Source: Eledone cirrhosa (taxonomy: Eukaryota). Taken from it: a stretch of DNA of 64,000 nt. Below the pieces are notes generated by a model that was not told the DNA's origin, did not search any database, and was given only the letters and a program-made list of their open reading frames with translations. Shown here piece by piece: positions 1-64,000 of this stretch (position 1 is the stretch's first letter; each line of letters begins with the position of its first letter). A program made the position numbers and the translations under genes. Where the stretch lies: NCBI GenBank assembly GCA_964016885.1, contig OZ024752.1, positions 22,010,001-22,074,000 on the forward strand. Direction: 5' to 3'.

Positions 1-454
1 TACATTACATATAGCTTGTGTATATAATGTGTGTATATATATATATATATATAAATTACATATAGCTTGTGTATATAACGTATGTATATATATATACACA
101 TTACATATAGCTTGTGTATATAATGTATGTATATATATACATTACATATAGCTTGTGTATATAATGTATGTATATATATATATACATACATTACATACAG
201 CTTGTGTATATAATATATGTATATATATACATACATTACATATAGCTTGTGTATATAATGTATGTATATATATATATACATACATTACATATAGCTTCTG
301 TATATAATGTATGTATATATATATATATACACATTACATATAACTTGTGTATATAATGTATGTATATATATATATATATACATTACATATAGCTTGTGTA
401 TATAATGTATGTATATATATATACGTACATTACATATAGCTTGCGTATATAATG

Positions 455-513
<59 letters not shown>

Positions 514-939
514 TACATATAGCTTGAGTATATAATGTATGTATATATATATATATATATACATACATTACATATAGCTTGTGTATATAATGTATGTATA
601 TATATATATACATACATTACATATAGCTTGTGTATATAATGTATATATATATATACATTACATATAGCTTGTGTATATAATGTGTGTATATATATATATA
701 TGCATACATTACATATAGCTTGTGTATATAATGTATGTATGTATATATATATATATATATATATATACATTACATATAGCTTGTGTATATAATGTATGTA
801 TATATATATATATACATACATTACATATAGCTTGTGTATATAATGTATATATATATATATACATACATTACATATAGCTTGTGTATATAATGTATGTATA
901 TATATATATATACACAACATATAGCTTGCGTATATAATG

Positions 940-978
<39 letters not shown>

Positions 979-1110
979 TACATATAGCTTGTGTATATAA
1001 TGTATGTATGTATATATATATATATATATATATATACATTATATATAGCTTGTGTATATAATGTATGTATATATATATACATACATTATATATAGCTTGT
1101 GTATATAATG

Positions 1111-1147
<37 letters not shown>

Positions 1148-1171
1148 TACATATAGCTTGTGTATATAATG

Positions 1172-1228
<57 letters not shown>

Positions 1229-2577
1229 TACCTATAGCTTGTGCAAATAATGTATGTATATATATATACATTACATATACCTTGTGTATATAATGTATGT
1301 ATATATACATACATTAAATATAGCTTGTGTATATAATGTATGTGTATATATATATATATACATTACATATAGCTTGTGTATATAATGTATATATATATAT
1401 ATATATATATACATACATTACATATAGCTTGTGTATAAAATGTATGTATATATATATATACATACATTACATATAGCTTGTGTATATAATGTATATATAT
1501 ATATACATACATTACATATAGCTTGTGTATATAATGTGTGTATATATATATATATATATACATTACATATAGCTTGTCTATATAATGTATGTATATATAT
1601 ATACACATTACGTATAGCTTGTGTATATAATGTATGTATATATATATATATACATACATTATATATAGCTTGTGTATATAATGTATGTATATATATATAT
1701 ACATACATTACATACAGCTTGTGTATATAATGTATGTATATATATACATACATTACATATAGCTTGTGTATATAATGTATGTATATATATATATACATAC
1801 ATTACATATAGTTTGTGTATATAATGTATGTATATATATATATACACATTACATATAACTTGTGTATATAATGTATGTATATATATATATACATTACATA
1901 TAGCTTGTGTATATAATGTATGTATATATATATACGTACATTACATATAGGTTGCGTATATAATGTATGTATATATATATATATATATACACTTTACATA
2001 TAGCTTGTGTATATAATGTATGTATATATATATATACATACATTACATATAGCTTGTGTATATAATGTATGTATATATACATACATTACATATAGCTTGT
2101 GTATATAATGTATATATATATATACATACATTACATATAGCTTGTGTATATAATGTATGTATATATATATATACACATTACATATAACTTGTGTATATAA
2201 TGTATGTATATATATATATATATACATTACATATAGCTTGTGTATATAATGTATGTATATATATATACGTACATTACATATAGCTTGTGTATATAATGTA
2301 TGTATATATATATATATACATACATACAGCTTGTGTATATAATGTATGTATATATATATACATTACATATAGCTTTTGTATATAATGTATGTATATATAT
2401 ATATACATACATTATATATAGCTTGTGTATATAATGTATATATATATATACATACATTACATATAGCTTGTGTATATAATGTATGTATATATATATATAT
2501 ATACATTACATATAGCTTGTGTATATAATGTATGTATATATATATACATACATTACATATAACTTGCGTATATAATG

Positions 2578-2613
<36 letters not shown>

Positions 2614-2756
2614 TATATATATATATATATAGATACATTATATATAGCTTGTGTATATAATGTATGTATATATATATACATACATTAAATATAGCTTGTG
2701 TATATAATGTATGTATATATATATATATACATTATATATAGCTTGTATATATAATG

Positions 2757-2817
<61 letters not shown>

Positions 2818-3362
2818 TACATATAGCTTGTGTATAAAATGTATGTATATATATATACATACATTACATATAGCTTGTGTATAAAATGTATGTATATATA
2901 TATATACATACATTATATATAGCTTGTGTATATAATGTATATATATATATACATACATTACATATAGCTTGTGTATATAACGTATGTATATATATATATA
3001 CACATTACATATAGCTTGTGTATATAATGTATGTATATATATATATACATTACATATAGCTTGTGTATATAATGTATGTATATATATATATACATACATT
3101 ACATACAGCTTGTGTATATAATGTATGTATATATATACATACATTACATATAGCTTGTGTATATAATGTATGTATATATATATATACATACATTACATAT
3201 AGCTTGTGTATATAATGTATGTATATATATATATATACACATTACATATAACTTGTGTATATAATGTATGTATATATATATATATATACATTACATATAG
3301 CTTGTGTATATAATGTATGTATATATATATACGTACATTATATATAGCTTGCGTATAAAATG

Positions 3363-3407
<45 letters not shown>

Positions 3408-3437
3408 CGAAGGAAATGTGGTAAGGAACCAGGTGGA

Positions 3438-3495
<58 letters not shown>

Positions 3496-4042
3496 TACAT
3501 ATAGCTTGAGTATATAATGTATGTATATATATATATACATACATACATTACATATAGCTTGTGTATATAATGTATGTATATATATATATACATACAATAC
3601 ATATAGCTTGTGTATATAATGTATATATATATATACATTACATATAGCTTGTGTATATAATGTGTGTATATATATATATATACATACATTACATATAGCT
3701 TGTGTATATAATGTCTGTATATATACACATTACATATAGCTTGTGTATATAATGTATGTATATGTATATATATATACACATTACATATAGCTTGTGTATA
3801 TAATGTATGTATGTATATATATATATATATACATTACATATAGCTTGTGTATATAATGTATGTATATATATATATACATACATTACATATAGCTTGTGTA
3901 TATAATGTATATATATATATACATACATTACATATAGCTTGTGTATATAATGTATGTATATTTATATACATTACATATAGCTTGTGTATATAATGTATGT
4001 ATATATATATACATACATAACATATAGCTTGCGTATATAATG

Positions 4043-4111
<69 letters not shown>

Positions 4112-4147
4112 TACATATAGCTTATGTATATAATGTATGTATGTATG

Positions 4148-4208
<61 letters not shown>

Positions 4209-4373
4209 TATATATAGCTTGTGTATATAATGTATGTATATATATATACATACATTAAATATAGCTTGTGTATATAATGTATGTATATATATATACATAC
4301 ATTATATATAGCTTGTGTATATAATGTATGTATATATATATATATACATTATATATAGCTTGTGTATATAATG

Positions 4374-4431
<58 letters not shown>

Positions 4432-4456
4432 TTACATATAGCTTGTGTATATAATG

Positions 4457-4501
<45 letters not shown>

Positions 4502-5248
4502 TACATATAGCTTGTGTATATAATGTATGTATATATATATACATTACATATACCTTGTGTATATAATGTATGTATATATACATACATTAAATATAGCTTG
4601 TGTATATAATGTATGTATATATATATATATATATATACATTACATATAGCTTGTGTATATAATGTATGTATATATATATATATATATATACATACGTTAC
4701 ATATAGCTTGTGTATAAAATGTATGTATATATATATACATACATTACATATAGCTTGTGTATATAATGTATATATATATATACATACATTACATATAGCT
4801 TGTGTATATAATGTGTGTATATATATATATATATACATTACATATAGCTTGTGTATATAATGTATGTATATACATATACACATTACGTATAGCTTGTGTA
4901 TATAATGTATGTATATATATATATATACATACATTACATATAGCTTGTGTATATAATGTATGTATATATATATATACATACATTACATACAGCTTGTGTA
5001 TATAATGTATGTATATATATACATACATTACATATTGCTTGTGTATATAATGTATGTATATATATATATACATACATTACATATAGCTTGTGTATATAAT
5101 GTATGTATATATATATATATACACATTACATATAACTTGTGTATATAATGTATGTATATATATATATATACATTACATATAGCTTGTGTATATAATGTAT
5201 GTATATATATATACGTACATTACATATAGGTTGCGTATATAACGTATG

Positions 5249-5282
<34 letters not shown>

Positions 5283-5693
5283 CATTACATATAGCTTGAG
5301 TATATAATGTATGTATATATATATATATATACATACATTACATATAGCTTGTGTATATAATGAATGTATATATATATATACATACATTACATATAGCTTG
5401 TGTATATAATGTATATATATATATATACATTACATATAGCTTGTGTATATAATGTATGTATATATATATATACATACATTACATATAGCTTGTGTATATA
5501 ATGTATGTTTATATATATATACATACATTACATATAGCTTGTGTATATAATGTATGTATATATATATATATACACATTACATCTAACTTGTGTATATAAT
5601 GTATGTATATATATATATACATTACATATAGCTTGTGTATATAATGTATGTATATATATATACGGACATTACATATAGCTTGCGTATATAATG

Positions 5694-5752
<59 letters not shown>

Positions 5753-6818
5753 TACATAGAGCTTGAGTATATAATGTATGTATATATATATATATATATA
5801 TACGTACATTACATATAGCTTGTGTATATAATGTATGTATATATACATATACATACATTACATATAGCTTGTGTATATAATGTATATATATATATACATT
5901 ACATATAGCTTGTGTATATAATGTGTGTATATATATATATATACATACATTACATATAGCTTGTGTATATAATGTATGTATATATATATACACATTACAT
6001 ATAGATTGTGTATATAATGTATGTATATATATATATACATACATTACATATAGCTTGTGTATATAATGTATATATATATATACATACATTACATATAGCT
6101 TGTGTATATAATGTATATATATATATACATACATTACATATAGCTTGTGTATATAATGTATGTATATATATATATACATACATTACATATAGCTTGTGTA
6201 TATAATGTAGGTATATATACATACATTACATATAGCTTGTGTATATAATGTATATATATATATACATACATTACATATAGCTTGTGTATATAATGTGTGT
6301 ATATATATATATATATACATACATTACATATAGCTTGTGTATATAATGTATGTATATATATATATATACATAGAGCTTGTGTATATAATGTATGTATATA
6401 TATATACATTACATATAGCTTGTGTATATAATGTATGTATATATATATATATACATACATTACATATAGCTTGTGTATATAATGTATGTATATATATATA
6501 TATACATAGAGCTTGTGTATATAATGTATGTATATATATATACATTACATATAGCTTGTGTATATAATGTATGTATATATATATATATATATACATCCAT
6601 TATATATAGCTTGTGTATAAAATGTATGTATATATATATATATACATACATTACATATAGCTTGTGTATATAATGTATATATATATATATACATACATTA
6701 CATATAGCTTGTGTATATAATGTATGTATATATATATATATATACATTACATATAGCTTGTGTATATAATCTATGTATATATATATACATACATTACATA
6801 TAGCTTGCGTATATAATG

Positions 6819-6867
<49 letters not shown>

Positions 6868-6891
6868 TACATATAGCTTGTGTATATAATG

Positions 6892-6935
<44 letters not shown>

Positions 6936-7251
6936 TTAAATATAGCTTGTGTATATAATGTATGTATATATATATACATTACATATAGCTTGTGTATATA
7001 ATGTATGTATATATATATATATATATATATGTATATACACACATTACATATAGCTTGTGTATATAATGTATGTATATATATATACATACATTACATATAG
7101 CTTGTGTATAAAATGTATGTATATATATATACATACATTACATATAGCTTGTGTATAAAATGTATGTATATATATATACATACATTAGATATAGCTTGTG
7201 TATATAATGTATATATATATATACATACATTACATATAGCTTGTGTATATA

Positions 7252-7296
<45 letters not shown>

Positions 7297-8014
7297 CATT
7301 ACATATAGCTTGTGTATGTAATGTATGTATATATATATACACATTACATATAGCTTGTGTATATAATGTATGTATATATATATATATATATATACACATT
7401 ACATATAGCTTGTGTATATAATGTATGTATGTATATATATATATATATATATACATTACATATAGCTTGTGTATATAATGTATGTATATATATATATACA
7501 TACATTACATATAGCTTGTGTATATAATGTATGTATATATATATATACATACATTACATACAGCTTGTGTATATAATGTATGTATATATATATAGATTAC
7601 ATATAGCTTGTGTATATAATGTATGTATATATATATATATACATACATTATATATAGCTTGTGTATATAATGTATGTATATATATATATACATACATTAC
7701 ATATAGCTTGTGTATATAATGTATATATATATATACATACATTACATATAGCTTGTGTATATAATGTATGTATATATATATATACATACATACATTACAT
7801 ATAGCTTGTGTATATAATGTATGTATATATATATATATACACATTACATATAACTTGTGTATATAATGTATGTATGTATATATATATATATATACATTAC
7901 ATATAGCTTGTGTATATAATGTATGTATATATATATACATACATTACATATAGCTTGCGTATATAATGTATGTGTATATATATATACATTACATATAGCT
8001 TGTGTATATAATGT

Positions 8015-8043
<29 letters not shown>

Positions 8044-8045
<2 letters not shown>

Positions 8046-8650
8046 TCAGGTCACCAGTTGGTGCTACTGGTAACATGTATCCCAGTACAACCTGTCTCAT
8101 GGTCGGGTTGTTGGCGACTAAACTGGCAACCCCACCAAGGTTTCTTGGTGAGGAGGGTGACTTTGGACATCCTGCAGGACTAAAAACAAAACCTGTCAAA
8201 GGGCAAAGGAGCTCTTAAGAGTCAATGGCCATCCAAAATCACCGGGAGAGATGACCCCTTAGCCTTTGTCAAGGCAGAATTCTAGGAGAAGCAAAACTCT
8301 GATATAACACCTGCAACCCTGATGGTATCCAATGATGTTGACTTGTTCTTCTTTTTGGTAAATATCATCTTGGTTAAGGGAGTGGGACTGGCTTTGTGCA
8401 GTGCCTTTGCTCACTATAAAAGCTTCACGGCACAGGCATTGCTTTATATCTGGAGATCTTTCTGCACTTGTCGTTACATGGTACCATGGGCCCAGCACTA
8501 TGTGTCAATAATTGTCACAGGTGTAGTGTTTGTACCAGAGTTTTCAAGTCGCTGGCTGGACTAAAAAGTCATATTCGTTCAGCGCATCGGTAGGGGTTCT
8601 CCTACATGGATATAAAGTATTGGCCGTACTCGAAAACGAGTTGGCAGCCA

Positions 8651-8652
<2 letters not shown>
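8044..8652. mobile_element. ~610-bp interspersed repeat inserted in a (TA)n spacer of the satellite (copy 1; possibly RTE-LINE derived)
   Basis: Near-identical copy at 10424-11030, diverged inverted copy at ~35650-36275, partial match at ~16370-16480. Confidence 0.75.
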
Positions 8653-8706
<54 letters not shown>

Positions 8707-9330
8707 TATATATAGCTTGTGTATATAATGTATGTATATATATATACATACATTAAATATAGCTTGTGTATATAATGTATGTATATATATATACATACAT
8801 TACATATAGCTTGTGTATATAATGTATGTATGTATATATATATATATATACATTACATATAGCTTGTGTATATAATGTATGTATATATATATACATACAT
8901 TACATATAGCTTGCGTATATAATGTATATATATATATACATACATTACATATAGCTTGTGTATATAATGTGTGTATATATATATATATATATATACATAC
9001 ATTACATATAGCTTGTGTATATAATGTATGTATGTATATATATATACACATTACATATAGCTTGTGTATATAATGTATGTATATATATATATACATACAT
9101 TACATATAGCTTGTGTATATAATGTATATATATATATACATACATTACATATTGCTTGTGTATATAATGTATATATATATATACATACATTACATATAGC
9201 TTGTGTATATAATGTATGTATATATATATATACATACATTACATATAGCTTGTGTATATAATGTATGTATATATATATATATATACACTTTACATATAGC
9301 TTGTGTATATAATGTATGTATATATACATT

Positions 9331-9530
9331 ACATGCACTTTTTTGATGGGTTGTGGTGCACCTGGGCACTGTGCACAATATTTCATTATTGTTATTGTTA
9401 TTATATCATGACTCATACACTGTTTATTTTCCTGACATTTGTACATTATTCTATGTACTATACATGCACCTTTGATGAGTTGTAGTGCACCTGAGCACTG
9501 TACACAATAATTTCATTATTATTATTATTA
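9331..9530 (+). mobile_element. Duplicated 3' tail of a CR1/L2-type LINE inside the satellite
   Basis: CACTGTACACAATAATTTCATTATTATT tail, matching the LINE end at 46730-46866. Confidence 0.65.
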
Positions 9531-9931
9531 TATAGCTTGTGTATATAATGTATGTATATATATATATATATATATATACATACATTACATATAGCTTGTG
9601 TATATAATGTATGTATATATACATACATTACATATAGCTTGTGTATATAATGTATATATATACATACATTACATATAGCTTGTGTATATAATGTGTGTAT
9701 ATATACATGTATACATACATTACATATAGCTTGTGTATATAATGTATGTATATATATACACATTACATATAGCTTGTGTATATAATGTATGTATATATAT
9801 ATATATATATATACACATTACATATAGCTTGTGTATATAATGTATGTATGTATATATATATAATAATAATAATAATGAAATTATTGTGTATATATATATA
9901 TATACATTACATACAGCTTGTGTATATAATG

Positions 9932-9983
<52 letters not shown>

Positions 9984-10164
9984 CATTACATATAGCTTGT
10001 GTATATAATGTATGTATATATATATATATTCATACATACAGCTTGTGTATATAATGTATGTATATATATATACATTACATATAGATTGTGTATATAATGT
10101 ATGTATATATATATATATATTTATATATATATACATACATTATATATAGCTTGTGTATATAATG

Positions 10165-10219
<55 letters not shown>

Positions 10220-10381
10220 TACATATAGCTTGTGTATATAATGTATGTATATATATATACATACATTATATATAGCTTGTGTATATAATGTATGTATATA
10301 TATATACATACATTATGTATAGCTTGTGTATATAATGTATCTATATATATATACATACATTATATATAGCTTGTGTATATA

Positions 10382-10423
<42 letters not shown>

Positions 10424-10425
<2 letters not shown>

Positions 10426-11030
10426 CAGGTCACCAGTTGGTGCTACTGGTAACATGTATCCCAGTACAACCTGTCTCATCGTCGGGTCGTTGGCGCCTAA
10501 ACTGGCAACCCCACCAAGGCTTCTTGGTGAGGAGGGTGACTTTGGACATCCTGCAGGACTAAAAACAAAACCTGTCAAAGGGCAAAGAGCTCTTAAGAGT
10601 CAATGGCCATCCAAAATCACCGGGAGAGATGACCCCTTAGCCTTTGTCAAGGCAGAATTCTAGGAGAAGGAAAACTCTGATGTAACACCTGCAACCCTGA
10701 TGGTATCCAATGATGTTGACTTGTTCTTCTTTTTGGTAAATATCATCTTGGTTAAGGGAGTGGGACTGGCTTTGTGCAGTGCCTTTGCTCACTATAAAAG
10801 CTTCACTGCACAGGCATTGCTTTATATCTGGAGATCACTCTGCACTTGTCATCACAGGGTACCATGGGCCCAGCACTATGTGTCAATAATTGTCACAACT
10901 GTAGTGTTTGTACCAGAGTTTTCAAGTCGCTGGCTGGACTAAAAAGTCACACTCGTTTAGCGCATCGCTAGGAATTCTCCTACATGGATATAATGTAGTG
11001 GCCGTACTCGAAAACGAGTTGGCAGCCACC
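10424..11030. mobile_element. ~610-bp interspersed repeat (copy 2)
   Basis: Colinear with 8044-8652, same ends (GTCAGGTCACC...CAGCCACC), scattered substitutions. Confidence 0.75.
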
Positions 11031-11572
11031 ATATATATATATATATACATACATTATATATAGCTTGTGTATATAATGTATCTATATATATATACATACA
11101 TTAGATATAGCTTGTGTATATAATGTATGTATATATATATACATACATTATATATAACTTGTGTATATAATGTATGTATATATATATACATACATTATAT
11201 ATAGCTTGTGTATATATGTATGTATATATATATATACATACATTATATATAGCTTGTGTACTGCTGTCAGCGAATGTGATGACAGTTTCATTAATTATGC
11301 AGAAATATCATTTACTTAAATTTGAAATATACTGAACACACACACACGCATGCAAAAACACACACATGCACACACATACACACACATATATACACACATA
11401 CACATGCACATACATGTGTACACACATGCACACACACATATATATCTAACATCATCCTCAGCTGTCCTCCATGCTGGCATTGGTTGAATTGGTTGTCATG
11501 TTCTGAGACTAAATAAAATCTCTGACCAGTCCTGCTCATACATCGCTGGATGCCCTTTCTAATGCCAACAGC

Positions 11573-12706
11573 TTTACAGAGTGGACTGGGTGCATTTTAT
11601 TGTGACACCAGCGCTACCTCTTTACAGAGTGGACTGGGTGCATTTTATTTTGACACCAGCACTACCACTTTACAGAGTGGACCGGGTGCATTTTATTGTG
11701 ACACCAGCACTACCTCTTTACAGAGTGGACTGGGTGCATTTTATTGTGACACCAGCACTACCTCTTTACAGAGTGGACTGGGTGCATTTTATTGTGACAC
11801 CAGCACTACCTCTTTACAGAGTGAACTGGGTGCATTTTATTGTGACACCAGCACTACCTCTTTACATAGTGAACTGCGTGCATTTTATTGTGACACCAGC
11901 ACTAACTCTTTACAGAGTGGACTGGGTGCATTTTATTGTGACACCTGCACTAACTCTTTATAGAGTGGACTGGGTGCATTTTATTGTGACACCTGCACTA
12001 ACCTTTACAGAGTGGACTGGGTACATTTTATTGTGACACCAGCACTACCTCTTTACAGAGTGGACTGGGTGCATTTTATTGTGACACCAGCACTACCTCT
12101 TTACAGAGTGGACTGGGTGCATTTTATTGTGACACCAGCACTACCTCTTTACAGAGTGAACTGGGTGCATTTTATTGTGACACCAGCACTACCTCTTTAC
12201 AGAGTGAACTGCGTGCATTTTATTGTGACACCAGCACTAACTCTTTACAGAGTGGACTGGGTGCATTTTATTGTGACACCTGCACTAACTCTTTATAGAG
12301 TGGACTGGGTGCATTTTATTGTGACACCTGCACTAACCTTTACAGAGTGGACTGGGTACATTTTATTGTGACACCAGCACTACCTCTTTACAGAGTGGAC
12401 TGGGTGCATTTTATTGTGACACCTACACTAACCTTTACAGAGTGTGCTGGGTGCATTTTATTGTGACACCAGCACTACCTCTTTACAGAGTGAACTGGGT
12501 GCATTTTATTGTGACACCTGCGCTACCCTTTACAGAGTGAACTGGGTGCATTTTATTGTGATACCAGCACTACCTCTTTACAGAGTGGACTGGGTGCATT
12601 TTATTGTGATACCAGCACTACCTCTTTACAGAGTGGACTGGGTGCATTTTATTGTGATACCAGCACTACCTCTTTACAGAGTGGACTGAGTGCATTTTAT
12701 TGTGAT
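11573..12706. repeat. 48-bp minisatellite (TTTACAGAGTGGACTGGGTGCATTTTATTGTGACACCAGCACTACCTC), ~23 copies
   Basis: Direct tandem units with a 16-aa periodic translation. Preceded by GCTGGATGCCCTTTCTAATGCCAAC, a motif of the local SINE-like family. Confidence 0.95.
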
Positions 12707-13420
12707 CTTTTATATCTCCATAGTTAATTCATTTGGCCATCAATGTTTATCACTGACTGACCAACGGTCAAAAATACAGCTATAAATACAGATATATAGT
12801 CTAGTATTGTTGACGCCATTTTTATTTAAAATAAAAATGGCGTCAACATTACAATACATACAATACAGCAGGGGAAACATGATAATAGTACCACTGATGA
12901 TGTTGCAGATGTGCATCATCACCACCATTTTACGTCCATTCTTCCACACTACCATGGGTTAGACGAGTTGTCCTGTTGTGGGCAATGCTAGGTCAGGTGA
13001 TCATGCTTTGCTTGTACAGAACTGATTGTTGGCTGGGTTTCTACAGCTGGATGCCCTTCTTAATGTCAACCTCATTTACAGTGAAAACTGGGGGGGGGGG
13101 GGGGGGCTTTTTGTCGTGATACGTCCACAACCACTTTACAGTGTAGGCTGGGTTTTTTGGGGCCTGACACCTACACACACACACATATATATATGTGTGT
13201 GTGTAGGTGTGTGTACACACACACACACAGACATATATATATATGTAGAGAGAGAGTGAGGAATTTGTGAGAATGGCCAGCTGACAAACGGTGATCTGCC
13301 AGGAGATATCTGAATGAGATGGTGACTCAGGTAAGCTATGTTGTCATAGTTATATATCAACACTGACTCACCTCACTTTTCTAGCTGTCATCATATAGCT
13401 GTCACTGTGTACCACCTTAC

Positions 13421-14862
13421 TGTGGTGGCGGTGGTAGTCGTGGTGGTGGTGGTGGTCGTCGTCGTCGTCGTCGTCGTCGTCGTGGTAGTGGTCATGGTGG
13501 TGGTGGTGGTGGTGGCGGTGGTGGTCGTCGTCGTCGGGGTGGTGGTGGTCGTCGTCGTCGTGGTAGTGGTCGTGGTGGTGGTGGCAGTGGCGGTGGTGGT
13601 GGTGGTGGTGGCGGTGGCGGTGGTCGTGGTCGTAGTGGTGGTGGCGGTGGTCGTCGTGATGGTGGTGGTGGTGGTGGTTGTAGTAGTGGTGGTGGCGGTA
13701 GTGGTGGTGGTGGTGATGGTCGTGGTGGTGGTGGTGGTTGTAGTAGTGGTGGTGGCGGTAGTGGTGGTGGTGGTGATGGTCGTGGTGGTGGTGGTGGTAG
13801 TAGTGGTGATGGTTGTTGTGGTGGTGGTGCTGGTGGTGGTGGTGGTGGTGGTGGTTGTAGTGGTGGTGGTGGTGATGGTGGTGGTGATGGTGGTGGTGGT
13901 GGTGGTGGTAGTAGTGGTGATGGTTGTTGTGGTGGTGGTGCTGGTGGTGGTGGTGGTGGTGGTGGTGGTGGTTGTAGTGGTGGTGATGGTGGTGGTGATG
14001 GTGGTGGTGGTGGTGGTAGTAGTGGTGATGGTTGTTGTGGTGGTGGTGCTGGTGGTGGTGGTGGTGGTGGTGGTTGTAGTGGTGGTGGTGGTGATGGTGG
14101 TGGTGATGGTGGTGGTGGTGGTGGTAGTAGTGGTGATGGTTGTTGTGGTGGTGGTGCTGGTGGTGGTGGTGGTGGTGGTGGTGGTGGTTGTAGTGGTGGT
14201 GGTGGTGGTGGTTGTAGTGGTGGTGGTGGTGGTGGTGGTGGTGGTGGTGGTGGTGGTTGTAGTGGTGGTGGTGGTGATGGTCGTGGTGGTGGTGGTGGTG
14301 GTGGTGGTAGTAGTGGTGATGGTTGTTGTGGTGGTGGTGCTGGTGGTGGTGGTGGTGGGGGTGGTGGTGGTTGTAGTGGTGGTGGTGGTGGTGGTGGTGG
14401 TGGTTGTAGTGGTGGTGGTGGTGATGGTGGTGGTGATGGTGGTGGTGGTGGTGATGGTGGTCGTGATGGTGGTGGTGGTGGTGATGGTGGTCGTGATGGT
14501 GGTGGTGGTGGTCGTCGTGGCGGTGGTGGAGCTAGTGGTGGTGGTGGTGGTAGTAGTGGTGATGGTAGTGATGATGGTGGTGGCGGTGGTGATGGTGGTG
14601 ATGGTGGTGGTCGTGGCGGTGGTGGAGCTAGTGGTGGTTGTGTTGGTAGTAGTGGTGATGGTGGTGGTGGTTGTGGCGGTGGTGGAGCTAGTGGTGGAGC
14701 TAGTGGTAGTAGTGGTGATGGTGGTGATGATGGTGGTGGTGGTCATGGCGGTGGTGGAGCAAGTGGTGGTTGTGGTGGTAGTAGTGGTGATGGTGGTGAT
14801 GATGGTGGAGGTCGTGGTGGTGGTGGTGGTGGTGTTGGTGGTGGTGGTGATGGTGGTGGTGT
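13421..14862. repeat. (GGT)n/(ACC)n trinucleotide tract with GAT/GTA/GTC variants
   Basis: ~1.44 kb; the poly-V and poly-T ORFs are by-products. Confidence 0.95.
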
Positions 14863-15025
14863 GTTAGATAGTTATCGAGGTATGTATTGGCACTTTGATT
14901 TATACTTTTAATTATTGTGTGTCCACCATGCCTTCCATGGGCTATAGATTCCATACACTGGTGCTTTTTCCCTGTTTCACTGATGGCGCACTATCTCTCT
15001 CTCTGGTGTGTTATCTTTTCTACAT

Positions 15026-15146
<121 letters not shown>

Positions 15147-15356
15147 GTCAACATGAATGGACCTGTTATTTTTATCTAAAGACATTTTTTCCAATTCCAC
15201 CCCGCCCGTTCCTTCAATCTATCTTATTTCTCATTCTTTCTTCTGATGAAGGACTAGCGTCCGAAACATTAAGACCCTCTTCCTGTTATTTCAAGCGTTA
15301 ACCTAATATATTCCTTCCATATACTGTACCGATTGTGTTATTTCTGTTTCCCTTAT

Positions 15357-15426
<70 letters not shown>

Positions 15427-15431
<5 letters not shown>

Positions 15432-15522
15432 AACGAGTAGGACCCCGACGGCTGAGCTCAAGCCGTTTCGAGGGCTAGTCGAAACGGCTTGAGCTCAGCC
15501 GTCGGGGTCCTACTCGTTCCTA
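15427..15522. repeat. Perfect GC-rich inverted repeat (~43-bp arms, ~8-nt loop), probable inverted Penelope terminus
   Basis: TAGGAACGAGTAGGACCCCGACGGCTGAGCTCAAGCCGTTTCGA ... TCGAAACGGCTTGAGCTCAGCCGTCGGGGTCCTACTCGTTCCTA. Confidence 0.85.
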
Positions 15523-15638
15523 TTACCCACTCTACTACCCTAAGTATTGAGTACTTTGGGTGCGTTATGGTCCATCTGGTTCCTTACCACATTTCCTTCG
15601 TTATATATATATATATATATATAGGCAATCTACCTATA

Positions 15639-15708
<70 letters not shown>

Positions 15709-16199
15709 TGTTGGCCACAAAGGGATTCTTTCTCCTTTGTACAGTCAGAAATATGAATTATATGTAAGATGCATGTAAGCCTTCAAGTTTTGTGTGGTGT
15801 GACGTATATTGATTACGGAAGATCTGTGGAAGCTATTAAGCTAGTAAAACATATTGGATGTGCAATGTCAGTATATCTGAAAGTTAAATGTAAAAGTGGC
15901 TGAATATTTATATTAATGGTGCAGTGTGTGCAAGAGGGAAGAATGTTCTGGTGTGTATATGTGATGTGAATGAATGATATTTGCTTGGTGAGGAAATATG
16001 GTAATGTGCTGACAGTGCAAAATAACTCTCTACCAAAACTTGTCCCATATTATGTGTGTGTGTGTGTAAGTGTGTGTGTGAGTGAGTGTGTATGTGTATG
16101 TGTGTATGTCTACATTTTCACATTTATTGTTTAAATATGTATACATATCCATATGCACATTTATACAAGCACACACACGCACACATATATTTATAAGGG

Positions 16200-17030
16200 T
16201 CGACAAAACTCTTGAGTTGAGCCAGGAGCATGGCAACCTCTCTAGTGTTGGTGATTTACACGGTAAACACACTCAGTATATTCATCTATGCCTAAGTCCA
16301 CAGAGGTTACACGGAGATGAAGTAACTACAGTTTTGTGTAAGGTGCTCAGTGGTTCATGTCAGATCAGGCTCCTGTCTGCCACTGGAACCATGTAACCCA
16401 GTACAACCTGTTTCATGACCGAGTCATTGGTGACTAAACCTGCTCCCCCGACAAGACTCTAGTCTGGTAAGGAGGGTAAGCAGAACTCCAGCAGCACAGA
16501 AAACATGAGCTGTTAAAATGACAGATGTAATCATCAGAGTCATTGGCCATCCTCCCCCCAACTATGGGCTAAATAGCCTCACCAACCTCCAAATGGTCAA
16601 ACCAGCCCCCCCCCCCCCTCCCCGACACTGATTGGGTGAATCCCCAGCAGCTGTTAAAAGATGGATTGACTCCTCGGAGTCAATGGTCATCCATTCTAAT
16701 GGCCATCCAGGTTAAATAGTGTCACCAACCTGCAAGCTGGTGAGTTTGGCTACACCCCTGAAGACATGGCCAAAACCAAAGAGAAAGTGGTGGAGGTCAA
16801 CCAGGGAGGGGTTCCCCAAACAGGAGTGAGAAGGCCTTGGATTGGACTCGGTGGTTTGCAGCATAAGAATAATAAACTCAAATTACTAGAGACCAGATTT
16901 GAAGGTAGATATTCTATGTCCAATGTCCTTGCCAAGACCACTCTAGTGGGGACTGTGGAAGGAGAAAGAAGGAGAGACAGAGGATATGATGGATAGACAA
17001 CATCAAAGAGTGGACACTCAAATTGTGAAC
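16200..17030 (+). mobile_element. Degenerate RTE-clade LINE remnants
   Basis: LAKTTLVGTVEGERRR...WIDNIKEWT resembles an RTE ORF C-terminus; upstream part matches the 8044 repeat. Confidence 0.55.
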
Positions 17031-17388
17031 ACACCCTGTAAAGTGGTTGTGATGGGACCCTGATAAACCAACCCAGTTAACCCTGTAAAGTAGTAGTGAT
17101 GGTGCCATGACAACGATAGCAAAAAAAGAAGAAGAAGAAGAAGATGACCAACAACAAGGTGACCGTACGTGTGTGTGAGAATATATGAGTGCGTTTTGTG
17201 CATATTTATCCTTACATATATATCGTTACGTATATATCTTGACATGCATGCAATGAAAAGACTCACCTGTAAATGTGCAGCAGACATGCACATTCCAGTC
17301 ACTACAAAACATTAGTCACTGCCTACCAGCCCGACTCTCTGTCGATCTGTCTCTTTGTCTGTCTATCAGTTTATCTGTTTTCTTAATT

Positions 17389-17780
<392 letters not shown>

Positions 17781-18380
17781 CCTGTCTGTTTAACTGCCTG
17801 TCTATCTGTCTGTCTGCTAATTAAGCAGAGTATAGATTTCTGTTCTTCAGCTTCCCATTAATGTTTGTAGTCATTACTTCAACACTCAGTACAGCATGCA
17901 TCTCTTTCTGTCTCTTTATCAACACAAGCTGCTATTATGTCTATACCATTTTACGGCTGTGTATGTGCGTGTGTGTATGTATGTGTGAATGTGTGTGCAT
18001 GTATGCATGTGTGTACACTTGTATATGCCACTACATATATATACATATATAAAATTCTTGTTGCATGTATAGCTTGTGCCTTCGGTCGGTTATCTTGGTG
18101 TCACATTTTATAACTACGGTGTTTAACTCTGGACTTAATGTTTGTTTTTAACTTTCGATCCATTGAGTGCTTTGTGATTGCCTCCAAACGAATCGAATTG
18201 TACATACTGTACTGCAGCTAAAGTTCGATTTACAAATATTATATATATAAACGGTAAAACATTGATGTAATTTGATTCGAGAACTCAACATTTATTTTCC
18301 ACATAGGAGTAGAATTATAGAAGTTGGAATTCTATAAGAATCCAACTTCTTTAATTTTCGGAGAAGGCAAGGGGGTACGT

Positions 18381-18422
18381 GGCTCTGATGAACGCCAACC
18401 AGCGTGAAACAGACTGTCAGCT
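18381..18422 (+). ncRNA. Type I minimal hammerhead ribozyme
   Basis: GGCT-CTGATGA-ACGC(CAACCA)GCGT-GAAA-CAG(A)CTG-TC-AGCT; core and stems I-III present. Confidence 0.8.
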
Positions 18423-19426
18423 GCTCTCTCTCTTCTTTCGCCATAAAGAAGTGACATAGTATGGTCTTCTAAATGTTTTTAATTAAACATACGGTATATT
18501 GCCAAATATACAATAACCAAAGAATCGCTGCTTTCACCCTTAACATGATCTTCTGAAACTAAAAAAAAATCAATCTGTGAACACAGAAGTAAATATTTCG
18601 AAAAACGTTGCAACCGAAGGAAAACAGGAAGACGATACTTTGGTTCGCGAAGACGTTCCCTGGCAATAAACGAAAAAAAAGCGAAGATAATACGTCTTTA
18701 TGTGGATCGGTGAGAACAATTACACGCAAAGACAAAACCACGTTTATGGTATAAATGGAGTCATTAGACTAATATTCTATTTAGGAAAACGAATGATTCT
18801 TGGCTTCGGAGTTAAGAATAATGTAGATAAATTAGTAGAACGAAAATGACAGAGGTTATTAAAAACATAAAAGTGATAATAAAAAATATATACATACACA
18901 GATCTCTATACGTACATACACGTGCATATGCGGAAACACACGCCATGCATGCATATACATGCACGTACACATAAACACGCGCACACGTACGTAAGCTGGC
19001 ACGACTCATATACCCGCACATATACTAACGTATACACCAAATACACATATAAATATATGTGTGTGTGTATACATATAATTATATATACATATATAAATAT
19101 ATACGCATAAATGTGTATACACACACACATACACACACACACATACCTACAAGTAAAACATATATGTTCACCAAACATACATATACCTAAACCCTATGTA
19201 CACATATACACACCATCCATACGGGAAAACACACATACACACTCATACATTCCCAATGATAATCCATATATATATACATACATATACATACACATATACA
19301 CACACATACATATATATAAATATGAATATAGATATACATACATATGTACACGCATACAACATATACATAAACACCCACACATATATAAATATCTATATAA
19401 ATCCACACACGCATGCGCACACACAT

Positions 19427-19519
<93 letters not shown>

Positions 19520-19815
19520 CACACACATATATATACATATATACACAATATACACATAAATAAACATAAATATACACAAATACATATATACACATACACA
19601 TATACACACATATACGCATACAAATATACACGCGCAAACACGAAATACACACATACACATAACCATATACACACATACCAGTATATATAATATATACACC
19701 TATAACATATAGAAGCATAGATACGTTCGAGAAAGTATACGTACCTCCACAAACATACGGGTAAGGTATACTTAGCTACCACATCAAGACGTAAATTATC
19801 CGCGTATTGTTCGTA

Positions 19816-21641
19816 CTATCCATTAGCGTTAGGGTATAATGTGGGGCTGTAATACAGGAAAGTTTTATGCAATTTATGTTTACAAGCCGAAATTGCCTCA
19901 GATTTTTTGTTTAAGATGTGATTATTGGCGTAGAGTATTTCCAGGGTTTTAGCGGTGCAAAGAACGCATGGTTTTGTATTTCCATTATACGATCTAGCTT
20001 TAGCTAGGATCTCCCAGTGTAACCTATATTAGGTGTGGTTGTCTTTTAGACTCCAGATATAAGCTGAAAGTGACGTCATATTCCTTCTTAAAGTGTTAAG
20101 AAAAGAATGGGTGTGCATGTAAAGATGGTGCTTGAATCTATTGGCAGTTAACCCTATGTAGGCCCTACTAGACGTGGGTGTGTCAACCTTACATTTGTAG
20201 ACAATGTTACTGGAGAGGTATTTCCCGGATAGAGGGCAGTCAACCCGATTCCTACAATTACAATTAGTACTAGCTACAGGGTTGCACGTGTTACCACGGC
20301 TAGATAATTTAGCTAAATTTGAAGCAGTGATGTTATGTGCAAAGTTAGGAGTCATGAAGTAAGATATTTTTAAGGTATTTCTATTAAAAATGTTATTATA
20401 TTTGTGCTGAGGGGAAATGCTTCTTAATAAGGGAGAGAAAGATTTTAGCTAATGATGTGGCCACCTCCATATTATTTGGTGGGTTATACCATATAATGCG
20501 TCGGGATCTATTTTTCCTAGGTTTATGCTCATACTTAGTATATGCTAGCTTATCGACAAATCCACTCCGAGCAAGAGCTTCATTGTAATATGTGGAATGG
20601 TCGGTGAAAATATGCTCGTTTGTAGAAAGACGAGAAAGCCTCAGAGAAACGTTTCTTACCAGGTTCTTGGTTATGCTGGCAGGATGGTTAGAATGCTTAC
20701 TGATGTAATTAAGCGTATCATTCGGCTTTCTATACTGGTAGTGCAAGCCATTCGACAAATTGAGGGTAACATCGAGGTAGTTTACGACCAAAAGGTTGGC
20801 CTCAACTTGTATGGAGAGGTTGAAGCCTTTAAAGAAAGCTGTGAGTTCTTTTCTAAACCTGTTGCAAGCGCGGGGACCGCACTTAGTCATGGTCAAAAGA
20901 CCGTCATCGCGATACAAGCCCCCGCATACATTAGGGAATTCTACCTTAATAGAGAAAAGAAGGGAAAGGCCGATAAGATCTGTAACCTCCGCAGAATCGC
21001 TGGCGCCCATACTCACGTCGAATGGGGTACTATTAGATTTTTTTTATCCAAATAGAGTCGTCGAAATTAATCACCGACTTACGGGCATTGAGCATGACAT
21101 CAACTTCGAAATCCTTAACCACTGTGAGCGTTTTAGCGAAATTGATAGATCTAAGAAGAAGTGGTAAAGTGATGGAGGAGTAGTAATTATTGATGTCGAA
21201 TTGGATAAAACGGCAATGTTCCTTGTTGCATATGCCGTTGACCCAATCAATCACCGTGAAAGAATTATTCCACAGTGCAAGAGGGGCCAAGCTTCTAATT
21301 TCAGGTATAATTCTATCTAAAATTATTTTACTAAGTCTACCTAAATCAGACTTTGTAGGGTTAATTAGTCGAATAGAAAGGTTGTTAGTGAAATTGGGTT
21401 TGTGATCCTTCAGGGTAAAGTGGGGAGAAATAGGGTCCAGAGGTTCGGTCCGAAACCCAAATTTATCCTGATAATTGTCCGTTTTTTCCTGGTTATCGAA
21501 ATAAAAGGGCCGCCAACGCAACCTTTTAAGGAACGAATCCGTTTTTTGTATAAGAAGTTTTAAGTATGTCTTCCTGTCAGGTACGGGTATGTTCTTTGTA
21601 GTTGTTTCTGCATGTTGAATATAAGTCAGTAGAGTACTCAA
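19816..21641 (-). pseudogene. Penelope-like RT + GIY-YIG endonuclease ORF, frameshifted with internal stops
   Basis: KNIPVP..FLKRLRW N-terminus, FIQFDINNYYSSI, MGASDSAEV, GLYRDDGL, YLDVTLNL, CNCRNRVDCPL, NIVYKC..YIGLT; read-through C-terminus CVLC..LNKKSE..CKH. Confidence 0.9.
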
Positions 21642-22321
21642 CCGAGGGAGCCAAATAGTAATAATAATAAATGTGAAGACTAAAATCCAAAGAGGGCTCG
21701 ATAAGGATAAATATATATATCAAATATATAAGAACCCTAGAGCAAATATTTACTAAAATAACAGATTAAAGTTTAAGCAATGAATTGCCAGGGAACGTCT
21801 TCACGAACCAAAGTATCGTCTTCCTGTTTTCCTTCGGTCGCAACGTTTTTCGAAATATTTACTTCTGCGTTCACAGATTGATTTTTTTAGTTTCAGAAGA
21901 TCCCGTTAACGGTGAAAGCAGTATATTTGGCAATATACCGTATGTTTAATTAAAAACATTTAGAAGACCATACTATGTCACTTCTTTTTGGCGAAAGAAG
22001 AGAGAGCAGCTGACAGTCTGTTTCACGCTGGTTGGCAAGTTTGCAATTTTCACAGTTGAACATTGCAAACTTGACTGTCACCACAGAATATGAACCTGAA
22101 GATTGCGAAAGCATGAAAGTACTTGTTCAATTAACATAGAGTCACTTTTCAACTGACAGCTGAAAATTTCAAACTTAACATTTAATATTCTACCATACTA
22201 TTTCATTCTAATACCATTATAAATTTTAAAGGATTGTAAATAAAACGAGTAAATCAGACAAAGTTGGAATTCCTTTTATTAATATAATCTTCTATACACA
22301 ATCATACACACCCGTGTATAT

Positions 22322-22660
<339 letters not shown>

Positions 22661-22849
22661 TGTGTCATCGACACAGTGAACGGAATTAGGAGGATAGGGT
22701 AGGGTGTGTGGGCGGGGTGTATATTAGGTTAAGAGGTGCTTACTGACTGTAGGTTTGTATGCAAGGCGGGTCTTCTGTACAATTGCATGGTGCCAAAGAT
22801 CTCAATCGAGTGACATTATTTAGAGAGGTGTAAGTGAGCAAGGTCAGTT

Positions 22850-23265
22850 TTTATCATCTCATACCAGGTTTTTCTTGGTCTACCTACTCCGTAGCTTCCA
22901 TCAATTTTCATTGTCCTGCACTTTTTTATACATCTGTCGTCCTTCAAATGCATCACATCTCCTCTCCAGAACACAACATTTGATACCTCTTATGTTTAGT
23001 CTCTCTTTCAATTCGTTTATACTTCGCCTTTCGCGCACATTACTATTACACATCCATCGGAGCATGCAAGCTTCATTTCTTTCTAATCTATGCAGGTCTT
23101 CAGCACACAACCATGTAATATCGCCGTTCATATTCAAGCATGAAACAATCTGCCTTTCACTGTTAGAGAAAAATTCCTTGTGGCCAACAGTAGTATTAGC
23201 TATCTGAACTTTTTCTAACCTGTTCTAACTCTGGCTACTACACTTTCAGAGCACCCTCCTCCACT
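22850..23265 (-). mobile_element. RTE-clade LINE RT C-terminal fragment
   Basis: TW..EDLHRLERNEACMLRWMCN..RERRSINELKERL..GRPRKTW. Confidence 0.75.
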
Positions 23266-23284
23266 GTATACATATATATGTATA

Positions 23285-23329
<45 letters not shown>

Positions 23330-23371
23330 AAATGTGTGAGATCCTTGGTACAGTTAGGTATATTTAAAAAA

Positions 23372-24033
<662 letters not shown>

Positions 24034-25501
24034 TGTCAAAGATGTGTTGTTGATATTGTTTGGGAGAGGAAGTGTGTGGGGGGGGGGGACATTCACTTCC
24101 CTGTATGTAAATATTACATACAAACACATACACACACATACATACATATATATATACACACATACATACTCATACACACCCATATATATGTATATATATA
24201 TATACATACACACACATATACATATATACACACTCATACATACACACACATATATATATATATTTTTATATATATATACACACACATACATATATATTAT
24301 ACATATCTTGTACATATATATATATATACATGTATATATTTTACATACATTCATATATATATAAATGGAAAAAATGAAATTTCATTTCTCACTCTTAGTA
24401 CGGCTGATACTTAAATATAAGTATGTATACTACATACATATATGTATACAGACGTACAGTAGTATGTATATACATACATACATGCGCACACACATATATA
24501 TATATATGTACGTATGGGTTTCTAGCGGCGGAATCCAGAACTCATTAGATTTACGTCCCTTTGGGACGGTAATGACCCCTAGTGTCACCTACAAGAAGTA
24601 ATCGAAGTTACGTCCCCATTGGGGCTATATATTGAGACCGCCAGGGCATTCTTCCTCTCTTTTCGCTCCTTCACTCTGATTAGCGATGTAGCAGCCCTGG
24701 AGATCGGAGTCGATTTCTCCCACGACACGTGCGGAGGCAAATAACAAATTACTCCAGTAAACACGTTAAGAGCCTTCTCTCTCTCCAAGAACAAACTCCA
24801 GCACATACTTTGGTCTCAATCCATTCAGCTACCTGAAACATCAACAAACTCTGTATCTCGGGTAATTTATATTGTTCTCTTTTGACTTCCACGACGTAAC
24901 CCTATCTACAAACAATGTAAATCAGCCTTTCATGTTATTTCTAAAACAGTAATAAATATATGTATAATACCAATCTTCTAAAGGTTTACCGAACATTTAT
25001 TATAATGCTCGGTTTGTTTGTAAACAAACAGCCCGAATTATTAGCCGTACAGTGTTCGGCAACCATCGTTGCCATTTTGTTCAACACTGACAAAGGATGA
25101 CAGCTAATAAGCTAGAAACTAGTTAATCGTTCCTTTGTCAGTGTTGAACAAAATGGCAACGAGGGTTGCCGAACACTGTACGGCTAATAATTCGGGCTGT
25201 TTGTTTACAAACAAACCGAGCATTATAATAAATGTTCGGTAAACACATACATACATATATATATGTGTGCATGTATGTATATACATACTACTGTACGTCT
25301 GTATACATATATGTATGTATACATACTTATATTTAAGTATCAGCTGTACTAAGAGTGAGAAATGAAATTTCATTTTTTCCATTTATCCTTTTCGGTACGC
25401 CTGGCTGACTAACTCGATATGCAAATTAGGCTGCTCAGCCGTGGATATGCATAAGGAAAGTATATACTTTCAAACGTTCAATCAACTGACAGGAAGGTAT
25501 A

Positions 25502-25542
25502 CGGTGCTGATGACAGCTAATAAGCTAGAAACTAGTTCATCG
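25502..25542 (+). ncRNA. Type I hammerhead ribozyme (truncated twin at ~25096-25130)
   Basis: CGGTG-CTGATGA-CAGCT(AATA)AGCTA-GAAA-CTAG-TT-CATCG; palindromic stem III. Confidence 0.7.
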
Positions 25543-25987
25543 TTCCTTTGTCAGTGTTGAACAAAATGGCAACGATGGTTGCCGAACACTGCACAGCTAA
25601 TAATTCGGGCTGTTTGTTTACAAACAAACCGAGCATTATAAATAATGTTCGGTAAACCCATACGTACATATATATATATATATGTGTGCATGTATGTATG
25701 TATATACATACTACTGTACGTCTGTATACATATATGCATGTACGTATACATACTTATATATATATATATATATATATATGGGATAACAAGTTATCGTTAT
25801 AGGTAATCCAGTTAGAGTACTCCGCGTCGTGGATAGTTTTAACGAAACAATTGTCAGTACTTTAAATAAAGCCCTTATTGTACAGCCAACCATGTTACTC
25901 TTCTTTCTTTAACTATATATATATATATATATATATACACACAATGATATTAAATAAATGGAAACTATATTTATAAAACCATATTTA

Positions 25988-26045
25988 TTCTATTATATAT
26001 ATTTCAAGGGTACCAAAACTTTTGGTACGCTATCATCAGATAAAA
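25988..26045 (-). ncRNA. Hammerhead ribozyme candidate (inverted truncated copy at 34957-35007)
   Basis: Minus strand: TTTTAT-CTGATGA-TAGC-GTACCAAAAGTTTTGGTAC-CCTT-GAAA-TATATA-TA-ATAGAA. Confidence 0.6.
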
Positions 26046-26215
26046 TACAAAATGTTTTATAAATATTTGACATGACCAAGGATAATATACCTTAACGGTT
26101 CAAGTTATCCCTGGAAATTTAATATCATTGAATACTTACTCCAGAAAACTGTCGAGTGCTCTGAATCAGTTATAAACATCTATATTTGTTGGATTTCCAA
26201 CAAATTAAATATCTC

Positions 26216-26293
<78 letters not shown>

Positions 26294-26713
26294 ACGGAGA
26301 AAAAGACGATTATTAGGAAGAAAAATTTTTCATTTTCCTTTTTTATTTTTTCTCTCTTTTTTCTGGGTTACAAAATGATTAAAACGAAATATTTTACTTT
26401 GTGTGAAGTATTAAGGTATTAATTGATTTATTTATTAATTAACAATGGAATTTATTTATTTATATATTTAATAATTGTCTATTACCGGTTTCAGCATTTT
26501 TATGCATTATCAAATGATAATAATATGTATTGGTGTGGAATGGTGGTGTTGGACATGTTAAAGAAATGGTGCAGAAAGAATAATGTTATTTACAAACAAG
26601 GTTTATGAAGTGAAAAGAAAAAAGAAAAAAAAGGGGCATAATGTGGAGCATAAGGCAATGAGAAAGAAAAAATAATGTTATTTACAGGCATAGTTCTTGA
26701 AGATAAGCAGATC

Positions 26714-26759
<46 letters not shown>

Positions 26760-27180
26760 TATACATACATATACATATATATCTCCTATACATACATATA
26801 CATATATTTCATACACATACATATATATACACACCACATATACACACATATATTTTCTACATACTTATATATATATCTTATACACACACCATATATATAC
26901 TTTTTACACATATACCATACATACATTTTATATACACACTATACATATACCACACATATATCCCACACACATATCATATACATCCTATATATACACTATA
27001 CATATCGTATATATATATTATATATATCTCCCACATATATACACACACACACACATATATATATCTCCCATACACACATATATTTTATACATACATACAC
27101 ACGTATATACACACACATATACATACACACATATACACATATATATATATTCCACACATTTTATATACATACATATGCGT

Positions 27181-27227
<47 letters not shown>

Positions 27228-27813
27228 TACATATACATACATATACACATATATATATCCACATATATATATATATTCCACACATTTTATATACATACAT
27301 ACATACACATATATATTCCATATATACACATTTTATACCTCCTACATATATATATATATACTACATATATATACATATAAATATATTATACACATATCCA
27401 CACATATATATACACATACACCTACATATATATATATATACACATATCTATCTCACACATACGCACGTGCATACATACACATACATATATATATACACAC
27501 ACACATATGCACACATACACATAAACATGTACACATATATCTGTATAACTACAGACACATATATAAAAAAAAACACATCTATACATACATACATATATGT
27601 ATACACATCTACAAGTTCATATATACATTGTGTCCGGAAGGGGAAATTAATGAAATGTTATTGTACCTCTGAGGGTTTTTCTTCTCTTCAACGATCGAAT
27701 GTTTGAAAGTACGGGTGTCATCAACTATTTTTCTTTTTCAATATGAGATTTATTTAAAGAAAAGAGAGGGGGAGAATCCTGTTGCTTGAAGATGGAATAT
27801 CACTTTTTTGTGT

Positions 27814-29713
27814 TCAGTAGTGGTTTGTATTTTCTAATAAAGAATTCTTCTTTATATTTTCGGAAGTGTTCGTTGTCCGACCATATCTTAAAGAAGGGGA
27901 AAATTGTGAAATCTCCCTTTCCGAATGTTGCGAAGTGTTCACTGCATGTGGTGTTTTTGACACAGAGGTAAGCAGTTTCTTTAGGTTGGGTGCTTGGCGT
28001 CTACTATATATAATTTGTGCGTCTTTTATGAGTGCATTCATTTTAGGGGACTGCTGGAGAATCGGGAGATATTGTTTGGCGGCTTTTACAATGTTGAAGT
28101 TCCTTGGATTGTGAGTGATGACAAAAGGAATAACTGTTTTTTCCATTCTATTTTGTTGCTTTGTTTTTCTCAGTGTTGTCACTGGGATGTTCTGGGCTTT
28201 GGAGATGGCTGTGTTGATGAGGTTCACCGGATATTTTTGTCTCTTAAGGAACTCTTTTAATTCATATAATCTTTTTTCCTGTAGTGTGGGGTGTGTTACT
28301 ATGGTGCAGATGCGTCTTGCCATGTTTAAAGGAATGTTCCTTTTGGTGTGGGATGGGTATGCTGAACGGAAATTCAAGTATTGGTGTGTGTCTGTTGGTT
28401 TGTAAAATAAGTCCGTTTTGATATTTTCCCCTTCCTTAATGATAAGGATATCCAGAAACAGTAGTTCCTTTTTATTACATTCCATGGTGAATTTTATTTT
28501 TTCGTGAAGATTGTTTATGATGGAATGGAATCTTTGAAGGTCTCCTGTTGATTGCTCCACTTTTGTCCGCTTCTTTTATGATTATTGAGGAGTCTTTTTG
28601 TAGTTTGTTTAGTGCTTGCAGTTGGTCTGTAGGGATGTTGTGTTTGTGTTTCGTCTCTGCAGTATTTGACTGTGCTGATCGTCGGAGGTAGGTTATGTAA
28701 CCCTCCAGGTGTTTGTCTCTATTTAACGGAGGTTTGAAGTTCTTTTTGTTTCTTACTAGTGATTCCTCCTCGTATTCTACACCCTGGAAGAATTCTCCTA
28801 GACGTAATTTTTGACAAAAATCTTCTGTCTTTTATAATAAGGTCGGCTTGATCTGCTTTTGGAGTGGGTGTGAATTTCAGTCCATTTTCTAGCAATTTTA
28901 TTTCCTGTTGTGTTAGTTTTTTTGCCGATATGTTGATTATTTTTGGTTCTTTTTGAGTTTTCTCGTCGGGTGCCATTTGAAGGGTGGTGTTTTTTTTTTT
29001 GTTTTTTTTTTCCTTTCATTTGGTGGGAGGCACCTTGTTATAAAAAATAATAATTCCCATTTGAGATAGCGGTGTTTCTGTTGTGGTGAAATATTCTGTT
29101 CGCTGGCATTTCATCTTGATAATTTTCTGAACGGTATGGTGGTTGATATATGGGAGTTTAGTTCTTCTGCTGTTCCGTTCGGTCTTCATTTGTCTTTCAT
29201 TTTGCCGCTGGTAATTGTTTTTGGGGGTTTGACAGTAGTTGTGTCTGGTTCTGGTGTTCAGTATTTGGTTTGTGTATAATTGTATGTTTGGGATTCTCCG
29301 ATTTCTGGTTGATGTTTATTTATTGTGTGAGAATTCTTCATTTCTTGTGTTTTTGTATATTCCTGAATTTGAGTGTTTCTTATGGGCTTGTTTTTTTTTG
29401 TTTTATTTGGACTTTCCCATGGTTTTTTTCATATTCTTGTAGCCATTGTGTTCTTGACTCCAAGATTTTCTTTGATTTCAATTCCTCTCTGGTTGCATCA
29501 TTCTTCCAAAGGTCAAAGAGTTTTTCTCGTACATTACCGATGCTTCTTTTGTTTATTTCGTCTCTAATGGTGGTGTCACATTTTTCGAATTTCTCTTTAA
29601 ATTTTGGCACTCATAGACGGAGTAGAGTGATTTCTGTCTCAAGTTTGTGGAGTGCTAGATTTTGTCTTATTTTGGTTTCTTTGTTTGGTTCTGATGTTAT
29701 TTCTTTAATCTGA
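27814..29713 (-). pseudogene. Second Penelope-like element, internally deleted (N-terminus and RT thumb remain)
   Basis: IINISAKKLTQQEIKLLENGLKFTPTP; KIKFTME..FLDILI..TDLFYKPTDTHQYLNFRSAYPSHTKRNIP..ARRICTIV; the YxDD core is missing. Confidence 0.85.
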
Positions 29714-30831
29714 TGTTATTTCTTTAATGTTCCCAAACTATCCTTCTTTTCTCTTTTTCCTGTCATCCCATTCTTATCAAAAGACATGACAAAAACCCAG
29801 ACAAGCACCTAAATTCATTTTTGATATAGAAATTTGTAGAAGATATTCTTTATGGATTTGGAAGAGTTGATTCAGCTATGCCATTATATACTCATCAAAG
29901 GTCAGCTAATGGAATAAAACCAGCAGGAGGGGATGTTTACAACCACCTTCTCAAACACCCTTATCTTACAACCTTACCATTTTCTGAGTGGATATATATA
30001 TGTGTGTGTGTGTGTGTGTGTTTGTGTGTGCTTTAATTCCTCACCATCATCAACACTCATTAACACCACACCCCAGACTCATCCAAATCTCCCTTATATA
30101 TAGTCACACATTTCAACACAACCTGATCTCAGTTTGACAATCGCCACAGACAGACGAATGAGAGAAAGTTCTCCAACAAAGTTAACCACAAATCTTTAAA
30201 ATTCTTCCCACCGAAGTTAACGAAGAACTTACTGGATCGACCAACTCATAATATTATAATATTATAAAATTAAATAAAAAAATGTTTAACACTACAAGTG
30301 AAGTCATTCTTTTCCTTTTATTCAAATATATATATATAGTTATGTAATAAACAACATAAGATAATTATTTCATTTACCAGCGGTTTCTTGAAAGCAGATA
30401 TATCTGTTTTCAGTCGTAAGCATGAATAAAACATGGTGTTTTTATTAAATATGGATTTGAAAACAAAATATAAGAAATATGAAAGTGAGGCTGAGGAAAC
30501 AAAGGGCGAAGAAGAAGAAGAGAAAAAAATAAACAAACATACACACACTCAACCACGCACATATACGAAAAAGTACGTACACATATGCTGTCACATAAGC
30601 GTATATGTATCAACCGACATGGACAAAATACATACACATACATATACATGAAGTAATAAGAATAAATGAATAAGAACAAACAATATTCAAAGTCAAAAAT
30701 AAAATATAATAGACAGAGGATGCGCATTGACAACGAGAAGCGAGAGGAGGGGGGGGGGGGGTTAATGAAAACAAATAAAAATAAACAAATACACGAGGTG
30801 TGCAATTACATAAAAATACAGATACACAAAA

Positions 30832-30933
<102 letters not shown>

Positions 30934-31949
30934 ACATACGTACATACACACGCACACAACAAAAAACACATGCACAAACACTCATATACACGTAAAAAAC
31001 ACATACACAAACGTAAGTGTATATACATATATATACGTAAAAGAAATCAAAGAACACCTACATACTCATACAATTTTTATTTGCTAACAATGTTTCATCC
31101 ATACCATTGGGCAGGATTCATCAGAGCTTTAAATATAAAATTACAATGCTGAGTATAGGCTCTACCGAGCTTCGTCACATGAACACTATAAATACAATAG
31201 AGGGCAACAAGAGGGAGATCGGAAATGACGAATATTGAGAGCGTGCATAGTGGGTTGTTATTCAGCACTACAGCTAAATGCATGGGTACAGGTAGATTTT
31301 TTCACAAGATGCAGAAGCACGTGAGGGCACACAAAAGCAAAAAGTATAAACAATAGTTAAAACATATAATAATAAAGTAAAAAGAAAATAATAATATAGA
31401 GGGATAAAAAAATGTTTAAAAAGAAAAAAGAAAAAGTTTTTTAAAGCACACAAAAAACAGAAGATATGCGTTAGTCACTATATATAACAGGTGATTTGGT
31501 TCTCCATAACTTAGAGTTATAAAAATACTAAAAGGCTCCCAAGGTACCTTCAGAAATCCCAATTGGGATTTTATTCCTCCCCATAGTATACATAATCAAG
31601 GTATACTAGTAGGTTACGAAATTATGTGGACCCTGGGTGCTATACCTGTATGTATACATGCACCAGATAAATAAATACAGGCCAAACACAAGCAAAGCAG
31701 GGTTATTGCATGATCAGGCTAAAGCAAAAGACATAACAAAAATGGTTAAGTCCCTAAAAAACACACATCTGGCGAGGAATCACAACATATTCATATCTAC
31801 CGAAGAGGTTATAAAGATAGTGGATTATCCGTAGATAAAATACATACAAGCACATACACACATATTTATATACATACACACATATATACACACACATATA
31901 TACATACACATATATATATATACACATATATACAAATACATACGCACGC

Positions 31950-31982
<33 letters not shown>

Positions 31983-32379
31983 TATATATATACACACACA
32001 CATACATATGTACACATACATATACATTTATTTATGTTTATATTATACTTATATATGGTTTTATGTATGTGTTTACGTTTATAGTTGTGTGTATGCGGTT
32101 GTATATAGGCCTTTGTTTTTGGTCTGTATTGTCTTGCGTATGGTTTTGTCTGCGTGTTTTCTTTACGTGCGAGTGCGCGCACGCATGTGGTTACGTTTGT
32201 ACGTAGGTCCTTTGCTCTTTTTGTAGGGTTTATGTGTGCGTTAGTATATTTTGTTGCATGCTTATTTTCATACGTGTGTATGTGTATGTGTATATGTATT
32301 TTTGCAGGCTTGTGTATGTGTATGTATGTTTATTTTATAATTTATATTTTTGTGTGTGTATATATATATATATATATTT

Positions 32380-33153
32380 CGTTTCTGAATTTTTTTAGCA
32401 AGATTCTTTATCTGAAAACGTGTGTTGACACCGGTATTGTTATGCTTTGGGAAGGTCATGTTGCCAATAAGAAACACACGCACCAGTTGCTTTCACTCCA
32501 ATTTATTATAAATAAAATTTATAAATTTAAGAATTTATAAATTTCCGGTTGGTTGGTTGGTTCCATAACCGGACGGTTGTTCATATATTGTCAAAGTTCT
32601 TTCGTCACACATTCTGTGACCTCTTCAGTGACTGGGGATTCTTTTCTTTGTTTTTGTGCCTCTCCTTTGTTCTGTCCTACGCCATCTTGTTTTTGTGTGT
32701 GCTGTGTGCTTAGTTTTCGCATGTGTTACATCCGGGTGTCTGTGTGTGTTTTTCTTTATTTATTTATTTGTTTATTTACATGTTACTGGTTGGTTGTTTG
32801 TTCTATGTGTGTGTGTGTTTTCATTTTGTCCTTAATTGTAAGTTGTGATGTTGCTATTCCATTCATGTTTTCTATTTAATTTTGGTTGGATTTCATTTAT
32901 GTTTATTGCCTCTGTGATTTGTCTAAATATTGCGTCTTTTCTGTGTGTAGAAAAAAAAAAGAATCTACGAGCTGTCTCACCTATGTGTACATAGGGGAGA
33001 CAGCTCGTAGTATAGGAGAACGGTTAAATGAACACTGGCGAGAACTTCAAGATAAAAAAAGAATCATCAATACTCCACCAACATGCTAAAATAGAACATA
33101 AGGGCAAATTAGAGAACATAGAAGTAAAAATAGAATCTACACACAGAAAAGAC
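32380..33153. mobile_element. Penelope-like 3' end with inversion: minus-strand terminus 32380-32950 plus GIY-YIG fragment 32968-33153 (+)
   Basis: YVYIGETARSIGERLNEH..SSILHQHAKIEH..ESTHRKD; the inverted part carries the EN C-terminus, 3' UTR and a hammerhead. Confidence 0.8.
32590..32632 (-). ncRNA. Hammerhead ribozyme (same as 39539-39581 and 40189-40231)
   Basis: Minus strand: GTCA-CTGAAGA-G-GTCACA(GAATG)TGTGAC-GAAA-GAAC-TT-TGAC. Confidence 0.7.
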
Positions 33154-33308
33154 GTTTTATACACGTTTTCCTACGTACCCTCTCAATTATATGTAGTTTG
33201 TCATGTTACTACTTATGGTATATAAATATTGAGTTTTGTCATAAATAATCACTGCCAAAACTGGAATTGAACCATCAGCACAGTTCAGGTATGTCAGACA
33301 TCAATTTA

Positions 33309-33370
33309 TTTTATCTGATGAGGACGTACTGATGAAACAGCTCAGTACCTCTGAAATATATATAATAAAA
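33309..33370 (+). ncRNA. Hammerhead ribozyme candidate with extended stem II
   Basis: TTTTAT-CTGATGA-GGAC-GTACTGA..TCAGTAC-CTCT-GAAA-TATATA-TA-ATAAAA. Confidence 0.55.
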
Positions 33371-33479
33371 TATATTTGATCACATGAATGTCTATATTTA
33401 TTAATATTTTGAAGTAATATATATATATATATATTCATATGTAACCCATTTGCAACTCCGCAGCACGTTTATTCTCATA

Positions 33480-34161
33480 CTAGCAGTAAAGCCCGGCGTT
33501 GCTCGGGGTCGCTCAGTAGCTGTGTTAAAGTTACAATGTTAAGTTTCTTTTTTGGCTTAAAAACTGTAGTGTCTACTGTGCAAACTTGCATATGGTATTT
33601 TTGATTAATATTCCCTCAACCAACAATATGAAGTTAAGAAAACATAACGATAACCCAAATGTTATAACAAAAGAGGAAATATTTGCTTGTTTTACGTAGT
33701 CTTTAAATAGACTTGTTTTCAAGTAAAAATATTGTTTTAAAAGGCTTTTAAATGGAAATGAAGCAAAACGGAAGCTTAGTGTTCGAACTGATGAATTTTG
33801 CAGGTCAAAATTTTGCTGGCTCGACAACTGTTCGTGTATTGTGTTAATGTCATTTTAAACGCTGAGAAAGCCAGCGTAATTTTTTTAATTTTTGCACGCA
33901 GAAAATGTAAACAGAACGTAAGACGCTCAATGTAAACAGAACAAAGGGAAATAACTCGTCACTTACGCTCAAAAATCGATACATTAGATTCGATTTCGTC
34001 ACATAGGGTGGGTCAATTTGAAATATTTTTTTTCCGATGTCTTCGCTAGGGCTCAATGTACAAGTATAGCAATTTCGGTGCAATTCCGTCAGAGATTCTA
34101 AGAGGAGATGTGTGCCAAAAATCGATAGACAGACAGACAACCACAGCTTTATATATATAGA
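33480..34161 (-). mobile_element. Non-autonomous Helitron (~680 bp)
   Basis: Minus strand begins A|TCTATATATATAAAG and ends CCCGAGCAACGCCGGG hairpin + CTTTACTG + CTAG|T; inserted between A and T with no TSD. Confidence 0.75.
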
Positions 34162-34562
34162 TTTACACATATTTTTTTCCCCCACTGTGACCCATCTATT
34201 TCGTTCTTACTGCTTCCTCTTTCTCTGTATCTTTATCCTCTCTAACAGTCACTCTCTCTGTTAGCCTCTTCCTCACCCTTCACTCACTCACTCTCTGTGA
34301 CTACCTCTCCTCCTCCTCCTTCCACCCCCCCCCCCTCTTATCGTTGTCAACGCGTATCCTCTGTCTATTTTATTTTATTTTTGACTTTGAATATTGTTTG
34401 TTCTTATTCATTTATTCTTATTACTTCATGTATATGTATGTGTATGTATTTTGTCCATGTCGGTTGATACATATACACTTATGTGACAGCATGTGTATGT
34501 ACTTTTTAGTATATGCGCGTGATTGAGTGTGTGTATGTTTGTTTATTTATTTATTTTATATA

Positions 34563-34634
<72 letters not shown>

Positions 34635-35050
34635 CCTTTTTTCCCTTCTTTGCCCGTTGTTCCCTCAGCCTCACCTTCATATTTCTTATATTTTGTTTTC
34701 AAATCCATATTTAATAAAAACACCATGTTTTATTCATTCTGACGACTGAAAACAGATATATCTGCTTTCAAGAAACCACTGGTAAATGAAATAATTATCT
34801 TATGTTATTTATTACATAAATAATCAGCTCTGTAACCTACATAGAGCACTCTTTTTTCCTGTACCTTTCCAACGGAATTACTTCATTTACACATATTCAC
34901 ACACACACGCACGCATATATATATATATATGTGTGTGTATATATATATATATATATATGATGAGAGCGTTCTAAAGTTTTGGTACCCTTGAAATATATAT
35001 AATAGAATAAATATGGTTTTATAAATATAGTTTCCATTTATTAATATCAT

Positions 35051-35084
<34 letters not shown>

Positions 35085-35249
35085 TAGGAGGTGAGTTTTA
35101 TTGTAGCACAATAAAGCAATGCAAATATCGGATAAGTAGCACTCAACAGTTTATAGGACTGGAGTATAAATAATATAAAATCAAAAGATGGTTGATTTAA
35201 CACTTCACTGCTCGCAAGTGTTTTTTAAGCTTCATATCATGTCTCCCTA

Positions 35250-35316
35250 TTTTATCTGATGAGAACGCAAATATCATCCCATGATGATATTTGTTTTTGA
35301 AATGCGCATAATAAAA
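35250..35316 (+). ncRNA. Hammerhead ribozyme with long stem II (copies 39294-39360 +; deleted copy 39077-39135 -)
   Basis: TTTTAT-CTGATGA-GAAC-GCAAATATCATC(CCAT)GATGATATTTGT-TTTT-GAAA-TGCGCA-TA-ATAAAA. Confidence 0.7.
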
Positions 35317-35649
35317 TACATGGAACTCTTTTAACCATCTTTTGATTTTATTACTGCTTTCACCCTAAGCGGGATCTTCTGAAACACACACAAGTGTATG
35401 CTTGCATCTCTATGCAATTACAAGTGTGTATATGTATACATGTGTAATTATCTATCTAGCCATCCATCTATCTATCTGTTTGTTTATCTGTCTATCTATC
35501 TATTATCATTATCGTGACCATCATTGTTTTACCATTCACTTTTCCATGCTTGCATGGGTCAGACGGGTCCTATCTATCTATCTAACAACCTATTTCCCAA
35601 TCGATGTTTGTACACGCACACATACATACACTCAGACACTGACACACAC

Positions 35650-36275
35650 ATGATGGCTGCCCCCTCGTTATCAAGTATGGCCATTGTACGATATACCATT
35701 ATTAATAATTATCAATTAATACTATCATGCAATGCCTGTGCGTGAAGACATTTTTTAAAGTGAGGAAAGACTGTGCACTGAGCCAATCCCACTCTCTGAG
35801 CGACAGTTGCTATAACCCGGAAAGAAGAAAAGATCAACATCATCGGTAACTATTGAGCTGCAGGTTTTATGTCAGAGTTATCCCAGTTTCCTGAATTGCC
35901 TTCTCCTAGAAGAATTCCCTGACAAAGGCTAGAGGTCCTTCACTCCCAGTGGTTTAACTGCGCAATCGGGTGTCCAGCCCGATTATTTATATTTCCCTGT
36001 GTATATACATACACATGTATACATGTATATACATATATACATATACACATATATACACATGCATGTATATACATATTTACACATTTTTGGATGACCGTTG
36101 ACTCTTATGAGTTCTTCTGCCCTTTGTCAAGTTTGGTTTTTTGTCCCACAGGATGTCCAAAATCACCCTCCTCACCAAGTAAACTTGGTGGGGTTGTCAG
36201 TTTAGTCGCAGACGACCGAACCATGCAACATGTTGTACTGGGTTACATGTTACCAGTGGCACTCAAGAGTGACCC
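35650..36275. mobile_element. Diverged inverted copy of the 8044-8652 repeat, interrupted by a microsatellite
   Basis: Matches such as GGATGTCCAAAATCACCCTCCTCACCAAG and GCAATGCCTGTGC..GAAG. Confidence 0.7.
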
Positions 36276-36496
36276 AACATACACACATACATACATATGT
36301 GTCAAGCCATTTAGCTACCAAGTGGCAGGTGAAATTGCTGTGGTTAAGTTTCTTCAGTCCAAACATTCATAGGTTAACGAGTGCTTATTAAGAAGTTTGC
36401 TTCTCAACCACTAGGTCTCATGTTTGATGCCACTGCATGGAATCTTAGGCAGGTGTCATGTTTTGTGAGTGAAATTGAAATTAGTAAAAGTGTGTG

Positions 36497-36705
36497 GTAC
36501 CCTAGCATGGCCACACTCAAACGACTGAAACCAGTAAAAGACTCCAGTGCCCCAGCATGGCCACTGTCTAATGACCGAAACGAGTAAAAGAGTGTGGTGC
36601 CCCAGCATGACCGCAATCTAATGACTGAAACAAGTAAAAGAGTGTGGTGCCCCAGCATGGCCACAGTCTAATGAAACCAGTAACAGATCCTAGTGCTCCA
36701 GCATG
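36497..36705 (+). repeat. ~50-bp tandem repeats of a SINE 3' tail (GTGCCCCAGCATGGCCACAGTCTAATGACTGAAAC)
   Basis: 4-5 imperfect copies following a tRNA-like head at ~36380-36450. Confidence 0.6.
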
Positions 36706-39404
36706 GCAACATTGTAACATAATAAAGAATAAAGGACTAAAACATGTTAGACATGTTGAACATATTAGACATGTTGAAATATGTTCAACTGAAAAACTAA
36801 GTAAATTGTAGGAAAAAACAGTCTGTTGTGACAGGTAGGTGTACATACACAAACAATAAAGACAGCAGTGTGTGTGTCAGTGTGTATATGTCTATGTATG
36901 TGTATATATGTGTGCATGTGTGTGTGTATGTATGCATGTGTGCATAAATGTGTATGTGTAAGTGCATATGTATATGTGAGAGTGTGTATATGTATGTGTG
37001 TGTATGTGTATGAGTGAGTCTGTATATGTGTGTGAGTGTGTCTGTGCGCATGTGTGTATATGTATGTGTGTGTGTGTGTATATATGAGAGAGGCAGTGAT
37101 ATTTCAATCATCCAGTAAACTGCTGTCAAGAAGTTTATTGTTACAGTAAATCTGTTGCAGACATATTGTAGCTTATTGTTCTATTGAAGTGTTCCACTGA
37201 AGAAGAAAACTATAACTGCGACTCTATGTTGGTGGTTTGTTGTGATGATTCTGAACAATGAGGCTTGTCACGTCCTACTTGATGCCTTAACACACTGCTG
37301 GTGCAGCTATGTAAACTCGTTATCTTTTATAAATTCAGTAGAACACACTGCATAAAATCTAAGGAATTTGTTGCTATTACCAGCAAATGTGTTGTTTGTT
37401 TAATTTTTGCAGTTGTTATTGTTTTTTAAATGCTAGATTCTTCGAGAAGATGCTTAGAAAAGATTTCTGTATAAGGAATCTAATTACCATGGTAACAGAT
37501 TCATTTAACCTTTTCATTAAGCTGAAAGGATTCTTCTGACATATCACAGACTTGATGACTTCTCTGCATTGTGCCATTGCACAATCAAATCCATCCATTA
37601 CACTCTGTAAAGTGGTTGACATTAGGAAGGGCATCCAACTGGTGAAATCATACCCAAACTGAAGCTTCTGTAGGCAGGAGGTTAGCCTCTGACTCCTCTA
37701 TGGGGGAGTAAGTCTGAATAAGCACTGATTTGGACTGAGACGACCCACGCTAGCCTAGAAAAATGGTTGTTAAATGATGATGATGGTGATGATGATGGCA
37801 ATGATGATGATGATGATGACAATGGTGACGATGATGACAATGATGATGATGGTGATGATTACCATATTTCTAATGAAAGACTGCCTATGGATTTCAAATC
37901 TTTAAGAAAATTACAAAGAATTTGGAAGTTCAATTGATTAACATTTTCATTACTAAACATGTGGAAGGCAATGGATTGGTAGAATTGGTAGAACATCAAA
38001 CAACATGCTTTGCAGCATTGAGTTATGTCTTTACATTGTGAGTTCAAGTCCCTCATGGGGTCAATAAAATAAAGTACCAGTAATGCCCTTGGGTCGATTT
38101 AATCAACTTCCCTTACCCCAAACGGGATGAAGGCAGATGATATAGATTCAAAGGGTCAGAGCCCGACAGAAAGAGAATTTGCTTTGAAATCACTAGACGT
38201 ATCCGAGGAACTTGCGATTCTAGAGTCAGGTTCGATCCACAAACAGATCGCACCTCGAGCTGTTCGCCGGAGAAACAATTGGAATACGTAATAAATTGTG
38301 TTCCGATGCATCACTGATTCTTCGTTTTCCATTACCTCCACCTGCATATTAACTCTCTAAAAAGGGAAATCATATCAAACCCCAGACTACCATTTGCCTC
38401 CATCATGGATCAACTAAGCACTCTTGCCATAATAACACATTTTGAACTGCTTATCCTCAAGATCTATGCCTGTAAATAATATTATTTTTTCTTTCCCATT
38501 ACCTTATCATGTTCCACATTACCCCCTTTTTTTTCTTTTTTCTTTTCACTTCAAAAACCTTGTTTGTAAATAACATTATTCTTTCTTCCCCATTTCCTTA
38601 ACATGTTCAACATCACCAACATTTTACACCAATACACATCCCCCCCTTTGATAATGCATAAAAGGATGAAACCGGTAATAGACAATTATTAAATATATAA
38701 ATAAATAAATAAATGCCATTGTTAATTAATAAATAAATTAACAAATACCTTAACACTTCACACAAAGTAAAATATTTTGTTTTAAACATTTTCTAACCCA
38801 GAAAAAAGAGAAAAAAATAAAAGGAAAAAAAAAAATTGTTCTTCCTAATAATCGTCTTTTTCTATCTGTTTTCATATATATATATATATTCCAACTTGTG
38901 TGCTCCTTCTCCACATTTTATAATTATTATATACATATGTATATATATATGTAGGAGGTGAGTTTTATTGTAGCACAATAAAGCAATGCAAATATCGGAT
39001 AAGTAGTACTCAACAGTTTATAGGACGGGAGTATAAATAATAAAAGATCAAAGGATGGTTAAAAGAGTTCCATGTATTTTATTATGCGCATTTCAAAAAC
39101 AAATGGGATGATATTTGCGTTCTCATCAGATAAAATAGGGAGACATGATATGAAGCTTAAAAAACACTAGCGAGCAGTGAAGTGTTAATTCTACATATGT
39201 AGATTGCGAGCAGTGAAGTGTTATATCTGCATATGTAGGTTTAACACTTCACTGCTCGCAAGTGTTTTTTAAGCTTCATATCATGTCTCCCTATTTTATC
39301 TGATGAGAACGCAAATATCACCCCATGATGATATTTGTTTTTGAAATGCGCATAATAAAATACATGAACTCTTTTAACCACCTTTTGATATTATATACAT
39401 ATAT

Positions 39405-40460
39405 ATTGTTATGCTTTGGGAGGGTCATGTTGCCAATAAGAAACACACGCACCAGTTGCTTTCACTCCAATTTATTATAAATTAAATTTATAAATTTCCG
39501 GTTGGTTGGTTCCATAACCAGACGTTTGTTCATATATTGTCAAAGTTCTTTCGTCACACATTCTGTGACCTCTTCAGTGACTGGGGATTCTTTTCTTTGT
39601 TCTGTCCTACGCCATCTTGTTTTTGTTTGCGCATGTGTTACATCCGGGTGTCTGTGTGTGTTTTTATTTGTTTATTTACATGTTACTGGTTGGTTGTTTG
39701 TTCTATGTGTGTGTGTGTTTTCATTTTGTCCTTAATTGTAAGTTGTGATGTTGTTATTCCATTCATCTTTTCTATTTAATTTTGGTTGGAGTTCATTTAT
39801 GTTTATTGCCTCTGTGATTTGTCTAAACATTGCGTCTTTTCTGTGTTTAGAAAAAAAAAAAAAAAAAGAATCTACACACAGAAAAGACGCAATGTTTAGA
39901 CAAATCACAGAGGCAATAAACATAAATGAACTCCAATCAAAATTAAATAGAAAACATGAATGGAATAGCAACATCACAACTTACAATTAAGGACAAAATG
40001 AAAACACACACACACATAGAACAAACAACTAACCAGTAACATGTAAATAAACAAATAAATAAAGAAAGAAAAACACACACAGGCACCCGGATGTAACACA
40101 TGCGCAAACTAAGCACACAGCACACACAAAAACAAGATGGTGTAGGACAGAACAAAGGAGAGGCACAAAACAAAGAAAAGAATCCCCAGTCACTGAAGAG
40201 GTCACAGAATGTGTGACGAAAGAACTTTGACAATATATGAACAACCGTCCGGTTATGGAACCAACCAACCAACCGGAAATTTATAAATTCTTAAATTTAT
40301 GAATTCTTAAATTTATAAATTTTATTTATAATAAATTGGAGTGAAAGCAACTGGTGCATGTGTTTCTTATTGGCAACATGACCCTCCCAAAGCATAACAA
40401 TATCGGTGTCAACACACGTTTTCAGATAAAGAATCTTGCTAAACAAATTCAGAAACGAAA
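39405..40460. mobile_element. ~1-kb palindromic Penelope 3' end (arms 39405-39850 / 39873-40402) around a poly(A) centre
   Basis: Both strands translate to HRKDAMFRQITEAININELQ.KLNRK.EWN (GIY-YIG C-terminus); a hammerhead in each arm. Confidence 0.85.
40189..40231 (+). ncRNA. Hammerhead ribozyme in the Penelope 3' terminal repeat
   Basis: GTCA-CTGAAGA-G-GTCACA(GAATG)TGTGAC-GAAA-GAAC-TT-TGAC, sense to the EN fragment. Confidence 0.7.
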
Positions 40461-41260
40461 TATATATATTTATATACTTATATATACAAAAATCAGATAA
40501 AAATCAATTGAAATATATATATAAAATAAACATATCAAATATTGCCAGGGGAAAATGTGTACAGAGTGTACACATAGTTACGGAGGTAAGATAACATTGA
40601 GAACTTTGAATATAGATACCTTGCCTATTCACGTCCCTGGGATGATGTGTATTTTTCCAAACCACATTTGCTTTTCATCGTTATTCCTTGATTTGTTCTT
40701 AGGGTGAGACCATAGATAGTTTCAGATCCTCTCTTTTGCTGACCATCCAAGATATGACATCTATGATTCACATATTAATGGTGAAATATATTTCTTTAAT
40801 GGAATATATACAAAGGAGATTAATCATTATTGCAAGGTATCTATATTCAAAGTTCTCGTTAAATTTTATATCTTACCTCCGAAACTATGTGTGTTTACAC
40901 TCTTTACACATTTTCCCCTGGCAATGTTTGATATGTTTGATATTTTACATGTATATTCCAATCGACTTTTAATTTCATTTTTAATAAATGCTCGGATTTG
41001 TTTCTTAGAATCTTTGAGCTTCTACAGGTGGTATGGTGCATGTTTCTGATATTCTCAGACATGACATCTTTAATTTTGTTAGTACTTATATATATATATA
41101 TATATATATAAGGGTTAAAATACTGGAGTGTGTTAGAGTTAAACACCCTCTTCGTATTATAGAAATGACAGTAAAAGGTATAGCTCAATGTAGTTAAACA
41201 GAGCCGAAAAATTAAGAGAGTAAAACAAAGAAGCCTTCAATACATCAACAGTCTTTATTA

Positions 41261-41298
41261 GCCGACAATGTTTCGTCCTATTAAGGACTCATCAGGGC
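41261..41298 (-). ncRNA. Canonical type I hammerhead ribozyme (inverted twin of 42296-42333)
   Basis: Reverse complement of GCC-CTGATGA-GTCCT(TAAT)AGGAC-GAAA-CATTG-TC-GGC. Confidence 0.85.
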
Positions 41299-42295
41299 AA
41301 TTAAAACAACAAGAAGTAATATCGGCAGATACAAGCCGGAAGCTCCGAAGAATATGGAGTGTACATACACTGAAGTATTACAAAAATATATAATAAAAAT
41401 ATATGATAAAAATTACTAAGGATGTATATAACACTAAGAACCATATTACAAATATAGTCCAAAGCAAAAACTAGAGCTAAACAAAGGTGGTTATATAGAG
41501 CAGGAATTATATATAATACAATATAATATACTATAATATACCTTTACCAACATTAAAATTACAATAAAAATCAAAAGATACAATATGCATATGTATATAT
41601 GTGCGCACACGTACACACACACATACACATACAACAATACACACATCCATCCTCAACTGCACAAATTAAACCTTATTAAGAATTTGAATATAAAAATAAG
41701 CATGATAGGAATGAAAATAATAATAATAATAATAATACTAATACATCTACCCAATATACATGAGGTAATAATATGATATAATTATAAGTAGTACATAGGT
41801 AATAATATGATATAATTATAAGTAGCACATATAATAATGAATAATACAATTATATACTATATAATACAATATAATAGAATAGATAATCTCCGGTTAATTT
41901 ACACAAACAATATAGATGTCACAATAATAATATAATAATAATATTTACAATATACAATATACTAACATTCTAAATGTACTCAAGTTAACAAGTCAATTCA
42001 TACTGGGTTATAGAGTAGGTGAGGAAAAATAAAATGTACAATACCTCAAAAAAATTTTGATGATACAGAAGTACAAACATCTTACAAGATATATAAGGTT
42101 TAACATATCATAATGTTACATATAATTAACGGTAAATAATAAGGATCAATATTACAATAAAAAATACAATATAATATAATATATTATATAAAATAAAATT
42201 AATACAATATAATATATAATTACTTATAATTACTTACCATATTCTTCTGAGCTTCCGGCTTGTATCTGCTGATATTACTTCTTGTTGTTTTAATT

Positions 42296-42333
42296 GCCCT
42301 GATGAGTCCTTAATAGGACGAAACATTGTCGGC
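42296..42333 (+). ncRNA. Canonical type I hammerhead ribozyme
   Basis: GCC-CTGATGA-GTCCT(TAAT)AGGAC-GAAA-CATTG-TC-GGC; GUC cleavage triplet. Confidence 0.85.
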
Positions 42334-42601
42334 TAATAAAGACTTTTGATGTATTGAAGGCTTCTTTGTTTTACTCTCTTAATATATATATATATATATA
42401 TGTCCATGCTGTAATGTGGCCGTGTAGGCAACACGGTAAAAACCTCCCAGCCCCACACTGTAAATGTGGTTGGTGTTAGGAAGGGCATCCAACTGTAGAA
42501 AACCCGCCAGACAGTCCTATGCGAGCAAGACAACCACTCTTGCCTCAAGTGGGAAAACCCCCGTCCAAACCCATGCAAGCGTGGAACACGGACGCTAAAC
42601 C

Positions 42602-42633
<32 letters not shown>

Positions 42634-44046
42634 ATATATATATATATATATTTCTAAATATATTTACTTATAAATGAATATATATATTTAAAGACTTATA
42701 TGTTTATATAAGTACTCATTGTGTGAAGTTGGCGTTAGGAAGGACATCCAGCTGTAGAAACCAAGCCAAAATCAGTTCTGTATGAGCGACCTACCATTGC
42801 CCACAACAAGACAACTCGTCTAACCCATTCTAGCGTGGAAAAATAGACATAAAATGGTGGTGCTGATATATATATATATATATATATATATTGTTATACT
42901 TGGGGAGGGTCATATTGTTGTAATAATATTGCCAGAAATAATAACAGAACACACTCACTGTTTGGTTGGTTTTCGCTTCTGTATCTTTTATATCTCCATA
43001 GTTAATTTATTTGGCAATCAATGTTTATCATTGACTGGCCAACGGTTAAAAATACAGATATAAATATATATATATAGTCTAACAAAGTTCTTTCGTTGCA
43101 CATCTGCAACATCATCAGTGGTACTGTTATCATGTTCCCTCCATTGTAATGTTTACGCCATTTTTATTTTATTTATTTATTTATTTATTTTTAACCGTTG
43201 GTCAGTCAATGATAAACATTGATTGCCAAATAAATTAACTATGGAGATATAAAAGATACAGAAGCGAAAACTATCCAAACAGTAAGTGTGTTCTGTTATT
43301 ATTTCTGGCAATATTATTACAACAATATGACCCTCCCCAAGTATAACAATATTTGTTTCGACACACAATTTCATATCAAAAACCTTGCAAAACAAATTCA
43401 TATATATATATATATACAAGTGGAAGCTTAGTAAAATCGAAGCTTTGGCTGTGGCCAAGTAAAGCCACCTACAATTAGGAATGAGTAGCAAAGCATTCAA
43501 TAAGGTCGGTCCTTAGAGTAATAACATAGTTTAGACAGCTTGACAAACTGAAAATTGCGGCAGGTAAACCTAGCCATGCAATACCAAAACAACGAAATCA
43601 GGTTAGACTAATCAGGTTAGACAACAGACCTGGACAAATTGAACGATATTCTGCAATACGTCCGATATGTTTCTATGAAACCGAAATCATCAATCCAACT
43701 TACGTAATATGTAAGCTTGTGGTATTCTATGATCGAACAGGGGATTCACGTCATCGACAGGTATTTTGTTCTATACCTCAAGCTGGTGAGGATTGCAATG
43801 CTGGATGACTGCTACAATAGGCAGCATTCACTGTTTCCTTGTCACGTGTTATTTCCAACAAGGGAAGTAACCCCCGGTTTTTGGCGGGCAAATTCAAAGT
43901 GTGAACACAGGAAAATAATTCCGCTCCACATTCCGAATGAAAAGCTCTCGACTAGACGTTTTTAAACAAACATAAATAATATATATATATATATATATTA
44001 TAAAATAACAGGAGGCTGGATTATATTCCTTTGTTAAATTTTGAAG

Positions 44047-44100
44047 ACCTGATGATGTCACCGGATTCATACTGAACCCGGTCATTGAAATGTTCATAGT
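44047..44100 (+). ncRNA. Degenerate hammerhead candidate inside a 24-bp inverted repeat (43997-44020 / 44129-44152)
   Basis: CTGATGA-TG..ACCGG..CCGGT-CATT-GAAA-TGTTCA-TA; stem I is only 2 bp. Confidence 0.45.
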
Positions 44101-44693
44101 ATAATAAACCTTTAAGGAATTACACCAGTCCAGCCTCCTGTTATTTTATAATAATTAACTCCGTACTTGCACCACCAACAACACAAACGAAGACAGGTGA
44201 GTTACATTACGTCGAGTGCTCTCCCTAATATTACATCGAGGTTGACCATACGGAATGACCAGTTCTATCCAGTGGTGAACCAACAAACCTAAATGTATAT
44301 ATATATAGAGAGAGAGCGGGGGATAGCTTCTACAGGAACTGTTTCATTTGAATGAAACACTTCACACTTCTAGTCCTGTAGAAGCCATTTCTATATTAAA
44401 TTTGGCGTTTACACTCTACTAATGTATTGAGTACCTTACTTACTGTGGTTACCTCCGATTGAACCCGGGACTTATATATATATATATATACTTCATCTTG
44501 AATTTTAGCTATTTTATTCAATTCCAGTTACTTCCCTTGCATCATTTATTTTTGTTTATGAAATTCACAACTGACCTTTGAAACGTTTTCTGATAAAGCC
44601 GCAAACATTGACATATTTGGGGACATATTTGTTGGGTGTGGTCATATTTACTATTTCGTACGTTCGCCGTTTTGTGTCACATAAGTGTTGACC

Positions 44694-46445
44694 ATGGAAA
44701 AGCCCATTACGGAAATGAGAAACCCAATTTCAAGACACATCGATGTGTCAACACCACAGGAAATGGTGAAAACCTTCGAGATGTGTGATTCAGAAATATT
44801 TTCTGGTTGGGGAAATTACAAAGATCGAACAGTTTTCAGCGATGCTATACTGGATACTATTGCTACTGTACAACAACTTACAACTTCTGTAATACAAGAT
44901 CCCGCCAGAAGTGCAGTAGTTCTCTCTGGGTGTGGTACATCAGGAAGATTGGCATTTCTTGTGGCTAGAGCCATGAATAAAAGACTGAAGGAAATGGGAT
45001 CGAATGAGACATGTTTCCGTTACATCATTGCCGGAGGAGACGAAGCACTGTTTACTTCACAAGAAATTTACGAAGATGATCCTCAGTTAGGTGCGGACTT
45101 ACTGATGAAAGCAACCTCAGAGAAAAGCTATGTTTTATACGTAGGCATCACTTGTGGACTTTCAGCGCCGTTCGTAGCTGGACAGTTGGACCACTGTATG
45201 AAACATTTGACGAAGTACACACCGGTTCTAATTGGGTTTAATCCCAGTAGCCAAGCTAGGAAAACCAGCATCGAAAAATGGGGAGGTAAGAGTTTTAGTG
45301 ATGTTATGGAATCTTATCTGGCAATTGTTGCAGAAGGTAAGGCATTTCTAATTAATCCAATAGTGGGACCTGAAGCTATTTGTGGTTCAAGCCGAATGAA
45401 GGGTGGATCAGTGACAAAAATTATATTAGAAAGTATTTTTATTCCAGCAATTTTGAAATCTTTGGATGAATTTAATTCTTTATCAATGCCTCCTCTGTCT
45501 AACCTACTTGCCAGTTACCAAGCAATCTGTCGAAGTGTCTATTCTAAGACAGATCAGATTGCACAGTTAATTGAATTATCAGGAAGCTGTCTCTGCTCAA
45601 ACTGTCATCTCTACTACCTCGGGTATAGCAGCATTGGCATTATGGCCTTGATTGACGCCTCGGAATGTTGTCCAACTTTTGGGTCTGACCCAACAGATGT
45701 GAATGCATATCTTGCTGGGGGTTATCACACATTGGCTAACCAAGAAGGGGATCTCAGTGTCCAAAATAGAGGATCAGACATATCACTGAAGTATTTTAAC
45801 GAATTTGCAGCTACACATTTAAAAGAAGGTGACTTGATTGTTGTTTTAAACAATGACGAAAGTAATGTTTCATTAACTTTGCCTTCTCTACCCAGACATA
45901 AAATAATTCAGCTTCAATTCATTCCCCATGCAATAATGAAACCTTCACTTGAAACAAAGAACCAGTTTATCAATTTTGAAATGCCTTGGTATGATATCTC
46001 TGATTTAACTAACAGTAAAATTGCCATAGAATGGTCAACAGCATTTTGTGAATTTGCGGCTAAAATAGTCCTCAACGCCATTTCTACAGGAGCACATATT
46101 TTAAAAGGGAAAGTTTATGAAAATATTATGGTGGACTTGAAACTAAGTAATAACAAACTTTACCATAGATCTATTGGTATTTTAATGGAGTTCACTGAAC
46201 TGAGTTGGGAAGAAGCAACAGAATATGTATTGCGTATGTTGTACAACACTGACAAACTATCGCCAGAACTGTTATGTCAACCTATCAGTAATCATATAGA
46301 AATAGCAAAAAAGACAAATAAAGTGTTACCAACAGCTCTTTTGACTGCGATCAATAAATGTTCAGTGAGTGAGGCAAAGCAGATACTGGCTGGGCATATT
46401 GCTGTGAGGAAAGTCATAGCAGATAATGTGATACGTAAATATTGA
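44694..46445 (+). CDS. GCKR: Glucokinase regulatory protein-like (tandem SIS domains, MurQ/GKRP family), 583 aa, single coding exon
   Basis: PITEMRNP, SGCGTSGRLA, IIAGGD.AL..SQE..ED, GITCGLSAPFVAGQL, GPEAICGSSRMKGGS, DASECCPTF, NAISTGAHILKGKVYENIMVDL..SNNKL; ACCATGG start context. Confidence 0.9.
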   Translation: MEKPITEMRNPISRHIDVSTPQEMVKTFEMCDSEIFSGWGNYKDRTVFSDAILDTIATVQQLTTSVIQDPARSAVVLSGCGTSGRLAFLVARAMNKRLKEMGSNETCFRYIIAGGDEALFTSQEIYEDDPQLGADLLMKATSEKSYVLYVGITCGLSAPFVAGQLDHCMKHLTKYTPVLIGFNPSSQARKTSIEKWGGKSFSDVMESYLAIVAEGKAFLINPIVGPEAICGSSRMKGGSVTKIILESIFIPAILKSLDEFNSLSMPPLSNLLASYQAICRSVYSKTDQIAQLIELSGSCLCSNCHLYYLGYSSIGIMALIDASECCPTFGSDPTDVNAYLAGGYHTLANQEGDLSVQNRGSDISLKYFNEFAATHLKEGDLIVVLNNDESNVSLTLPSLPRHKIIQLQFIPHAIMKPSLETKNQFINFEMPWYDISDLTNSKIAIEWSTAFCEFAAKIVLNAISTGAHILKGKVYENIMVDLKLSNNKLYHRSIGILMEFTELSWEEATEYVLRMLYNTDKLSPELLCQPISNHIEIAKKTNKVLPTALLTAINKCSVSEAKQILAGHIAVRKVIADNVIRKY

Positions 46446-46529
46446 TATGATGTTACATACATCATTTCAGAATAATAATATATTAATGAGTCACAGCAGA
46501 TAATGTGAGATGTAAATATGACAAGATGT

Positions 46530-46866
46530 TACACCTGTGGACATGCCGACAAAATCAGAAAACAGTACAGCTCGCATGATTTTTGGAAACATTTTTTCAT
46601 GCTCAGAGTTGCTGAAACATGGAACAAACTATATGCATCAGTTGTTAGCTATCGGGACACTGCATCCTTCAAAACTCCCATGCTTCCTGAAATTCGCCAA
46701 CATTACACTTGATATCCCCCCTCCATACACATGCATGCATGTATCTGTGTGTATATCATCACTCATACACTGTTCACTTTCCTGACATTTGTACATTATT
46801 CTGTGTACTATACATGCATATTTGATGAATTGTAGTGCACCTGAGTACAATAATTTTCATTATTAT
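46530..46866 (+). mobile_element. 5'-truncated CR1/L2-type LINE
   Basis: CGHADKIRK..FFMLRVAETWNKL..VV...SFK C-terminal motif and TTTCATTATTATT tail. Confidence 0.75.
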
Positions 46867-47459
46867 TTTATACATCATTTCTGAGTAATAATATATTAAC
46901 AAGTCACAGCAGATAATGTGAGATGTTAACTGTAACATACATGATAGGGGCTCCTGAAACGATATTTGTGGATTATAACTGGGGCCAGATTAAAGCAAGT
47001 AAGGGCCCTGGGCTAGAGAACATTTAGGGCCCTTAGTACCTTACTGCAAAAAACTTGAAAAAAATTCCATGTCCATAAATGTAGGCCTACACTGGAACAA
47101 TGCTGAGATTCTAGCATCAATCTATGGCGACCCCTCAGAGATGACACCCAATGAAAAAGAAATATATTTAATCACAATTATAATGTAGATGTTGACAAAA
47201 ATTTCGTTTTAGATAGCTATATATTTAAAACTGAACGGGGCCTCATGAATTATGAGGCCCACTTAGTCCACATGTAAATCTAGTACTGACTATAAAAGAC
47301 ATTAAATATAAATAGTGACATGGCTACCTCAAAAGGTTGTTGGTAGAGAGATCAATTAAAAAAAGAACCATTGAAATATTTAGTTCAGTATGGCCTGATT
47401 TTGAATAAATCTTCATTTATATTAAAAATACTAGCTTGTTTATCTTCTGTGTTCATGGC

Positions 47460-47958
47460 ATCTTTCACCTTCTAGCAGCGAAGGTGATATTCTTATTTTT
47501 TGGGGATGCAAAAGACATTGTGTTTATTGACTATTTTCAAAAGAGCCACACCATCAATGGAGAGTACTACGCCAACTTGCTGAGGCAGTTATGAAAGGCT
47601 ATCATGACCAAATGCCCAGGGAAAATGATGAAAGGGGTCTTGTTTCATCAGGACAATGCTCCAGCATGGTTTCAATAGGTGCTGTGCGTAACTAGCTTTG
47701 AACTGGTTGATTATCCTCCCCAATTCTCCTGATTTAGCTCCATCTGTTCCCCAACATGAAAAAACACTTGCCTGGGAACCATTATCGCAGTGGTAAGGAC
47801 ATCATATCTGTTGTTGACCTTCTTCACCAATGAGATCTTAGTACTGCAACATTAATGGAAGGAACTGCAAGGGGGACTATATTGAAAAATAAACCTCATT
47901 TGGTCACATTCCATAAGAGTATCTTGGTCAGTCTATGAGCATTTCAGCTGACCCTCAT
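47460..47958 (+). mobile_element. Degenerate mariner transposase remnant
   Basis: KV..FFGDAKDIVFIDYFQKSHTINGEYYANLL..KGVLFHQDNAPA and a decayed HPPYSPDLAP region, with stops. Confidence 0.8.
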
Positions 47959-48702
47959 AGATTACCAAAACTAGGGAGATTGTCATCCTTGACACAACTG
48001 AAGATTTCTCCCAAGCTTTCTCTGGCTGGATTCCCTTCCTTTCACGAACTACTTTACAGCATTTATCCTGTAGATCACCAACACTAGAAAGGTGTTCCTG
48101 CCATTGACACAACTGAAGGGTCATCTCAACCATTTTGGCATGGTTTCTACAGAGGGGTACTTTTCCTATCCCAAATCATCTTACAAAGTTTAATATAATA
48201 TAATGGTTTCTGATTTAGGCACAAGGTCAACAACTTTTGTGCTGAGGAATAAATCAATTAAATCGACACCAAGGCATTTTATTTACCCCGTAAGGATGAA
48301 AGGCAAAGCTCACCTCAGCATAATTTGAACTCAGAACATGAAAAGTCCATGCCACAAAGCATGTTGACCAATACTGCCAATCCACCACCCTCAGACATAA
48401 TATAATCGTTTCTACTTTTGGCACAAGGCCAGCATTTACCCCAATGCGTTACTGGTACTTTATTTTATCAACCCTGTAAGGATGAAAGGGATTTGAACTC
48501 AGATCGTAAAGGGCCGTAACTCTATGCTGCAAAGCATGGTGTCCGAACCTCTACCAATACTGCCAATGATAGTTAACAGCTATGGATTACTTCTGTAGAC
48601 TATGATAATACTAATATCTTTGATATGTTGATGTAAAGAATATGAGTATGTTAATAGTATTAGATATTCTGATGTATGTATCTTGGTGGTGATATATATT
48701 GT

Positions 48703-49165
48703 CATCATCATCATCATCGTTTTACATTCATTTTACCATGCTTACATGGGTTGGATGAGTTGTTTCCAGCATAGAGTCTCACAACTTGTAGTCCTTTATT
48801 ATCTCAACTATAAGCTTCTATGACTTGATTAACTCTCACCACTTTCGCCCAGGTCTTCCTCTACTGCGGTTTCATGGCATTTCTTCCTCTCCAGCAATCA
48901 TCATTCATATGCATCACATGTCCATACCACTGCAGTTTTCAAGCCTACACACTACAGCTTATCCATATCTTGTTCATTGCACATCCAATGGAGCATGCTC
49001 ACTTCATTTCTCTAATGCTTTCACATATCGTCTACATTCACTGGCCATGTCTCACTCCTATGCAACATTGCATAGGCATCATAAGCTAACCTTTCATAGT
49101 AAATCGAGGTAGTAGCTCCCTGAACTCCATACACCCTGTTCTTATTCTGGCTACTATGCTAGAAT
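48703..49165 (-). mobile_element. Degenerate RTE LINE 3' fragment with (ATG)n tail
   Basis: Reverse strand gives RGRPGRKW-like and W.GHV-like motifs; same tail as the other RTE copies. Confidence 0.55.
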
Positions 49166-49984
49166 AAATCTGTCTTAATTCATGGTTATTTTCCAAACAT
49201 TAATTGGAAATCAGTGTCTTTCATTAGAAATATGGCAACAAAAGGGTTAACTATGGAGAGAAACCTGTTTCCAACCTGTTCTTGTTCTAGTTACTATGCT
49301 CTCAGAATAACCCCCTACACTGCTAATTAGATCAACTAGGTAGCAGAAGCTACCAACCACTTCTATGGGTCTTTCCTAGGATTGGAAAAAATGTCAGATG
49401 CTCTCACTATCCCTGTGTATTCAAGATTTACATTGTTTTACCTACTTCTTTATTACATGTAAAGAAGATCACTTCCTTAATGGGATCAAGATCATATCTT
49501 CTTTCTCACTTTCTAAAACATTTTCCCAAATTTACTCTAAGCCTTTTTGATTCTAAAAAGCTTAAACCTTTCATAACCATTTATCTAATAAAAGACAGTT
49601 TATGATTTTCAATTAACTTAATTAAGAATTTGGAGGGATCCATATAAGTAATTTTCTCATTAAGCGGAATATAACTTAATAAAGGTTCTTACATAAATTT
49701 TCATGGAAGGTATTTAGATAAGTATAAGCATCATAACCGTTTAACATCCATTTTTCCAGACTGGCATGGGTTAGATGAGTTTTCCGGCTGAGAGACAAGT
49801 CAGGTCAGATGATCATGTCTTGTTTATACAGAACTATTTCTGGCTGCATTTCTACAGCTGGATGCCCTTCTTAACACCAAACTACATTTACTGTTGGCTG
49901 GGTACTTTTTATCATGGCACCAAAATGACCACTTTCTGTTGTAGAACCAGAATGACTATTTTACACTGTGGACTGGGCACTTAT

Positions 49985-50575
49985 CTTGGAAAACTGGGGA
50001 AAAAATCCAGGATATTCTCAGGAACAGGGAACCTTGGAAAATCCGAGGATCGGGAATCTGGGAATGTCCAAAGAAAACCTGGAAAATCCAAGGAACCGGG
50101 AATCTGAAGATCAGAAAATCCGAAAAATAAATAATCTTGGATAATCTGGGAAACCCGAGCATCATCTTGAAAAATCCAAGGAACCGGGAATCTGAAAATC
50201 TCTGAAAATCAAAAGAGAATCCAATGAAAATCTGGGGAAACATGAATTTGGGAAATTCCAAGGATGTTTGAGAATCTGGGAAATTCCAAGAAAAATCTTG
50301 GCAAATTGGGGAAAACTATAGGAATTGGGAATCTGGCAAAATCCGAGGAAAGTTTTGAAAAATCCAATGATAATTTGGTAAAAATCAGAGCTATTGGGAA
50401 ATTCCAAGGAAAATTTGGTGAAATCTGAGATATTGGGAATCTGGGGAAATCCAATGATAATCTTGAAAAACCTGAGGAATCGGGACTTTGGATAATGTGG
50501 GAAAATCCAAGGAATTCGGAACGGGAAAAATCCGAGGAATCGGGATTCTGAAAACTTTTGAGGATTTAGGAAACT
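49985..50575. repeat. Degenerate GGAA/AATC-rich tandem repeat
   Basis: Recurrent GGAATCTGGG, GAAAATCCAAGGAA and ATCCGAGGAATCGGG units. Confidence 0.7.
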
Positions 50576-51616
50576 TCTGATTAAGCAGAACATGATTGAA
50601 AGGTTCTTACATAAAATTTTGATGGAAAGTATTTAAATAAGTATAAACACTATCACTGCTTAACGTCCATTTTTCCACACTTAGCATCAGTTAAAAGTGT
50701 TGTCTTGCTGTGGAACCAGAACAACCACTTTACAGCAATCTATCTGGTCTGATTACCGTGACTTGCTTATACAGAACTGTTTCTAGCTTCCTTTCTACAG
50801 TGATGGCTGGGTGCTTTATATCATAACACCAAAATGACCACTTTACAGTGTGGTCCGGGCACTTTTTGCTGTGGAACCAGAACGACCACTTTACAGTGTG
50901 GTCTGGGCACATTTTGTTGTAACACCAGCATGAAAAGTAGTCAATTAGGAAGTCTGTATATGCATACTAGATATACTAGAAATAGCACCCAAATCCACTA
51001 TAAATCATGCCCCTATTACTTCAGGGACCAGTCAAATGTGGGTTGGTGTGAAAACTTTAGCAACATCATCACTAGAAAAAGTACACAAGTACACAAACTT
51101 GCCAGACCTGCTAGAAATAGCAACTAAATCTTCAAATTACACCATACTGTCTTATAAAGGACATTGAATAATATAGTCCTAGCTATACTAGATCTGAATA
51201 AAAGATAAGATAGTCAGAATTGGAAAGTTTTTAATTACATATTTACTGCATTAGTGCTGACCTGGGAGATAAACAACAACAAAATAGAACAAATTTATTA
51301 TTACTGCATCTCTTTATTATATTGTATGCATATCATTATTATTATAACCCGGGAGAATATTGCTGATGGAGAAGAAAGAGGGATAATGAAAGAGAGCTGA
51401 TAAGAAATTATTACATGATTAACTACAGCATACTAGTAAAGTAGAAATATATATATATAGAGAGAGAGAGTGTAGAAGGAGTTGGGAATATAAGATACTA
51501 ATTTGTTTTCGTTGCCCTCGTGTTGGTGGTTTACCTGTTCACCAACTGTTTATAAGGGGAGAGAATGAAACCATAGCACTCTCCTCTGTTGAAGGATAAT
51601 AATAACCGGAGGATAT

Positions 51617-51655
51617 TTAGGAAATCTTTATGTCAGCAAATGATTTCTCCAAAGT
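51617..51655 (-). CDS. ARPC1: ARPC1 last coding exon (TLEKSFADIKIS*)
   Basis: tctcttttcag acceptor, phase 0; resembles the ARPC1 C-terminus SLESxxxxLKI. Confidence 0.8.
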   Translation of the reverse strand, partial: TLEKSFADIKIS

Positions 51656-52612
51656 CTGAAAAGAGAGAATGAAAGAAGCAAGTGTATTTAAAAAGAGAAA
51701 GCTTGGTATAATATAATCACTCTACAGACATTTTATCAGGCTGTCAGATGTACACTAGGATCTGTCAAAAACGTTCTAAAATTTTCATTTAGAATTCGTG
51801 GAACACAAATGTATGAAAAAAAGGGGTTAGAGGAAGAGAGAGCAAATGTTTTCAAATGCTTTCATTAAAGGAAATGAAAGCTAGGGAGTTGGTGACAGGG
51901 GATGCAGACAATAAGTAAAATGAAGAAGCTTAAGTACTCTTGCTTAAGTAGGGAAAAATGGCCTGAAAATGCTTATGTATGTGTATAGATATATACACAT
52001 ACATATGCCAGAAAATACGAATTTCCCTGTAAATTGAACCCTTATCCAACCACAAGAAAACATGTATTTTATGGGTATAGATACACACATTCGCTCTTAG
52101 TATTATTCTGAAATGCATATCCTAATTTGCATATAATTTGTGCTTGTGTTGGTAATTAATTAAGATTGTATATTCTAATTTTATATATATATATATATCA
52201 TCGTTTAACATCCATTTACCATGCTAGCATGGATTAGACGGGTTGCCCTATTTGAGGCAAGTCGAGGTCAGATGACCATGTCTTACTTATACAGAACCGA
52301 TTTGGGCTTGGTTTCTACAGCTGGATGTTCTTCCTTATGCCAACCAAATTTACAGTGTGGGTTGGGTGCTCTTCATAACAAACACTATTTTTTTTTTTAC
52401 TGTAGGATGTTGTTAGATGTCCTTGGTAATGCTGACTACCCAATTCTGTTTGATAGACTCAAGTTTCCTGACTAATCAAAGTTATGGATTTACATTGGTA
52501 CAACCAAAATATTCATAATATATTTTGAATTAAGCCCCAGCATCCTAAGTAAATAACATCAATAAGTAAATAGACAGACAGATAAGAATGATAATTAAAA
52601 TTGTCAACAAAC

Positions 52613-52703
52613 CTTTACATCCCAAATTATGAGGTTACCATCAATACCAGAGGTGGAGAACTTGGAACAGCTTTCCTTAGTTCCAGTATGAACAACGATT
52701 TGT
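52613..52703 (-). CDS. ARPC1: ARPC1 exon (QIVVHTGTKESCSKFSTSGIDGNLIIWDVK)
   Basis: ttcttcag / gtttgt boundaries; phases consistent; WD40 motif. Confidence 0.9.
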
Positions 52704-52924
52704 CTGAAGAACAAAGAAAGAAACGATTTACTGCCAATCACCAGCAACAAATGAAATTAAATTTACAGCTCACACATATACAAGTTTAGCTGACTTCCTA
52801 TGATGTTTTATCTCACAGGAGACTTCTCATGAAATAAAGTGTCTTGTTGAAGAACACAACTTCATGTTTGTGAGTCCAACATACTAGCCACCAGGCATAT
52901 GCAAAGATTTTATAAACACACACA

Positions 52925-54667
52925 CATATATATATATACATAATTCTTTGTCAATGTCTGTCCGTTTCCTTATGCATTCTCAAATGGCTCGACCAAATCA
53001 AATCAAATTTTACAAGTATTAGACCCCGGGATTAATATAATATGTAATTTTTATTTTCATTTAGATCAAAATAATATGACATTTTATCTAAAATAATCTT
53101 TCAACTATAGTAAACAACATTTTATAACATCATGACAACGACGTCACATTTTGTATATGAGTGTGTATGTGTGTTTGCGCATTTGTTACGTATGTTAGGC
53201 CTTATTAAGTTGTATACACATTATCTTCACACACACACATCTACACATACATATGTGATGACTGACAAGTATATGTGTATGTGTGTGAGTATACATACAT
53301 TTCTGTGATGACTGACATAACGAACGAACACACACATCTAAAGAGAAAGAGAGACTGATGTCCCACAAAAGTCTATAATCGGGTTACAATATAGATCAAA
53401 GTATCAGTTGAATATTTAACAATATTGTGTTAGCTTTTATAAAGCGTACATATGTATATATGTGTATGTATATATATATATATGTGTGTACATGTGCATA
53501 CTTATATTTAGGCTACTAAGCCGACGTGTACTTAAGAAAATACCATATATTTGCAACCGTTCAACAGACTGGCAGAAGTATAGTCCTGATGAAGGGTAAT
53601 CACCCAGAAACATGTTGATTGTTCCTCAAAGCTAGTGTTGAACAAACAGGTGATGATCCGTCACCGGCACGACACAGCTTCAAATCGGGCTGTTTGTTTA
53701 CAAATGAATAGAACATTATTATTAATGTTCGACATAACCCATATGTATATGTATATATGTGCATGTGTATATATATATATATGTGTGTATGTGTGCATAC
53801 TTACATTTATGTATCAGCTGTGTTAGGGCGAGAAATAAAATTCTTTGATTTTACAGAACACAGAAAAAAATGGATATTATTTGAAATTAATCTACGGTGT
53901 TTATTAATTTATCTTTTTGAGGATAGTGTCATGTTATTGAGCTAATTCAGAATATGAGCCGGGAAACAGGAAGGTTAAGACAAGACGATTGTAACTTCCT
54001 GAAAGTGTACAGAACCTGAGACAGGAAACAGAAAGATTAAGTCAAGAAGAAAGACTATTGCAATAAACAGAGGTTCAATATGAAAATCACCAAGAAGTAA
54101 TAACAGTTGCCATGTAAACTCGACAAGCACAAACGACTCTTCAAGGCAGAATAAACTGGCTAAGAGCTGTGTTTTCATATGATCCATCGAAGAATTATAG
54201 AAATGATCCTAAAGTCGTGATTGGTAGCATGGGTATTATACTTGGCATGTGTTGCTTAGCAGGAAAGGTCAGACTTCCACTGATAGAGGACCCTCCAGTT
54301 TTTATCCATATACTACTTACAGTCTGTAGTAACGAAACTAAACACTACAGAAGCAATGTTATGCTTCTTATATTCCTAAGTTTCAGATGACGTCCTTTGG
54401 AGCTGAAAAAGATCATACTGACTATAGTTATATCACAACATTTAAAATCCAAGGCCAATGCTACCATTTAATTGGCAGTTTACTACCAGAGCCTAATAAG
54501 GAAGTTTTATAATAGTTTTTTTTTATGTCTGTCTCTCACACACACACACACACACACAAACATTACAGTCTCACCTCATATCAAACAACACATCCAATAT
54601 AGTCATTATCTCTTTTATCCGTCTTCTCTTGACTGTTCTCCCGGGTGAAGCCCGGTACATCAGCTAG
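52925..54667 (+). mobile_element. Probable Helitron in an ARPC1 intron, containing a Penelope-terminus fragment
   Basis: 3' end CCGGGTGAAGCCCGG hairpin + TACATCAG + CTAG|T is clear; the 5' boundary is approximate. Confidence 0.5.
53581..53621 (+). ncRNA. Hammerhead ribozyme candidate (relative of the 25502 family), antisense to ARPC1
   Basis: TAGTC-CTGATGA-AGGGT(AATC)ACCCA-GAAA-CATG-TT-GATTG; flanks 53510-53830 resemble 25440-25730. Confidence 0.6.
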
Positions 54668-54790
54668 TATATATATATATATATATCTCATCATAATATA
54701 TACACAAACAGATATGTAGAGACAAATACACTGATAGGAAGACAGTGAGACAGGTGTAGTGACAAGCAGACAATTAAAATGAAGACTTAC

Positions 54791-54883
54791 GTGATCGCGT
54801 TCTGATGAAGAGTCTTCATCGATTTCGAAGAATCATCCGGACCCACTGCCATTCGATCCAAGTCTCGGAATCTCTGCATTGCA
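54791..54883 (-). CDS. ARPC1: ARPC1 exon (SAMQRFRDLDRMAVGPDDSSKSMKTLHQNAIT)
   Basis: tattgcag / gtaagt boundaries; SAMQRF..LD and LHQN.IT motifs. Confidence 0.9.
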
Positions 54884-56352
54884 CTGCAATATAGAGAGTG
54901 AGTAGAGAGAGTGGTAGTGTGTGAGATAGAGAGAGAGAACACTGCAATATAGAGAGTGAGTAGAGAGAGTGGTAGTGTGAGATAGAGAGAGAGAATACTG
55001 CAACATAGAGAGTGAGTAGAGAGAGTGGTTGTGTGTGAGATAGAGAGAACACTGCAACATAGAGAGTGAGTAGAGAGAGAGAACACTGCAATATAGAGAG
55101 TGAGTAGAGAGAGTGAGAGAGTGAGTAGAGAGAGTGGTAGTGTGAGATAGAGAGAGAGAATACTGCAACATAGAGAGCGAGTAGAGAGAGAGAGAACACT
55201 GCAATATAGAGAGTGAGTAGAGAGAGTGGTTGTGTGTGAGATAGAGAGAGAGTAGAGAGAGTGGTAGTGTGTGAGATAGAGAGAGAGAGAGAACACTGCA
55301 ATATAGAGAGAGTAGAGAGAGTGGTTGTGTGTGAGATAGAGAGAGAGAATACTGCAATATAGAGAGTGAGTAGAGAGAGTGGTAGTGCGTGAGATAGAGA
55401 ACACTGCAATATAGAGAGTGGTAGTGTGAGATAGAGAGAGAGAGAATACTGCAACATAGAGAGTGAGTAGAGAGAGTGGTTGTGTGTGAGATAGAGAGAG
55501 AGAACACTGCAATATAGAGAGTGAGTAGAGAGAGTGGTAGTGTGTGAGATAGAGAGAACACTGCAATATAGAGAGTGAGTAGAGAGAGTGGTTGTGTGAG
55601 ATAGAGAGAGAGAATACTGCAATATAGAGAGTGAGTAGAGAGAGTGGTTGTGTGTGAGATAGAGAGAGAGAACACTGCAATATAGAGAGTGAGTAGAGAG
55701 AGTGGTAGTGCGTGAGATAGAGAGAGAGAGAGCGAACACTGCAATATAGAGAGTGAGTAGGGAGAGTGGTAGTGTGAGATAGAGAGAGAGAATACTGCAA
55801 CATAGAGAGTGAGTAGAGAGTGGTTGTGTGTGAGATAGAGAGAGAGAACACTGCAATATAGAGAGTGAGTAGAGAGAGTGGTTGTGTGTGAGATAGAGAG
55901 AGAGAACACTGCAATATAGAGAGTGAGTAGAGAGAGAGAGAACACTGCAATATAGAGAGTGAGTAGAGAGTGGTTGTGTGTGAGATAGAGAGAGAGAACA
56001 CTGCAATATAGAGAGTGAGTAGAGAGAGTGGTAGTGTGTGAGATAGAGAGAGAGAACACTGCAACATAGAGAGTGAGTAGAGAGTGGTAGTGTGTGAGAT
56101 AGAGAGAGAGAACACTGCAATATAGAGAGTGAGTAGAGAGAGAGAGAACACTGCAATATAGAGAGTGGGTAGAGAGAGTGGTAGTGTGTGAGATAGAGAG
56201 AGAGAACACTGCAACATAGAGAGTGAGTAGAGAGAGTGGTAGTGCGTGAGATAGAGAGAGAACACTGCAATATAGAGAGTGAGAACACTGCAATATAGAG
56301 AGTGAGTAGAGAGAGTGGTTGTGTGTGAGATAGAGACAACACTGCAATATAG
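54884..56352. repeat. ~55-bp purine/pyrimidine-skewed minisatellite, ~28 units, each containing TTGCAG|T on the minus strand
   Basis: ACTGCAA(T/C)ATAGAGAGTGAGTAGAGAGAGTGG(T/A)GTGTGTGAGATAGAGAGAGAGAAC repeated. Confidence 0.95.
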
Positions 56353-57394
56353 AGAGAAAGTAGCGAGAGTGGTATTGAGAGAGAAAGAGGTGTAAATGAG
56401 TGTGAGAGAGAGCATGAGTGCGTGTGTTTTTTTATTATCTTTCCACCTGCATCCTTGGAGGTCTGTCCTGGTGTGATACAATGCAACATCAGAGTTTCTT
56501 TGATACTTTCATTCCACTTCCTCCTAAATCTACCTCAGACCTTTGACATGACCATTCTACTTCTTCCTAAATCAGCCCCTGGCCCTGTGGCGATATCCTT
56601 GTGTTATCTGGATAATAAACTGCTTAGTAGTTTATCTTGACACGATAAATCATCTTTTTCTTAAATCTGACTCTGGCCCTGTGACCAGAGATCTTTGATA
56701 CACACACATCTGATGGTCTGGTTGGTATGCTGTTATTCATGTGACATGTATGAACCATTATACTTTTTATAGTTGTGACAATTGTTAGTCTTGTCCTCAC
56801 TATTTTCTTGACTTTATCTCATCTGGTCTTGTTGACTGCTTTTCTCAAACAACACATCTAATAGGTTGTGATTTTGTACACTAGGAGCTTAGCTATGGCT
56901 CTGATTTGGTATTGGTGTTTGAATGTAGGAATATAGTATTGGTAAGTTTAGTTTTAGTTTCATGTGCATAAGAGAAAGGAATAGTAAGAATGCATGTGCA
57001 TGTGTTCAAATGAGACACACAACTTGCTTGAGTAAATAAAGAAGAACCAATTGTCAGAGAATGGTGCTTAGTCCTTCATGAGTCATAGGTTCAATTTTCA
57101 GTTGACTCAGTTCATTTATTGATTGAACCTCCAGTTTCCAGCTAGCGAATAGCTGCCACTACATCACATAAAATTGACTTGATCATAACATAATACCAGT
57201 ACTTTGGCAGTAATCCAATGACCCAGTATAAATAGGTATTTTTGCTTATATATGCGGTGCCCCAGCATGGCCTCAACCTGTCGGCTGGAACACATAATGG
57301 AGTAATATAAACTGGGAGTGAGAGAGAAGGGGGAGAGAGAGATAGAGTGTAAGAGAGAGAGAGAGGAAGAATATCAATAGTAAAATAAACTAAC

Positions 57395-57498
57395 CTCTGA
57401 GTGCCGAGAGACTGCTCTTTGGGAACGTCCAAATTGCAAACAAAACTTAGGTTACCATTAGAGTTATAGTTGAACAGCAGGGGACAGCAATCAAACCC
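57395..57498 (-). CDS. ARPC1: ARPC1 exon (GFDCCPLLFNYNSNGNLSFVCNLDVPKEQSLGTQ)
   Basis: ttgtag / gttagt boundaries; GxDCCP.LF motif. Confidence 0.9.
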
Positions 57499-57589
57499 CT
57501 ACAATTACAGACAAGATAATATAATAAAAATAATTCTTTTTAACATTAATCAGCATAAAGCCAGAAAGTAGAAACTCATAACTAAATAA

Positions 57590-58375
57590 TTGTTTCTACT
57601 TTTGGTACAAGGCCAGCAATTACCCAGTACATTACTGGTACTTTATTTTATCGACCCCGTAAGGATGAAAGGCAAAGTTAACCTCAGCGGGATTTGAACT
57701 CAGATCATCAAGGGAGGTAACTATGCTGCAAACCATGCCGTCTGACTCTCTACCGAGACTGCCAATCCACCAAATAATGCAAAATATTTTGTCTGACACT
57801 TTAATGATGTTACCCACCACCATAATAATTGTTTCTACTTTTGGCATAAGGCCAGCAACGTGAAGGGAGGGGAAAATCAATTAAATCGACCCGTGCATTA
57901 CTGGTGCTTTATTTTATCAACCTCATAAATTTGAAAAGCTAAGCTAACCGTGGCAGGATTTGAATTCAGAATGTGAAGGGCTGTAACTAAATACCACAAA
58001 GTATTTTGTCCAATTTTCTACTGATACTGCCAATCCACTGCCCAAATAATAATGATAATAATCGTTTCTGATTTAGGCACAAGGTCAGCAATTTTGGAGA
58101 GGAAGAAAGTTAATTAAATCGACCCCAGTGCATTACTGGTGCTATATTTTATTGACCCCATAATTATAATGATGATATAACAGTAATAATACTGATTTCT
58201 TTATTATTGCAAGAAGGGCAATAATAATTGTTTCTACTTTTGGCACAAGGCCAGCAATTACACCAGTGCATTACTGGTGCTTTGTTTTATTGACTCCCAT
58301 AAGTATGAAAGGCAAAGTTAACCTTGGCAGAATTTGAACTCAAATCATAAAGGGCCATAACTCTATGGTACAAAG
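57590..58375 (-). mobile_element. Cluster of tRNA-derived SINE copies (same family at 37960-38130, 48200-48570, 59355-59530)
   Basis: Reverse strand B-box GAGTTCAAATCCC followed by GCCTTTCATCCTTACGGGGTCGATAAAATAAAGTACCAG. Confidence 0.75.
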
Positions 58376-58586
58376 CAGTGATTAGCCTTATCACCTATGA
58401 TATTACAGAGTGAGCCAAATTCAGGTGGCATAGCAGATAAATTCCCATAAACGGAGTCTTTATGTGGTTGCTATTTCAGGCAAGTTGAGCAACCACATAG
58501 AGGCTCCACTGTTAATGAAGGCTAAGATCACACAACAACCATCATCATCATCATCATCATCATCATAATGTCAATAACACACTTAC

Positions 58587-58662
58587 TGCAGCCACAACGT
58601 TTTCTTCAGACAGCCAAGTGCAAGAAATAAAGGGAAGAAACTTTTCCTTCATGACAGCAACC
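58587..58662 (-). CDS. ARPC1: ARPC1 exon (VAVMKEKFLPFISCTWLSEENVVAA)
   Basis: ctttgtag / gtaagt boundaries; phases 2 to 0 fit. Confidence 0.9.
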
Positions 58663-59075
58663 CTACAAAGGAGAGAAAGATTTAAAACATAGATCTAGTC
58701 CAACCCATGCAAGTGTTGAAAAAAGGACGTAAGAACGATGATGATGAGATCAAGCATTAAGTGAAATTTCCTTTTTTTTATAAAAAAGCATAAATTTATA
58801 TTGAGAGGATAATGAAATCTTAGATAATTTACACAGCAAACGTTTTAAGACTAGCACATATGTTCCATTTTTGGCTTGGTTTCTATGACTGGATGCCCTT
58901 CCTATTGCTTTACAGCATATACAGGAAGCATTTGCTTTTCATCCTGACAAACTGTTTTGTACTATAGAATAAGGGGTGTTTTGTATCGTAGAGCAAGGTG
59001 TTTTGTGCCATAGAACCAGGGGTGTTTTTAGGTGGTTTCATATGACAAGGGGTTAACAATAAGAAAACTACTCAC

Positions 59076-59178
59076 TTTTGACCATTATTTGCATTTACCA
59101 CAGAAATACTGGAGTCATGGCCTATCCAGGCCAGTTTGTCTCCCTTCGGTGAAAAAGACACATCATGTACCCAACCGC
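59076..59178 (-). CDS. ARPC1: ARPC1 exon (GWVHDVSFSPKGDKLAWIGHDSSISVVNANNGQK)
   Basis: tttcag / gtgagt boundaries; conserved WD40 repeat. Confidence 0.93.
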
Positions 59179-59581
59179 CTGAAACAATAGGGGACAGATA
59201 GAATATATAACAACAATAAAGAACAGAGTAAATAACAATAAGGGATATATAGAATAATAGGGGACAGATATAGTAAATAACACTAAGGGACAGGTAGAGT
59301 AACAACAGTAGGGGAAAGATAGAGTAACAATAGGGGACAGATACATTAATAATAAATGTTTCTACTTTTACCACAAGGCCAGCAATTATCCCAGTGCATT
59401 TCTGGTACTTTATTTTATTGACCCCATAAGGATGAAAGGCGAAGTTAATCTCGATGGGATTTGACCTCTGAATGCAAAAAGGGCCATAACTCTATGCTGC
59501 AAAGAATGGTATCCGACACTCTACCAATGGAACCAAGAAAGAATGAAAGAGAAAAAATGTTGAAAGAAACTGTTCCATTAC

Positions 59582-59691
59582 CTCCACCGTTAGAATACTC
59601 AGCTAACAGGGTGCCAAAAATCATCTTCCCATCCCACCAGGGACTTCCGGAAGGTTTGCTTTCCACATCTTTTACAAAACCAGAGAAGATT
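59582..59691 (-). CDS. ARPC1: ARPC1 exon (IFSGFVKDVESKPSGSPWWDGKMIFGTLLAEYSNGG)
   Basis: tttccag / gtaatg boundaries; resembles the ARPC1 segment FSAYIKEV..PWG.KMPFG.L. Confidence 0.9.
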
Positions 59692-59854
59692 CTGGAAAGA
59701 AGGAAGATTAAAATGGTGACATTAATGGAATTTGGAGTATTTCAAAAAGTTTTTAATGGTAAAAGGTTCAAATTAAACATAAGATGTATATATTATATAC
59801 ACAAACGACAGCCAACCAACAACCATACAAGATGTATATATTATATACACAAAC

Positions 59855-60079
59855 ATGAATATGGATGTAGAAGAACAAAAAAGACATGTCTAAAGAAGAT
59901 GATGGAAGAAGTAGTAAGCTTAGTGAGTGGGAGTGGGGTGCAGACAAGGCCCTTGTGGGCCTCATGACAAACTTCTTTAATTTGCCTTGTCTGCACCCCA
60001 CTCCCACTCACTAAGCTTACTACTTCTTCCATCATCATCTTTAGACATGTCTTTTTTGTTCTTCTACATCCATATTCAT
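59855..60079. repeat. Intronic inverted repeat, 96-bp arms, 33-nt spacer, one mismatch
   Basis: 59855-59950 is the reverse complement of 59984-60079. Confidence 0.92.
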
Positions 60080-60270
60080 CTCCATCACTTTCATCCTTCC
60101 TCAACATATGACCCAGTCATCTCATTCCATTTATCTTCACAGGCTCTATACCCATCATCCTTTGCAATTCCCTGTCTATCTTTTATCTCATTCACCAAAC
60201 TATTCTCATTTCCATTCTTTCCCACCTATCTCTAATTGATATATCAAGGTAAAAATTAAGAGATACTTAC

Positions 60271-60330
60271 CTGGTTTTAAAGTCAGTGGAGCCACATGCT
60301 AGCATAGCATTGTTTGGATGCCAATCCAAA
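60271..60330 (-). CDS. ARPC1: ARPC1 exon (LDWHPNNAMLACGSTDFKTR)
   Basis: tatttag / gtaagt boundaries; LDWHPNN motif. Confidence 0.93.
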
Positions 60331-61329
60331 CTAAATAGAAGGGAGAGAGAGAATGATTGAATAACTATACTTGGTTTTTGATTGTTATGAATGTAAGGTG
60401 TTTGCATCCACATGACAACCATCCTAAGGCTGGTTAGCAATACGATAAAAGCACCCAATACAAGCTGTGGAGTGGTTGGTATTAGGAAGTGCATCCAGCT
60501 GTAGAAACCTTGTCAAACAAGGGGCTGGGAAAACCTTTCAATGACAACTCTGCACTTGGTAGAATGTATGACCGTACGTAAGCGAGATGCAGACCTCTCG
60601 GCCTGTCTGGGAGGTTAATAGTCCCACTTCAGAACTGATTTGGTCAATGTAGACCCATCCAACCCTTGCTAGCAGGGAAAGTAGATGTTAAATGAAGATG
60701 ATAATGATGAATTGATTTAAAACTATAAACGAGTTTCTTGTTTAATCCTAGATGTCATTAAATAATTTAACTTATAATAAACAATTTGGTATAGATAGGA
60801 TGAAAGATAATGGACAGCATCTATAGCTCTGATCAGCCACTTAATTAGAATAAAACCAGCAGGAAACCACACAGATCTATGCCAGTTAAATGACTGAAGG
60901 TTATAGACATTGTTATCCTTCGTTCTATTCATTTCCTGTTCTCTTATATAAAACAGTTTACTTTACTGTAACCTCAAACCCAACTCCCATTGTTAAACAT
61001 TACCATATCTGCTCAAATATAAATGTATGAGTTTATTTTCAAAAACTTGTCCATCATCATTATTTTACATCGATTGTTTCATGCTTGCATGGATTGGACA
61101 GGTCCTTCTTAATACAGCATCCTCTCCACTTGTCACATTCCTTTGTCATTTATGTGAGCTTCAGTAATCTGAGATCAGCTCTCACCACTTCCAATGCCAT
61201 TATATTTATATAAAATAGTTTTAAAACAGATGGGTACCATGTACAACAAGTACAGTGATCATGTAATTATGATCTATACTTCAAAAGTAGATTTACATCT
61301 TATCTGCTTACTACAATAAAACTATTAGA

Positions 61330-61570
61330 GCAGTGGTAAGGATGTTGGACTTATGATCATAATGTCGTGGGCTCGATTCCTGGTATTGTGTTCTTGAGCA
61401 AAACACTTCATTTCAAGTTGCTTCAGTATACTCAGCTGTACTGTAAATGAGTACCAGTAATTGCTAGGAGTTTAATCTTGCGATGGACTGGCATCCTATT
61501 CAGGAGGGAGCCTTGTACTCTCAGATGCTTCACGTTACAAAACTGGCATAAGCACTAGCCTGATGAGCTT
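61330..61570 (+). mobile_element. tRNA-derived SINE (second family)
   Basis: A-box AGTGGTAAG, B-box GGCTCGATTCC, TGTGTTCTTGAGCAAAACACTT core, GCGATGGACTGGCATCC body. Confidence 0.7.
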
Positions 61571-61721
61571 TTATTGTATTGATAACCAGCCCTAGGACAG
61601 TTGTCATGTGGTTGCAAACCTAGCCCTTAATAACTCCTTGGGCTTTAAAATATTGGTGTGTGTGTGTAGCTATTGTTAAATACCAAACTAATAGTAAAAC
61701 TAAACAAACCAAAGAACTTAC

Positions 61722-61839
61722 CATGTAATGGTAGAGCGAATTGGTTTCTTAATGTGTTTGCTCACCCACCAATTGTTCTCTTCTTCAAAGTAGCAAACTG
61801 AAATAAGTCTGGCCCCACTACCAACAGCAAACTTGTTTT
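61722..61839 (-). CDS. ARPC1: ARPC1 exon ([39 protein letters not shown])
   Basis: Diagnostic ARPC1/Sop2 sequence; tttcag / gtaagt boundaries. Confidence 0.96.
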
Positions 61840-62219
61840 CTGAAATCCAAAAAGAGAGCAAATTAAGCAAGATCAAATTCCTATGAGATATATTTTGCTG
61901 GTTTTGTTTTTGTACATTAAACCTTTTATCAAGCAGAAGGTAGATTGTATGATGCCTGCATGAAAAGCAGGATGATGCATGGTAGTGATGATATTCAGGC
62001 AGTGAATGCTGGAGAGAAATGAATTGTGCATGCTCTACTAGGGAAGTAATATTAATGAAGCATGGATGGAGAAGAGATAGGTATGTAGGAGTGGGAAGAT
62101 GTTTGCACATGAGGGGGAGAAGACATGTACAGAGTGAGGAAAGAGTCTAGGTATATACATAGTAAGGTGGAGTTCCAAATATTTAGAGAGAAAGAGAGAA
62201 ATGTGAGCAATATAAGTAC

Positions 62220-62325
62220 CATTAGGAGACCACTTTACCACTGTAGCAGACCGGTTGAAGCGCAGGATAACCAAAATGGGAGTCCACTTCCCATTGTTGT
62301 AATTCCAAACATAGGCATTACGGTC
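62220..62325 (-). CDS. ARPC1: ARPC1 exon ([35 protein letters not shown])
   Basis: ttacag / gtactt boundaries; DRNAYVW motif. Confidence 0.95.
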
Positions 62326-62665
62326 CTGTAAATAGAAACAAACTTTTAACATTGCAGACAATTTTGAACATATTTCTGTAATGCTTTATGTACCAAACTG
62401 CTTGAAACCATCCCAGTTTCTACAATCCCAAATGGTTTGATTTAAAGTGTTTATATTTTTTTGAAAACCTCCTAACAAAATTTTAAGTAAAAAAAAGTCA
62501 TGTTAAAAATTATAAGCAATGTATTTCATTAGAAACCATCATTATCAACATCATCTAACTTCAATAAGATATGATGATGATGGTAATGGAAGAGTTAAGG
62601 GACACACACACACTGTGTGGTATAGATGTCTTAGAACAAAAACAATTGATGGTAATGTGTGGAAC

Positions 62666-62696
<31 letters not shown>

Positions 62697-63109
62697 ACAT
62701 GCATATGCATGGGTGCAGCATGTTCAAATGGTTAAGAAATTCACTTTGAAATGACAAAGCATGAAGCCCAGTGGAAGTCCAAAGATAGATACATTCATAG
62801 ATAGAACAAATCATTAGAATTTAGGGGAAACATGTTTTAAAAATATGAAAGAAAATTATTGGAATTAAAGTAATGAATGTAAAATGAAACACAGCAATGG
62901 CCAGGGTGACAAAAAGAGAAGTCAAGGATAATTGAAGATTCAAGCATCCTTACATAGAACATTGTTATAAACCCCCATGATATTTGACAGGTACTATGTT
63001 AGTATATACATATAATGCCATTCTCAAGTACACTGATGAGTGCACTTTATAATGGAGCTTTGTTAAACCTGTTAAGATTTTCAACAACAGCACCAAAAAT
63101 GAAACTTAC

Positions 63110-63261
63110 CGATCCGCATGTGACAATACGGTTACTTTTTGGAGCCCAATCAATACTGGTTACTTTTTGTCCATGTTCCGTCATTGTCTCATACTCCTGC
63201 CAGCCTCCACCGGTCTTTTTGTAGACCTTAACTTCGGTACTGTTAGACGACAAAGCTAATT
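63110..63261 (-). CDS. ARPC1: ARPC1 exon (LALSSNSTEVKVYKK..EHGQKVTSIDWAPKSNRIVTCGS); the start exon lies beyond the window
   Basis: cccccag / gtaagt boundaries; IDWAP.SNRIVTCG motif. Confidence 0.95.
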
Positions 63262-63335
63262 CTGGGGGAAAAAAACGGAAAAACAAAAAAAAAACATTAC
63301 TGAATTGTTTTCAGAGAAGATTAAATAATAAGATA

Positions 63336-63545
63336 TCATCATCATCATCATAATTTCACGCCTGCTTTTCCATGCAGTGTATGGGTTGAATGGGTCCTTT
63401 CCAGCATAGCCTCGCTCCACTTAAACTGTTCCTTCATAATCTCCTCTGTGAGATTCATCATTTTAAGATCAGCTCTAACCATCGCTGTCCAGGTTTTTCT
63501 CAGTCTTGCTCTACTGCAGCTTCTTTCCAATGGCATATCTTAACT
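63336..63545 (-). mobile_element. RTE LINE 3' end with (ATG)n tail
   Basis: RARLRKTW..MVRADLKMMNL..W, followed by the CATGGAAAAG..GTGAAATTATGATGATG tail. Confidence 0.75.
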
Positions 63546-64000
63546 TTACTCAATGAGTACCAGCAGCAACAACAATAGTAGCTGGGTGTTAACCATCCAA
63601 CAGATTGGCATCCCGTCCAGTAGGTGGGATTATTTCACCAGCATTGATGCCAAGCTAAATCAGCTTTAGCTTCTTTTCTTTGCATAACATCAGTAGCATG
63701 GTGAAGATGACTGATGGTCTTCCATAATGTACCTTGATTAGGATTGTGTTTTGGAGAAGGAGACTGGTGATCTTCCATAATGTCCTTCGTTAGGATTGTG
63801 TTTTGGAGAAGGAGACTGGCATACATGAATTACTCCTGGTCTTCCATAAAACACCTTGCCCAGGCTGGCATTTTGGAGGAATTTCCAGATGCAGCCCCAT
63901 GGCCAACCATAACTGAAGTGGGTATATAGACAAAGAAGAAATATTGCAAGTGAGTGATGTCAAAAATGGGCATGTGGTTAGAATGTCTCAAGAAAGAATG

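Follow-up and report, generated by a model that had tools for sequence, protein, structure and literature searches.

Tandem copies of a splice acceptor at the end of an ARPC1 intron in the cephalopod Eledone cirrhosa

In the Eledone cirrhosa DNA analysed here, a stretch of 64,000 nucleotides referred to below as the window, one intron of the ARPC1 gene ends in an array of 28 acceptor-like sites, 27 decoys followed by the genuine acceptor, and the main transcript contig of the one spliced sample joins the upstream exon to the last of them. It is highly probable that this array arose by tandem amplification, that splicing of the main transcript takes place at the last copy, likely by exon definition, and that the repeat is a near-neutral passenger which is removed with the intron.

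The array lies on the minus strand at 54884..56399 and, as delimited by TRF and sequence analysis, consists of 27 units of 23-97 nt together with a diverged unit at its 5' edge (56342..56399, minus strand). TRF reports a repeat at 54882-55936 with a period of 56 and a score of 1188, with overlapping rows reaching 56389; the 5' (upstream) edge is diffuse. Its 28 TGCAG sites have their last G at positions from 56342 down to 54884. The AGs of the 27 decoys occupy 54942..56343, and the genuine AG (54885-54884), placed by the splice junction described below, stands in the final unit (54884..54941), the last copy of the array being the genuine intron-exon boundary. The array is rich in C and T, with 6% G; its minus strand holds no GA dinucleotide and 11 AA dinucleotides, and the 28 acceptor-like AGs are the only AGs in its 1518 nt. 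The acceptor sites end in CTCTCTATATTGCAG in 21 of 28 cases, with a G variant in 7; CTCAC is found at -19..-15 in 23, and the base after the AG is T in all 28 (TG in 22, TA in 6). Each unit comprises an acceptor and the first one or two exon bases, a minimal exon share. These counts bear out the original prediction, made from the sequence, of about 28 tandem acceptors adjoining an ARPC1 exon, each with a pyrimidine tract, CTCAC and CTCTCTATATTGCAG followed by T, in an array without other AGs; a small correction is that the unit lengths are not uniform. In the final unit, yUnAy-like CTCAC motifs place an A at -16 (54899) and at -39 (54922), both candidate branch points. The 19 full-length units have a mean identity of 91% among themselves, and 24 distinct sequences occur among the 27 units; the 5'-most unit has a mean identity of 76% to the full-length units, whereas the unit at the 3' edge shows no such divergence, with 94% identity to the others. 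By blastn at E 0.01, the array unit matches nothing else in the 64,000-nt window. Other long tandem arrays are present in the window, at 1-10416, 11572-12705 and 13422-14861; they comprise an AT-rich unit of 47-49 bp repeated over about 8 kb, a 48-bp unit in 24 copies, and GTG as 480 triplets, and indicate a genome rich in such arrays.

The ARPC1 gene itself is on the minus strand, where 11 modelled exons from 63261 to 51617 give a single open frame of 349 residues, the N-terminal coding part lying outside the model. Seven of these exons span 58587..63261 (63261-63110, 62325-62220, 61839-61722, 60330-60271, 59691-59582, 59178-59076 and 58662-58587). They are followed by the 104-nt exon on the 5' side of the array intron (57395..57498, ending in phase 2), the GT-AG intron with the array (54884..57394), the insert-helix exon (54791..54883, 93 nt, encoding (S)AMQRFRDLD... 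and followed by a GTAAGT donor), a 91-nt exon (52613..52703) and the last exon with its stop at 51617-51619 and the 3' UTR as far as the transcript contig reaches (51384..51655). Exon lengths in the model are 60-152 nt. At 2511 nt the array intron is the longest of the ten modelled, and 28 of its 97 AGs lie within the array. At its first exon the model is 98% identical to protein P0001, whose cluster includes ARPC1 proteins of Octopus and Argonauta and which resembles solved ARPC1 chains over the full length (E 2.8e-149 to ARPC1A), including the insert helix between blades. The SAMQRF of P0001 aligns with SAMERF of ARPC1A and TARERF of ARPC1B and corresponds by alignment to residues 297-302 of bovine ARPC1B; the exon had been taken to encode the ARPC1 insert helix, and these residues do fall inside the 287-326 insert, whose helix is described as binding mother-filament subunit M4 (PMC10514467, PMC9894260).

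Some further features of the locus may be recorded. The insert-helix exon, at 93 nt, is symmetric, so that its skipping would delete 31 residues in frame; no skipping junction for 54791-54883 is among the joints listed for the spliced sample. A strong pyrimidine tract with CAG occurs in the array intron at 57312-57365 (minus strand), 83 nt past the donor at 57394, with no good in-frame donor after it. At 59180-59345 (minus strand) a degenerate, pyrimidine-rich repeat of about 25 bp adjoins the acceptor of the exon at 59178 and contains one AG only, so that here the intron end is repeated but the acceptor is not. An intronless gene resembling that for the glucokinase regulatory protein (GCKR-like; 44685-46445, plus strand), 78% identical to an Octopus vulgaris protein, lies tail to tail with ARPC1.

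Four public runs, X1-X4, none of them recorded as RNA, were examined as contigs; X1-X3 come from one sample and behave like DNA. X4 has joints at 52703/54791 and 51655/52613, with CT..AC ends and at a depth of 998.7; because these coincide with modelled introns and X1-X3 have neither, X4 was treated as RNA. Behind 54885, X4 shows a loose end of 255 letters (the largest length listed), and since it reads as the end of the 57395..57498 exon, donor 57394 is joined to the last AG. The main contig of X4, the one spliced sample of the four runs, is spliced at the last, genuine AG, in agreement with the first of the outcomes originally envisaged, in which splicing skips the 27 decoys upstream. It had been proposed to read the junctions leaving this donor as a check, and the junction to the last AG is the one in the main contig; exclusive use of that AG is more than contigs from one sample can establish. 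No decoy junction occurs among the joints and loose ends listed for X4, beyond which lie a further 1535 loose ends and 78 joints, X4 being a single sample whose contigs drop rare forms and from whose placement 404 letters at repeats were left out. Since a transcript made with any decoy must contain the final unit, the depth over that unit bears on decoy use: it is 10.6 at 54904, 33.8 at 54920 and 28.6 in the array bin, or 1-3% of the exon depth, and the repeat is absent from the main contig, contigs being unable to show rare forms. Unique intron contigs in X4 have depths of 3.4-7.5, and collapsed unspliced RNA can account for the depth on the last two units. An insert between TQ and SAMQRF was found in 0 of 24 cephalopod ARPC1 proteins (25 aligned), which are from other species or transcript assemblies and do not imply whether their own genes have an array. 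At 51414 in the 3' UTR, X4 carries a T in place of the C of the window and of X1-X3; as the change is G-to-A on the transcript strand, an allele difference is likelier than A-to-I editing, and X4 may accordingly be another individual with another array length.

In origin, the array would be the last ~56 bases of the ARPC1 intron together with the opening one or two exon bases, amplified in tandem, probably through slippage or unequal exchange in the C/T-rich intron end, with the inner units presumably homogenised and the 5' edge left to diverge. Over -25..-1, 14 of the 27 decoys match the genuine site exactly and 22 differ from it by no more than one base, which leaves the intron side unable to discriminate between acceptors; with 14 identical copies and almost no exon sequence copied, the choice must stem from the exon side or from the downstream donor. 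Decoy and genuine sequences diverge from +2 or +3 onward. In the 30 nt after the AG the purine share is 0.17-0.30 for the 27 decoys vs 0.37-0.60 for the 11 real exons, ranges without overlap, the insert-helix exon standing at 0.57; TCTCT follows 27 of 27 decoys as against one of 11 real acceptors, and the exons that decoys would yield measure 151-1551 nt, compared with the 60-152 nt of this gene. No good donor was found within the array. Judged from this composition, exon definition is the likely mechanism of acceptor choice: the final AG alone would be recognised, having purine-rich exon sequence after it and the GTAAGT donor 93 nt on. Pyrimidine-tract-binding proteins on UCUCU runs perhaps assist exon definition. 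Folding of 54791-55300, the segment covered, gave no support to RNA structure as a means of hiding the decoys (z -1.25, with 11 of 100 shuffles folding as well). Frame also enters, as 19 of the 27 decoys shift the reading frame and lead to a stop that precedes the last junction by 116 or 133 nt. Under the vertebrate 55-nt rule, which may not be that of cephalopods, stops so placed would trigger nonsense-mediated decay, and stray products of the frameshifting decoys may be cleared in this way; such decay would hide decoy use. With the last copy alone defined as an exon start, the array would be a near-neutral passenger, lost with the intron.

A different balance, which we regard as unlikely, is that splicing does use the nearest decoys, although rarely, giving mostly frameshifted products that are degraded, and that array length modestly tunes the level of ARPC1. 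On their intron side the decoys look no weaker than the genuine site, the nearest of them would give an exon of 151 nt, within the range of this gene, and the stops noted above in 19 of 27 may expose the products to decay; proximal pseudo-sites are, moreover, described as active in the human 6-16 and CBS genes, where the nearest ones are used as well (PMC1557585). The X4 depth of 28.6 on the last two units also exceeds that of the unique intron, but the excess is that expected of 28 collapsed unspliced units, the DNA-like runs reaching 21-53x single-copy depth on the same bin, and no decoy junction appears among the X4 rows listed.

The original prediction had offered, as another outcome, alternative acceptors giving isoforms with variable insertions, and had pointed to the open frames of the array. 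All three minus frames indeed have no stop over 505 codons, against 47-49 stops in each plus frame, and the frame that continues into SAMQRF does so as predicted, though its extent from stop to stop is 54787..56508 (573 codons, minus strand) and not 54787-56481, position 56481 being in a TTG codon; it terminates at the TAA within the next donor, GTAAGT. As a sign of coding, these frames were rejected, since stop-free frames are within chance for the composition of the array: with the final unit shuffled, all frames are free of stops in 55% of cases for dinucleotide shuffling (n = 20,000) and in 23% for base shuffling (n = 100,000). Three of the six frames are likewise free of stops in the (GTG)n array of the window. 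The stop-free frame across the array is a by-product of composition and not a gene. Only eight decoys keep the frame (56342, 56288, 55739, 55352, 55199, 55163, 55052 and 54998; 8 of 27, p 0.84 against one third), and 7 of 27 units are divisible by three (p 0.54). Both values are at chance level, where a coding VNTR would keep its unit lengths at multiples of three, and there is no signal of selection for reading frame in the array.

That these eight decoys yield ARPC1 isoforms with a function, in which an insert of variable length precedes the mother-filament-binding helix, is exceedingly unlikely, even though they are in frame and stop-free and the first loop of the insert is described as partly disordered in a fission-yeast branch structure (PMC9894260). 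A further point in favour comes from gastropods. Among 105 ARPC1-like proteins, the distance from an LD anchor to the SAM-like motif is 10-12 residues in 85 and 34-40 in 8, with 12 unparsed; the eight long forms (P0166, P0208, P0178, P0211, P0190, P0216, P0220 and P0223) belong to six gastropod species, Gigantopelta aegis, Patella caerulea, P. vulgata, Bradybaena similaris, Aplysia californica and Biomphalaria glabrata, each also with a short form listed. In these annotated isoforms an acidic insert of 24-30 residues stands just ahead of the mother-filament-binding helix, at a junction homologous to 57395/54883, and it is likely a conserved alternative exon. The ARPC1 junction can therefore take an in-frame insert, at least in annotations, which counts against reading the array as silent. 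In Eledone, however, frame keeping is at chance and unit lengths vary in 2-nt steps, the nearest decoy is out of frame, and the array peptide is hydrophobic (GRAVY +0.86 overall and +1.16 for the shortest insert) in contrast to the acidic gastropod inserts, of which three were scored (-0.91 to -1.60). Candidates for a gastropod-like acidic cassette exon in 57394-56440 gave none, the most acidic having 15% D/E, and a tblastn search of 57500-54780 with three gastropod junction regions had its best E at 0.056, over six residues. With an array depth of 1-3% of the exon, 19 of 27 decoys frameshifting and no insert in the 24 cephalopod proteins, the proposal of variable-insert isoforms is not supported. 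It is likewise very unlikely that some tissue uses the in-frame decoys (the nearest, at 54998, adding 38 residues), a young and length-variable array thereby creating, at the position of the annotated gastropod insert, new ARPC1 isoforms that tune the grip of Arp2/3 on the mother filament.

That the array is an artefact of assembly is scarcely credible, although no record spans it and X1-X3 may be the assembly's own sample. Contigs are placed over the array on its last two units only, and their summed depth is no copy number; read with that reserve, X1-X3 have a contig depth near 9-11 on single-copy sequence, rising to 227-296 at 54904 and to 397-492 across the final two units. At 54904 alone this is 21-32x single-copy depth, close to 28 copies, and the depth in these runs fits about 28 collapsed copies; the 24 distinct sequences among the 27 units also speak against an artefact. 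The array is real.

Stepwise removal of the intron (recursive splicing) through the tandem acceptors, also raised in the original prediction and favoured by the many strong acceptors in series, has virtually no chance of being correct: the signature of a recursive, or ratchet, splice site is an AG with the donor GT directly after it (AG/GT), this is found in 0 of the 28 sites (TG in 22, TA in 6), leaving stepwise splicing without support, and the GTs that a first step would leave, at -1 or +1, are poor donors (GTGTTC, GTTCTC, GTATTC) compared with the GTAAGT-like donors of the gene.

Splicing at the last copy, with the array as a tolerated passenger, has close parallels in published cases. The 'mirages' of amphioxus are described as minisatellite-like copies of intron-exon boundaries (PMC3087553), with BflGb6, Adh3, troponin C and PGBD5 as the genes named (PMC3087553, PMC3902484). 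The mirage of the globin gene BflGb6 is described as the 3' end of an intron plus the start of an exon, with homogenised inner units, excluded edges and undisturbed regular splicing (PMC3087553), and the same description is given for Adh and troponin C (PMC3902484). The ARPC1 array shares with them a tandem intron end and exon start with splice signals, normal mRNA, homogenised inner units and a diverged edge unit. It is a head-to-tail repeat within a gene (27 units and an edge unit, TRF score 1188) whose unit crosses the gene's own intron-exon boundary by one or two exon bases; its repeats carry splice signals while the mRNA is regular, as seen in the main X4 contig of one sample, and divergence is seen at the 5' edge (76% vs 91%), the 3' edge standing at 94%. 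It differs in having 28 copies against 3-6 in BflGb6, in being nearly pure acceptor with its one or two exon bases per unit, and in occurring in a cephalopod and not a lancelet. On the donor side, the 37-bp VNTR in intron 7 of human F7 is a minisatellite listed alongside those of 6-16, CBS intron 13, lamin B2 and PDGF; the copy adjoining the exon is reported to be used in these cases and to be the sole one used in F7, lamin B2 and PDGF (PMC1557585). Both types repeat identical splice sites into the intron with the exon-adjoining copy used, the F7 type repeating the donor whereas the ARPC1 array repeats the acceptor. Here the copy that wins is transcribed last, which no 5'-to-3' scan for the first site can account for. 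Human CBS 844ins68, a duplicated intron/exon junction at an intron 3' end, is likewise described as strongly favouring the downstream copy with normal mRNA (PMC2630376), although with two copies and a longer exon piece in place of 28 copies and one or two exon bases. The ARPC1 array thus likely belongs to the published mirage class, with a donor-side mirror in human F7, and is likely a tolerated repeat.

A literature search found no mirage case naming octopus or cephalopods, which is not a claim that none has been published. The class and its silence are already in print, and the ARPC1 array extends mirages to a cephalopod. Its importance would be greater if the decoys were active in some tissue or if array length altered the level of ARPC1. 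With 14 upstream copies matching the used site over 25 bases, it offers a clean natural experiment on 3' splice-site choice.
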